From Prasinococcaceae sp. CCMP 1430 (taxonomy: Eukaryota; Plantae; Prasinodermophyta): a stretch of 64,000 nt of DNA. The translations under genes and the position numbers were made by a program. The notes beneath the pieces were generated by a model. The model was given only the letters and a program-made list of their open reading frames with translations, made no database searches and was not told the DNA's origin. Positions 1 to 64,000 of this stretch are shown here, one piece after another. Position 1 is the stretch's first letter. Each line of letters starts with the position of its first letter. Location of the stretch: positions 527,810 through 591,809 of the forward strand of contig RQSC01000028.1 of the NCBI GenBank assembly GCA_013416795.1. Reading direction: 5' to 3'.

Positions 1-36
1 GGCGGCCGCGCGCGCGCGCGCTGCGCGGCGGCGGCG

Positions 37-3012
37 ATGCCCGCGGTGGGGGCCAAGGACCCACTCGAGGGCGTCACCGACATGCACGGCTTCGAAGTGG
101 TGAGGTCGGACTTCGTGGCCGAGTACGGCTCCGCGGCCGTGCTGCTGCGCCACTCCAAGACGGGCGCCGAGCTCATGTCGGTGAGCAACGACGACGAGAA
201 CAAGACCTTCGGCGTGGTGCTGCGCACGCCGCCCAAGGACTCGACCGGCCTGCCGCACATCCTCGAGCACAGCGTGCTGTGCGGCTCGCGCAAGTACCCC
301 GTGAAGGAGCCCTTCGTGGAGCTCATCAAGTCCTCGCTCAACACCTTCCTCAACGCCTTCACCTACCCCGACCGCACGTGCTACCCGGTGGCCTCCGCCA
401 ACCTGGCGGACTTCTACAACCTCGTGGACGTGTACATGGACGCCGTCTTCTTCCCGCGGCTCACGCCGTCGGTGTTCCAGCAGGAGGGCTGGCACTACGA
501 GCTCGAGAAGCCGGAGGACAAGCTGACCTTCAAGGGCGTGGTCTTCAACGAGATGAAGGGCGTCTACTCGCAGCCGGACAGCGTGATGTACCGCGACGCG
601 CAGCTCACGCTCTTCCCCGACAACACGTACGGCGTGGACTCGGGCGGCGACCCCGAGCGCATTCCCGACCTTCGCTTCGAGGATTTCATGGAGTTCCACC
701 AGACGCTCTACCACCCCTCCAACGCGCGCATCTGGTTCTCGGGCGACGACCCCGTGCAGGAGCGCCTGAGGCTCATGGACGAGTACCTCTCGCAGTTCGA
801 GAAGCGCGCGATCGACTCGGCGATCACGCCGCAGAAGCTCTTCGACGAGCCCAGGCGCGAGACGCGCGAGTACACGGTCGGCGCGGACGAGGCAGGCGAG
901 GCGGAGGGTCCCAAGAAGCAGCACATGCTGTGCACCTCGTGGCTGCTCTCTGCCGACCGCATGGCGACCGAGGACGCCATCGTGTGGGAGGTGCTCGATC
1001 AGCTGCTCCTGGGCACGTCCGCGTCGCCGCTGCGCAAGGCGCTCGACGGCTCCGGCCTCGGCGAGTCGGTGATCGGCGGCGGGCTCAGCGACGAGCTGCG
1101 CCAGCCCACGTTCTCCATCGGGCTCAAGGGCGTGGCCGAGGCCGACGTGGCCAAGGTGGAGGAGCTCATCATGGCCGAGCTGCAGCGCATCGCCGACGAG
1201 GGCTTCGGCGAGAACGCCGTGGAGGCCGCGCTCAACACTATCGAGTTCGCCATGCGCGAGAACAACACTGGCTCGTTTCCGCGCGGGCTGAGCATGATGC
1301 TGCGCGCGGCCCAGGCCTGGATCTACGAGGCCGACCCCATCGAGGGCCTGCGATACGCCGAGCCGCTGGCCGCCATGAAGGCCAAGCTGGCCGCCGGCGA
1401 GCCCGTCTTCCAGGACGCGCTGCGCGCGATGCTCGACAACCCGCACCGCGTGACGCTTGAGATGGTGCCCTCCGCCGCGAAGGGCAAGGAGATCGCCGAG
1501 GCCGAGAGCGCGCGCCTGGCGAGCGTGGAGGCCACCATGGACGAGGCCGACCGCGCCGAGGCCGTGGAGCTCACGCGCGCGCTGAAGGAGAAGCAGGAGA
1601 CGCCCGACTCCCCCGAGGCGCTCGCGTGCATCCCTTCGCTCGCGGTTTCGGATCTGCCGAAGCAGAGCACCACGATCCCCACGGCGGTCTCCGAGGAGGC
1701 CGACGCCACCGTGCTGAGCCGCGACCTCTTCACCAACGAGATTCTGTACACCGAGGTGCTGCTCGACATGCGCTCGATCCCCGAGCGCCTGTTGCCGCTG
1801 GTGCCGCTCTTCTGCCGCTGCCTGAACGGAGAGATGGGCACCGAAAAGGAGAGCTTCGTGGACTTCAACGAGCGCATCGGCTCCAAGACGGGCGGCGTGA
1901 GCGCCTACCCGATGATCTCCAACAAGAAGGGCTCCGACGCGCCCGTGGCGTACCTCGTGCTGCGCGGCAAGGCCACCTCCAAGCGCGCGGGCGACATGTA
2001 CTCGATCATGTCCGACATGCTGCTGTCGTCGAAGCTGGATGACAAGGAGCGCTTCCGCCAGATGGTGCTGGAGACCAAGTCGGCGGGCGAGGCGGCGGTG
2101 GTGGGCTCGGGCCACTCCGTGGCGGCGTCGCTGCTCGGCGCGATGGACAGCGTGGCGGGCCGCGCGTCGGAGATGACGGCGGGGCTCGAGTACCTCGAAT
2201 ACGTGCGCGCGCTCGAGAAGCGCATCGACGACGAGTGGGACTCGATCAGCGCCGACCTTGCCGAGATCCGCACGTGCCTGCTGGGGCGCAAGGGCATGCT
2301 CGTCAACCTGACCGCGGACTCCAAGACGCTCGAGGCGCAGTCCTCCGCGCTCAGCGAGTTCCTCTCTACGCTCCCCGACGCCGGCGGAGCGCTGCAGGAG
2401 TGGGCCGCCCCTCTCGAGGCGGCCAACACGGCGCTGGTGGTGCCCACGCAGGTGAACTACGTTGGCAAGGGCGCCAACCTGTACAGCGCGGGCTACGAGC
2501 TGCACGGGAGCGCGTACGTGATCAACAAGCTGCTCGGCACCACGTGGCTGTGGGAGAAGGTGCGCGTGGTTGGCGGCGCGTACGGCGGCTTCTGCGACTT
2601 CGATTCGCACTCGGGCATGTTCAACTACCTGTCCTACCGCGACCCGAACCTGCTGGGCACGGTGGGCAACTACGACGGCACGGCCGCCTTCCTGCGCGAG
2701 CTCGAGCTGGACTCGGGGGCGCTCTCCAAGGCCATCGTGGGCGCGATGGGCGACGTCGACTCGTACCAGCTGCCCGACGCGAAGGGATACACCGCCATGC
2801 TGCGCCACGTGCTGGGGGTGACCGATGAGGAGCGCCAGCAGCGTCGCGAGGAGATCCTGGGCACCACCGCTGAGGACTTCAAGCGCTTTGCGGACGTGCT
2901 GCAGGCGGTGGCGGACAACGGCACCGTCGTGGCCGTCGCCTCGGAGGAGGCCGTCGCCAAGGCCAACGACGAGCGCGCGGGTCTCTTCGAGAACGTGCGG
3001 AAGGTCCTGTGA
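37..3012 (+). CDS. PREP: Presequence protease (PreP/pitrilysin-like M16C metallopeptidase); transit peptide probably starts upstream of the window
   Basis: Intronless 991 aa ORF with inverted zincin motif HILEH (TGLPHILEHSVLCGSRKYPVKEPF), LNAFTYPDRTCYP and VRVVGGAYGG; strong GC3 bias; frame is open back to base 1. Confidence 0.96.
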   Translation: MPAVGAKDPLEGVTDMHGFEVVRSDFVAEYGSAAVLLRHSKTGAELMSVSNDDENKTFGVVLRTPPKDSTGLPHILEHSVLCGSRKYPVKEPFVELIKSSLNTFLNAFTYPDRTCYPVASANLADFYNLVDVYMDAVFFPRLTPSVFQQEGWHYELEKPEDKLTFKGVVFNEMKGVYSQPDSVMYRDAQLTLFPDNTYGVDSGGDPERIPDLRFEDFMEFHQTLYHPSNARIWFSGDDPVQERLRLMDEYLSQFEKRAIDSAITPQKLFDEPRRETREYTVGADEAGEAEGPKKQHMLCTSWLLSADRMATEDAIVWEVLDQLLLGTSASPLRKALDGSGLGESVIGGGLSDELRQPTFSIGLKGVAEADVAKVEELIMAELQRIADEGFGENAVEAALNTIEFAMRENNTGSFPRGLSMMLRAAQAWIYEADPIEGLRYAEPLAAMKAKLAAGEPVFQDALRAMLDNPHRVTLEMVPSAAKGKEIAEAESARLASVEATMDEADRAEAVELTRALKEKQETPDSPEALACIPSLAVSDLPKQSTTIPTAVSEEADATVLSRDLFTNEILYTEVLLDMRSIPERLLPLVPLFCRCLNGEMGTEKESFVDFNERIGSKTGGVSAYPMISNKKGSDAPVAYLVLRGKATSKRAGDMYSIMSDMLLSSKLDDKERFRQMVLETKSAGEAAVVGSGHSVAASLLGAMDSVAGRASEMTAGLEYLEYVRALEKRIDDEWDSISADLAEIRTCLLGRKGMLVNLTADSKTLEAQSSALSEFLSTLPDAGGALQEWAAPLEAANTALVVPTQVNYVGKGANLYSAGYELHGSAYVINKLLGTTWLWEKVRVVGGAYGGFCDFDSHSGMFNYLSYRDPNLLGTVGNYDGTAAFLRELELDSGALSKAIVGAMGDVDSYQLPDAKGYTAMLRHVLGVTDEERQQRREEILGTTAEDFKRFADVLQAVADNGTVVAVASEEAVAKANDERAGLFENVRKVL

Positions 3013-3143
3013 GGCCACTTCGCTCGTGTCACATAATAGCGTAGCTACTGAAACAGGGACAGTCTTATACAGTCGCGCGGCGCACCTCCGGCGCCGCACG
3101 CGGCCGGCACTGGCTTGAGCGCGTGCGTGCAAAGTGGCGGCGG

Positions 3144-4400
3144 CTAGTCGCCGTAGTTAGAGCAGATGCCTCCCGCCCTCGCGCGGTCGTACCTGTCTTC
3201 GCAGTACGCCGGCCTGCCGCGGGCGTAGGCCGCAGCCGCCTCGCGATCAGCGACCGTGTCGTCGAGCTTGAGCAGCTCAACAGGCGTCTCCCGCGCGCCT
3301 GCGAGCTCCTCGGGAGGCACGAACACGAGCGAGGACACGCTGACCAGCAGCGTGGCCATGCCCACCGCCAGGCTGCGGCGCAATTTAGCGAGCACGGGCT
3401 TCACCTCGTACGTGCCCATCAGCCTGTCGCGCGCGAGTACCTCGGGGGGCTTCACGAAGGTCTGGCCATCGTACCACCCCGTCTGTCGCGATGGCGGCGG
3501 GCGGCGAGAGTCAGCGCGGGCGGGTGTGTGAGAGCAGCCGCGCGGGCGAAGCGGCGTCGGGGCAATCGGACGCGACGCACAGGGGCCAAAGATGGAGGCC
3601 CCTCGCAGAACGCGCGCGCGCGCGCGCGCGCGCGCTCGGCGCACCTCCTCGTAGTAGACCTTGGCCGAGAGAAGACGCTTCCCCACGTACGCCCACCCCA
3701 GGTACACCCGCAGCAGCAGCGCGCTCGGAAGCAGCGACGAGCCCGCCAGACCACACAAGAAGAACTCGGAGGGCTTTTCCACGGGGTCGAAGCTCGCCGC
3801 GGCGATCGGGGCAGCGAGCAGCACAAACGACGCAGCCCTGCGCGAGCGAGGCGCGCGTGTGCGAGGAAGGTGCGGTTCGCGCGGGCGGCGACGGGGGCGC
3901 ACGGACGATCGCGATTGTGTCACGGAAGTGTCAGCAGTGGGCGCGATGCAGCGACAACGCGGCGCGAAGGGTGGGGCGGGGTGGGGGTTCCATCTTCCGT
4001 CAACAGGCCTCCGTCAGCCAATCCCCGCAACCCCTCCGCCCTCGGCGGCGCGCCGCGCATGGCCGCGCACCAGCGGAGCCTCACGCGCCGACGCACCAGA
4101 TGAGGCCGAAGCGCTTCAGGTACGCGTCGACGGGCAGCTGCGCCCACGAGAACATGAACCCCTCCTTCAAATCGCGGTACTCGTTGATGGGACGCTGGTC
4201 CTTGGGCACCGCCAGCTCCATGCGCTCGAGCAGCACATCCGCCTCAGTCTGCCCGCCGCCGCCCCCCAGTTGAAGCCAATGGTCTGCTTCACCATGTTCT
4301 CCTCCTTGCGGCGATTGCCAGCGCACGGCAGCAGCACGGGGAAGCTCGAAATGGGCAGCTTCGCGCCACCCGCGAACAGCTCGTCCATGGAGAACGANGC
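3144..4400 (-). CDS. CGLD27: CGLD27 / DUF1230 family chloroplast membrane protein, at least 3 exons; start uncertain
   Basis: Exons encode [23 protein letters not shown] (~4100-4220), [23 protein letters not shown] (~3646-3830) and [21 protein letters not shown] (3144-3480). These match DUF1230 motifs. GT-AG intron at ~3481-3645. Confidence 0.88.
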
Positions 4401-4799
4401 CCGACCGACGGGTGGCTGGCGGCGAGACACAGCGGCGGCGCCGGGGAGGGCGCGCGCGCGCGCGCGAATCCGGCGCGGGGAAGTCGCGAGCGCGCAAAAG
4501 CGCATGCGAAGGACACATCAAAATGTGAATACTGCATACGTACAACAAATGTAAAATATCAATCTCCGGTACTATATATGTAGACAAATACATAAAAGAT
4601 GGAATCCAGAAGAGTGGATTCGCCACTTGTAGACGAAATAAGGAATCCTTCTCGGCGCGGCCGCGAAACGGCTCGAAACGGGTCGAGGCGCAGGCGCGGG
4701 CGCCCGCCACCTGCACGTCCACGATGGCCACCTTGACGACGTCAGACAGCGAGCCCTGCACGATTCCGGCGCGGGGGCGGCCGCGCGTGCGCCGCGCTC

Positions 4800-7700
4800 G
4801 TGCGCAAGGCGCGCGAGCTCGCTGCCGAGAACCGCCTGCAGCAGAGCGTCAATGGAGCGCCCCCCTCCGCGGGCCCCAGCGACAGCAGCAGCTCGGACGG
4901 CGACCACGCGCAGGGGGGCATGCTCATCGGCGACGGGAGGCGCATCGCTGAGGCGGGCGAGTGCTCGCGCGAGCGGCTGCTGCGCGAGCGACTCGCGCCG
5001 AAGGGCGTCACGAGTGGCGATGGCGAGGGCGGGGGTGGCGCGAGCGCCGGCGGCACCGGTGCGCGTACCAGAGGCACGCGCGCTGGCGAGCGGCGCGCTG
5101 CGATGAAGAGTCTGCACGATGAGATTGCAGGCCTCCTCGCTAGCCTGCAGAGCAGCGTGCGCAGCGCCGCGGAGGAACAGAGACGAGCCGGCGAGCTGCT
5201 CGCGAGCAGCCCCCCGGAGGAGTCGGAGCGACGCGGTCGGCTGCCCTCATCCCAGAGCGGCATGGCGGCGCCTGGCACACACTCGCCAGCAGCATCGCAG
5301 ACGCAGGAGTGGGGTGGGCGGCATAACTGGTCGCAGAAGCAGCATAGCAGAGGGAGCGGCAGCCCCGTGTGGCGAAGTCCGTACACGCCGAGGGCCGATG
5401 AGCGACGGCCGTCCGCCACCGCGACGCTATTCGAGCACCTCAAATGGTATCTCGAATCCCAGCGCACGCGAGCGCTCGAGCTCTTCCGCGAGTTTGACAA
5501 GCAGCGCAAGGGATGGCTCAGTCACTCGCAGATCGGGGGCCTCGCGGAGCGGCTCATGCCGAGCGTCAGCGCCGCTCAAGTGCGCTTCTTCACGGTCATG
5601 GTGGATGCCAATGGCGACGGACAGGTCACGTACAAGGAGCTCGTGCGCGCAGTGAAGGAATGCGATGCCATTTCGCGCACACTGCACGGCGGCACCCAAG
5701 TCGAGGCAAGCGACGTGCTGCGCCGTTTGGCCTCGAAACTCGTGGAAGAGCATGCGGCACCCGCGGACGCGTTTCGCCGGTATGATAAAGACGGCAGCGG
5801 CTATCTCGAGCCAGGCGAGCTCGCGCACATGGTGCGCCTGCTACTGCCAGCCATCAATTGCACCGAGATCAGGCATATCCTCGGACACATGGCACTCCTC
5901 GACAGAAATGATGACGGGCGCGTGTCGTACCGCGAGCTGGTGCACGCGCTCCTTGAAGTTTGCGCAAGCAAGCGCACGCGGGAATGGCTGGAGAGAGCGC
6001 TCAAGGAGCTGAAAGCGAGTTCGCCTGCAACGAGGCCGAAGAGCGACCGCGAGGCCGTAAGGACGCCCCTCGCACCGCTATCAGCGGCCGCTGCCAGCCA
6101 GACAGATGTCTTCAATGAGGAGTGGACGCCCGCACCTCCTCGCGATGGCGGTGGCGCCTGCTTTTGGCAGGATGCCGGGACCTCGACGGTGGACGGAGGG
6201 CTCGCGCAAGCTGACCGCCCCGCGGCGGCCACACCAACATCGACAGTGACCGTGGCCACGTCACCGGAGAGCGCACACTCAACTGCCGCGCATTCGCGCC
6301 TGGAGCGGCAATTCGAGGACGCAGCGCATGTGCCTGCCGCGTCCACCTCTGATGAGGTCGTGCGTAGCGACGTCTTGCGTTTTCAGGTCCCAGGGCCTGC
6401 GCTCGTGGACGCGCACGTCGGTGATGACTGCGGTGAAGACCAGCGTTGCAACTGGGCTGAGGGCGAAACGAACGAGCGCATGCGCTGCTCTCCTATAGAG
6501 CGTGATGGGCACAGCAAGAAGTTCAGCATGTCAGCTCGCATCTTGAAGCACATGATGTCGACACCCGTCAAGAGTGTCGTCTTTCCTACGCCTGGTGAGA
6601 TCCAGGAGCAGCAGCAGGAGGCCCTGCGCAAGGCGAAAGAGTGCAGGCGGAAGCTCGAGCATGCTATGCGCGCACACGTTGAGGAGGCCGCTCTCGAGGC
6701 TGAAGCGAACGCCATCGCCGCTGCTAGGATAGGCGCGTTGGCGTGTCAGGAGCTGCGCGAGATTTCTCGGCGCTCGCCTGAGTCGCATGGCGCACTCGAC
6801 GGCCTCGAAGCAGCCTTGGCCGCTACTTCGCACATTGAGGCGGAACCTAGGAAGGAAGTCTCATCGCCACTCGGGGCGAACCTCGGCGCCGAGCGCAGCG
6901 CAGATTGTAGCTTCGATGCGTCACACGTGGCGGGCACGCCGAGCCCTGCGGGTGAGCGCGTGGCAGAGGCAAGAACGTCCCCTGCACCCGGCCTGGCAGC
7001 GCAATCTACGGGTGAAACACACGACGAGGGGCCTGCTCTCTGCGTGCGCGAACTATTTGCAGACGCATGGGAAGAGAATATGCTCGCGGATGGCGCTGTT
7101 GGCGCCTTCGCAAACATCGCGGAATCACCCGCCTCTGTTGGATACGCAAGTGGAACTGCTACGGCTGCAGCGAGGGTGCACGATCACACACCGTCGGCTT
7201 CCACCAATTGCACGTCGACTGCAGCGACTCCGCGCGAGGGTGCAGAACGGATGCGTGAGGCTGCAATGGCACTGGACGATCTCCAAGATGCAATGTCCGT
7301 GCAAACGCCTGTTGCCGCAAGCCGCGTACCGCTCGAACGCTCGTCACTTGACGCCGCCGACGCAAGCACCGATGGCTTCGCTGCCGAGAGTGAAGGCACG
7401 CCGCGAACTTCGAACCTCCATGCCAGCACAGCAGCAGCCAAGACGGATGGCCTTCATTGGGCGTCGACTGTGTCGGCTGACTCCGTCACAATCGATGAGC
7501 ACTTGGGTGCGAAGTACGGGCCTGAGGACGGCTTGCCCTTTACAGATTCGGATGAGCGCCCACGTCGGCCTCTCGTATCTGGGGCCGGTCTCAGCCCACA
7601 GCCAACTGTACAGGATGTCGAATCGCCGCTTTTGTTGCGCTCGAGATATGCCAACCACTTGCTCGGAGGCGATGCTGAGGTGCATCACACGCGCCCTGAG

Positions 7701-8798
7701 CGCCGGCAGCCGAGGCCCCAGCCGGTGGAGAGTGCGAACGCTCAAGTGACACGCTCAGCTCAACATAGATTCGACCTGGAAACGGCACGGAGAGAGGCGC
7801 GAAATGATCGCGCAGGTACTCTGAGCGCACTCGCGGAGAGACTTTCACGCATATCCCACCAGCTCGAGAGTATCGAGGTGCGGGTCAGTGACAACGCAAG
7901 TGCAAATGCTGCACGTCAACTTGCAATTTCCTCGACTCCAACCTCGCCGCGCCCGGTCACTTTGGTCGAGTCGGGGTTGGATTCGACAGTCACAGGGAAC
8001 GCCCGCGCAACTCACGCAGGCGCCTCTTGCGTGCAGGACACGCTCTCACAGCTCGCTGGCGCGGTCGAAACACTTCGTGGAGAGGGCACACGGTCTAGGC
8101 GAGAGCACGAGAGCCTCTTGGACAAGCTCGCATCTCTCACGGAGAAAGTCACTGGTTTGGTCGAAAACAGTGGCGCACTTGGGGAGAATGCGCGTGCGCC
8201 GAGCGGGGCAGCGGCGTGCTGTGCGAATGGCGTGAGCAATGACGCTAAGGCATGTATCGAGCGGGAGCAGGCGGGAGGATCCACAGATAATTGCGCGGCT
8301 GCCGCCTCCGAGGAGCCGCCACTTCCAACCAGCGAAGATCAGATCATGGGAGAGTTCCTATCACATGCTCAAACGCCCTCTGCGCGTGAGGCGTTACGAG
8401 AAGAGCAACGGTGCGCTGATGAGCTTGAGGCGCAGCTTGAGGTGCACGCACTCCTGCGAAGGACAGCGCAGGCGACGCAGCGCTCCCTGGCCGTGCCGCG
8501 GCTGGTGTGGCGAGGGCCAATCACCTTGGAGGCGCCACGACTTCCGGCAAGTCGTGAGAAACGCGAGGCGCATAAGGGGGCGGCGGGGCGCGCGCGAGCA
8601 CCACCTCGCAAGCAGCTACCGTCGGCGGCCGAAGTGGCGAAGGTGGCGGCAGCAAGGGGGCGCGCAGCCGTGAAAGCGGGCGCAGCGCAGCAGGGGCAGC
8701 TACAGCTCCCGATGCGTGAGGACGTTGGCGCGCTCGAGGCGGCTGTGGATGAGTGGTTCGCACGTCGCCTTGCGCGGGACCAAACGAGCAAGTCTTGA
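4800..8798 (+). CDS. Large EF-hand calcium-binding protein with a long disordered/coiled-coil C-terminus; start uncertain
   Basis: 1332 aa ORF with four EF-hand-like loops (DKQRKGWLS, DANGDGQVTYKE, DKDGSGYLEPGE, DRNDDGRVSYRE) followed by ~900 aa of Ala/Ser/Pro-rich sequence. Confidence 0.8.
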   Translation: MRKARELAAENRLQQSVNGAPPSAGPSDSSSSDGDHAQGGMLIGDGRRIAEAGECSRERLLRERLAPKGVTSGDGEGGGGASAGGTGARTRGTRAGERRAAMKSLHDEIAGLLASLQSSVRSAAEEQRRAGELLASSPPEESERRGRLPSSQSGMAAPGTHSPAASQTQEWGGRHNWSQKQHSRGSGSPVWRSPYTPRADERRPSATATLFEHLKWYLESQRTRALELFREFDKQRKGWLSHSQIGGLAERLMPSVSAAQVRFFTVMVDANGDGQVTYKELVRAVKECDAISRTLHGGTQVEASDVLRRLASKLVEEHAAPADAFRRYDKDGSGYLEPGELAHMVRLLLPAINCTEIRHILGHMALLDRNDDGRVSYRELVHALLEVCASKRTREWLERALKELKASSPATRPKSDREAVRTPLAPLSAAAASQTDVFNEEWTPAPPRDGGGACFWQDAGTSTVDGGLAQADRPAAATPTSTVTVATSPESAHSTAAHSRLERQFEDAAHVPAASTSDEVVRSDVLRFQVPGPALVDAHVGDDCGEDQRCNWAEGETNERMRCSPIERDGHSKKFSMSARILKHMMSTPVKSVVFPTPGEIQEQQQEALRKAKECRRKLEHAMRAHVEEAALEAEANAIAAARIGALACQELREISRRSPESHGALDGLEAALAATSHIEAEPRKEVSSPLGANLGAERSADCSFDASHVAGTPSPAGERVAEARTSPAPGLAAQSTGETHDEGPALCVRELFADAWEENMLADGAVGAFANIAESPASVGYASGTATAAARVHDHTPSASTNCTSTAATPREGAERMREAAMALDDLQDAMSVQTPVAASRVPLERSSLDAADASTDGFAAESEGTPRTSNLHASTAAAKTDGLHWASTVSADSVTIDEHLGAKYGPEDGLPFTDSDERPRRPLVSGAGLSPQPTVQDVESPLLLRSRYANHLLGGDAEVHHTRPERRQPRPQPVESANAQVTRSAQHRFDLETARREARNDRAGTLSALAERLSRISHQLESIEVRVSDNASANAARQLAISSTPTSPRPVTLVESGLDSTVTGNARATHAGASCVQDTLSQLAGAVETLRGEGTRSRREHESLLDKLASLTEKVTGLVENSGALGENARAPSGAAACCANGVSNDAKACIEREQAGGSTDNCAAAASEEPPLPTSEDQIMGEFLSHAQTPSAREALREEQRCADELEAQLEVHALLRRTAQATQRSLAVPRLVWRGPITLEAPRLPASREKREAHKGAAGRARAPPRKQLPSAAEVAKVAAARGRAAVKAGAAQQGQLQLPMREDVGALEAAVDEWFARRLARDQTSKS

Positions 8799-8853
8799 GG
8801 AAACTTCTTACAGGTACAGATAGTCTACAATAATACCGGAAGTAGGTTAGACC

Positions 8854-11532
8854 TCACGAGCGCAGGTCTGCAGCCTCACGATCGTTATCGTCCGGCTCCG
8901 GTGGGGGGGCGTCGTCGTATGTGCTGACGAACAAGCCGTACAGTTCGAGCTCCGACAGCGCCAGAACTTGCTCGCCACTTGCAGTCGCACCCGGCCCTTC
9001 ACCGAGCACGATCCGAAAGTGGCTGTAGGAGTGCTTGGACGCCGCGCCATTGATCGGCCATCCCTTCCACTCGTGTTTCGACGCAGGCCCCTCGTCAGCG
9101 TGCGCGCTCAGCACACGCCAGAGCGTGCCGTCTGACGACGCCTCCAGCGTCCAGCAGCGGAGAAAATCACTGCTGGCGTCGTGACGCAGCGTGTAGTAGT
9201 TGGGGACGAGCTTGCCGCTTGAGCCGAGGTCCAATTGGCACCACGCTCGACCGCCCTCCGACGCATTGCCGCGGAATGAGTTGAATCTCTTCGGGGCGCC
9301 GCGTTTCACGAGCGCAGCTGCACTCGACATGGACGTGCACGGCGACGACGATGAGACGCGAATGTGTCCAGACACTGCAGGGCTCACAAAGGGCCGGACG
9401 ACGTCCTTTGTGGATTGCCCGATCCTGCGTCTTGTGCCAAGTAGGCCGACGACACCGGCGTTGTCGCCCGCGTGCTGAAAGCGCAGAACAATGCCCGCGC
9501 GCCTTGGTTCGCGGCTAGGCACCAGGTTGCACCTCGAAATGAAGCACGAGCCATTCTTTTGCACCTGATCGGCAGTCCCGCAGCCCGCGCGCGCGGCAAT
9601 GCCTCTGTCCATGCAGGAGCGCATGCATTCAGAGCTCTTCGCGAGCTTGCTCGCCATCGCGCGCTGCATACACTCCTCGCTCAACGATGCATAGCGCACA
9701 GCAGCCACGAGGTTGCTCGCATCGGCGAACCGCGCCCTGTCGACATCGTCGCCAGCCCACGATGCAAGCGCGTCGAAGACGCTATCCTCGGCAGTGGCAG
9801 GAAGCCTTCGCTCGTCCTTGAGCACAGCTTCGATTACGTGTGAGGGGAGGTCGGCGAGGCCCTGCGGATCAACAGCTGTCACGAGGCGGATGCGCCTGGC
9901 GACATATCTTTCGAGCCTTAGCCTCAAAGTCTTGCAGCTTAGCAGCCCCTCGAGTGCCACGAGCACCGAGCACACGTTGTGTGGCCGAACGTACTCCAGC
10001 GCGCGCTCTGCTGCACTGGTACTCAGGTCATGCATCCCGTAGTAGTCAGCGACGAGCAAAACATCGCAGAGCGCGCTGAGCTCGTCATTAATGTCGCGCA
10101 TCTCGCCCTCGACGTCGAGCAAGGCCTGCCAATCGGAGCCCTCATATATGAAACGCACTGCTGCAGCGACAGCGCTCCTGGTGAAAGCAGACTTGACGAT
10201 GCGCAGGCGTTTGGGCGAGCCTGTCCCTGGCGGCAGTGCCTCTCTCCAGCAATCGCGAAACACGCTGCAGAAGTAGGGCGAATGCATCGCAAGGAGCGCC
10301 CTGTGAGCCGGTATCGATTCGCCGCCGTCATCCGTCTCAATGAGCACATCGAACGGGCTCATAGCTGGCGGTGCCGTCATCAGGCATCTGCACCCTGGGG
10401 CAACATCGGCGAAGAGACGCTTTCCGCAATGCAGCAACACCTGCACGGACGGCTCTCCTTTCGTGCTTGGCCCAACTTTGGCGCGGAAGACCGAGTCAAC
10501 CATGAGATCAGAGCCGCACTGCTGCGCGAGCGACGCCAAGCTGTCAAGCTCGCCCACCGGCACCTTCACTACAGCGTGCGCGTATGCCAGCCGGAGCAGG
10601 GCATCGACGGCTCCCCAAGGCGAGCCCGGCGGGGGGTAAATGAGCAAACGCCCAGAGGACTCGCGATCAACAATCCATCCCGCTGGCGGTCGTGCTTGCG
10701 CCAAGGCTGGCAGTGCCGCGGCGACAATCGCGGCGTGCACCATGACGGCACGCTCCTGCAGGCCGGCAGCGCCTCTCACGACCGCGCAGTCGGTGAGCTC
10801 GGAAAGACCCAAAAAATCACCAGGCAGACCGCTTTGCCCTGCAGTCGCCCAAGTGTCCTGCGCGCGTCGGCAGGCGCGCTCATCTGCGTGCTCCGAACCA
10901 CCGTCGTCGTGGACAGGTTGCGGCCCGCTCTCTTGCCCCCCACAAGTGCCATCGGCACCTCTGACGTCTATTGCGCGATAAGACACGGGGGTGTCCCAGG
11001 TGGTCAGCCCGACGTGGCGAACGCGAGTCAGAGGTCTCGGATCGCGCCACTCAAAGAACTTGTTGTCACCCGGCTGCGGTCCCCACCCGGCCGATAGGAC
11101 GCCCGCGTCGATGCCGAGCCAGTATTTTTTGAAGTCTGTGGCGTCCATGCACGCGTGTTCAGGCAGCTCGCTCAGCGCGACCTCGACCTTGCCGTTACGC
11201 TCGAGGACGAACTTGGAGTTGCGATGCGAGCCAAAAATAGCGGTGTAGTGCTCGCCCATATCACAGTTGTGCCTGTAGTGTGTTGCGCCGGGCTTCTGAG
11301 CAAGCAGGACCGTTGCGTCACTAGCGGCCCTCGCCTCGAACGAGATGACGCCGCTCGCGAGCGCCCCGCCATTTGTGTCCGCCCCACCGCCGCCGCCCTC
11401 GCCGGCACCGCTTCCGCTGCTGGCCGTAGCAACGTAAGGCATGCCGAAGTCGTTCTCGCTCAGCCATGCAGCAGCCTCAGGCGGCACATGCAGCTCCCCC
11501 GCGGACGTCACGCGGATGACGCGCGCCACCAT
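8854..11532 (-). CDS. BTB/POZ-BACK-F5/8 type C protein with an N-terminal farnesoic acid O-methyltransferase-like domain (At2g30600-like architecture)
   Basis: KKYWLGIDAGVLSAGWG...VRHVGLTTWD (Methyltransf_FA-like); DVLIETDDGGESIPAHRALLAMHSPYF (BTB); EDSVFDALASW (BACK); WCQLDLG...PNYYTLRHD...WTLEASSDG (discoidin). ATG at 11532 (MVARVIRV). Confidence 0.85.
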   Translation of the reverse strand: MVARVIRVTSAGELHVPPEAAAWLSENDFGMPYVATASSGSGAGEGGGGGADTNGGALASGVISFEARAASDATVLLAQKPGATHYRHNCDMGEHYTAIFGSHRNSKFVLERNGKVEVALSELPEHACMDATDFKKYWLGIDAGVLSAGWGPQPGDNKFFEWRDPRPLTRVRHVGLTTWDTPVSYRAIDVRGADGTCGGQESGPQPVHDDGGSEHADERACRRAQDTWATAGQSGLPGDFLGLSELTDCAVVRGAAGLQERAVMVHAAIVAAALPALAQARPPAGWIVDRESSGRLLIYPPPGSPWGAVDALLRLAYAHAVVKVPVGELDSLASLAQQCGSDLMVDSVFRAKVGPSTKGEPSVQVLLHCGKRLFADVAPGCRCLMTAPPAMSPFDVLIETDDGGESIPAHRALLAMHSPYFCSVFRDCWREALPPGTGSPKRLRIVKSAFTRSAVAAAVRFIYEGSDWQALLDVEGEMRDINDELSALCDVLLVADYYGMHDLSTSAAERALEYVRPHNVCSVLVALEGLLSCKTLRLRLERYVARRIRLVTAVDPQGLADLPSHVIEAVLKDERRLPATAEDSVFDALASWAGDDVDRARFADASNLVAAVRYASLSEECMQRAMASKLAKSSECMRSCMDRGIAARAGCGTADQVQKNGSCFISRCNLVPSREPRRAGIVLRFQHAGDNAGVVGLLGTRRRIGQSTKDVVRPFVSPAVSGHIRVSSSSPCTSMSSAAALVKRGAPKRFNSFRGNASEGGRAWCQLDLGSSGKLVPNYYTLRHDASSDFLRCWTLEASSDGTLWRVLSAHADEGPASKHEWKGWPINGAASKHSYSHFRIVLGEGPGATASGEQVLALSELELYGLFVSTYDDAPPPEPDDNDREAADLRS

Positions 11533-12414
11533 GGCCACGGCGCGGTCCCCCCGGCACCCCGCGAATCGCCGTGCGCGTGCGCGCGCGCGCGCGCGGCGCA
11601 CGGCGGAGGTCACCAGCCCACGGTCGCTGTCTCCAGCGACGAAATGGGTCGGGCAGTCGCGCGTGAGGCCGAGGCGCTCGCCCCGCCCCGCCCGCCTCCC
11701 TCTCCTGCGCCGCGCGGTGTTGTGCCACCCCCCCACTCACACACGTGTGAACTCCCACAGGGGGCGTGGCGTGGACCGAACAAAAGTGCTCGAACAAAAC
11801 CTGAACCTCAGAAACCATAATTTTGCACGTGATGTGATGGATTTTGTGAACCCTCAAAGTATTGACCCTATTCAGCATCTCTCGCGCGCGCCCGCACGCC
11901 CGCGTGCTCGCGCGCGGGCAGATGCCCCCTACGCCGAGAGAGTGTGGATTGCTCGGAGGGCGTCACGCGGCGGGAGCCTGCACGTCGGGGCGCCTGCACG
12001 CAGCACCTCGCGGATCCTCCCAACGGCTCCGCGACGCGTGGAGGGGCGTGCCTGGCTTGGCTGGGGCCAGCGTTGCACCCGACGTGTTGAACTGCGTGTG
12101 AATTGATGACCGCTCTGCTTGGGGTCGCCCGCGCCGTTCCGGATTCGTTCGATCCTTCGAAAGGCGGTCACAGAGCGCCCCGGTGGTCGGCGGGATGAAG
12201 GGTGGGACGGGGGGGATGAGCGCCAGTCCGTGCGCGCCGAGGGCAGGCGAGGGCGAGGGAAGAGGGCGGGCAGGCGCCTCCGCGGTCGCGGGGTCGCCGT
12301 CGCGCAGCGTCGTTCTCTCTGAACCACCCCGATCGTGCTGTCTTACGAGCGCGTGCGTCGCTTGCGCGGGTGACGTGGGCGTGCGCGCGGGGGAGATCGT
12401 TTGGCCCAGTATGC

Positions 12415-14786
12415 TCACAGCTTGCCGATGAGGCGCTCCCAGCGCTTGCGCAGCGTCTCGCCGGTGTAAAGGAAGTGCAGGCCGAGGAAGCCCGCGAGGC
12501 GGAAGGCCAGCTGGAAGACGATGAGGTGGCGCAGCGACTTGCCGATGACCACATCCTGAAAACCGAGCGAGTATATGGCCTGTTGGCCGGTTATGGGAGT
12601 GCAGAAGTCTTGGGCAAGCGTCGCGTCATCGGCAGCGGCTGTGAGCGCGTCTGCATGGGCATCGGCGTCGGCGGCGGCTACCGCCTCGCCCTCCTCAGCC
12701 TCTGCCGGCACGCTGATCTCGGGGCAGGTGAAGTTAATGGCCTTGAACTCGTTGACAACAGCCACCTACGCATGCCGGCAAGCGCTCGCGTCAGCTCGAG
12801 GCTCGGGAGCACAAGGGTGCGCGGGCGCGCAGCCGCGCGCGCACCTCGACACCCCAGCCCATGAAAGAGAGCCTCTGAAGCCATCTGAGATACGGGGGCA
12901 CGTTGTTGAGATTCACCCAATTTCCATCGAAGATCATGAACAACAGCAGCACCGAAGATGCGCCCATCGACTGGTCCATGTCTTTGCACAGCGACCCAAT
13001 GGCAGTGAGCACCGCCGCACCTGCCAGCGTGGCGAGAACGACAGCAAGATAGTACGTCATTCGTGCCTCTGCGCTGTCCCGCAGGCCGTACATTTCGTAC
13101 GTGATGGCCGCGCACACCCATCCAAAGATGAGCTGCATCGGGGTCTCGCCAAGCGTACGCGTCAGGTAGAATATGGCCGTGCCGTACAGCCCACCCTTGG
13201 ACTCGTGCAGGAACAGTGCTCTCTCCTTGGGAAAGAGCGTCAACTGATCGAAGCACCTGTTTCAGCTCGCGCCAAGGTGGGCAGTGCGGTCAGTCTTGTC
13301 AGCGCTGCGCATGCATGCAGGGCGAGCGATCGCTGGGGGAACGCCGGGGCAGAGCGCTCACGCACATGAAGGACTGCATGAGCACCGTGAGCGAGATAGC
13401 TGACACGTGGTCGCCCAGAGCGTCCACATCGGTGTTCATCTGCCAGTAGACAGCGCCAAAGACCAGCGGCACAATGACCGCGTTGCCGAATTGCGTGGCA
13501 GTCACCTGCGGCTCGCGTAGCTTGAAGAGTGTGCAGCGCAACCAAAGCGCATAGAACTTGCGCGCGAAAAACAGCAGCTTCGCACTGGCGCTGGCAGTGT
13601 CACCGCCCTGCCTGCGCTGGGGCATGGAAAGGTGCTTGCCTGCACTCGCCGTGCGCTCGGAGAGCACCGCACGTTCCTTTGATCTCGTCCAGCGGAGCGC
13701 GAGTTCGCGCACAATTTTGACACGGCTGCGCCGTTCGCGTGCCGCCTCGTCGAGATCAACCGTCAGCGTCGTGTCGGTGCGCTTCGCGGTCTCCGAGCGG
13801 TCTTCATCGAGGTCCACCTCGTCTGCCGCGGAGTTGTCACTGCTGTCGACGCGGGTATTTACCAGGTCCAGAAGGAAGTCGGCGGGGTTCTCATAGGCTG
13901 GCGCAGGGTGCCCCGCAGCCTCCAAGTAGCCCAGGACGCCGTCGGTGCTGGGCATGCCGTTCGCGAGCTTCCACGCAGGGCCAAAGTACATGTCGTGCCC
14001 AGCCGCCAGAAGGAGGACTGCGTCGAGCAGGGGCGGGATGGTTGCACGCGGCTGATGAATGCTCAGCATCACCGCAGGGCTGCGCGGCGAGTTGGCGCGC
14101 GCGCGCAACAGCCTGATGACGGAGAGGGCTGTCGCTGCGTCGAGACCAGATGTTGGCTCGTCGAGCATGACCAGCGCTGGTGAATGCATCATCTCGCATG
14201 CGATGGAGAGGCGGCGCCTCTCGCCGCCCGAGATGCCTCCTGGCTCTAGCGGCTTGCCAATGTGGGTATTGGCGCACTGTGATAGATCGAACTCCTCGAT
14301 GGCCGCGTTTACGCGTGCCTCGCGCTCGTCTGCTGGCCGGTCGGACATGCGCAGCGTCGCGCAGAAGCGCAGCGTCTCGCGCACGGTCAAACAACCAAAG
14401 AGGTAGTCTTCCTGCGCCACATAGCCCACAAGATGCACCATCTCCGGCGGCACGCCGCCTCCGCTGCGCGCCGTCCCGTTGACCACGATTTCGCCACCCA
14501 GCCCTGAGGTCAGCCTCCCGCCGAGTGCGGCGATGAGCGTGCTCTTGCCGCTACCACTAGGACCCATGACCGCCGTGAGCGCGCCAGGCGACGCCTCGCC
14601 CGTGAGCGCGTGCAGGATGCGCTTCATGGGCCGGCCGCCGCCGCCCTTTGCGCCGCCCTTCTCATCTGCGCCGGAGCCAGTCCTCTTCCCATCTGCCTTG
14701 GGCGCGGGCACGTCGTACGTCAGCCCTCTCCACGCGAGGTGCAGCCCGCTTGCCCCCCCGACCGCGGTGATGTCGGAGACGGACAT
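12415..14786 (-). CDS. ABCG (White/WBC-type) half ABC transporter, multi-exon
   Basis: Walker A GPSGSGKST, signature ISGGERRRL, Walker B VMLDEPTSGLD and SIHQPR; ABC2 membrane exons at 12791-13243 and 12415-12765; introns near 13250-13360 and 12766-12870. Confidence 0.93.
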
Positions 14787-16379
14787 GCCGCGGCCCCGCG
14801 CGCCGTCCTGCGGGCGGGCGGGCCTACCCCTCGCGGCGTGCGGCGCGCACGTGTGGCTGCGCGGCGTTGGCCACGATGCCACGCGCGCGCGCGCGCACAG
14901 GAGAGTGAGGGAGGGCGCACGGGCACGCACCCGGGCGCAGGCGCGGGCGCGGGCGCCCCCCCCCCCCCCAACAAGGGGCAAGGTTTCGCTAGCGCGTTCC
15001 CCCGAGGAGCGTCCCCGCGCACACCCCCAGCAACGCTTTCGCGGAGGGTCGCGATGCGAAATCACAACCGTGAAAAACACCGAAGAGAGCTTCCAGCGAG
15101 AGCTGCTCGCTGGATGGGCCGGGCCACCCCGCCGGGCGCGCCAGAGCGCGCGCGCTCGCGGTGGCAGGGTGTGAGCCGCCTTACGGGCGCCGCAGGGGCG
15201 CAGCTGCGCGGCCGGCCGGGGAGGGGTGGGTGGCTGGGTGGGGGAAAGGAATGCGCGCGTCGGCCGCGCAGCGTGGCGGGGCAGGGCGTTCGATCGATCA
15301 CCCCCACGCCCCGCGCCGGCCGGTGCGCCGCCGCGGATCGATCGGTGGGTCGGGCGGTCCGGACCGGTCGCAGCAGCGGAGAAGAAGAAGAATATCCACG
15401 CTCACATCGCATCCGCTCACGACGGGTCGCCGGACGCCGCGCGGCGCGCGGGCGCGGGGGTGGACGCGGACTGGCCCGTATTGGCCTGGCCGGCCGGCTG
15501 GCCAGCGTGTGCCCCGCGCCTGCGGGCGCGCGCCGCGGCCTTGCTGCTGTCTATCTGTTGCTCTGGCACCCGACTCGATTGAAGGCCACGCAGGCCCCTT
15601 CCGTCCCCTACCCCGCCCGCCCCGCTGCGTGCGCTGCGTGTTTTGTTTGCATGTTCCACACATCACATCACATCACACCACGTGCTATGGATGGTGCTGC
15701 CCTCGCCCATCGCCATCGCCCCCGCTCCATGCCTGGTGGGCGGCCGGGCGCCCGCCACCCCGCTCTCCCCTCCGCGGCGCCCGCCCGCCCGCACCCCGCC
15801 CGCGCGCCACGCAACGGCAACTCGCGCGCAGGTCGGATCGAGACTCCCTTCGGTGAATCCCCCATTTCGCCCTCCGTTCTCCGCCGATCAATCGCCTGCA
15901 AGCCACCACCAAAATCTCGTTCCGTCGATTTTACATAAACTATTAAATGAGTGTTAGATGCCTCAACATCGACGGATTGTATGGGATTAAAACACCACCC
16001 AGCCAAATCGACGGAAAGCCATTCCGTCGCGCCGTCGCGCCGATCGCCCCGAGGTTATCATGACCGACGCCTCCAACTTCGCCCTCGGCATGAAGCCCGC
16101 CATGGAGACACTTCGCTAGCGCGCATCGTACCAGATGCAATGCCAAGGGACGGTATGGACGCACTCTACTCTCCACCCCACTATACGCACGCGCGGAGTG
16201 CGCGGCCGCCGCGCGGCACGTCGCGCGCGCGCGCGCGCGCAGCGGCTGCCGACGCGGCCCTCGCGCAGTCACTCCGGGAGGACGTGTGTAAAACCCACGA
16301 CTTCATCCTCGTACGCGCCCGCAGCGCGCCGCGGGTGCCGCGCAAGCTCGTGGAGGCCGCTCCACCAACGCGCCCNNNN

Positions 16380-17603
16380 NNCGTGCCGCCGCGCCGCACC
16401 GCGCCCCCGCGCGCGCGCCTGCAGCGTGTCGGCCCAGGCCAACCTGAAGCCGGCGGGCATTGCCGCCGCCGCCGCCGCCTCGGTCGTGCTCGGCGCCAAC
16501 TCGGCGCTCGCGGGCGACCTCACCGCGGATGAGCGCGCGTCGCTCACCTACCTGCAGGTGAAGGGCACCGGCCTCGCCAACACGTGCGCCACCGTGAAGG
16601 CGGACGACAAGACCACCGACATTGCCGCGGGCACCTACGCCCTCGAGCACCTGTGCCTCGAGCCCACTGCCATCACCGTCAAGGAGGAGGACACGTGCGT
16701 TGCGCTGGCCAGCGCCGCGCCGTGCTTCAGCGTGTGCATGTGTCAGGGGAGAGAGAAAAGGGGGGGGGGGAGGGCGAAACGCAGCAGTGCGTTGCCGCGA
16801 GCCTCAGCGAGCAGCAGCTAGGGCGCCTCATGGCTGCGATGGCACGCGTGCGCGTATCCCGCGCCGTGAGAAACCCTCTCGCGCTGCTGCGCGTCATGGC
16901 GGATGCGCCAGCCCTGCACTGGGGTGGAGACGCCCGCACTGCCACGCCCGTTTTCTTGCGCTTGCCGCCGACCGCTGGAGCTGCGCTGTGGCGTGCGCCG
17001 TGGAGCGATTACCCCTCGCACGCCGTGCTGACATCAGCGTACGTCCTTCGCCCGCTCCGCCCGTACGCGTTCTCTTGCAGCTTCCTGTCGACCAAGCTGA
17101 TGACCCGCCTCACGTACACTCTCGATGAGATCTCGGGCAAGGCCACCGTGGGCTCGGACGGCTCGTTCTCCTTCCAGGAGCAGGACGGCATTGACTACGC
17201 CCCCACCACCGTGCAGCTGCCGGGCGGCGAGCGCGTGCCCTTCCTCTTCACCGTGAAGGAGCTCGACGCCAAGGGCAGCCTCGCGTCGTTCGGCGGCGAC
17301 TTCACCGTCCCCTCGTACCGCGGCTCGTCGTTCCTCGACCCCAAGGGCCGTGGTGGCTCGCTTGGCCGTGACGCGGCCAAGGCGCTGCCCGCCGCTTCGA
17401 CCGCCGACGAGTACGAGAAGGAGAACATCAAGGAGACCACGCCGCTGGCTGGCAGCATTGTGTTCAACACGGCGAAGGTCGACGCCACCACTGGCGAGAT
17501 TGCCGGCATCTTCGAGTCGATCCAGCCCTCGGACACCGACCTCGGCTCCAAGGCGCCCAAGGACGTGAAGATCGAGGGTGTCTTCTACGCGCAGCTGGAG
17601 TAA
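16380..17603 (+). CDS. psbO: Oxygen-evolving enhancer protein 1 (PsbO); 5' end obscured by an N-gap; intron at ~16695-17079
   Basis: [80 protein letters not shown] and [29 protein letters not shown]; lumen-targeting AxA motif SALA. Confidence 0.96.
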
Positions 17604-17987
17604 ACGCGTTGTTTCATATATAGCACACCCGCGGGCAGCACGCACTCCTGCGCTGGCGCATGGCGTCGCACCGCGGCTTGTGCGCGGCACGATGTCGCAG
17701 CTGACCCCCCCCCGCTTGGGAGCTCGCCGGCGCCAGTCGGCTCACGGTCTCATGTGTAGCACTAGTCTACTGTACATGCAGTAAGGAAAAGCTCGCAGGG
17801 CAGACCCAAAACTCGCACCCCAGGGTTCAGCAAATGCACGCGGCGCGGCGGCGCCGCCGGTTGTTGCGCCGCTCGGGGACGGAGGCCACAGCGAGTGCGC
17901 CCCCTCCCCACCCGCCCCTCGCAAACTTCCCCCCCTCGGACCCGGCCCGACCGCCTCGCGTGAGGCCACCGGCCCATCCCGTGAAGG

Positions 17988-18963
17988 ATGGGCCCGCCGC
18001 TGCCCACGTCTCCGATCGGGCGCGTGATGGGCTCGCCATCGGCGCCGTGCGTGCTGGGCGTCTTCCAGGACTACACGTGCCCGTTCTCAGCGCGTCTCTG
18101 GAAACGGCTCGTCGCGGACGTCGTGCCCAAGTACGTCGACGCAGGTGAGACAGATCGTGCTCGCGAGCGCGAGCGTGCGGCTGCAGCCGGCTGAGATGGG
18201 GGCGAGCCGACGCCGGGCCCCGCCTCCGCTGGAGCTTGCGGCGCGCTGACGCACGTGGCCGCGCACGCCCCACGCACCTGGGCCCCACACCGCGGCGCAC
18301 GGCGCCATTTTCAGGCAAGCTCCGCATCGCTTTTCATCACCAGGTGCAACCGTGGCATCCGACGAGCTCGATGTGCCACGAGGCCGCGCTGGCAGTCGCG
18401 CGCGTCGGCGGCGATGAGGCCTTCTGGAAGTTCAGCTTGGCCCTCATGGAACAGCAGGTCGACTTTTTCGACCTGTCCACCTACGACATGCCGCGCTCGG
18501 CTGTCTACGACAAGCTCTCGGAGCTCGCGCATGCGTCGGCTGGCGTCGAAGCCAAGGTACGACGGCGCTTTTGGCGCTCGCTGGCTCGCGCGTGTCTGCG
18601 AGGGTAGGGCGAAAGTAGGGCCTGTGGGCGCCCATGCGTGGAGACGCCCGCGCCTTGCGGCCGCGCGCCTGCGCGTGTCGAGGAGCACCTACGCGCTGAA
18701 CGCAGGCGTGCTGACGCATTCGTCCGCAGGCCGTGCGCGAGCTACTCATGCTGGACCCGGCGGCCATCGCTTCGGGCCAGAAAAATCCAGGCACGCAGAT
18801 GTGCACGGAGCTCAAGCTGCAGATCAAGTACGGCCGCCAACTGGGCGTGCACGTCAGCCCAACCACCACCTGGAACGGCATGATATGCGACACGAGCAGC
18901 GGCTGGAGCGCAGAAGAGTGGTCTGCCTTCCTCGACCCACTCATAGAACAGGCCTCTGCCTGA
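17988..18963 (+). CDS. DsbA-like thioredoxin-fold protein (monothiol CPFS), 3 exons
   Basis: VFQDYTCPFS motif, FHHQVQPWHPTS, and cis-Pro loop GVHVSPTTTWNG; introns at ~18146-18315 and ~18557-18729. Confidence 0.85.
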
Positions 18964-19262
18964 CCAGCTCGAACGCAGTGCGCGCGCGCTGCGCTGTAAA
19001 GAAGGCTGCAGGCGACGGCGTCTGCGTGTGCGCCGCATCGCGCGTGTGCCCGAACACGTTTTCGTGTCCAGCCATCCAGGCTTGGAGCCCCTGAGCGTGC
19101 ATGTGAGTGTGTGGTATGTGTGCGCACTCTATGTTACACATCCCCTCTGTTGCGCGCGCCCTACGTAGGATCGCAAGGTCTCCTTCTGGCTGCCAGCCGC
19201 ACGTGTGTACAAGCGCGTGTGCGTGTCTGGCAAGAACAAAATCGCCGATGGGAGGGTGCAAC

Positions 19263-20864
19263 TCAGACCGCCCCTGCCACGTTGGCCACGCCAGCGCCCA
19301 CCGCGAGGGGCACAACGATGGCATACACGGCGTGCACCTCCGGGCGACCAATTCTCGAGTTGTCAAGGTCGTGCGTGTAGCACGCAAAGGCCGCATCGGC
19401 TGCGTTGAGCACCAGCGTCGCAAAGAACCCAAGCACGATGAGCGCCATCAGGCCAGCGAGGACGCCCAGGACGACCCGCTCGAGGGCCTTGGTGTCATTA
19501 TCGTCCGCGGCGAACGCGCGCGTCCCGAGCCAGCCGACCGCGACGCCGTAGCCGACCGCGACAAGCAGCACCATTGTATTGAGCACTGTGGGCGGCAGCC
19601 ACCACACCGTGTACGCCTTGTTGAAATGTCGCTTGAGGCGTTCGGTGGACTGCTTGCCCGCCGCCCAGAAGCCGAGGCCGGTGATGGCCGCCTCGATGAT
19701 CGCGAACTTGGAGAGGTACTCGATGATCTCGGCGATGCACGAAAGGACGCATTGGCAGAGGCACGCGAGGATCTGCGCGGCGCCGTCGCCGCTGCGCCGC
19801 GCGTCGCGCCGCGCCTGCGCGGCAGCCTGACGCACGAGCTCGCACAGCGTGAGGATCGCCGCGCCGAAGGTGACGCTGCCAAAGCCCGGGCCCGTCGCGT
19901 TGCGCAGCGCGCGCCACGTCGTGCCGCGCGCCGGGGTGCCGAGGGGCGTGTAGTACCATTGGGCAACGCTGCCAGCGACCACGTGGAGCTTCAGATCAAA
20001 CGCCACGAAGGTGGTCCACAGCATCGACAGCCCGATCAGGGACCACGCGGGGATGACCCACGCGTCGGGGCGCCAATAGCAGCAGTCGACCTGGCCGCCG
20101 CCGTTGCCGTCTGAGTAGCACACGTCACCTGACTGCACGACGTCAGGGCGGCGCGCGGGCTCGCCGTTGCGCATGGCGGCCACGCTGGCCGCGCCATGGC
20201 CCATCAGCACGAGCAGCAGGACGACCTGGACGCCGAGCGCGACGAACGACAGGCCCGGGTTCTCGCGCACGGCCGCACCCGCCACGGCGAGCAAGCGCGC
20301 GCATGTCTCGAACGTGGACGGCCACTTGAAGACCAGGTAGACCAGGAGGCACCCGAGGAGGATGGAAAGCAGGCCGAAGACGAGCGCGAGGCCGCCGCCC
20401 ACCTGCACGAGCGCCACGCCGTAGGTGAGCACGATGGCGGCCTGCACGACCAGGGCCGTGCGGACAACCGCGCGCGGGTGGTGCGCGATGAGGGCCACGA
20501 AGAGGGCGCCGATGATGACCGAGCCCGCGGCGGAAGCAGCCAGCCAGCCGCGCGCGGAGTGCAGGAAATGGTCGGCATCTATGGTCTCGGGCTCCTGGAA
20601 GCCGTCCGCCGCGCCGTAGCGCTGTGCGCCGCGCGCGCCTTCCGCTGGGCACGTGGCCGCGCGCGCGAGCGACTCGGAGCTCGCGAGCACGTCGTAGTCC
20701 GGGTTGCCATGGCTCGCGCCGTAGGCGCCGGCTGCGACGACGCCGACCAGAAAGAGCGCGTAGAGCAGTGCCCAGCCGAGGTCGCGCACGGGGCGGTGGC
20801 CGTACTCGAACGCCCCTGCGCTGGGCGCGCCGCCCTGGCCGCCTCCGCCCGGCGCGGGCGCCAT
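19263..20864 (-). CDS. Choline transporter-like (CTL/SLC44) multi-pass membrane protein
   Basis: RDLGWALLYALFL at the N-terminus, ~10 hydrophobic helices, VAGSVAQWYY, GFGSVTFGAAIL, IEYLSKFAIIEAAITGLGFW; ATG at 20864. Confidence 0.9.
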   Translation of the reverse strand: MAPAPGGGGQGGAPSAGAFEYGHRPVRDLGWALLYALFLVGVVAAGAYGASHGNPDYDVLASSESLARAATCPAEGARGAQRYGAADGFQEPETIDADHFLHSARGWLAASAAGSVIIGALFVALIAHHPRAVVRTALVVQAAIVLTYGVALVQVGGGLALVFGLLSILLGCLLVYLVFKWPSTFETCARLLAVAGAAVRENPGLSFVALGVQVVLLLVLMGHGAASVAAMRNGEPARRPDVVQSGDVCYSDGNGGGQVDCCYWRPDAWVIPAWSLIGLSMLWTTFVAFDLKLHVVAGSVAQWYYTPLGTPARGTTWRALRNATGPGFGSVTFGAAILTLCELVRQAAAQARRDARRSGDGAAQILACLCQCVLSCIAEIIEYLSKFAIIEAAITGLGFWAAGKQSTERLKRHFNKAYTVWWLPPTVLNTMVLLVAVGYGVAVGWLGTRAFAADDNDTKALERVVLGVLAGLMALIVLGFFATLVLNAADAAFACYTHDLDNSRIGRPEVHAVYAIVVPLAVGAGVANVAGAV

Positions 20865-21616
20865 TGCGGGGGCGCCCTGCGCCGTGGTGCACGCCCGCGA
20901 CGGGCGCGCCGGCGAGCAGCGGCGCCGCCGACTCGGCGTACTGCGAGCCGCCCATCTTTTCCCCCCTCCTCCTGCGAGCCCTCTGTGCCCCTGCCGCGCG
21001 TCGTGCTCAGCGCGCCGCGCGCGCCGAGTGGCGGCCCCTGGCGCCCAGCCGCGCTCGCCCGCAAGAGGGGCGCGCGCCCCAGAGCGCTGCTGCGCAGCGG
21101 CTTCTTTTTTTTGCGCTGCCCGCAGCAGCGCGGCAGCGCCAACCGGCCGAGCAACAGCCGTCCTCCCCGCGCACCCCCGCGCATCCGCGCATCCGCTCCG
21201 TCGGTCGGTCGGTCGGTCTGTGGGTGCCCGGCCGGCCGGATGGCTGGCCGCGTGTGCGTGCGCACGCCACGCACGCGCCCGCACCAACGGAGGACCACGG
21301 AGGCGAGGAGTGACGGAACGGAACGGATTTGATGGGATGTTGTGACCTTGACCCTCGGTACGGGATAAACGGATGGTGGCATTTTCGGCGAATCAACCGC
21401 GCTTTGTGGGGGGCTCTTCGCATGGGTTTGCGCGGCGTCGCGCCGCCGCTCGCGCTCCGCGTTTTCGCGACGTGCTGCCGCGCGCAGTGCCCTCCTTCCG
21501 CCTGCGCCGGCAGCGTGCCGGCGCGCATTCAAAAAAAAAAAAAGGGTCTTCGGCGCAGGTCAAAGCGCACTCGGGCGCGCGCGCGGAGGAGAGGGCGGCC
21601 GCCGGGGGGGGGGGGG

Positions 21617-21731
21617 NNNNNNNNNNNNNNNNNNNNNNNNNNNNNNNNNNNNNNNNNNNNNNNNNNNNNNNNNNNNNNNNNNNNNNNNNNNNNNNNNNNN
21701 NNNNNNNNNNNNNNNNNNNNNNNNNNNNNNN
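21617..21731. other. Assembly gap (115 N) following a poly-G run
   Basis: Run of N directly visible; smaller N runs at 4398, 16376-16381, 26514, 37022 and 57897. Confidence 0.99.
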
Positions 21732-21755
21732 GGCGCGGCCGGAGCCGGGCGCGGC

Positions 21756-23402
21756 ATGTGCAAGCCGCCGCCGCCGTCGCCAATGGGCCGCAAGCGCTCG
21801 CTCGAGCCGCCGGCGCCCGAGGTGAAGAGCGCGGTCGCGCAGACGGCGCCAGCGGCCAAGCGCCCCAAGGAAGACAAGGCCGCCGTGAGCGCGGAGGCGA
21901 TACCGTACTTCACTGCGCTCGCGACCTTCTTGAGCTACGGGCAGCTCATCGTGGTCGGGTACATATGGGACTTCATCCTGTACACTGTCCTGCGCCGCCA
22001 GCGCGACTCGAGCCACGCGGTCGGCTACGCGCCGCTCACGCGCGACTTCGAGGACTTCTACACGCGCAACCTGTACCACCGCATCTCGGACTGCTGGAAC
22101 CGTCCCGTGTGCTCCGCGCCCGGCGCCTGGTTCGACGTGGTGGCGCGCGAGGCGCCCGCGGACGCGGGCAAGCGCAGCTGGCCGCCCGAGCTGAAGCACA
22201 CGGGCGAGACCATCCGCGCGCTCAACCTGGGCAGCTACAACTACTTGGGCTTCGCGGCGGCGGACGAGTACTGCACGCCCAGGGTGGTCGACACGCTCAA
22301 GGCCCGCGGCGCTGCGACGTGCGCCCCTCGCGCGGGCGGCGGCACCACCGACGACCACCTGGAGCTCGAGAGGCTGATCGCCGAGTACCTGGGCAAGGAG
22401 GCCGCGGTGACGCTGGGCATGGGCTTCGCCACCAACTCGCTCATCATCCCCGCGCTGGTGTCCAAGGGCTGCCTGGTGGTGTCGGACAGCCTCAACCACA
22501 ACTCGATCGTCAAGGGCTGCTCGGGCTCGGGCGCCAAGGTCAAGGTGTTCCGACACAACGAGCCCGACCACCTGGACCGCGTGCTGCACCGCGCGATCGC
22601 CGAAGGACAGCCTCGCACGGGCCGCCCCTGGAAGAAGGTGCTGGTGGTGGTGGAGGGAATCTACTCGATGGAGGGCGAGGTCTGCCGCCTGAAGGAGATC
22701 GTGGCTATCAAGAAGAAGTACCGCGCGTACCTGTACCTCGATGAGGCGCACTCCATCGGCGCGGTGGGCGCGACGGGGCGCGGCATCTCGGAGCTGCAGG
22801 GCGTGGACACCGCCGACATCGACATCATGATGGGCACATTCACCAAGTCGTTCGGCAGCTGCGGCGGGTACATCGCGTCGAGCCGCGCGGTGGTGAACCA
22901 CCTGCGCGCGCACTCTCCCGCGCACCTGTACGCCACCGCCATGAGCCCGCCGTGCGTGCGCCAGTGCATCGCCTCGCTGCAGGTCATCATGGGCGCCGAC
23001 GGCTCGGACCGCGGCGCGCAGAAGCTCGCGGCCATCAGGGAGGGCGCGAACTTCCTGCGCACGGAGCTCGAGGCGCACGGCTGCATCGTCCTTGGCGACA
23101 AGGACTCGCCCGTCCTGCCGGTGATGCTCTTCAACCCCGGAAAGATCAGCGCCTTCTCGCGAGAGTGCCTCGCGCGCGGCGTCGCGGTCGTCGTGGTGGG
23201 CTTCCCGGCGTGCCCGCTGCTGCTCAGCCGCGTGCGGCTCTGCGTGAGCGCGGCGCACAGCAAGGAGGACCTCAAGCACGCCGCGGCGGTGCTCAAGGAG
23301 GTGGCGGACATTGTCGGCGTCACGTATGGGGATGCCGACAAGAAGAGGCTCATGGAGGCCAATCCGGAGGTCGCCAAGTGCCTCGCGCAGGAGGCGAGAT
23401 GA
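21756..23402 (+). CDS. LCB2: Serine palmitoyltransferase subunit LCB2 (long chain base biosynthesis protein 2)
   Basis: DFEDFYTRNLYHRISDCWNRP, LNLGSYNYLGFA, YLYLDEAHSIGA and PLP-lysine motif GTFTKSFG. Confidence 0.96.
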   Translation: MCKPPPPSPMGRKRSLEPPAPEVKSAVAQTAPAAKRPKEDKAAVSAEAIPYFTALATFLSYGQLIVVGYIWDFILYTVLRRQRDSSHAVGYAPLTRDFEDFYTRNLYHRISDCWNRPVCSAPGAWFDVVAREAPADAGKRSWPPELKHTGETIRALNLGSYNYLGFAAADEYCTPRVVDTLKARGAATCAPRAGGGTTDDHLELERLIAEYLGKEAAVTLGMGFATNSLIIPALVSKGCLVVSDSLNHNSIVKGCSGSGAKVKVFRHNEPDHLDRVLHRAIAEGQPRTGRPWKKVLVVVEGIYSMEGEVCRLKEIVAIKKKYRAYLYLDEAHSIGAVGATGRGISELQGVDTADIDIMMGTFTKSFGSCGGYIASSRAVVNHLRAHSPAHLYATAMSPPCVRQCIASLQVIMGADGSDRGAQKLAAIREGANFLRTELEAHGCIVLGDKDSPVLPVMLFNPGKISAFSRECLARGVAVVVVGFPACPLLLSRVRLCVSAAHSKEDLKHAAAVLKEVADIVGVTYGDADKKRLMEANPEVAKCLAQEAR

Positions 23403-23964
23403 ACGCCCGCGCCAGGCGCGCGCGCGCGCGCCCGCGAAGGGGGAGGGGGAGCACGGCCGGCGCCGCGCCGCGCCGCGGCGGGCTCGTGCATTGGGCGGTG
23501 TGGTTTTTTGTGTGTACGGCCCGCGCGCCGCAAACATTTAATTCGAGGATGGTGTGCCATGGGGCCTCGCGTCCGCGCACGCAGGTGCGGGTGGGTGCTT
23601 TGGGGTGGCGCCCGGGGCGCGCTTGCCCCTCCAGCCTCTCCGAGTCCCGCTGTCTTCCCCTCCCCCTCGACCCGCCTGCGCGCGGCGCAAAATTGACGGC
23701 CCACGCGCGCGCGCGCGCGCCATTTTTGCGCGCGGGCGGGCGATTGAAACCCACCGTGTCAAAACGCATGCGCAAGGGACCAATCGAAACCCTGGCCCAT
23801 GCAGGATCACAAAAACCTGAAATCGCGCGAGTGGTACCGTACCGTAATGATGGTACTGTGCCGATGGGACAGTACTGTACGGGACTATGTACGCGTGTGT
23901 TGTGATGGTTCAGTACCTACAGTACCATCGCCGCGCGCCTGCGCACACGTGCAGGCAGTGCCAA

Positions 23965-24032
23965 CGCACCATGTGCACACACACACACGCACACACGCAC
24001 GCACGCACGCACGCACGCACACACATACATAC

Positions 24033-24070
<38 letters not shown>

Positions 24071-24130
24071 CACACACGCACGCACACACACGCACACACA
24101 CACACGCACGCACACACACGCGCGCGCGCA
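23965..24130. repeat. Compound (CA)n/(CACG)n microsatellite
   Basis: cacacacacgcacacacgcacgcacgcacg... directly visible. Confidence 0.95.
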
Positions 24131-24205
24131 CAGACGCCCGCGTGCAGACCCGCCGGCCGCACACACACGCCATCGTCGCACCCATCCACACACGCACAAA
24201 ACAAG

Positions 24206-26520
24206 ATGCCGGCGTGGGTCGAGCGATCGACACGCCGTGGCGAGGTCGCAGACTCGCGGCGGCGACGACGCCTGCGTGCGGCGGCCAGCTCTGCACGCCC
24301 GCCCGCACTCGCGCTGCGGCGCTGGCCAGCCCGACCCCCCGATCCGGCGCCCGCTCGTCGATGCCTTCGACGGCGCGTGCGGGGCACAAAAAAGAGGCGG
24401 CAGCTTCCTCCTCGCGGCGCCGGGGCGCGTGCCCGCGAGCCTGTTTCCTCGCCGGGCGGTGGTGTGGTTCGCTCGCTGTTGCGGCTGACAGGTGTACGAT
24501 AGGGTGTGCCTGGATCGGAGCGTGGGGGAGAGTGCCGTCACTGCAACGTCGGCACCGCCCGTCACTGCCGCGGCGGAACAAAACACGAAAACAGCCCCAA
24601 TCGAATGGCGCGGGCAGGGGGGCGCGCGCGTGTTTTCCGTGCGCCGCACGCAATCGGGATATTTTTTGCGGAACGGGAATCCTGTGCGGGATGGGCGCGC
24701 GCGCGGGATCCGCGGGCCCCTTCGGAGGGCGCGCGGGGGCGCGGGAAGGAGAGCGAGTGCTTTGGCGCGGGGGGCGAGGCGGGGGGCGGCGGGCGCACGC
24801 TGCTGCTGCGCGGGGCGCCCGAGCAGGGGCAGGGCCGAGGGCAGGGGCAGGCGCAAGGGGGGGAGGAGAGCCCGCCGCGACGACGGGGAGGATCTTCCGA
24901 ACCTCCGCTGTATGCGTGGCCCGGCGATGCCAACGCTACCCTGGCGCAGCAACTGCAGGGCGACGCGAGCTGGCAGAAAGGGGAGCAGGCGGCAGCGGGA
25001 AGGCACGCCCTGCATGGCGGCACGACCAACGCCAACGCGATCGAATTGAGCGACGACGACGACGGCGGCAATCTCAGCACTGAGGTTGACATACTGGGGA
25101 CGGGTGGCGGACATGGCAGCCGTGGAGGCGGAGGAGCTGCGAAGGGCGGTCGCAGCACCGGCGATGGGCGTGGCGCGCCGGGCGGAGCGGATGTTAGCGG
25201 CGCCGACATGAGGGGCGGCGATCAGCAGCACGTCCGCGATTCCCTGGCAGTGCGCTCGGGCCGAGCTGGGTCGCGATCGACCGGAATACCGCCCAATCCG
25301 AGCCCGACTGCGGCCGCCGTGGCGCCGAGGCTTGGGGCTTCCGAACGGGCGCCGTCCAAGTGGGGGCCGTTGGGCCTGGTCGACATGGGGACAAAGAGCT
25401 CGATTGGTGGGGCGAGCCGGCGCATCACTGACTGCACGAGTCCGACCCAGCGCACGCCCGCTGGAACTGCAGCCGGCGCGGAGGGGCGAGCGCAGACGAC
25501 CCCAGCCACGGCTCCGCCGAGACTTGGCGCTTTCACCACCCACCGCGCCGACTCTCTCATCTCGGGGGCAGCCGCCTCTGCCCAGTGCACGCCCGCTGCC
25601 GCTGCCCATACGCGGTCGGCCGTGAACGTGCCAGCGACCGCTCCGGACAAGATCCAGCGTCAACTTGATGGCGGTGAGACCATCGTGATTGAGGCCGTCC
25701 AGGCGTACTATGGCAACGAGCATCTGAAAGGCGCGACGATGAAGGTGGAAACGTCTCGGCTGGTGTTTGACCTGCGATTGAGCGATGATGCGGCAGATAT
25801 GGCGGGCGGCGTGAGACAGGCGCGCATCTGTCTCGATTTACTGGAGAGCAAGAAATGGGAAAAGGGCACCTTTCGGGTACGACAGCCGCGGCGTTGCCAC
25901 ACCTCGCTGCGCGTGCAGCGCGCGGATGTGCTGGAGAGAGAAGCGCAGCGCGCCACTCTTGTTGCCCCAGCTGACGGATCGATCACTGACATCCGCGCTT
26001 GCCCTGTCGGTGCGCGTGCGCGCCATCCGCCCTCACTGGGTGTTCCCCCGCGCTTGGCATGCATCTCTCCCGTCGTAGGCACACTATTCGGATGCAATCA
26101 ACATCCAAAGGTCCGAGTGTGTCATGTTCTATGTGTGCCCGCCAAAGCGCTTGCAGCCAACGCCCCTCGAACCTTACCTGCGCCAAGACCCGTGGTTCGA
26201 GGGCCTGATCTTCCTCTTCGCTCGATCGGACTACCTACGTTTCAAGAGAACCATATTTCGCCGGCTCCAGCCCGTGTGGGAAAAGTACAAGGGGGACCCA
26301 GGCGCCGACCAGCTGTGCAACCTCTACAAGCGCCGTAATAGGTGGGACCAGGGCACTGCCGACATTAACGTCCAGGGCAGTCCTCAGTCTCAGTGGCAAC
26401 CCCGCCGGAGCACGCCGGTGAGTCCTCGCGTCGCACGCCTCGCTGCCATGATCCGTGAGCCCGTGCGCGCTCACGCGCCTCGCATCAAGAGCCCGCCCCT
26501 CCCCCCCCCCCCCNGCGCCA

Positions 26521-26552
<32 letters not shown>

Positions 26553-28956
26553 CACACACCTCAATGTGTGCCAATGCCCTGCGTCGCACTGACATGACTC
26601 CTGCGATCGTGCACAGACCCACTCTGTGCCTGAGCGTCTGTTTGAGGCGTCGAGCCGCGGAAGAAGCCCGACGCCACGCAGCAGCGCTAAGAAGCGCTCG
26701 TGGTACTTCGGTGGGTACGGCTCGCACAACCCGAGGCGTTCCGCGCGCAAATCGAATGATCCGAAGAGGCACAAATCGATCCTTCCCCGCGAGCCAGAGA
26801 CGGTGGACTTGAGCGACGATGATGGGGCCCCGGGCCCCAGTGTCGAGGGCGATGTCTTCTTCTCCAAAGCGTCGCGCCACACCACGCTGAGCGCGCCTGT
26901 GGTGTACCCGCCCGACGCGCTGGACTGCATCATGGTAGAAGACAGCGACCTGGACTGCCTCATGCCTGGCCAGTTTCTCAACGACACGATGGTCGACTTC
27001 CTCATTCGCAGGAGCATGCACACGGCCAACTTGCGCGACGGCGACGGCCCGGTGTACTGCTTCAGCAGCTTCTTCTTTAAGAAGCTCACGCGCGATCGCA
27101 ACGCCACCCCGACGGAGGCCTACCTCGGCGTGCGGCGCTGGACGAACGACGTCGACATTTTCGCCAAGCCGTTTCTCATGATTCCGATCAACCACGCATT
27201 CCACTGGTTTCTCGCCATCGTGTGTATGCCCGGCCAGGCCGGCGACTCTCGCTTCGAGCTCGGTGGCCTTTCGACGCTGAGGCCGTGCATCCTGCTGCTC
27301 GACTCGATGCGAAATTCGGACGGCGTGCGACATTGGGTCAGCGAGGCTATCCATAGCTACCTGAAGTGCGAGTGGGACGCGCGCAAGAGGCACATCGCCG
27401 CCCCCGGGGGTGGCGAGGGAAGACCCGAAGCGGGAGGTGCCGCAGTTGCGGCGGCCGCGAGTATCGCCGCGACGGAGGGGCGCGCGCGCGATACTGCGAC
27501 CGAGGGCGTCGCGATAGGCGGTGCGAGCCACAACCCTGCAGTGGTGCCCGCGGACGCCGGGGGGGACGGCGATGCTGGCGTGCGCGTCTTCGACGACGTG
27601 ACGATGCCCATGAAGATGCCCTACGGGCCGCAACAGGACAACCATTACGACTGCGGCCTTTTCGTGTGCAAGTACGCCGACGAGTTCGTGAAGCAGGTGG
27701 CCGAGCGAGGCCAAGACAGCGTGGCGGGTAACGTGGACTCGAAGGGCGTCCCGTTTTTTATGAATCAGGAGTGGTTCGGAATCACGGAGGTGGCCGAGAG
27801 CCGCGACCTCATCATGCTCCAGCTGAAGGAGCTCGACAAGGAGCAGAACCCCGCGGGTGGTGGCGCGCCCGACGGCGACGCTCGTGGCGCAGACAGTGAT
27901 GCTCAGCCGTCGGACTCTGAGGATTGCATGGTGATCGACACTCCCGGTGGCATGCCCCAGCCCGCGCAGCCCGCATCGGCGGGCCGTGGCGCTGCTGAGG
28001 GCTCGAACATTCCTGTGCTAGTACACGATGAGGAACAGGCGCGCGTCGCGCAGCAGCGCTCTGCGCAGCTCAAGAAGTCGCTCGACGAAGAAAGCGACGC
28101 CGACGAAGACGCCCGTGCTGTCACAGCTCGAGCGGGTGGGCATGGCGCTGGCGGTGCAGTCGCACGCGCCAACTCCGAAGACGGCGTGGCGCGCCAGCTT
28201 GACCTCGGGAGCGCGGAGACGGCGCCGCCCTCAGCCTCTGGAGCGAAGGCTTGGGCGGCCGAAGCGCCGGCCGCCGTGGCGCAGGCGCGCCCACATGCGC
28301 CCGCCGATGACTCGCCAGGAATGCAGGCGGCTCTGGGTGGCTTGAATCCGCGCTATCGAGAATCGAAGAACGGTCGCGCCTCCGATGCAGTGCCGACGGG
28401 CGCACCGCCACCGCCAGCAGCGGCTGATGGCACCCGGGTGCGCTACCGCGAGGCGAGGTCCAGCAAGTCGCAAGCCGCGCGCACACCCACCTGCGCGCCG
28501 TCTGCGGCCGAGGGCGCGCCGCGCGCGCCCGAACAAGTCATTGACTTGGCCTCATCCGGCTCCGACGGCGACACCGACAGCGACGACGGTGCGTTCAGAG
28601 TGCAGAGATCACGATCAGCAGCCGCCGCCGGAGCGGCCGAGCACGACCGGGCTGCGAGCGCCGCGGCTGCTCTCGGTGCGCAGGGGTGTGCCAGAACGCG
28701 CTCCCCCACGCAGCAGGGGCGTACGCGGGAGGATCGGCCGAGGATTGCCGACGATGCTGCTATGGCAACCCCCGATGATGCCGACGGCGCCGTGCCAAGC
28801 ACGCTCGTGCAGCGCGCGGGCCGTGCGGAAGGAGGCTCGCCACGCGAGCAGGCTGCGGCTGAAAGCGACAACGACGTGCAGATCCTCGAGCTCGAGGACG
28901 AGGATATGGCCGAGGACGAGCGCATGCTGCTCGCCGGTGGCAGCCAGGCGCCGTGA
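24206..28956 (+). CDS. ULP2/SENP6-7-type SUMO protease (Peptidase C48), multi-exon; N-terminal exons approximate
   Basis: Catalytic exon 26626-28956: LMPGQFLNDTMVDF, FSSFFFKKL, VRRWTNDVDIFAKPFLMIPINHAFHWFLAIVC, ILLLDS and PQQDNHYDCGLF (His-Asp-Cys triad). Upstream ORF 24506-26338 has coding-like low-complexity sequence and splice signals. Confidence 0.85.
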
Positions 28957-29193
28957 TCGCGGGCGGCGCGCTCAAGCCTTGTGCCAACGGTGGCAAGGTC
29001 ACTGGAATAAAAAATAAGACAGCTACACGTGAGCACCCGGTGGGCAGGTTAAGCCTGCCCACACCTGATAATGCGTGCGCGCGGGCAAAAGTGTGTGCGT
29101 GTGTGTGTGTGTGTAAACATTGCGCGCGTGCAATGGCGCGCAAGAGGGGAGAAGGGGGGGAGGGGAAGGCGGACGCGCCCGACGCCCGCGTCG

Positions 29194-29643
29194 CTACACG
29201 GTCTTCGCCTTGCGCGGCGGCATGAGCGCGGAAACCATAGAGTAGAGGCTGAGTCCCGACGACACCACGCCGACCGTGCCGAGCTGCCTGGGCGACATGC
29301 CGGTGATCACTTGCGCGAGCCCGGCCGAGAGCAGAGTCTGCGCGGCCGCCTGCGTGGCGGCGATGGCCGCCTTGTCCCGCGCCTTGTTTGCCGCGGCCAC
29401 GCCTTCGAGGTCGCCGGCGTCGGCCGCTTTCGCACCCTTGGCCACCGCCCGCGCAAGCGTGTCGAGTTCGAGCAGCAGCTGCGCCACGGACGCGACGAAC
29501 CAGCCGCGAAACGACGCCTTCGACAGACCCGCGGCGGCCTCCTTGCCTCCCACCGATATGGCACCGACCCTGCAAGTGCGCTGCGTCAGTGCACGGCGTC
29601 GCGAAGGCGGGCAGGCGTGGGATGGGTTTGTGGGTGGTTGGTC

Positions 29644-29694
<51 letters not shown>

Positions 29695-30184
29695 CAGGCA
29701 GCGGTGGGCTTACTTGTTGAGCCAGCCGATGTTATCCAGGCCCACGAACGCGATCAGGCCCAGGGCCTTGAGCTTTGCGAGCAGCCGCCTGTGCTCGGGC
29801 CCGCTCCCGACCGCGTAGGGGCCCTGAGCGAACAGCACGGGCACCGCGAGCTCGAGTGGCTTGCCGAAGCGGAACGGCTTGCGCGAGGCGCCGAGCGCTT
29901 GCGCCATGGTAAGCTGCCAGCCGGGCTTGCCCGCGGCGACGGCCATCATCGCATACTGCAGGCTCGCCAGGCACTGCGCGCTCGCGGCCGGCAGCGCAGT
30001 AGAGGTTGGCCACCCAAAGTGCGGCGGGGCGCGGCGCGTCAGTGCACGCCCTCTGCAGCAGCAGCCTCGCTCCCATTCGCGGGCCTCGGGCTGCGCGCCG
30101 CACCTTGTCGCGGCCGTCGTACTTGCCGAGCACCGCCGACACCACCTTCCAGTGCGTGAGGAAGTCCACCGCCGTGACGTTCAT
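29194..30184 (-). CDS. PEX11: Peroxisomal biogenesis factor 11 (PEX11), 3 exons
   Basis: KYDGRDK | LQYAMM...ALGASRKPFRFGK, LIAFVGLDNIGWL and QLGTVGVVSSGLSLY near the C-terminus. Confidence 0.88.
29643..29694 (+). repeat. (GGGGTC)n hexamer tract, 7 full units plus partials, inside a PEX11 intron
   Basis: Directly visible tandem ggggtc. Confidence 0.95.
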
Positions 30185-30279
30185 GGCGTCCGCGCCGCCC
30201 ACCCCGCGCGGGCGCCGCGGGAGGCTCGCGGGGGGAAGGGGAAGGGAAGGTGTGTGTGGTGCGCGCGCGTGCGCGTGTG

Positions 30280-30311
<32 letters not shown>

Positions 30312-30369
30312 GATGCGCGCGCTGTGGCGGGGCCGCCAGCTCAGCGCGCGCCGCCCCGGAAATCCCCAT

Positions 30370-30610
30370 CCGCGAAATTCATTTCCGCGAAATCTATAAT
30401 CGATGAAATTACCACCGCCCCTCGAAGCCGCGGAATGCCGTCTCGAAATGAGGTCGTACCGCGTTTTGTTTTCGCTTTTTTCGCGCGCTCTGCTGCCAGA
30501 ATGTTAAACCCTAACCTAAACTATGAAGTGACAGATCAACGTACACTGTTCGTACAGTATATGTACTGTAATGTAATGTAGACCAACAAATCTTCTGACA
30601 AAACCCTAAC
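30370..30610. promoter_or_regulatory. MCM5/PEX11 divergent promoter with E2F-like sites and telo-boxes
   Basis: TTTCGCGC at 30479-30486; CCGCGAAA (rc TTTCGCGG) at ~30370 and ~30385; AAACCCTAA at 30506-30514 and 30601-30609; AT-rich island. Confidence 0.6.
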
Positions 30611-30774
30611 ATGTGGAGGTTTAATTGATGCATTTCCACCTGTCAAGTACCGACGGGAGACTATGCGCTGTCGCGAAACGGAAGCACAGCGCCAGCGCTA
30701 GTAGCGCACGCGGCGGGGCAGGGGTGGGGTGGGGGTCACTCGCGCGTCGGCAGCGCCAGAGGCGCCGCGCCGCC

Positions 30775-32988
30775 ATGTCGGGCTACGATGAGGGCAACGT
30801 GTACTACCAGAACCAGGGCATGATCCAGGAGGCCGCCGGCGACGACGCGGACGTGCTGACGCGCGCGACGGTGAAGCGCAAGTTCCGCGAGTTCCTCGCG
30901 GGCTTCCGCGACGGCGACGAGCTGGTGTACCGCGACAAGTGCGAGCAGCTGCGCCGCTCGGACGACCCCCACAAGGTGCTCTCCGTGCGCATGGAGCACC
31001 TCCAAAGGTTCGACGACGAGCTGGCCGGCATGCTGCGCAACGAGCCGGCCGAGTACCTGCCGCTCTTCGAGGTGTCCGCGGCCGACCTGATCGCCATGCT
31101 GCAGGTGCGCGTTGCGGACGGCGAAGACGAGAGCGCCCTGATCGACGTGGAGGTGACGAACGTGCAGGTCCTCCTTAGCTCCAATGAGGAACCGAAGAAG
31201 CTGCGCGAGCTCACCGCGGAAAACATCTCCAAGCAGATCCTGTTCTCGGGCATCGTGACGGCCGCCTCGCGCCCCAAGTCCAAGGCGACGCTCATCTGCC
31301 TGCGCTGCCGCACGTGCGGCCACCTGACCTCGATCCAGTGCAAGCCGGGCATCGGCGGCGCGATCAAGCCGCGCCGGTGCGGCGCGTCGGAGCAGCAGCA
31401 GGGCCCCGAGGGCTGCCCACTCGACCCATACGTCGAGCTCGAGGACAAGTCCAAGTACGTGGACCAGCAGACGCTCAAGCTGCAGGAGGTGCCGGAGGAC
31501 GTGCCCGCCGGCGAGCTGCCGCGCTCGGCGATGCTCGTGCTTGACCGCTCCCTGGTGGGTCGCGTGGCGCCCGGCACGCGCATGACGTGCACGGGCATCT
31601 ACTCCATCTACTCGGCCGACAAGAAGAGCGGCTCCAAGGCCAACCTCGCCGCGCTGCGCCAGCCGTACATCCGCGTGGTGGGCATCGACGAGGAGAGCGA
31701 GGGCAACAACCGCAACAAGCCCACCTTCACGCCTGCAGAGGTGACTGAGTTCAAGGAGTTCGCGAAGCAGCCGGGAATCTACGAGGCCTTGCGGCAGCGC
31801 ATCGCGCCCTCCATCTACGGCGGCGACGACATCAAGCGCGCCGTGGCCGCGCTGCTCTTCGGCGGCTCTCGCAAGCAGCTGCCCGACGGCACGCGGCTGC
31901 GCGGAGACGTCAACGTGCTCATGCTGGGCGACCCGTCGACGGCCAAGTCGCAGTTCCTCAAGTTCGTTGAAAAGACCGCGCCCATCTCCGTGTACACCTC
32001 GGGCAAGGGCTCGAGCGCGGCGGGTCTCACCGCGTCGGTGGTGCGCGACATGAACAACGAGTTCTACCTCGAGGGCGGCGCGATGGTGCTCGCCGACGGC
32101 GGCGTGGTGTGCATCGACGAGTTCGACAAGATGCGCCCTGAGGACCGCGTGGCCATCCACGAGGCCATGGAGCAGCAGACCATCTCGATCGCGAAGGCGG
32201 GCATCACCACGGTGCTCAACTCCCGCTGCTCGGTGCTCGCGGCGGCCAACCCGCCCAGCGGGCACTACGACGAGATGGCCGACGCCCAGGACAACATCGA
32301 GATGCAGTCGACCATCCTGTCGCGTTTCGATCTCATCTTCCTGGTGAAGGACGAGCGGCTGCGCGACCGCGACTTGGCGATCGCCGCGCACGTGGTGGGG
32401 GTGCACTCGGCCGCCGGACAGACGAGCGCCGAGGACAACGAGGAGGAGGCCGAGCGCGAGCGCTTCATCCGCCGCTACGTCGAGTACGCGCGGCACCACG
32501 TGTACCCGCGTCTCACTGAGGAGGCGGCGCTGCGCCTGCGCGACAAGTACGTGTCCATCCGCGAGCAGTCCAAGCAGTCGCAGCTCGAGCACGGAGTGGC
32601 GCCGGTGCCCATCACCGTGCGCCAGCTCGAGGCCATCGTGCGCGTCACGGAGGCGCACGCCAAGATGCGCCTGTCCAACGTGGCGACCGAGGCTGACGTC
32701 GAGCAGGCCGTGCGGCTTTTCGAGGTGTCCACGGAGGACGCGAGCAAGGCGGGGCTGGACCAGGACTTCTCGCCCAATGCCGAGCAGCTGAAGGAGCTGC
32801 AGGGCGTCGAGGAACAGATCAAGCGGCACGTGGCCATCGGGCAGTACATCGGCGAGAAGTCGCTCGTCTCCAACCTCGAACGCTACGGATACACCACGGG
32901 CGCCGTGCGGCGCGCACTGCTCGCCATGGCCAAGCGCGGCGAGGTCGACTTCAGGAGGGAGCGCAAGACGATCATGCGAGTTTCGTAG
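30775..32988 (+). CDS. MCM5: DNA replication licensing factor MCM5, intronless
   Basis: N-terminus MSGYDEGNVYY, LRGDVNVLMLGDPSTAKSQFLK, VYTSGKGSSAAGLTASV, CIDEFDKM and ILSRFDLIF. Confidence 0.97.
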   Translation: MSGYDEGNVYYQNQGMIQEAAGDDADVLTRATVKRKFREFLAGFRDGDELVYRDKCEQLRRSDDPHKVLSVRMEHLQRFDDELAGMLRNEPAEYLPLFEVSAADLIAMLQVRVADGEDESALIDVEVTNVQVLLSSNEEPKKLRELTAENISKQILFSGIVTAASRPKSKATLICLRCRTCGHLTSIQCKPGIGGAIKPRRCGASEQQQGPEGCPLDPYVELEDKSKYVDQQTLKLQEVPEDVPAGELPRSAMLVLDRSLVGRVAPGTRMTCTGIYSIYSADKKSGSKANLAALRQPYIRVVGIDEESEGNNRNKPTFTPAEVTEFKEFAKQPGIYEALRQRIAPSIYGGDDIKRAVAALLFGGSRKQLPDGTRLRGDVNVLMLGDPSTAKSQFLKFVEKTAPISVYTSGKGSSAAGLTASVVRDMNNEFYLEGGAMVLADGGVVCIDEFDKMRPEDRVAIHEAMEQQTISIAKAGITTVLNSRCSVLAAANPPSGHYDEMADAQDNIEMQSTILSRFDLIFLVKDERLRDRDLAIAAHVVGVHSAAGQTSAEDNEEEAERERFIRRYVEYARHHVYPRLTEEAALRLRDKYVSIREQSKQSQLEHGVAPVPITVRQLEAIVRVTEAHAKMRLSNVATEADVEQAVRLFEVSTEDASKAGLDQDFSPNAEQLKELQGVEEQIKRHVAIGQYIGEKSLVSNLERYGYTTGAVRRALLAMAKRGEVDFRRERKTIMRVS

Positions 32989-33164
32989 GGCGCGCCGCCG
33001 GCGGCGGCGGCGCGACCGAGATCGCACGCGCACCATATAACATAGTCCATACACGCATACCTCGCCGAACAGCTGCAGGCCTGGCGCTGCGCCCTCAGCC
33101 GCGGCGGCGCGCGTCGCCCGTGAATTCGTCATTCCTAGTCCCTCTAGCCGTCCCCTAGTACCTC

Positions 33165-33955
33165 CTAACTTTTAGTTCGCACGCTCCGTTCTGCCTCGCC
33201 GAGCACCCTCTTCACCGCCGCCGTGGTGGCGTCCTCCTCGGCATCGTCTGCGCCGCCCCCGGCGCGTGCCCGGGCTCGGGCCACCCCGTGCAGCGCGAGG
33301 CACGTCTCGACACCTGCTGCAAACTCCCCAAACGACACCACAGCGCCGACCTCTCTCCGCAGTGCAGCGCTGAGCGCCGTTGCGCTGGCAGAGCTCACTC
33401 GCGGCTGGATTTCCCCGGCGCTCCCCGGCGCGGGCTCCTTTCCTACGAGAGCCGAGGGCGAGTGCACAGTGCCGCACGCAGTTCAAGCGCCTGCAGATCA
33501 GCGCGAGGCAGAGGAGCGCGCTAGAGCAGCGCACATGAGCAAGAAAGCACGAGTGCGCGCGTGAGGAGCTCATGTAGCTACACACACACACACACAAAAG
33601 TAATCCGCGACGAACCTTGGAACATGTGCCCCGCTCCACACCCTTCAACGGCCTCATCGCACAGCGCGTCGACGAGCGAATTGTACTGCTCGGACGCGAG
33701 CGCTCCGTTCCCGGCGAGCAACGCATAGGCCGCGACGAGGTTGTCGCGGAACGCTGGAACAGTCGGCGGCGCGAGGTGCACGCATCGACACGCGCGCTCC
33801 AGCAGCGTCGAGCCTCGCACGATGGCGCGGAAGTACGCGGCGAGGAATGCGAGCGGGTCGGCCGGGCGGTTCTCGAGAGCAAGCGTGAGTGCGTCCTGCA
33901 CGTACGCGCGCACGGCGCGCCCCACCGCGGCATCCGCGCCCCCGACCCCGCTCAT
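33165..33955 (-). CDS. TPGS1: Tubulin polyglutamylase complex subunit 1-like (TPGS1), 2 exons
   Basis: RIIa-like ALENRPADPLAFLAAYF, then ERACRCVHLA...AFRDNLVAAYALL...EQYNSLVDALC; second exon has VVSFGEFAAGVETCL. Confidence 0.72.
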
Positions 33956-34247
33956 CGCCCCCCCCCCAACCCCCAACCCCCCCAACTCCCGGCGAGGCGC
34001 GCGTGGGCGGGAAGGCTCCGCCTCCGCTGCGGCAACCGTGCACACAGTGGCGGGCACGCCCGCGCGCGCGCCCAAGTTTGCGCGGTTGGGGAACGCGAGC
34101 TGCGAAAGCGCACATCAAATTGAATGAGACTGGATTTCCAGAGGCACTTTGATGGACACACCGGACTTCGTTCGAGTGGGTCTCAGAGTACAGAGTGTGT
34201 ATGTACATGGTGGAGCGTGCAGGCCCGCGAGGGCCGGGCGCTGGCGG

Positions 34248-36968
34248 CTACCCTGCGCGATCAAAGGCCAGCGCGCGCCCGCTGGCGCCGCCGGCGTTCT
34301 TGGACAGGCGGGGCGGCCGCGCGTACGGCGATGCCCCCAAGGCGCCCGCATCGGGAGCGGGGCGAGCCGCGTCGTCGTCGCGAGCGCCGTCGCCGGCGGT
34401 CCCGCCGAGCGTCTGGAGGCACGTTGCAGGCACCGTCGATGGAATCGCCATATCCGCGAGGCCGCGCTTCGAAAGAGGCATGGCTGGCGTCTCCTGGATG
34501 GCAGCGAGCGGCCTGTTCCGCGGACGTGACGAGGTGAGCCTCTGCGAACGTGCCCCGGCGTCACGCACGCCACGCCCTGGGCGACTGGGCGCTGCTGGGG
34601 CATTCGTAGCCGGTTTCTTGACGGTGATATTCACCCCCCTGCGCGCCTGCAGCCCGCCGCGATGCGAGGCGCGGTCTGCCGTCGCGGCAGGCGCGGCGGA
34701 TGGCTTAATGTTGGCGAGGGGAGCCTTGCGCGGTTTCGTCCGCCGCGTGGCGCGGGTGTCAGGGTCACCCTGGCTGTTGCGCTTGCGGCTCTTCGTCTGC
34801 CTGTCTGTCGCCACAGGGCGCTTCTCCTGTAACACGTGCTCTTGCTGCGGCTGTTCCTCCTCTGCCTTGGCGGCAAGCCCTGCGACCTCTGCCATCAGCG
34901 CACCGGCACCGCCGGCGCCCGTGTCATCTCGGGCCTGGGCCTGAGGCTGCGCCTGCGCCCGCGTTTGAGTCCAGTCTTCGGCGCCAGTCTGCTCAGCGGC
35001 GTCGCCGAAGTCCGTGTCCAGCCCGAGCTTGCGGTACACTCGCTTGAAGGTGCGAGGCAAGTCGGCGGAATAGCGTGTGCGCAGCGTCTCGAAGAAGTCG
35101 TGCATACCAGTGGCGACGGGCTCGAGCAGAAATTCTACGGGCTGGATGAGCCTGGTGATGTCTGCCACCCACTTTTTGCTCAGCGGGTCGGAACCAAGCT
35201 CCCCTTCCTGCGAGCGGCGCTCGGGAGGCAGCTCCCTCGCCGCGCGCGCAGCCATTGCTGCTGTCGCGAACCGCAGCACGATCTGGACTTGGTGCTCGAG
35301 GCGACGGTTTGCCTTCGCGCGCTCGCCGAAGCCGTACCTCGACTCGTCGTGGTTCGCCTTCAGCTCCTTCGGAGTCCTGGCGAGCTTCTCCAGCGCCAAC
35401 GGAATCGTTCGCAGCCGACCTTCCACCGCCGCCCCTGCTGTCGGCAGGCGCGCGTCTGCTTGGGACTGGAACGCGATCGCAGCCTCCAAGAGCGCCTCCG
35501 TCGCCTCAGTGAGGCCACCCATTTCCTCCAAGCGCTCTGCACGCGCCACCACCAGCTGATCGTAGCGGTCCTCGACGGAGTCCTGCTGATTCCACCACGC
35601 GTGCAGCGCGGCACCGCCTGAGGTGAGAGCTTCACCGCCGGCTGAGGCATCAACGGCACCTGCATGGACTGCAATCGCCTGGCCACCGCCGCCGCCTTCA
35701 TGGGCACCGCCAACCGCCGCCACAGCCTCGGCCATCATCGCTCGGAGCTCAGCGCCTATGCCACCAGACCCTGTGACAGTGCCGCGCTCGCCACCAGATG
35801 GTCGCGCGTCAGCCACAGTGGCGGTTGCCCCTGCGATGGATGCCGCAAGGCTGGCCCGCGCCATCTCCTCGAGATGCGCGCCAGCGCCCCAATCACGCTC
35901 GAAGAGCGGTGTGCGACACCCTTGGCGCTCAGCAGCCCGCGCGAGCGCCTGAGCCAAAGGAGTATGCGTGGCGTCCAGGACGCGCTTCTCCGCCTCGGGC
36001 TCGTGGTCCAAGTCGGTAGCGGCGTCCCACGCGGGCGTTTCGAGCAGGAAGAAAGCCATGCTGACGTGCGTCACCGGCGCCAGCACCCCAAAGAGGCGGC
36101 ACCCGCGCGGCTTCCCAACGAGCAGAGCGCTCTCATCGCGGGAGATCAGGGAGTGCACAAGCGCATCCATGGCAGCAGAGCTCGCGCCGCCCGCGTCGAG
36201 CGTCGAGCACGTGTATTTGTGCGTCGCCGCTCCGAGGACGCCGCTGAGCGCTTCGGACGGGGCGCGCGCAGCGACCACGAACGCCTCCACCCCATCGAGC
36301 ATCTGCGCGCTCTGCTCAGACTGCGCCCTGAACTCCACAGGGGTGGCAGCTCTTTCTTCAGAAGCGGGACCGCCGACAGGCACATCAGCATCGAGCAGCT
36401 GCAAGGCCACTCGCCGCTCGCAGTGATTGGCCCTCGACGTCTCGGCGCGCACCGCGGCCAGCAGCGCCGCGAGCGGAGCGTTCGCCGCCAGCAGCGCCTC
36501 CGCGGGCACGAGCGCGGCCCTAGACGGCGCGGCCGCCGCCAGCGCGCTGGCTAGCCCCTCCCATCCCGTCTGATCCCTCTCGGACGCCTCGGCCACGTCG
36601 ATAAAGGTGAAGTCCGCCTGGGCGTTGCGAGCGAGCGCCTGTGCCGCGCTAGCGAGCCCTTTCTCGGCGCCGCCCCCCATCGCCGCCGCGCGCGCTAGCA
36701 GGAAGACGTGGTCGCGGCCCGCGTCGGCGCCGCCGTCTGACCCGCCCATCGACACCCTGCGCGTGCCCCTGTCGAGCAGGGTGAGCGCGCGGCACACGGC
36801 CCTCGTGATCTCCTTGCCCCGCCCGCCGCTGCCCATCCCCCCCTCTCCGGGCCCGCCCGTGCCGCGCCCGAGCTCGCCAAGCACGTGGCAGAGCGACCGC
36901 GCGTCGCCGCGTGCGAGCGGCGCGAGGCAGTCGTGGCGCGCCAGGCAGCCGTCGGCGCGCTCGCCCAT
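34248..36968 (-). CDS. TICRR: Treslin/TICRR (Sld3)-like replication initiation factor
   Basis: Sld3/Treslin-domain-like segment LEKLARTPKELKANH...HQVQIVLRF...ITRLIQPVEFLL...LRTRYSADLPRTFKRVYRKLG; C-terminal CDK-site-like IQETP; canonical E2F site in the promoter; recognition from memory only. Confidence 0.62.
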   Translation of the reverse strand: MGERADGCLARHDCLAPLARGDARSLCHVLGELGRGTGGPGEGGMGSGGRGKEITRAVCRALTLLDRGTRRVSMGGSDGGADAGRDHVFLLARAAAMGGGAEKGLASAAQALARNAQADFTFIDVAEASERDQTGWEGLASALAAAAPSRAALVPAEALLAANAPLAALLAAVRAETSRANHCERRVALQLLDADVPVGGPASEERAATPVEFRAQSEQSAQMLDGVEAFVVAARAPSEALSGVLGAATHKYTCSTLDAGGASSAAMDALVHSLISRDESALLVGKPRGCRLFGVLAPVTHVSMAFFLLETPAWDAATDLDHEPEAEKRVLDATHTPLAQALARAAERQGCRTPLFERDWGAGAHLEEMARASLAASIAGATATVADARPSGGERGTVTGSGGIGAELRAMMAEAVAAVGGAHEGGGGGQAIAVHAGAVDASAGGEALTSGGAALHAWWNQQDSVEDRYDQLVVARAERLEEMGGLTEATEALLEAAIAFQSQADARLPTAGAAVEGRLRTIPLALEKLARTPKELKANHDESRYGFGERAKANRRLEHQVQIVLRFATAAMAARAARELPPERRSQEGELGSDPLSKKWVADITRLIQPVEFLLEPVATGMHDFFETLRTRYSADLPRTFKRVYRKLGLDTDFGDAAEQTGAEDWTQTRAQAQPQAQARDDTGAGGAGALMAEVAGLAAKAEEEQPQQEHVLQEKRPVATDRQTKSRKRNSQGDPDTRATRRTKPRKAPLANIKPSAAPAATADRASHRGGLQARRGVNITVKKPATNAPAAPSRPGRGVRDAGARSQRLTSSRPRNRPLAAIQETPAMPLSKRGLADMAIPSTVPATCLQTLGGTAGDGARDDDAARPAPDAGALGASPYARPPRLSKNAGGASGRALAFDRAG

Positions 36969-37172
36969 GGCGCGGCACGCGGCCCGCAGGCTTGCCTCCG
37001 CGCCCCAGTCCCCACCAGCAGNCGCGCGCACGAGGCGGGGTCTGCCCCCGCACGCCCGCATCCGCCGGCCGCACGCCCGATCTGACACCCACCACCCACC
37101 CTTCCCGAGCCCGCACCCGCAGGCGCGCGCGCTCGCGCGCGCGCGCGTTTCGGATGACTTTTGAAGTCAAGC

Positions 37173-37181
37173 TTTCCCGCC
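37173..37181 (+). promoter_or_regulatory. Canonical E2F site TTTCCCGCC in the Treslin-like/TTC5 divergent promoter
   Basis: gctttcccgcc directly visible ~205 bp upstream of the Treslin-like ATG. Confidence 0.6.
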
Positions 37182-37602
37182 GGGCGGCAGCCCTCCCTCC
37201 GTCTGATGGCGTCTGATGGCGCCGGCCGTCAGATACGAACCCTCTCAAAAATAAACCTCAAATATCAGAGCCTTTTGCCGTACCATCTGGATGGTACCGG
37301 TACCATCAGTACCAATTGGTACACGTTCAGGAGTGTTCTGACCCCTAACCGAAAGCGGCGCTTGGCCGCGCCACGCGCTTGACCGGCACTGCGCGCGCGC
37401 CGATCGCGCCTCCCTCTCCCCCCACACCTCCCCACCTCCCCACCCCACCCACCCACCCACCCGCACATCGCCACCTCCTTGCCCTTGCCCCCTCCGCGCC
37501 TCTCGGTGCCTGTCGGCGCCTCTTTCCCCCCGCGTCTTTGCGGCCGGGCGGCCGGGGCGTTCCGCCGCGCGCTGGCCTCCGCGCGGCCGTTGCGTCGACG
37601 AG

Positions 37603-38853
37603 GTGGCGGCCGCGTCGGTCGCCTTTCCGCTGCCCGCGGCCGAGCGGCGCGCGCGGGTGCGCGCGGGCGTTGAGGAGGTCGAGGCGTCGCTCGCTCAGCT
37701 CGGGGCGCTGCAGGACGACTCGGGCGCGCCGAGCGCCCAGCGCGCGGCCGCGCTCTACCTGCGCGGCAAGGCGCTCGACTCGTTCGCTGAGTTCCGCAAG
37801 GAGGCCGAGGAGGCCCTGGCGCGCGCGGTGAAGCTAGATCCTAGCCTTACGAGCGCGTGGTGCGCGCTGGCGCACCAATACTGGAAGAAGGACGACCTCG
37901 GGAGCGCGTCAAATTGCCTGACGAGCGCCATCAGCGCGGCCGACGACCATGAGGCGCTGTGCATGCTGTCGACCATCGAGCGCCAGCAGGGCCAGACGCA
38001 GCAGGATCCCGTTGAGAGGCTCGCTGCGGTGGAGAGGGCGCTCACCTACGCCAAGCGCGCTCTGAAGTGCGACGTCAAGGACGGCCGCGGCTGGGCCGCC
38101 CTCGGCACCGCCTTCCTCACGAAGCATTTCCTCGTGGGCGGCGGCGATACTGAGATGCTCGAGCAGGCGGTGCGGGCGTACCGCCAGGCGGAGGCGTCGC
38201 CGCAGGCGGCGACCGACCCGGACATGCACTTCAACCGAGGCATGGTCTTTCGCTTCCTCGAGCTGCACCGCGACGCCCTCGAGGCCTTCACGCGCGCGGC
38301 GTCGCTCGACCCGGAGCTGCCGGCGGAGGACAGCGCCGAGGCGCTGCTGACGCTGCTGCGCCACTGCAAGACGCTCATCGAGAACAAGTGCCGCACAAAG
38401 CCAAAACGCCTCAAGGAGCTGGCCAAGGACCTCGAAGGCCAGAAGGCACCCTCCTCAAAGTTCTTCGCTGACCTCGAATCCGCTGCTCTCTCCGAGCTCG
38501 CGTACGGCCCAAACGCTGACAAGTGGATGGCGCTCAAGTGTCTCGAGCAGGTCACGCACGGCGCAGGCGCGCCGCTGTACTATATCATGAGCGACAAGAA
38601 AGGGGAGTGCCTCGCACTGAGTGTGTACGGCGTGCGCGACGGTGTCATCCGCTCGGGCCAAACTCTATGCCTCGCACGGCCACGCCTGCATGCGGCGACC
38701 CAGAAGCTCGAGTGGAAGGGGGAGGAGCTGAGCTTCGCAGCAGTGCGCGTCGGCGACGCCAGGCGCGACCTTCTCGTGGGCGGCAGGCGCATCGGCGAGG
38801 ACGAGATGGCGCTAGCCACACGCCTTACCAGCGTGTGCGGTAAGGGCAAGTAG
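37603..38853 (+). CDS. TTC5: Tetratricopeptide repeat protein 5 (TTC5) with C-terminal OB domain; true start not located
   Basis: YLRGKALDSFAEFRKEAEEALARAVKLDPSL..AWCALAHQYWKKDDL, YAKRALKCDVKDGRGWAALGTAF, DPDMHFNRG and CLALSVYG. Confidence 0.88.
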   Translation: MAAASVAFPLPAAERRARVRAGVEEVEASLAQLGALQDDSGAPSAQRAAALYLRGKALDSFAEFRKEAEEALARAVKLDPSLTSAWCALAHQYWKKDDLGSASNCLTSAISAADDHEALCMLSTIERQQGQTQQDPVERLAAVERALTYAKRALKCDVKDGRGWAALGTAFLTKHFLVGGGDTEMLEQAVRAYRQAEASPQAATDPDMHFNRGMVFRFLELHRDALEAFTRAASLDPELPAEDSAEALLTLLRHCKTLIENKCRTKPKRLKELAKDLEGQKAPSSKFFADLESAALSELAYGPNADKWMALKCLEQVTHGAGAPLYYIMSDKKGECLALSVYGVRDGVIRSGQTLCLARPRLHAATQKLEWKGEELSFAAVRVGDARRDLLVGGRRIGEDEMALATRLTSVCGKGK

Positions 38854-39109
38854 GCCTTGCCAGCAGCCGGACCGACCATCGCCGGCTGTGCAAGCGCGCA
38901 TGTAGGTCGGCAGTGGATCCAATCCACTGCGCTTCCCTCCTGCCACGGCAAACACATTTTGCGGTCGAGCGGATCGCCGCACCGGCGCGGCGATCTCACA
39001 GCGCAGCGCTCAAACCATCGCCGCCAGCGGTCGCGTTACGTCCTAGAGAAAAGCCATGCGCGCTCGCCTTGCCTGAGCGGGAAGAGTCGGTAATTCTGTC
39101 GCGATTCGT

Positions 39110-39664
39110 TTACTCGCCGGATCTGGCGCGCAGGTCGTTGTAGTTCACCGCCTGGATGGACTTTCCAGCGGGGCTGCGAGGAGAGCTGGCAGCCTCGCGT
39201 GCGATGCGTTCGCGCTCCGCTCGTTGGCTCTGCGTACCGTGGCGCGTATATGCACTCCTTGCTGCTGACTCTGGCGCGATTGCCGCGTCCGCAATAGGCA
39301 CAGGGCCTCCGTGCACCTCGAGTCCATCCACATCGTCAGCAGCCGTACCCGCATCGACGCTCGCCGAGCCGGGCCTGACACCACGCTGCATGTGCACCGC
39401 CACTTCATGCGAAGTTGTGCTCGGCGTCGCGGCCGCGGGCGCTTCGGAGGGCCGAGCAGCTGTGGCTTCGGATGAATGTGCGCGCACAGCTTTCGCGATT
39501 GCGGTGCTCGGAGCCAGTGGGTCCCCGCCGTCCGCGTTCGCGGAGGCGGCCACGGTCGCCGCCGCTGCCTCAGCCACGCTAGCAGCGAATTCCTCCTCCG
39601 CGAGAAAGTCGGCGAGCTCCTCGTTCGTGAGCGCGATCTTGGTCTGGTCCATCGCGGCCGCCAT
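39110..39664 (-). CDS. Hypothetical 184 aa protein
   Basis: ATG-initiated ORF in good context between two AT-rich islands; acidic N-terminal helix (LTNEELADFLAEEEF); no family recognised. Confidence 0.55.
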   Translation of the reverse strand: MAAAMDQTKIALTNEELADFLAEEEFAASVAEAAAATVAASANADGGDPLAPSTAIAKAVRAHSSEATAARPSEAPAAATPSTTSHEVAVHMQRGVRPGSASVDAGTAADDVDGLEVHGGPVPIADAAIAPESAARSAYTRHGTQSQRAERERIAREAASSPRSPAGKSIQAVNYNDLRARSGE

Positions 39665-40071
39665 CTTCCCTCAGCCGGGCGCGCGCGGTGTGGCGCGGGT
39701 CGCAGTCGGCGCTTCCGGGCCGGGTCGACCCCGGCTTCAGCCGCACGGATGAACCGGGTTCCTCGTCGGAGAATCCCGGGTGAGTCGCGCGCTGACCCGA
39801 AATTCCGGGTTCGCCGCTCGCGGGTGGTTCGAAGGCCATTCGTGATATAGAATTTCGACTGCTCGTCAGGAATGAATTGGTAGCGAGCGTTGGCAGAGTG
39901 GAGTGCTTACACGATGCCGTGGTGGTGCTCGCCCGATGAGGGCCACAGGGCCCCTGAGGGTCCGTCCGGGGTCCTGGGGGCCTCACGAGTCGTGCGGGTC
40001 GTGGAGGGGCGCGGGGGCGCCGGCCGGCGAGGCCCTCGGACAGCGGGGGCGGCGGCGCGTCGGCGCGGCGG

Positions 40072-42416
40072 CTAGAGGAAGGTGCGCGGCCCCTTGCCGG
40101 CGCCGAAGCGCCCGCTGAGGCTCGCCTGCGCGCTCTTGGCGGCGCCCTCGGCCGTCTGGCCCGCGGGCTTGATCTCGAGGTCCCGGTCGCGGTCCCACGG
40201 GCGCCAGGGGTGGTTGGAGGCCCACGCGGGCCTATCGGCGGTCCCCGGCGCGCCCTGCCCCGCGCCCTTGGCCATTCTCTCCCGGTGCTCGTCGAGCATC
40301 GACTTGCTGCGCTTCGAGGCGTTGAAGCCGTCGACGAGCGCCGCCGTCTCCGACGTGCGTTTGCGCTCCATGGCGGCGCTGCGCGCGCCCGCGTCGGTGA
40401 GCTTGGCGAGCGACACGCCCTCTAGGAGCAGGCCCGCCGCGCGCGCCTCGCGCTCGCGCGGGGTGTCCGTCCACGCCGTCGTGTCGCCGCGAGAGCTCAC
40501 GCCGCGAGAGCTGAAGGCCGTCTGCGAGGAGGGCATCGCAGGCACGCCGGGGGCCGCGCCGGAGGGCGCCTTGCGCTCGGGGGGCAGCTCGGTCATCCAG
40601 CCCTCCCGCTGCTTGGTCCGGTCGACCCCGCCGGAGAGCAGATCCTCGTCGCCCTCGTGCGGCGCGGCACCCGTCGCCCTGCGCCACTGCGCTGCCTTCA
40701 GACGCGCGCCCACGTCCGCCGCGACCTCGGCCATGAGCTCGGCGTCGGCGAGCTTCTCATCCAGGGCCGCTCGCTGGGATGCGTCCGTCAGCACGCGCTT
40801 GGCGGCGTTCACGATGTCGAAGGCGTCCTTCGCCCTCGGGTGGTCGTTCTTGTCCGGATGCACCAGCAGGCTGAGCCTCCAGTAGCGTTTCTTGACCTCA
40901 GCTGCGGACGCGCCGGCCTCAACCCCCAACGCTCTGTATGCGTCGCCGGGGTGCATGCCGTCGGCCGCAAGCACGCTGTCCACCGCGCCGGCCTTGTCCG
41001 CCTTGGACGCCTGCGACACCTCTTTCACTATCCCAGGAGGGGGAGGGCCAACCATGTCAGAGTCGGAGTCCGAGTCGGACTCCGCAGCGGCGACAGCCTG
41101 CGCGGCCGCGGCCATCTCCTCTGGCGTGGGCATCGCGGGGCCCACTCGCGGCGGCGGCATCGCGGCGGGGCCGATGGCTGCCGGACCCGCGGGCGGCATC
41201 GCCGGACCGATGGGGCCTGCGCCGCTTCCGGGCGGCATCGCCGGTCCGATCGGACCCACCGCCGGGCCGTCGTCCTCGGCGTCGCCACCACCTATGCCAC
41301 CATCGTCAAGCACGCCCGCTACCGCGCCCATCGCCGAGGGCGCGCCCTCGGGCCGATACCAGCCGTCGCTGCCGCGTGCGAGCCCCAGCGCGCCAAAGAG
41401 CGCCTCCAGCGCGCCACGCACACCAGCGTCGGCGACGCCGCTCACGTCAGCTGCCTCGCCGCTGTCGATGGAGCCCAGCAGCGCTCCGAGTTCCTCGCGC
41501 AGCGGCGGATACTGGTCGAGAACGGCCGCACACGCATCCGCAGCGGCGCTACTGCCGCCCGCCGCCAGCTGTGGCGCCGGCTGTGGCGATGGCTGCGTAG
41601 CTGGTTGCAGGCCCGCTGCCTCGGCGTTCGGACCAGCGCGCGGCTCCTCACCAGCGCGCCCGCCCCGGTCGGCCCTGTCACCACCGCGCGCATGCTCATC
41701 GCTACGACCCTCCTCGCGCCTGCTGCGCCGCTCGTGATCGCGGTGGCGCCTGTGGTATCTGTGCCCCTTGCGCTCGCCGCGTTCTCTGTGCGCCTGGCGC
41801 TCACCACGCGCACCGCCGCGCTCACCGTGTCCCTTGGTGCGCCGCCGCTCATCGTCGTCCCCGCGGCGGTGCTCCCGGTGGCGTTCGCGGTCGTGTTTGT
41901 GATGTCGTCCCGAATGGCGGTCCCGGTCCCGGTCGCCGTCTCTGTCGCGCCTGCGCTCGCGGTCCCGCCTGTGCTCGCGGTCGCGGTCACGGTCCCGCTT
42001 GTGCTCGCCGTCGCGGTCGCGGCCGCGGTCCCGATCGCGGTCGTGTCGGTGATGCTTGCGGTGCTGTTTTTCGCCGCTCTCTCGCGGGCCTACGCCCTCG
42101 TCCACGTTGCCGCTGCCCCCGCTGCCACCGCCGCCGCTGCTGCGCACCGCGTCTGCGAGCGCCCCCGCCGACGCGAGCGTGTCCACGGCGACCTGCAGCT
42201 GGTCGTCAACGCTGCAGCCGAGCACTGGCGCGCCCGAGGCGCCAGGGGCCGCGACCGCCGCGCGAGCACAGGGGGTCTGCGCGCTAGGGCAAGAGCGGGC
42301 AGGCGCGGGGGCAGGGGGGCCGAGGGCGCTGCGCTGCGCGCGCGCGCTGTGGCGGCAGCCTCGCGCACGCACGCATTTTGATACGAATGATCGCCCGTGG
42401 GTGATAATATCCACAT
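40072..42416 (-). CDS. DnaJ-domain protein with GPALPP-like motifs and C-terminal DUF3752-like region; 5' exon inferred
   Basis: J domain YRALGV...EVKKRYWRLSLLVHPDKNDHPRAKDAFDIV; GPAMPP repeats; REGWMTELPP, TAWTDTPRER and WRPWDRDRDL; Arg/His/Asp-rich N-terminus; probable intron at ~42374-42213 joining MWILSPTGDHSYQN to AVDDQLQ. Confidence 0.82.
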
Positions 42417-42727
42417 ATTTAGATCTTCATCAAGTTCAAGACACACAGCATTGGCAGCATCACGCCAGCAGCGGTCGAGGTGCGCTCCACCTGTGAAGTC
42501 ATCGAAGGCGCGTGCGCCGAGCGGCCTCGAGCGCGTGCTGTGCACGGCGGCACGCGCACGTGGGGAGCGCGTGGGAGCGTGTGGGGGGGGCAACGAGCGA
42601 GCGGAGGTGCGAGCGCGCGTTCGCTTCCGCCTGGGTGGTCGCTCAGAGGAGTATTACAGCGTGAGGGCGGCCGCACGCAAGTGGGCGCCCGGCCACGCGA
42701 GGGAGTCAGAGCGAGAGAGGGAGCGCT

Positions 42728-43500
42728 CTAGGCGAGTGACGCGACGTCCTCCTCGGAAGGATGTTTGAGAAGAACAACGTCCACGTCATCGTGCGCGCCC
42801 TGAAGCAGCATCTGGCCCTGCAGGGCAAGCCAAACGCGAGCGCGGCACGCATTGGCGAGGGGGGGACAAAGAGTGGGGAACGTGGGGGCGTTCGGACGTG
42901 TGAGCGGCGCACGCGCGAGCGCGCCAGCGAGCGGCCGACACGTCGCGGCGCGTACTCGGCGCGTCGGTACGCGTGCTCGCGCGCGCACCTCGAAGTCGAC
43001 GATTTTGAGCCGCTTGGCGGCGCGCAGAGTGCCGTTGAGGGCCTCGAAGTAGTTTCCGACGTCGTCGTCGTTGAAGAGCACCCCGAACTTGACCGAGGCG
43101 ACACCATCGGCGCCCTCGGCGGCAGGAACGCCGAGGCGCACGATCTCCTTGGCGAGGTGGAGGACCTCAGCCTGCGAGCGCGTGCGCAGGCGTAAGCAAG
43201 AGCGCGAGGGCGGGCAGGCCGGTCAGCGGGTTGGCGGGTGAGACGCGCAAGAGTGCCTCGCACGCAGAGATGGGGACGAGGAGCCCATGCGCCAGCTGGC
43301 CGCCTGCACGCCGCACGCGCGAGCACGCACGCGTGGTGCGCGCACGAGCGCGACAGATCCTGATGCGCCGGTGCACGACGCTGCCTGCGCACCGATCAGC
43401 GGCAGCCCGGTACTGCGCAAGCCCGCTCCGCTTCCTGCCCCCCTCCCCTCTCGACGACTCCCTGCTTCCCTCACTTCCCCCCGCGCACCTTAATGTTCAT
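42728..43500 (-). CDS. ABRACL: Costars family protein ABRACL, 3 exons
   Basis: Spliced product MNIK|AEVLHLAKEIVRLG...SVKFGVLFNDD...FEALNGTLRAAKRLKIVDFE|GQMLLQGAHDDVDVVLL; GT-AG introns 43488-43172 and 42988-42818. Confidence 0.9.
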
Positions 43501-44108
43501 CAGGCCGTCGCGGGCCGGCAGGCGGCGCGCGGCGCCGCGTGTGGCCGCTCGGCCACCCCACTCGCCCATCCCTCCCCTGCCCGACCGCCCCCCATCCCCA
43601 CACACACCGGCGCCGGTGCGCGCCCGCCGCCGCCGCCGCCTGAGGCCGGCCCGCGGCGCGAGGGGGAACGGGCAATGGTACTGCCGGCCGCGCCCCATAT
43701 CAAAATGCAACTATATTTGGACCCTATTAAAACATACCCAATATATGCAATGATTGAGATTGCGAAGTTCGATTGGAGGGAATCGTACCATTCAACCCAA
43801 ACTGCGACGCGTTCGAGCGGAATATTCTCCGTGGTGGTGGGCGACGGGGCGGGTGGGGGGGGAAAGGGGTGCGCCACACGGTGCGCGGGTCTGCCGCCTC
43901 CTGACCCCCGCCACATCCCGCGCGCACGGCCGACGGGTCCGCGCCGGGGCGTCCTCGGGCCGAGCGCACGCGCGCGCGCGCGCCGCGCGCGCTTTGCGCA
44001 CCGCCGCGCGCTCGGTCCGAGGGCTGTTGTATTCGGCGTCGGGGCGCCAGGCCTCGGGGCGTCCTGCACGAGAGGGAGAGAGAGAGACAGAGAGAGTGAG
44101 AGAGAGCG

Positions 44109-45545
44109 ATGCCGCGCGCAGCTCCTATCACCGTGGCGGCGGTAGTCGCACTTGCGGCCGTGACAGCGGCGGGGCTGGTGCGCGCGGCGGGCGGCGCGGC
44201 CGACGGCGCTCCTGTCGAACACGCACTCAAGCGCGTGCTTTTCTGGCCCAGTCCGACCACGGGCGACGGCGGCAATGGCGGCGGCGGCGACCCCCCGCGC
44301 TGCCTCGACGGCTCGCCCGCGGGATACTACATTGATGCGCCCCCCGATGGCAAGCCTGCACCCACCAAGTGGATCGTTTGGCTCGAGGGCGGCGGTATTT
44401 GCCAGTCAGCAGCCGATTGCCGCGAGCGCGCCAAGTCGGACCTGGGGTCGTCGGTGAACTGGCCAGCGCAGCTCGCGCCGGACGCCAATCACGACCTGCT
44501 CAGCGCCGATCCGATGCGAAACCCCGACTTCGCCCAGGGTTGGCGGCACGTCTTCGTACCGTATTGCTCTGGAGACGCCTGGGTGGGAGACGCGACGGAG
44601 GCGCTGAGCCCCTTCGATGACGCACTGGGCGGCGAGGGGGCGGATGGCGACGCCTTTGTTGGCTACTTCCAGGGGCGCACAATCCTGATGCGCACGCTGG
44701 AGGTGCTTGGGCTCGTCGGCGTGGGACCCGACGCTGGCTCGGGTGCCGGCGCCGCGCTGGCGCCTGCTGTGAGCGAGTTCGTGCTCACGGGCTGCTCGGC
44801 AGGCGGCATCGGCACCTTCCTCAACGCCGACGCTGTGTCCGAGCGCATTGTCGCTGCGTTTCCGTCCGCGCGCGTTGTGGCGCGTCCCGAGGCTGGCTGG
44901 TTTGGCCTGCCCCTGCTCACCTATGACGCGTTCACGCACGGCGCGCCTGACCCGGACATGCATCACATGGGCACGAGCGAGTGGACGAAGAAGATTGCGA
45001 CGTGGCCCTGGCAGACGACGGCGTATGCGCAGTGCGTGGCCGACCGCCGCCACCACCTGCGCCCCAAGGACAACTGCACGGATCACGAGGCGTGCTGCAC
45101 CTTTGCTCCTTACCTGTACCCATACATATCCACGCCGATGTTCGTCTCACAGTCCGTTGCCGACAGCTACCAGATCTTCACGCAGGGAGGCGCGCCGTTG
45201 GAGGACAGCGAGCCCGTGCACAAGTACGTCGAGTACTTACGCGCCACGCTGCACGAGTCGCTTGAGCGTGTCGTCGTGCACGGCAATGGGCTGCGTCTGC
45301 CGAGTGCGCGCGCGTGGCGTGGCGCGCCCGCTCACAAGCTTGCGGCAGACGGCCGCGCCGGCGGCGGTGGCAACGGCATCTTCGGCGTTGCGTGCATGGG
45401 CCACTGCCTGCCGTGGCGCTCGAACGCGTCCACCGTGCGCGGATACGACGACGCTGGCGCCTTTGGTGCCTGGTACCGCGGAGCTCTCGCCGGCGGCGCG
45501 GCGATGCTGCTCGACGACACGACAAAGCTGGCGCCGACGTGTTGA
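44109..45545 (+). CDS. Secreted pectin acetylesterase / Notum family esterase
   Basis: Signal peptide; CLDGSPAGYY, WIVWLEGGGIC, HVFVPYCSGDAWVG, nucleophile motif LTGCSAGGIG and CMGHC. Confidence 0.92.
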   Translation: MPRAAPITVAAVVALAAVTAAGLVRAAGGAADGAPVEHALKRVLFWPSPTTGDGGNGGGGDPPRCLDGSPAGYYIDAPPDGKPAPTKWIVWLEGGGICQSAADCRERAKSDLGSSVNWPAQLAPDANHDLLSADPMRNPDFAQGWRHVFVPYCSGDAWVGDATEALSPFDDALGGEGADGDAFVGYFQGRTILMRTLEVLGLVGVGPDAGSGAGAALAPAVSEFVLTGCSAGGIGTFLNADAVSERIVAAFPSARVVARPEAGWFGLPLLTYDAFTHGAPDPDMHHMGTSEWTKKIATWPWQTTAYAQCVADRRHHLRPKDNCTDHEACCTFAPYLYPYISTPMFVSQSVADSYQIFTQGGAPLEDSEPVHKYVEYLRATLHESLERVVVHGNGLRLPSARAWRGAPAHKLAADGRAGGGGNGIFGVACMGHCLPWRSNASTVRGYDDAGAFGAWYRGALAGGAAMLLDDTTKLAPTC

Positions 45546-46414
45546 GAGCGCGCGAGTAATTGCAGTACACAGCGGGGAGCATTGCGCCGCTGGACGGCCC
45601 CCCACGGCTGCGACGCGGCGGCGAGGCCGCGCGGTGGCGCGGGGGGATGTCCTCCCGTGCGGGCGCGCTCCACCCCACGCCTCCCGAGTCCTCGCCCAAT
45701 GCACCTTGCCCGCATCCCAGCTTCACCATCCTCCCGCAGCTGGTCGCGCCCTCGGTGCCCCCCCCCCTCTTCCCCCCCTGCAGCGCGCGCCGACCGGTAG
45801 GAGTGCTGGCCGGCGTCGGACGAGCTCCTTTCCCGCAGCGATACCACGCGCTGTTGGATTCTCAAATTCTCCGAAATTCTCCACCGCTCGTCAAAATGCA
45901 CTGCGTTGGAAGATTTGCGGCGGTGCGGGCGCCAAGGGGCGCAGGCGCAGGCGCCGCCGCCACACCGCGCGCGCGCGCGCGCAGGGAGGGGGGGGAGGGG
46001 CGTTCAGGAAGGCGGGTCGCCCATCGCTCCCACCCCTCCCCTCCCCTGATCGTCGATATCCGCGCGCCTCGCGCGCGCGCGCGCCGGCGCGCTCGCGCGC
46101 GCGGAGAAGGGGCGCGTGGTGCGGGCGGTGTAACTGACAGGCCGACCGACCGATAGGTCGACCTGTCTGTCAGTGCCGGTCGGGCTGCTCCCCAGGGCGA
46201 GCGTCCGCCTCGCCCTGATCGTCGCCTCTCACCCGCAGCGGGAGTGGCGGAGGGGGAAGGAGGGCATTAGAAGGGGGGGGAGGGGTCGAGGCTGCGCCGC
46301 CGCCATCGCTCGCGCGCGCGTCGTTCGACGCGAGCGCAAGTGGAGCGCCCCTGCGCGCGTGCGCGAGCGCAGCTCGACCCGTACGGCAGCAGCTGTGGCC
46401 CAGCTGGACGGGCG

Positions 46415-48593
46415 ATGGCCATGGCCCGCCGCGGTGGAGGAGACGTTCGCGTGAGTGTGAAGAGGCTGTGCGAAAATCTCGAGAATGACGCCCGCGGCAG
46501 TGGCCCCGTGCTGATGCTGCGCCATGAGCAGGCGCTCAGCAAGAACGAGATGCGCGCGCTGCTGCAGGCGCTCTTCAAGAACACCACCGTGCAGGTCGTG
46601 TCGTTCGGCAGGCAGGACAGCCTGACGAAGGACCCGGACTTGGTCGATCTGCTGCTCGCGGCGCTGCGCAATGGCCACGTATGGTGCCTCGAGATGGGCG
46701 AGATGCACTGGGACGAGGGCTGCCTCGACAAGCTCCTCAACGGCCTGCAGCCGCATGAGACGTCCAGGCCCACCAAGGTGGCCTTCGGCTTCATAGACTG
46801 GAACGTCGGCAACAACAAAAAGCAAATCGCGAGGTTCAAGGCGATCACAAAGGCACAGCGCCGCGATGACAAGGCGGCACGCACGAAGGCGCTCGAAGAC
46901 TACCGCTGGGGTGAGGTAAACAACGGGTGGCTCGACCCCGCCAACTTCTGGTGGATTGCGCACGCATTCATCATGACGCGCTGCGCATGGTACCCGCGTC
47001 GAGACGCGGGCTACTTCCGCTCGTCCGGCTACTTCATCCCGGTCGGCAAGAAGCCCAAGGCACACAACAACCCCAGGAACTACGTCAACAAGGACAAGGA
47101 CCTCTATTCCGAGGAGTTGCCCAACCCAACCATGGAGGCACGGAAGATCAACAAGACGTATGGCAATGGCGCAGAGTACAGGTTCGCAGCGGAGGTGCTG
47201 ACCATGCTCGCGGACGATCTGCCTTACGCGGCGTTCCCCAGCGTCGAGATGGCGTGGTGGGACGCGTGGAGGAAAATCATGCAGGACCACATCGATTGCT
47301 ACGAACAGCCGCAGCTGACTGCGCCCGAGCTGGCGCTCGACTTGCTGTTCCTGGCGACGGCGCAGGTCGTCTCGGCGGACGAGCCGATGCCTGGCGTTGC
47401 TCCCAATCCTGACGGCAACAGGGTGCTGTGGCCAAATGATAGCGTCAAGTTTGAGAAGTGGAGGGCCGATGTCCTGGCGATCGCAACGGATGACACTGCG
47501 AGCGTGGATCCAGAGGCGTACAAGCAGATTAGCCGCCTTGGCCTCGCCATGTGGACCTCGGACATCCACAAGAACGTCCGGAAGATGTTCAAGCCACGTG
47601 CGGAGGATCCCGAATGTGCGATCGCTAGCGCATCTAGCGACATTGAGAGCGACAGCTTCGAGACCAACAGCGAAAGTGAGGAGGACGGTGCCGAAGAGGA
47701 CGACGCCGAGGTGGCTCAGGCCGCCGGCAGTAGACCGCGTTCGCGCGCGGAGGCCCGGCCTCGTTCCCGAGGGCCGGAGCGGCTCGATACACAGACCCCT
47801 TCGTGTGCGGAAGCGGAGTTGTCTGGGGGAGCGATGCCTGAGGTACCGGCAATTCAGGCGCGTGAGCCGGAGGCGGAGCGGCAGGACACACCCGCCACAC
47901 CAGAGACACCGGAGCCGCTAGCCAGCGGCTTCGAGCCAGTCGATGTGGGCGACGCTCCGGGCTCTCCAGACGCCGTGGTCGTCGCACAGCCTGCGCCGGA
48001 GACGGACGGGGACACCCTCCGCGAGCACTCCGCTGGAAACGTGGCTGACGAGGGCGGCGTGGGTGCTCTCGCGCACGATGGGGGGCAGGTCACGATTCTG
48101 GTGAATTCCGGAGAGCTCCAGCCGGCTTTGTTTGCGGGCAAGGTGCGGCGCGTGTGCAGCGTAGCGCGCGTCAATGTGTTTGCCCTTCACATTCGGCGGA
48201 TGCGTCACGTTCCGCCGTTCTCATGGCCCGCCTGACATGCTCTGCTCCCGCGCGGCCGTCGCACACTCGCAGGTACTGCTTGGGACGCCCGATGCGATCA
48301 AGGACGTGCTGGGTGGCGGTGAAGAGCAGGCAGGTGATCGAAGTCCGGAGACCAAGAAGGCGGTCGAGGTCATCGAGCTTCTCGACAGCGACAGTGATGC
48401 TGATGGAGACAGTCACAGCGACAGTGACCTGGAGATAATTGCCGCCGCGCCTGCCATGCAAGGGGGCGTCGAGCAGCAAATGACCGCCAAGAGGGAAGAC
48501 GACGCGCCGGCTTACTGCACCCCGCCCAAGAGGGCCAGGCTGGATGACGGCGGCAGCGGCGGGGTCGGCGGCAGCGCAGCGGGCGGGCGCTGA
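46415..48593 (+). CDS. Protein of unknown function with an LRR-like N-terminal domain and an acidic disordered tail, 2 exons
   Basis: Coding-like GC3 bias; ALFKNTTVQVVSF...LRNGHVWCLEMGE pattern; phase-0 intron 48143-48272 joins FAGK|VLLGTP to a stop at 48593; TGTAA ~60 nt downstream. Confidence 0.7.
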
Positions 48594-48700
48594 TCTCGTG
48601 GCAGCCGTGCGGGGGAGTGCCCCATCTCCATCCACGAGCCGCCCGGGCCCTGTAAAGCGAAGTTGATCGCTGTACTGCGTGCGACGGGTCGACGGCGCGC

Positions 48701-48793
48701 GCCGCGCGAGCTGCTGCGCCGCGCGAGCTCCCGCGCCGCGCGAGCTGCTGCGCCGCGTGAGCTGCTGCGCCGCGCGAGCTGCTGCGCCGCGCG
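48701..48793. repeat. 17-bp minisatellite (GCCGCGCGAGCTGCTGC) x ~5.5
   Basis: Units start at 48701, 48718, 48735, 48752, 48769 and 48786, with few substitutions. Confidence 0.93.
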
Positions 48794-48961
48794 GGGGTGT
48801 GCACAGCGCTCGCACAGCGACGCAAACACCCACAACTAAACCCAAATCAAACCTACACGTATCAAACCTACCATCAGGATGGTACATGTACACGTAAACT
48901 CCCAAGCGCGCGCGCGCCCTGTTGCGCGAATTTGCTTCAGTTTTCCCCACTCCAGAAATTG

Positions 48962-51467
48962 ATGCGAATCTGCGCGCGTGCAAACATTGACGCACTTTTT
49001 TCCCGCGCGCGCGCGTTTATCGGTTGTTTGCAGGCCAGGCGTCGTTCATCCTCATTTTTCGTGCGCCACAGCGCGGTCCGGACGGCGGGCCCGCGTGCCA
49101 ATGCGTGGCCAGCGGCCAGGTCACCTTCCTTCGGGGCGCAGCACCCGCGGCTGCTGGCGGCGACGCGCTCGCCGCGCCGCGCCGCGGGCGGCGGGCCGCA
49201 GCCCCTGGGCATCGGGTACAGTCCGCGACGGCGGAGGAGGAGCTTCGGTTACAATGTGGAGGCGGACGACGAGCTCCCGTTCGACCCCCACGAGGTCGAG
49301 CTGGCGCGGCTGGGAGTCGACTGTGGCTACGAGCGCCTCGGCGCCGGGGCCATCCGCGAGCGCTTCCAAGTGGGCAGGCTACTCGGGCGCGGTGCGCACG
49401 CTATCGGGGTGTTTGAAGGCATCGCCAAGTACAATGGTGAGGGCACCCACGGCGACACGAGCCTGCGCGCAGGCGACCCCGTGGCCATCAAGATCACCCC
49501 GAAACTCCCCGAGCATCTTGCCAGCAGGCTGAGGCCGCATGCTGTGTCCGCAGACTCGCCAGACGCAGAGGGTGCGCCCGACGCAGAAGAGGTCGCCGAG
49601 GAGCGCGCATGGACTCGCTCCGAGTGGCAGCACCACTCGATGATGCGGCTGTCCGACGAAGACGCGCGGGAGCACTTTGAACTCGTCGAGGCACCAAGGA
49701 TCAAACGCGAAGTGGACGCGCTGCTCGCGCTCAGGCACACGCTGTCCGTGACCCACTTGTACGGGGTGTACGAGAGCCCTGCGCGCGTGTACATCGTGAC
49801 CGAGCGCTGCACAGGCGGCGAGATTGTCGGTGATACGTATGAGCGGAATTACACTGAGGTGCAGATCGCGACGATCATGCGCAGCGTTCTTCGGACCATC
49901 GCTCAGTGCCACGCCCAGGGCATGATTCACGGCGACGTCAAGCCCGAAAACTATGTACGTTCTGCCACTGCGCTGCCGAGTGTGCCATGAGCGAGGGCTG
50001 GCACGCGTGCTGACGCCCCCTTCTCTCTCTCTCCCTGTCGCTTTATCTCGCACGCGCACACGCACGCGCGCACATCCGCGTGTAGATGTGGGCGCAGGAG
50101 AGCGAGTCATCTCCAGTGAAAGCCATCGACCTCGGCCTCACGCAGCGCATAGAGAACGATTCCGAGGCTCTTGATACTTCCACAGGCACGCTTGTGTTCA
50201 TGGCGCCAGAGATTCTCCAGGGCAGATTGCTTCCAGAGAGCGATATATGGTCAGCAGGCGTGATGTTGTTTTTCCTACTGAGCGGCGAGATGCCGTTCTC
50301 TCCCTCGCATGCTGTGACAGACCATGGCGACGCCGTCACAGATGGCGCGTCCGACATGTCGGTACCTTCCGACGACGGCGCTGCCGCCGCATGGGCGGAG
50401 GCGGCGTTTCTGGACGCAGAACACGCGGACACAGAACTTATTGCTGTTTACAAGGCCATCCTTACCAAGGACATCGACGAGCTCTTTCGGCGCCCACCCT
50501 GGGACGACGTGTCGGCGCGCGCCGTGGAACTCGCGCGTTCCATGCTGCAACGCGATCCAAAGGCGCGCCCGACGGCCGAGCAGCTCCTCCGTGACGATCC
50601 CTGGCTGAGCGAGTTGAGTAGCACCAGCGAAAGAGACCGTGCAAAGAGGGGCATCAAGACCGCCGGAGATCTCAGCACTTCAATTGTCTCTCGCCTGCAG
50701 GCCTTCGCGAGCACGCCTGCGTTCATGCGGATCGCGCTGTCAAGGATTGTGAGCGACCTAACGGACGTGTGGGCAGTCGAAAGCGATTGCGATGGGTCGG
50801 AGTGTCGCGAAGCGACGGAGTATGAGGGAGGGAAACTGCTCAACAGCGCGGCCGCGGCCGCCCACTTATTTGCAACGCTCGATACCGACGGTGATGGTTT
50901 CGTCTGCGCGAAGGACATCGAGCTCGGTCTTCGCAACAGCGGCTTTCGTGTGCTCTCGCACGAGGGCGATGTGCTCGTTCCTTCCTACTTTCTCACGCAG
51001 AGCGACTTTCTCGCTGCCTGCCTGCTGACAGGCCTGTACGACGCTTCGCCCCGAGCCATCGAATCGTGCTTTGAGCATTTCGCCACTGGAGATGGCCTCA
51101 TCACAAGGTACGTCGCCTTTGGCTTTTGCCATCACGCGTTGCGTTCGGCACTGACGGCGCGTGGCCTCGTGCGTATTCCTGCCTGCTGACTGTTGCTGAA
51201 ACGGGCTTCAATCACTCGCTAAAACTCGCGCACGTCGAAATGATCTGTCGCCATGATAGTGGCCAACTCGCCGGGGCGCTTGCAGATGGCGTCCCCCCTG
51301 ACGAGCTCTCCAGGGAGATAGAGGCGGCCAAGGCACTTGCTGCGCAAGTAGGTGGTGAGGCTTTCAAAACAAAAAGCGACGGCATCGATCTCCGGGTCTT
51401 CAAGGCCATGCTTCAGCACACATGCGATGCCGCCTCGCTGCAGGTTTACGACACTCGCGTGAGCTGA
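48962..51467 (+). CDS. Atypical CDPK-related Ser/Thr kinase with degenerate EF-hands, 3 exons; start uncertain
   Basis: GRLLGRG, VAIK, VYIVTERCTGGEI, IHGDVKPENY|..KAIDLG, GTLVFMAPE, SDIWSAGVMLFFLLSGEMPF, junction SIVSRLQAFA and EF loop DTDGDGFV; introns 49955-50085 and ~51109-51259. Confidence 0.88.
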
Positions 51468-51835
51468 CATATGAGCAGCATCGATCTGCTGCACGAAAGA
51501 AGTGACAACGGCCAGCACGATCACGACGTATGCACACGCGTGCGCACTTCAAATGCCAAGCGCTCTTACACAGGCCCATGCCAAGCGAACCGTAGTCGTC
51601 GAGGGGCATAGAGCGCAATAGCGCGTGTCTTCATTCGCGCACCCTGCGCCGCAGATGGTGCGGTACGCGCGTAGAGATCACTTCAACCACACCTTCATGC
51701 TGGCGTGACATCATCAGGCTGCCCTCTCCGCGCTTGCGGCTCGGCCTCGCGCCGCCTTCGTACGTATGCTGCAACTAGCTCGCGCTGGGAGGTTACGATC
51801 ATCTGTCCACTCGCATACCAAAGACGATGTCGTGG

Positions 51836-53950
51836 TCAGTTTTCCGAAAGCTTCCAGCTGTGCAACCGCATATCGCCAGTGCGTGCTACGCGGCGTGTGT
51901 TGCTGCGAGCACATGGTACGTACTCAGGCGCGCAGGTCTTGCTTACCTTGTGCCGTGTGCGCGCGAGCCGGCCCCTGCGACGCAGGGCTGGGTCGTGCAC
52001 GTACAGCTGCAGCGCACCCAGGAACGCGTACACCAGCATGGCCACAGGGACCCAGCCTAAGCCCAGGTACGGAGGTGCTGGAAAGAGAAGGATGAAGGAA
52101 GACAGCAGTGTGACAAGCACAATTGAAGCTGTGCTCCACTCCCTGTCGTCCCAGCCCGCGCACTGGCAGGGAACGCGAGCGTGCCGTCAGCAGCGTCAGC
52201 AACCCGCACGCTCCTAGGTATCTCTCTCTACGCAGGTTGGCACAGACGGCACAGCGCACACGCGCCTACCCCAGCCTGATGATAAATAGAGGGTCATCTG
52301 ACTCATGATAGCACTGAAAGCAAGATCACGGACTCGGCGCACCTGCGTGTCCTGCGTCGCCTCTGTGAGCTGGGAACACAAAAATATGCCAGAGGACGCG
52401 TTCGGGTTTGTCCAACAGCTCTCGTTGTAAACTGCCCCGACGATTATGTCCGAGTCGAAGTGCGTGACGGGTGTAAGGTACGGCTCCGGGTTGTTGTCGG
52501 GATCGTCGCTGCAGGTCTGCCTGTATTGATTGTAGATGCCAATCATCGTTGAGCATACCTGCTCGAAGCTATCGTACGATGTGTAGATGCGGCATTGGCA
52601 GCGCAGAGAGCGGAGCAGACGCTGGTCAGCAGTGCCGCAAATGCGTGATTGTGTGCGCGGCAGTGACATTCGCCACGCCTCTGGCACACGCAGCGTTCAG
52701 GCTCGCGCACGTACACATTGGTCGTCACCTGTACGTAAAACCTGCCGTTGTCCTCGCCCACCTCGATAGTCGTGGATGGGCTTCCGAGCACGGCCTCGAT
52801 TTCGACGTCTGCCTCAATGCTCCAATCATTCCATTGGATGAAATTGGAGGTCTTGAGGAAGTCTTCGATCGCTCTCGATTGAGCTTCCGTAGGAACGTCG
52901 AATCTGTAGGTCACGAAGTATTCGCATCCTTCGGCCCCTCCATATGAAGTGCTGACATCCAGCGACACGTTGAAGCCAGTCTGCTCGCGCACCAGGTTGA
53001 GGTACACCTCGGCTGCGTCGACGAGCACTTGTTCGTAGGCTATGTCGTTGTAGGTGACCATTGTGTTTCGATAGGAGTACTTGTACCAGTTGAGGGCGAT
53101 AATGATCACCGCAGTTATCAGCCCGCCCACAAGGAGTCCGACGATGGCCAGTCCCACCATCCGGCCGAGCCAAGGGTACGTCGAGTAGAGTCGCGTGATG
53201 GGGTCGTCTCCCACTGAGAGGTGGTGCAGCAGGTCTTCGGCAGCGCACTCGTATCCCAGGTGCGTGCACAAAGCCGCGTCCTCCTCGGTGAGATATTCCT
53301 TTGGCTGTGCTAGCGTGCTGCTCGTCGACACTGCGCCTCCGAGCTCGGCTTCTGTCACAACCGCCTTGCTCGCGTGCCGCGCGAATACTTTCAGCTCAGC
53401 TCGAGAGAGAGTGTCCGAATCTATGGGCCGCCTGACACGGTGAAGCATCTTCTGTGCGTCGATCACATGCTTCTCTGAGCGCTTACGCGCTCGCCAGCAA
53501 CGAAAGGGCGCTGTAGGTCCAATGACAGGGCCCTTCGTGCGCGTTGCGATGATGAGCCACCTCATGTCGTGCCAAAAACCGATTGCCTGCCGACCCATGA
53601 AGCTCAGAATAGCCGCAACACCCCCTGGAGGCGGAGCCATGGCCGTGGGAATTGCTGAACCCGTGCGACCAAGCGTCGCCTCGTGTCCTGGCACAGGCGC
53701 GGCGAAGCCGGGTTGGCTCGTGGCAGCGTGATTGTAGACACTACCGTCGTTCCTGCGACGCACGACATTGCCTGTTGTTGCTCCCACCTCCTGCTCAAGC
53801 ACCTGCTTCGCGCGATGGACGGCATCGGTACCGATGTCGCCCACAGCTACGCCATCATCGTAGCGGCCGTGCCCGCGACGTCGTGAGCCGCGCAGAGAGC
53901 CAACAATGTGCGACCAATACGGGGCAACTTTCATTGCCCGATCGTAGCAC
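51836..53950 (-). CDS. Unknown membrane protein (TM helix, Cys-containing extracellular domain, C-terminal TM helices), multi-exon; may be the C-terminal part of the patatin gene
   Basis: ORF 52543-54096 with TM GLAIVGLLVGGLITAVIIIALNWY; following exons at 52214-52687 (Cys-rich) and 51836-52120 (hydrophobic). Confidence 0.55.
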
Positions 53951-56775
53951 AAGAAAGGCTGCGGGGCTCGAGGTGTCAGCAACAGCCTGGAACAGGGCCA
54001 GCACGCGCTGCGCTGCACACGCGTAGGCGCTCCTGTAGGTATATCGCTCATCAGTACACGTTCCCACTGGCACAGGCCTGCGTGTGTATCTACCACGCAC
54101 CGTCACCCAAAGAAAACCCCAAGGCAGCGTCTTGACCGGCCGGTTCGACCTCTCTCCTCCGGGCACGGTGTTTGAGAAGGACGCGAGCTTAGGTTCAGGC
54201 AAAGGCGGCGCTTGTGATGATGCGTCCTCGTCGGAGCGCACGCTACTTTCGGACTCGCCGTCGTCAGCAGCGTAGGCTGGCCCAGCAAACAAAACAGCTG
54301 TGGCAATAGCTATGGGATCAGCATCGGCGGTCCGCCTTGCGTCCCACGGTAAACTTCTGCCGCCATCGCTGCCGTTCTTTTGCGCGCCGTTGAGGAGCTC
54401 GCTTTCGCGCATCGCAGAGCGCATAGCGGTGTACGAGAATGAACAGAGCGCGGCGGCCTCTGCTTCGCTGAACGTGTCCAAACTGGTGCGGAGCGAGCGT
54501 ATAGACTTGAGGGCCTCGCTCGAAAAGGCCGCACCCAGCGATGGCGGCAGCCGGACAGCTGGCGTCGCCACTGCTTGTGGTTGTTGCTCGCACTGTGCCG
54601 TCGCAGAGTGCCCGTCGGGCTCGTCTTCGTTGCGTTCATCCACCGTTCCACTCGCGTCCTCCATAAAAAAGCTCACGGCACAAGTGCCACCGGTGTCGTC
54701 GTCCGCGGCGCACATGACTTCAATAGTTACCGTGATTGTGGCGTCCCTCATCGGGAGCATTGACATGCGGCTGAACTCAGCCGCATTTACATCAGTGTCA
54801 CGACCGAGTTCATTCTCAACCTGAGGTTCCGCACCTGTCTGGCAGCTGTCACTGGCGACGGCGACGGGAGTCGGTCGTACGCCTCGCTGCTGGAGGCGGT
54901 TGCTCGATAGTCGGACGGGGCGGCCCTCCGCGTCAATCAGCGACACCTGTCGATGCACCTTCTCCTTCTCGGCGTCACGCCTATTGAAGGCAAGCGAGCA
55001 GTGCACCACCTCCGTCCCACGTTGCTTGGCTTCCTCCATGATGCTGATCGTCTGGTGCAGCATAATGCACTCAACAGAACGGTAGGCGCACTTGAGGAAG
55101 CTATGGGCGCCCGGGCACCGTCGTTCGAGGGGAAAACTGAGCGCCCCGTCGCTGCAGTGCACGAAATCGCATCCCACGTCGAGCAACGACAAGACACCCG
55201 TATTGTCGGCGACTCCGCCATCGATGATAGACACCTCGAGGCCTGCGTACAGGCCATCGAGGGTGAGAGGATCAAATGCGCCCGGGACGCACGCGCTGGC
55301 TGCTACAGCGGCACCTAGCGAGCAGCGGTCCGCGAGCTCTCGCGGAAGCGTGTCGTACACGACCGGAGCCAAGTACACATTCGTGTCATGTATCGTCCGC
55401 AGCTCGCCAAGCTCGCCCATCCAACCACCGCTGCTGAAGACGAAGCGATGACCCGTGTTGAGCGTGCACCCCTGCACCAGCAGCAGCGGCACCTTGTTGC
55501 GGCGGAGTGCATTTTGCAAACGAGGCTCCGACACCATCTCCTCAGTGATGTGCGTCGGTCGCGGGTCGCGCAGCTGCGGCTCGAGTTCCTCGAACACCTC
55601 GCCGCTGCTGCCGCCGCCACTGGAGCTGTCGCCTCCGCCCGGCGAAGCCTCGCCGACAGGCCCCCCGGCTGGAAGAATGCGCAGCGCTCGCAGGTGAAAC
55701 AGCTGGAGCGGCAGCGGCGCGCCGTCTTCGCAGCGCACCTCGCGCCGCCTGCGCCCGCCGCCCCCGAAGCGCCTGCGCGCACCAGTCCGTCCGCGCGCGG
55801 CCTCGGGGTCGTCGTGGCGCCTCCTGCGGTGCCGCAGCGCGCGCGCGAAGAGGCCGCCCTCGATGAGCCTGCCAATGACGGGGGAGCGACTGCCAACGCG
55901 CGCGGTCACGGCCGCGGTGCTTGGCGCGTCAAGCAGCATGCGCCACATCAGGCTGTTGCTGCAGAATCCGGTGACGTCCTCAATCAGCTGTCGCACGACC
56001 CCTCGGTAGTCCTGCGCATGTGGCCAGTGGAAAGACATCCGGAGTCCAGGACTGGTCAGTACCAGGCACTGCGCGCGCCAACCACTCTCTCGGGGGCGCG
56101 GCGGCGGTGGTGCGTGCTCTCGCCACTCACCTCGCATGTGATCTCTGCATCCTTTTTGCTTTCGAGCAGGTTGCGCAGCAGCAGGTAGAGGTGCGCGCCC
56201 ACGATGGCGCCTCCGCTGACGCAGCTGATGACCTCGACGTGCCTGAGCGCGTCGGCGTCGGCGAGCCGCGCGAGGGCGCCGAGGTGATAGAGCTGAGTGC
56301 GCGGACGAGGAGGGTACGGGAGCGTGTTGTGTGTGTGTGGTGGTGGTGGTGGTGGGTGGGTGGAGTGGGGTTGACGCGCGCGCGCCAATTAGCACCAGTC
56401 ACGTAGATGTGCGGAAATGTGACGCACGCATTGATCATGATTGATGCCTTCTTTTTGGGGGGTGGGGGGGCGCTGCTACGCAGCTTGCAGAGCACGCATG
56501 GCCTCACGCAGGCTGGCGCGTCGGCTGGGTGATCTGCGGGCCACATCACTGGCGCGCGCGCGCGCTGGTCGTGCGTCTGCGTGATCTACGAACGCATGCG
56601 AGAGCCCTGCAGGGCCTGCCCGCTCAAGCTGTCATCTTTTGGACGCGCGTGCTTGCGAGGCGCCACGTACCGTAGCGCGGAAGCCACCGCCGCTGAGGCA
56701 CAGCCCGACACGCCGCCCCTTGCCCGCATTCTTCGCGGCCTCGCCCGCGCTCACGTCTTCTCCCGCGGCCGGCAT
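53855..56775 (-). CDS. Patatin-like phospholipase of bacterial-type subfamily, at least 3 exons
   Basis: Exon 1 MPAAGED...RVGLCLSGGGFRAT (ATG 56775), intron 56670-56293; exon 2 LYHLGALARL...ISCVSGGAIVG (nucleophile Ser); intron 56130-56012; exon 3 DYRGVV...ASACVPGAF...IIDGGVADNTG (catalytic Asp)...LRTSLDTFSEAEAAAL. Confidence 0.88.
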
Positions 56776-57971
56776 TTGGTCCCTCCGTTCCAACGCCCTA
56801 GCTCGCTCGGGGGGTGCAGGCAGGTGGCAGCCTGTGTGTGGTGCGGCCGCTGCGGACGCTGCTGCTGCGTCGCCGCCTTTGCTTCAGTACCCCCCCCTTG
56901 CGCAGAGGGCGCGTAGAAGGATACTCCCACGCGAGCGCGTTGCGGCCGCTCAGCCGCGCCGCGCCGCGACCCTGCCCCCCGACGCACTCGCAAGCCCACT
57001 CTCGCCGCCTTGGGAGAAGATCGTCTTGCTGAGCGTCTCAATGAAGAGCTTTCGCGCGCTGAGTGGGGCGCGCCGGCCACGGGCAGCGCAGCGCGCGGGT
57101 CGGAGGGCGGGGGCTGCGCGCGGGGCGCTCCCTCCGACGTCCTCTCAGCACCCCCGCCTCGACGCCTCGGAGGTCGGTCGTGAGCGGAGCTGATCGGCGC
57201 CCCGTCCGAAGGTCAAACGCACATTGCAACGAAAAAAAGGTGCGCCACAAAAAAGAGAGAGAAAAGCTGCCTGCAAGAAATGCATGCAATTTGATCAAGC
57301 AATTTAGAACTTTAGGAGCATCGGCATCAGCATCGTCCTCGGCGGCGCCCACCGACACACAAGCACGCGGCATCGGCATCCTAAAATGCATCTACTAGTC
57401 TCGAAATAGAGAAGGTCAAAACGAAGAGGAAAACGCCGCGGGCGTCATGCGCACGCGCCGTGATGGGAAAGCGGGGGACTTTCGCAATCTACGTCAATTC
57501 GAATTGGAGCGGGCGGGTGGAAAAAAAAGTCGAAGGGTGATTGATTGCAACAGTTCGGCGAAGCGTTTTCAGCTCTTCTTCCACCCAGGGCGGATGTTTC
57601 TATATTCTATAAACCCTAAGTGTCTATACCCAAAATGCTCGATTTTGGTCGTGGTGGGAACTTCGTGGTGAAAAAGAAAGGGGTTGACGCGAGCCAACCA
57701 TATCGGAAACGCGCGGATGGGATGCGCCGGGACTCGACGCGACGCGACGCGACGCGGCGCCAGATCGCAGAGCGCGCGGGGCGCTACAGGCGCCGCGGGG
57801 GCGCCTGGGCACGCGCACCCCGCTCTCGCGCGGCCGCAGCGGCAGCGGGGAGCGAAGGAGGTCACGCGCCTCGGCTGCGCGCCCTCTCCGACTGGNGCGG
57901 GGCGCCGGGCAGAGGAGGCGCCGACCGCGGCAGCGGCGGGCGCCGACACTCCCGCCGCCCCTCCTCCGCGG

Positions 57972-59385
57972 ATGGCCTCGATCCTACTCGTCGGCGGGAC
58001 CGGCCGCGTGGGCACGGCCGCCGCGTCGCACCTGCTGCGGCGGTCGGGAGACGTCCGCGTCACGCTCGCTGGCCGCGGCGCCGAGGGCAGGCGCGGAGCG
58101 GGCGCCGCGTACGAGGCGGCAATGGACGCGGGAGGTGCGTTGGCGCGGGCCGCTGCCGGCGCCCGCGCCGCCTGCCTGCCAGCCATGCGACCGCCCCTCT
58201 CTCGTCCGTCGCTCCTCTCGCGCGTCAACTGCTGACGCGCCGCGATCGCCTCCCTCTCTCTCCTTTGCCGCAGGCCCAGCGGACAGCAGCCGCGTGGCGC
58301 TGCAGCGGCTCGACCTGGACGCCAGCTCCCCCGAGCAGCTCGCGGCCGCCGTGGCGGGCTACGACGCGGTGCTGCACACGGCCGGGCCCTTCGAGAGCGA
58401 CGACACGCGGCTGCTGGAGGCGTGCATTGCCGCCCGCGTGCCGGTGTACTGCGACGTGGCGGATCCCATCGAGTACCTGGCCAAGGCGCGCGGTGAGGAG
58501 ATGAACGCGCGCGCGGCCGAGGCCGGCACGATGGCGCTCTGCGCCGCGGGCGCCTTCCCAGGCCTAAGCAACCTGCTGGCCGCCAAGCTGGCGCGGGACC
58601 TCGCGCCTGCTCGAATCGCCGACGTCGACTTCCAGTACTTCACGGCGGGCCTCGGCGGCTCGGGAGCGGTCAACCTGCTCATCACGAACCTGGGCTTCGG
58701 CGCGCAGCTGCCGCGGTACAGGGGCGGCCGGTACGCGCCGGCGCGCGAGGCGGGCGTGGGCGGCGGACGCGTCGATTTCTTCCTGAGCGAGGCCGACGCC
58801 AGCTTCGCGCGCGTGGGCACGCGGGACACGTGGCCGTGGCCGTTCCCTGAGGCAGCCACCGTCGCTGACCACCTTCGCATCAGCGGCGACTCCAACGCGT
58901 CGATGGGCACCGCGCCGGACATCTGGAACGCCGTGATGCGCGTCATGTGCGAGCGCCTGCCGCGCGACTGGTGGTCGGACGAGCGCTTCAGCGCCGCCTT
59001 GGCAGACTTCAGCAGGCCGCTCGTGGCGCTCACGGACGCGGCGGTGGGCGAGACGCATTGCATGCGTGTTGACGTGCGCGCCGAAGACGGGCGGCGCGCC
59101 TCCGCCGTGCAGGGCCACGACAGCTTCAGGAGGTGCGTCGGCCAGAGCATGGCCGAGTTCGCGCTAGACCTTCTTGCCAGGCGGGGCACCAACTTGTTCT
59201 CGCCGGGGGTGCGGTGTCCAGAGGGCTTGTACGAGTGCCAGGGCTCGTCGGAAGGTGCCGGCGAGGATCGTCCAGGAGCGTCTGCCGCCGAAGCGGCGGA
59301 TGCCCTGCTGGAGCGGCTATGCTCAACGCCGGGCACGTTCACCTACGCCGTTTCTGTCGGGCAGGTCGACGACAGCGCGCTGTGA
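57972..59385 (+). CDS. Saccharopine dehydrogenase-like NAD(P)-binding oxidoreductase, 2 exons
   Basis: Rossmann ILLVGGTGRVG, VLHTAGPF, YCDVAD, GAFPGLSNLL and FQYFTAGLGGSG; intron at ~58135-58273. Confidence 0.9.
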
Positions 59386-59440
59386 GTCTTTCGGCGAATC
59401 CGTCCATGTCGGCGGGCCTGGAGCGCATCTGCTGCTGCAA

Positions 59441-59807
59441 AGGGTGCGATTACAGTGCAAGAAGACGCAAGCGCAAGGTTGCGTAGCGCGCGTGTGTAAG
59501 ATCTAGGTTCGTGTGTGAGAGCGAGCTATCCACCCGCAGCGCGGCTGCGAGAGCGGCGCCTTGGGTGGTCGTGTGTGTGCACGCCGCACGCGCGGAGCAC
59601 GCATGTCGACGATGAACTGTGCAGGCCGTCGGCAAGGACCCGAAGGACCTTGTCCGTCGGCCAGCGGCTTGGGTCCGTCTGCGTGACCCGGTTGGTGAAG
59701 AGGTGATCGATGTCGGCTATGGAGAACCTGTGCGTACGGCCCAGGGTGTCGAACGCCAGCGGGAGGAACTGGATCCTGTGTTGCGCGCAGATGTCCGCGT
59801 AGCGCTG
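59441..59807 (-). repeat. Left arm of ~365 bp inverted repeat (retroelement 3' end, pointing left)
   Basis: Reverse complement of 62144-62509; the outer part is near-identical and the inner part more diverged. Confidence 0.93.
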
Positions 59808-60399
59808 GCGGTGGGCCTTGTAGAGGCGCTCCAGGCCCGCCGCGGTGAACGGGTTCGTGCCTGCCATGTCGACCTTGGCTGACGGATCCGTGATCTCGTC
59901 TCGCGGCGCCACCCAAGGATGCGCCTTCGGGTCCCTCCTGCACTGCCTGGTCTCTCGCGAGCCACTGATGCAGTACGTCACCGAGATCCGCAAGTAGACA
60001 GTCATTTACCTGATGACCTACCCCAGCACTGCCTGGTCTCTCGCGAGCCACTGATGCAGTACGTCACCGAGATCCGCAAGCTGGACCCCGACGCCATGGT
60101 CCTCTCCATCATCGACGACGTCGCGACGGTCTGCGACGGCGCCAAGGTCCCGCTGGCCAAGGCCACGGATCTGCTCAACGAGGCGATGGCCACAGTGGGG
60201 GTGACTTACCACGGTCTCGACTCTGACAAAGTCGTCACCTTCCGCCCCCACTCCGCCTTCCACGGCAAAGAGTCGACCGCGCTACCCCCTCCTCCACTCT
60301 CCACCATCCCGACCAAGCCTTCCGTCGAAGAACTTCGGGCCTTCATCTCGCTACTGGCGGCTGAGGAGCCCAAGTTGGAGCGGCGGGCGGCGGCAACGA

Positions 60400-61806
60400 A
60401 TGGCTCGCAAGGCAGTCAGCAACGTACACACACGATCGCCCCAGGCGCCGCTCTCGCGGCAGCGCTGCGGGCGGATAGCTAGCTTTCACTCATGCCAGTG
60501 GACGCGCCGCCAAAGTGGTCGCGCTCGCCAATCAAGCCTTCCGTCGAAGAACTTCGGGCCTTCATCTCGCTTCGCGTCTGTCAACGGGGCGAGTGGACGC
60601 GCCGCCAAAGTGGTCGCGCTCGCCAAGTCCCAGCAACGCAAGCTGCGCATGCACGTCCACCCTGACAGGCTCACCGCTGCCCGCAAGGAGGCGCTTGGCA
60701 ACGCCCTCCTCGACAAGATCGCCGACGTCAACTGCGTCCTCGATGCGGCTCTGCTCACCGTGGGCGACGGCAAGGCGGTGGTCGCCTACCTCGACTCCCT
60801 TCCCCCCGACCCCCGCACCTCCACCGCCGGATGCGCGCCAGGGGCGGTTCAAGGCGTTGTCGTCGTGGGCTTCCCGCTCGGCACCAAGGACTTCGTTGCA
60901 GGGGCTCTCGCGAAGAAGGACGCGGTGTACTACCGCAAGCTCACCGCCTGCAACCAGTTCTCCGCGTGGGGACACAACAGCGCAGCGCTCTTGCTGCTCC
61001 GTATGTGCGTCCACCCCATCAGCGACTACCTCCTGCGCGGCCTCTTCCCGGGCGGCAAGGGCGAACAGGACAGGTACGCTGAGCCAACACACTTCCTCGT
61101 GAAGCGTCACCACGCCCTGCTTCAGGCCACAGTGGACTGCGCGCTCGGCCAGATCCCGCCAGACGACACTCCGACCCGCACCGAGTCGCTGGCGAAGATC
61201 TTCCCCAAGCACGTCGGGCTTCCGATCTCCCAGGGAGGATTCGGTATGCGCGCCCCTTCCACCGTTCGCCTGCCGGCGTGGGTTGGTGCGAGGACTTCAG
61301 TCCTTCACCTCGCCACACGCCACCCCCTCGCTTGGCAGTACTTCACCCGCCCCGACACAGCGGGCGCTGCCCTGTACGAGGCCCTGCAGACCATGCTCAA
61401 CACCGACGACGAGCCCCTGGTTCCACCGTTTCCCGCGAATGCCGATCCGAGTCGGCCCAGTTTCCCCACTACTCCCCTTTACAACGCAGCTTACGCCGGC
61501 CACGATAAGTGCGTGCAGCTGCTGCTCGAGGCGGGCGCGGACACAAACACGGGCGATGTGAGATACGACATGACTCCTTTGAACGGTGCAACCGAGCTGG
61601 GTCACATTGAGTGCGTGCGACTGCTGCTGGAGGCGGGCGCCGACATGAACCAGCCAGACAAAGACAAGTTCACCCCAATTATTACTGCAGCCCGATGGAA
61701 CCGCGCAGACTGCCTCGAGCTCCTGATCGAGGCAGGCGCCGAAATTGAGAAGCGGGACCTTGGCGCCGTCGCAGACCGTCTCGACGTCGTCGATGATGGC
61801 AGCTAA
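60400..61806 (+). pseudogene. Chimeric ORF: J-like HPD segment + RT thumb + three ankyrin repeats
   Basis: 468 aa open frame; ankyrin repeats TPLYNAAYAGHDKCVQLLLEAGAD, TPLNGATELGHIECVRLLLEAGAD and TPIITAARWNRADCLELLIEAGAE at ~61468-61757. Confidence 0.7.
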
Positions 61807-62143
61807 GGGTGCGATTACAGTATGGAAAGACGCAAGCGAGAGGTTGCGTAGCGCGCGTGTGTCTAAGATGATGATGACGATGATGGAGAGGACCATGGCG
61901 TCGGGGTCCAGCTTGCTGGCAGTAGGCACACCTGCGGCTGCCTGACCGGCTCATCGAAGCCACCGTCAAGGACCGCTGCAAGCGCTTCCTCGACGACTCC
62001 GCCAACTGGGAACTGCTCCACAACGAAGCACACGTCGAGCTCGCCACCGCTGCGACAGAGGCGCAACAGTTCGTCGCTGGCAGCGACAGCAACGAACGGG
62101 TCATCTCGTCTCGCGGCGCCACCCAAGGATGCGCCTTCGGGTA

Positions 62144-62509
62144 GCGCTACGCGAAAACTCTGTGAGCACCACCACATCCAGTTCCACACGCTGGCGTTCG
62201 ACACCCTGGGCCGGGCGCACAGGTCCTCCAGAGGTGCCATCGAGCACCTCTTCACCAACAGGGTCACGGCGACGAACCCAAGCCGTTGGCCGACGGGCAA
62301 GGCTCTTCGGGTCCTTGCCGACGGCCTGCACAATTCATCGTCTGCATGCGTGCTCCGCGCGTGCGGCGTGCACACACACGACCACCCAAGGCGCCGCTCT
62401 CGCAGCCGCGCTGCGGGTGGATAGCTCGCTCTCACACACGAACCTAGATCTTACACACGCGCGCTACGCAACCTTGCGCTTGCGTCTCCTCGTACTGTAA
62501 TCGCACCCT
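62144..62509 (+). repeat. Right arm of ~365 bp inverted repeat (retroelement 3' end, pointing right)
   Basis: Ends ...CTGTAATCGCACCCT, matching AGGGTGCGATTACAG at 59441 and at 61806. Confidence 0.93.
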
Positions 62510-63318
62510 ACACTACTATAACTTGCTTGATAACTTCTTACACAGGAGCGCGGCAAACCTCAATGCTGCAGCTCGACACGGCACTCTCTCTCTCTCCGCA
62601 AATCGCCATTGTTTGTTATCACGTTCTCAGTCTCTCTCCCCTCCCTCTTTACGCTCTCTCCCCTCCCTCCCCCACCCACCCACCCACCCACCCACCCACC
62701 TGCTCCCCCGTCCGCATCCCCCCCTGCCTGCGAGCGGATAACGCTCGTGGCATTTTTTAGGGTTTACGCCGAAAATATCGCGATGCGCTCCAACCGCAAC
62801 CCACAAACGCTGAAACCGCCATCAAATCACACCGAAACGAACGCGAGCTGCAGATTTGAGGTTTCGAGGCGTTAATGCAATGCATGCTGACGTTGGATTC
62901 GGATCGATAGGGTCTGTGGGAAGAGGGTGCGCGGGGCGCCGGGCGTGGGGCGGCGCCGGCCAGCCGCGGGGTGGGTGGGTTGGTGGGGTGTGGAGCTGGG
63001 AGGAGAGCTGCGAGGACGCCGAAGAGTGGCTGAGGAGGGAGGCTGCGCCACTGCGCGCGCGCGCGCGCGCGCGCGCGCGCGCCTGGCGCCGCGGGGTCCC
63101 CTCCCTCCCCCACCCACCCACCCACCCACCCACCCACCCCGAAACCCCTTCTCTCTCCCACTGGTGGCAGCACCCCGTGAAGGACTGCGTGTACCTCATG
63201 TCTGCCGCGCCAGGTAGACATCCCAAGGCGTCTCCCAAGTACAACAAGGTCTGCACGCTCTCCTTGCCGCGCGAGGCAGGTGGCGTCGTGTCCACACATG
63301 CATCAACGCGATGGCTCG

Positions 63319-63730
63319 CTAGCAACCAGGCGGTAGTTGGACATCCGGAAGCGGACACGTCCTCGACGTGCCCAATGACGAGCCGCCATCGGACGCAAAC
63401 CACACGCGATAGTTTATGTTGACCATGATCAAAGTATCGAACAGCAGCCAGGAGAAGACGAGCACGTAGAAGCCCATGCGCTCGCTGTGCGTGGCGAGGA
63501 CTTCCTGAAGAGCCTTGGTGAACGGATAGAGCACAGGCCAATAGAACTTCGTCACCTTGATGTACACGTACAGGAGCACGATCGCCGACACAAGCGCGAC
63601 ACCTGAGAAGCCAAAGCTCGCCCAGTACTGAGAGTCGGAGAACGTTCGCACGGTGAACACCTGCTGTGGCAGGCAGGGGTCTGCGTCCGAGATGCGTTGG
63701 TCGCGCGAGTGCGCATGCGGGAGCAAACAC
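63319..63730 (-). CDS. Exon(s) of a multi-pass membrane protein; boundaries unresolved and the gene probably extends beyond the window
   Basis: Hydrophobic helices YWASFGFSGVALVSAIVLLYVYI and MGFYVLVFSWLLFDTLIMV with coding-like codon use; acceptor-like CAG near 63663. Confidence 0.5.
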
Positions 63731-64000
63731 GTGTCAGCGAGCACCGGCGGACGCAGCAATCTGCGCGCACGCATTCGCTGCGGGAAGCCTTTTCTAACTT
63801 ATGTGGCACCATACCCTGCCAGAAGTTGGCGGCGCGCGTGCAGATAAGAGAGCCAGCAAGCACATGTGGTGCGGCCAGCGTGCTTGTGGATCTGTGCAGA
63901 CGGCAGCTATGTGGGTGTCGCGAGTGTCGCGCGTCACGTACCCCGCTCGCTGTAGGGATAGTAGTCGCTGTTGGGCCCCCACCGCAGAATTGGGGATATC

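Follow-up and report, generated by a model that had tools for sequence, protein, structure and literature searches.

An outward-facing inverted repeat of two retrotransposon 3' ends in a green alga most likely results from antisense insertion into an older copy of the same family

The window analyzed here, a 64-kb stretch of DNA from a GC-rich alga, contains a 367-bp inverted repeat made of two retrotransposon 3' ends. We favor, at a probability of roughly 0.6, the reading that the locus is a nest of dead fragments of a single retrotransposon family in which an antisense copy lies inside an older copy. The inverted repeat most likely arose by backward insertion of the younger copy into the tail of the older one rather than as the termini of a new element with terminal inverted repeats (TIRs), and there is no sign that the 3.1-kb block is mobile as a whole.

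Results

The inverted arms are diverged retrotransposon 3' ends

A repeat search of the window detected inverted arms at 59441-59791 and 62159-62509 (351 nt, 91% complementary), which gapped blastn lengthened to 59441-59806 and 62143-62509 (367 nt, 91.0%, E = 7e-146). Arms of about 365 bp, as originally predicted, are thus real. Both translate into the C-terminal region of a single protein family. The left arm, L (59441-59806, minus strand), carries nuclease-like C-terminal codons up to a stop near 59526-59528, after which some 90 nt of 3' UTR run to the shared terminus. The right arm, R (62143-62509, plus strand), is the 3' part of the proposed older plus-strand copy and has a 1-nt frameshift near its start. 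Exact matches to the 15-mer terminus occur three times in the 64-kb window (59441-59455 and 61806-61820 on the minus strand, 62495-62509 on the plus strand) as against a mean of 0.06 in shuffled sequence, and four copies have this one common terminus. An 8-bp hairpin predicted in the terminus by consensus folding showed no covariation. Also borne out was that both arms have nuclease-like codons, a stop and a common terminus, that neither 3' end carries poly(A) and that no direct repeat or target duplication surrounds the block, the flanks of which differ.

The arms differ at 33 positions, mostly in the coding part, and share 143 nt of UTR with zero difference. The differences look neutral (7, 11, and 9 at the three codon positions; 17 nonsynonymous and 5 synonymous). 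At the protein level L and R are only 79% identical and are not sisters in the tree; the closest relative of R is the P0027 copy (91% protein identity) and not L. The private branch is 0.16 for L vs 0.07 for R.

The left copy runs past 59441 into a short tail, TTGCAGCAGCAG, probably followed by ATGCG. This tail (59431-59440, minus strand; TTGCAGCAGC...) is not poly(A); with 59424-59430 included, the sequence is ...CAGATGCG. In the independent copies L001 and P0165 the terminus is likewise followed by this tail, in P0165 in antisense (RICCKGCDYS...). In contrast, R ends at the shared terminus without it. Upstream of the arm the left copy continues through its nuclease core (59807-59889, minus strand; TDPSAKVDMAGTNPF...YKAHRQ) to its 5' truncation point. 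A tblastn search with ENA relatives reached 59891, and the alignment also covers this core.

Element sequence lies beyond the left arm

A further fragment, Z, is found at 59395-59430 on the plus strand. It comprises 36 nt of the nuclease-like region, reads ANPSMSAGLERI and is proposed to be the 5' remnant of the older plus-strand copy. Its local alignment score to 59857-59822 is 24, a value reached by none of 300 shuffled sequences and none of 296 control 93-mers from the genome. The STSAG-type motif of Z matches the canonical ANPSTSAGLERL of P0027, P0030, and P0031, and Z was also found as an inverted pair in the repeat search of the window. Note that its last 7 nt (59424-59430) could equally be part of the left-copy tail.

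When both are placed on the element by way of the contiguous left copy, the end of Z corresponds to 59822 and the start of R to 59806. Z and R are collinear, share one orientation and are separated by 15 nt of the element; by a rough estimate, the chance of such collinearity and adjacency is on the order of 1%. We therefore read Z and R as one older 5'-truncated copy. The left copy and the block had originally been taken to end at 59441, with the arms as the termini of a LINE-derived unit having two 3' ends. This description is not supported: the tail of the left copy continues, element sequence (Z) is present outside the left arm so that the retroelement-derived block reaches beyond that arm, R is nearest to another copy and target duplication around the block is absent.

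The interior is a chimera of family fragments and a foreign ankyrin segment

The insert at 59431-62142 is composed of RT-to-thumb sequence, ankyrin sequence, inverted RT with a nested insertion, zinc-knuckle sequence and a short RT piece. Its interior is broken by stops and frameshifts. Breakpoints were defined from fragments of the element only. The largest piece, segment W (59890-61470, plus strand), spans the RT from VISSRGATQGC via IIDD, an HPD-containing helical insert and the thumb to ...PPFPANADPSRPSFP; the canonical order was taken from P0162-P0165, P0016, P0017, and L001. The joint between L and W (59889/59890) is head-to-head, with 2 nt shared. W contains a locus-specific 58-nt duplication at 59937-60080 (59937-59994 equals 60023-60080 at 98%), which is absent from the four independent relatives P0162-P0165; the copies are separated by 28 nt of AT-rich filler (59995-60022) that has no source in the window. 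At 60426-60571 a small mosaic replaces 78 nt of canonical sequence present in L001, P0017, and P0162. Its first part (60426-60492) is 67 nt of L001-type 3' UTR; the other two, 60494-60531 and 60532-60571, duplicate 60589-60626 and 60314-60352, respectively.

W is followed in frame by an orphan ankyrin fragment (61471-61750, plus strand; 280 bp, about 2.8 repeats; Pfam Ank_2, 1.6e-31) with neither a start nor splice signals, and an open frame at 60205-61803 joins the thumb to the ankyrin sequence. Elsewhere in the window, no ankyrin match fell below E 0.01. A protein search with the thumb-ankyrin junction returned only generic ankyrin proteins of 31-51% identity, and gave neither a donor nor an independent copy of the junction. 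An in situ host exon caught between two insertion clusters was rejected because neither side of the nest has ankyrin sequence.

Segment V (61751-61916, minus strand) is an inverted 79-nt RT piece, 98-100% identical to 60076-60154, that is interrupted by M. M (61800-61877, minus strand; 78 bp) is itself a nested insertion, in which the final ~68 nt of the element are joined to about 10 nt of GAT-repeat filler; a 9-bp target duplication, CGATGATGG, lies on either side of it (61791-61799 and 61878-61886). The translation of segment Y (61917-62069, minus strand) contains ...SGSRRCAYCQQAG, an incomplete CX2CX4HX4C zinc knuckle that resembles the N terminus of P0041 (BLASTP, 14 of 22 residues identical, E = 1e-6; also by tblastn), and the canonical sequence upstream of FVAGSD in P0162-P0165 differs from Y. 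The suggested origin of Y is based on that single chimeric metagenome protein. Segment U (62070-62142, plus strand) is a 73-nt RT piece, FVAGSDSNERVISSRGATQGCAFG, the last 43 nt of which match 59890-59932 (42 of 43). The overlaps among U, V, and W are 98-100% identical vs 93-95% for W and L001, and V and W share a private residue, the A of ...DGAKVP..., where relatives have D or V.

Two other accounts of this interior were discarded. The sequence at 61917-62142 cannot be contiguous upstream RT with a deletion to the nuclease region, as P0162-P0165 show RT only at 62070-62142. A simple inversion of an internal segment fails because W has sequence that the proposed minus-strand copy lacks, from RT motif B to the start of the V equivalent.

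The family resembles R2/CRE-like elements at the motif level

The RT was recognized from the motifs QGCAFG, IIDD, and VGFPLGT. The alignment has C..C...H....C followed by SDLVITD...LDVT...YKAH.QRYA...FHPLAFDTLG. Pfam searches of six window pieces and ten relatives gave ankyrin matches only; RVT_1 was not matched by the window pieces or by P0015 even at E 10, and a 976-aa relative had neither an RVT_1 nor a PDB match. PDB sequence searches with P0015 (phmmer), P0024 and an alignment profile of the nuclease-like region found nothing. In the ESM Atlas the clusters nearest to P0015 were RVT_1 families (score 0.97-0.98), and no named family was found for the C-terminal domain. The AlphaFold model of the CCHC and nuclease-like region had a pLDDT of 36.7 and was unusable. 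Rfam gave no match in 59300-62700 at E up to 1 (R2 3' UTR, HDV-like ribozyme, hammerhead). Judged from its motifs (RT, CCHC, a restriction-enzyme-like C terminus and no poly(A)), an R2/CRE-like element is plausible; the CRE-like assignment first made thus stands as motif resemblance, with profile searches giving no RVT_1 match.

Hallmarks of target-primed reverse transcription are present: a fixed 3' end, 5' truncation in the L, R, L001, and P0008 copies and a short duplication (M). No common target site was obvious in the very small sample of four junctions, which lie in a host 3' flank, nuclease-region codons, RT codons and the 3' end of another copy. The family has only 15 relatives among 1.84 billion representative proteins, and a metagenome scan gave one related locus, L001 (1 kb). 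In P0165, from an independent metagenome assembly, sense RT is joined directly to an antisense tail and terminus. In L001 and P0008 a 3' end is directly followed by a 5'-truncated copy, and P0003 and L001 have internal deletions from the RT to the nuclease-like region (...AGAV|VVITDTK).

Discussion

A nest probably formed by backward insertion

In the sequence of events that we propose, a 5'-truncated plus-strand copy of about 420 nt (Z plus R) would first have inserted just downstream of an ORF resembling saccharopine dehydrogenase, as the topology suggests. A second retrotransposition in the opposite orientation would then have struck this copy within the codons ...GLERL/YKAH..., with loss of 15-22 nt of target. 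The 3' OH on the Z side would have primed at the 3' tail of the RNA, possibly aided by a match of 6 of 7 nt, to give L. As L faces left and R faces right, the outward-facing inverted repeat would be a by-product. The interior may derive from convergent cDNAs with four primers, namely the DNA 3' ends of Z and R and those at either end of a captured ankyrin fragment. These cDNAs would have been joined in pairs in the manner of twin priming, and additional template switching would have occurred within W. Finally, M, a 5'-truncated copy, would have entered V at a later time. M has a clean 9-bp target duplication, and therefore the family inserts into its own copies.

Several observations support the nest. 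Z shares its STSAG-type motif with P0027, which is also the closest relative of R; P0165 has the same kind of junction in an independent assembly; and L001 and P0008 have junctions of a 3' end abutting a 5'-truncated copy. The near-identity of U, V, and W, the residue private to V and W, the twin-priming geometry where L meets W and an ankyrin fragment that has no partner in the window also support it. Against it stand the small size of Z (only 36 nt) and the longer private branch of L: if all change in L postdated insertion, L would be older than the copy it supposedly split. Moreover, 143 nt of identical UTR require a conserved UTR type or gene conversion, and the four-primer model needs large gaps between priming and stop together with an unexplained capture of ankyrin DNA.

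Alternative explanations

It is unlikely that the insertions were independent and just happen to be adjacent. U and R would then form one internally deleted plus-strand copy, L a separate 5'-truncated minus-strand copy with other fragments between them, and Z an unrelated scrap in a coincidental position. RT-to-nuclease deletions are known in the family (P0003 and L001) and the long private branch of L fits an old separate copy, but the orientation of Z, its collinearity and its 15-nt adjacency to R are left unexplained, as are the near-identity of U, V, and W and the missing target duplications of separate copies. Of the ideas in the original prediction, its fallback of two independent insertions comes closest to our findings, except that the insertions are nested rather than side by side. 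It is improbable that an assembler or polisher stitched reads of different repeat copies into a chimeric path. The many sharp-edged, near-identical interior pieces of 38-67 nt and the single Ns and short N runs in the window would fit such an error, and Craig et al. (PMC8557442) warn that structures of this kind confuse short-read assemblies. However, genuine insertion is indicated by the 9-bp target duplication that flanks M and by the collinearity of Z with R across the split, complement-only and mirror blocks are absent from this region, and the same junction classes occur in independent metagenome assemblies. The published assembly of Prasinoderma coloniale is PacBio-based (PMC7455551), which counts only if the window comes from it.

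We think it very doubtful that a single event made both arms, either by priming of the RNA 3' end from both sides of a break or by fold-back template switching on one RNA. The common terminus, the 143 nt of identical UTR and interior orientations that fit convergent priming would agree with such an event, but not the 33 arm differences concentrated in the coding part, the affinity of R to another copy (91% identity as against 79% to L), the position of Z beyond the left arm or a tail that is on L and absent from R. Priming from both break ends may nevertheless describe how the interior was built, although it is not the source of both arms from one RNA. The originally proposed non-autonomous element family with LINE 3' ends as TIRs, for which the ankyrin sequence would be the cargo, is hardly credible. 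A 367-bp inverted repeat does bound the block and a foreign ankyrin fragment does lie in an open frame. Yet no target duplication surrounds the block, no second copy of the arrangement exists in the window or among the related metagenome proteins, and 0 of about 35 such proteins span the head-to-head (L and W) or ankyrin junctions; the arms have diverged and are not the outermost element sequence, and the interior carries stops and frameshifts.

Comparison with known systems

Backward insertion into an older copy, our preferred reading, places the locus among nests of non-LTR transposons, in which dead, 5'-truncated members of one family sit within each other, M with its clean target duplication being an example, and in which an inverted repeat is a by-product of antisense insertion. 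It differs from them in its insert, a chimera that changes orientation three times and includes a foreign ankyrin fragment. The joint of L and W resembles L1 twin priming: a sense 3' segment lies head-to-head with an inverted segment from upstream in the RNA, as L starts in the nuclease core and W (RT motif B to the end of the thumb) maps upstream of that point, and the inner ends are the 5'-most points. Capture of genomic DNA and pairs of inverted cDNAs at one junction are likewise reported for complex L1 insertions (PMC11702581). For L1, however, a 12-18-bp duplication is found in place of the 15-22-nt deletion seen here, and the gap from priming to stop is 1-10 bp rather than hundreds of nt. 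Unlike L1, the present element has a putative restriction-enzyme-like nuclease and no poly(A).

With R2, CRE and NeSL elements the family shares, at the motif level, the domain order of RT, thumb, CCHC, D...D-x-T...K-x3-(K/R)Y and a C-terminal F-x-P-L-A-F-D/E-x-x-G, the lack of poly(A), 5'-truncated copies and many junctions that look like template jumps. It departs from them in having no Pfam RVT_1 or PDB match, no Rfam R2 3' UTR or ribozyme, no evident specific target site and an HPD motif within the helical insert of its RT. In Penelope-like elements (PMC8557442) an adjacent inverted 5'-truncated copy likewise yields inverted repeats around the unit, and partial head-to-tail tandems and short tails at the ends are also found. 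There, however, the inverted copy sits at the 5' end of a full-length copy and not inside the 3' part of an older copy as here; moreover, the present family has no GIY-YIG nuclease or hammerhead by Pfam and Rfam, and its C-terminal motifs are of the D...D..K type. According to Craig et al. (PMC8557442), non-LTR elements do not show such tandem and inverted structures. It is unlikely that the family habitually integrates in a Penelope-like manner, with priming from multiple ends, template jumps, capture of foreign DNA and a preference for its own copies, perhaps guided by pairing of the non-poly(A) tail (...CAGATGCG) with the target. In that case the family would ordinarily generate tandem and inverted arrays.

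Implications

An inverted repeat of two retrotransposon 3' ends is an expected product of antisense nested insertion and has little structural importance by itself. Nests of this kind can mislead gene prediction because the frame at 60205-61803 fuses the thumb to ankyrin sequence, and the locus should be annotated neither as a new TIR element nor as an ankyrin-RT fusion gene. Almost every copy of this poorly described family that we examined is a mosaic, and the family may therefore preserve a natural record, of modest value, of how an R2-like enzyme of an early-branching green alga jumps between templates and primes from several ends.

Inverted arms and the family that they encode

The left arm (L, 59441-59806) and the right arm (R, 62143-62509) were compared by repeat search and alignment, and matched as inverted copies over 367 nt at 91.0% identity (E 7e-146). 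The inverted repeat is genuine, as the original prediction had claimed, and far above chance. The terminus said to be shared by both arms was found at 59441 (-) and 62495 (+); this 15-nt sequence has a third occurrence in the window, at 61806 (-), against an expectation of 0.06. Both arms encode the C-terminus of the same protein family (90-120 codons), followed by a stop and an untranslated region (UTR) of about 90 nt; the C-terminus, the stop and the lack of poly(A) agree with the earlier description. Complement-only and mirror blocks were sought in the region and none was found, and nothing elsewhere in the 64-kb window resembled the region.

Public data contain very few members of the family. 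A query of the helical insert plus thumb found only 15 relatives by HMMER among 1.84 billion representative proteins, mostly short marine metagenome assembly fragments of 73-98% identity; all 15 are unnamed and nearly all are from ENA marine metagenome assemblies. Word searches gave about 20 further fragments, and the majority of the sampled fragments (P0001-P0041, P0162-P0165) are mosaics. One distant relative, P0015, has 976 aa, and its nearest neighbours in the ESM Atlas are RVT_1 clusters. The canonical order assembled from the relatives is reverse transcriptase (RT) motifs (...FVAGSDGNERVISSRGATQGCAFG...SIIDDVETVCDG...), an HPD-containing helical insert, a thumb (VVVGFPLGT...), a linker, a CCHC motif and a C-terminal region (SDLVITD...LDVTFTDPSAK...YKAH.QRYA...FHPLAFDTLG). 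This layout resembles, at the motif level only, that of R2/CRE-type elements with a restriction-like endonuclease. The CRE-like assignment proposed earlier is plausible at this level. Rfam and sequence searches of Pfam and PDB with the family pieces returned nothing usable. Pfam RVT_1 does not detect the family, and an AlphaFold model (pLDDT 36.7) was not usable. The G+C content of the window is 60-75%.

Divergent arms, with element sequence outside one of them

Comparison with relatives indicates that the arms do not derive from one RNA, the origin by two-end priming or fold-back that had been put forward. The R protein is 91% identical to the metagenome protein P0027 but only 79% identical to L, the best protein match of L is 82%, and L and R are not sisters in a tree of modest support. 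Their 33 differences lie mostly in the coding part, with none across 62345-62487. This 143-nt UTR stretch is identical to 59463-59605, the adjoining coding part being about 15% different, and L001, a related 1-kb metagenome DNA locus, differs from the same stretch at 18 sites. As the family has at least two UTR types, shuffled among coding variants, the identical stretch may be a modular type shared among shuffled copies, or may reflect gene conversion between the arms.

Directly left of L is the tail of the left copy, TTGCAGCAGCAG, probably with ATGCG after it; L001 has this tail behind the terminus too, and so, in antisense reading, does the metagenome protein P0165. Beyond the tail lies a 36-nt fragment (Z, 59395-59430, +) that aligns to the nuclease-like region 59857-59822 with a score of 24, reached by none of 300 shuffles and none of 296 genomic controls. 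Z reads ANPSMSAGLERI, where the canonical counterpart is ANPSTSAGLERL, and its variant motif is that of P0027, the closest relative of R. With element sequence outside the left arm, the arms are not the termini of the retroelement-derived block that they had been taken for.

Because the left copy is contiguous across this region, it served as a ruler for element coordinates: on it, the end of Z corresponds to 59822 and the start of R to 59806, so the two are collinear, share one orientation and are separated by 15 nt, or by 22 nt should the final 7 nt of Z, which are ambiguous, belong to the tail. For a several-kb element, a fit of this kind would arise by chance in about 1% of cases, a figure that we reached by reasoning rather than computation. 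Most simply, Z and R would be the halves of a single older plus-strand copy, truncated at its 5' end and later split by the insertion of 59431-62142. We assign a probability of about 0.6 to a nested order in which an antisense insertion ending in L split the older Z-R copy. Independent insertions, the fallback offered originally, come closest to this result, but they would be nested and not adjacent.

Contrary to the proposed order, L would be the older of the two copies if the arms diverged after insertion. L has the longer private branch in the tree, and the L-R changes look neutral (7, 11 and 9 at the three codon positions; 17 nonsynonymous, 5 synonymous); we nevertheless weighted topology above divergence over 89 residues. 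A cargo-carrying unit bounded by terminal inverted repeats, the headline interpretation of the original prediction, is not supported even though the inverted repeat itself is confirmed. No target duplication flanks the block, an absence noted from the outset, no second copy appeared in the window or among the related metagenome proteins, the arms have diverged, element sequence lies beyond one of them, and the interior is broken.

Anatomy of the insert and its flanks

Including its tail, the left copy spans 59431-59889 (-), from the 3' end up into the nuclease core. Segment W (59890-61470, +) runs from RT motif B through the end of the thumb and is followed by an ankyrin fragment (61471-61750, +; Pfam Ank_2, 1.6e-31). 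Segment V (61751-61916, -) holds a 79-nt RT piece 98-100% identical to 60076-60154, and Y (61917-62069, -) encodes a truncated zinc knuckle resembling the metagenome protein P0041 at its N-terminus (14/22 identical, E 1e-6). U (62070-62142, +) is a 73-nt RT piece; of its final 43 nt, 42 are the same as at the beginning of W. U, V and W probably came from one source, since they are closer to one another than W is to L001 (93-95%), and V and W have a private residue in common.

W carries two locus-specific scrambles that independent relatives do not share. The first, a 58-nt duplication, flanks a 28-nt AT-rich filler (59995-60022). Lying between the two RT copies, the filler is 46% G+C within a region of about 68%; the window contains no source for it, and four independent relatives lack it. 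In the second, a 146-nt mosaic (an L001-type UTR piece plus two local duplicates) takes the place of 78 canonical nt.

The ankyrin fragment has no start or splice signals and is the only ankyrin sequence in the window, so we take it as captured and reject an in-situ exon. An open frame of 533 codons (60205-61803, +) reads from the RT insert and thumb directly into about 2.8 ankyrin repeats. Its appearance as a fusion protein was discounted, as inverted RT sequence forms the end of the frame and the ankyrin part is an orphan lacking any partner in the window.

A 416-codon, saccharopine-dehydrogenase-type-like ORF (58135-59385, +) ends about 10 nt before Z, and thus the entire nest, Z through R, lies in its 3' flank. 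Just right of the nest, a C-rich 42-nt block with (CCCA)n occurs twice in identical form, at 62659-62700 and 63097-63138, a spacing of 438 nt. G-rich copies complementary to it lie at 62969-62995, and around 63050-63080 there is a (GC)n tract.

Similar junctions in the family

Nested within V is a 78-bp insertion (M, 61800-61877) consisting of the element's last ~68 nt and a short filler. It is flanked by a 9-bp target duplication (61791-61799 and 61878-61886), which is not something that an assembler would invent. In independent metagenome assemblies, P0165 has sense RT followed by antisense tail and terminus, L001 and P0008 have a 5'-truncated copy placed after a 3' end, and P0003, P0004/P0019, P0006 and P0164 have internal deletions or reordered joins. 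The recurrence of these junction classes is evidence for real events in the family; note that these assemblies are short-read and some joins are possibly chimeric. The published Prasinoderma coloniale assembly is PacBio-based (PMC7455551), and a real structure would be favoured if the window derives from it. Single or short runs of N occur at 4398, 16376-16381, 21617-21731, 26514, 37022 and 57896; a purely long-read assembly would not usually contain them, so that they make this origin of the window less certain, and masking or gap filling may be their cause.

A stretch of about 50 nt of RT (codons SIIDD...DG.KVPL; 61751-61916 and P0165) was hit three times independently, by the target duplication of M, the end of V and the P0165 junction (≤3 nt from the V end). 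Cleavage or priming may favour this site within the element.

A possible priming scheme and its parallels

On the premise that antisense-reading element strands are first-strand cDNA, the orientations would yield one consistent priming solution. The plus-strand 3' OH of Z would prime L at the tail of the RNA, where target CGCCTCT and tail complement CGCATCT match at 6/7 positions. At the ankyrin fragment, the minus-strand 3' OH of its left end would prime W and the plus-strand 3' OH of its right end would prime V, which would then jump to Y; the minus-strand 3' OH of R would prime U. Convergent cDNAs would join at 59889/59890 (2 nt shared) and about 62069/62070. We hold this detailed multi-end scheme only tentatively and think it somewhat more apt to be wrong than right.

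The L/W joint has the geometry of L1 twin priming as described in PMC11702581, which also reports captures of genomic DNA and, at single junctions, pairs of inverted cDNAs. The simple twin-priming model does not account for the target deletion, the large priming-to-stop gaps or the capture of ankyrin sequence. Structurally the nest also resembles the tandem and inverted arrays formed by Penelope-like elements; according to Craig et al. (PMC8557442), such arrays are not seen for non-LTR elements. The family is not Penelope-like, since it lacks the GIY-YIG nuclease and hammerhead ribozyme. The outcome is an ordinary transposon nest, with its closest mechanistic parallels in L1 twin priming and complex L1 insertions.
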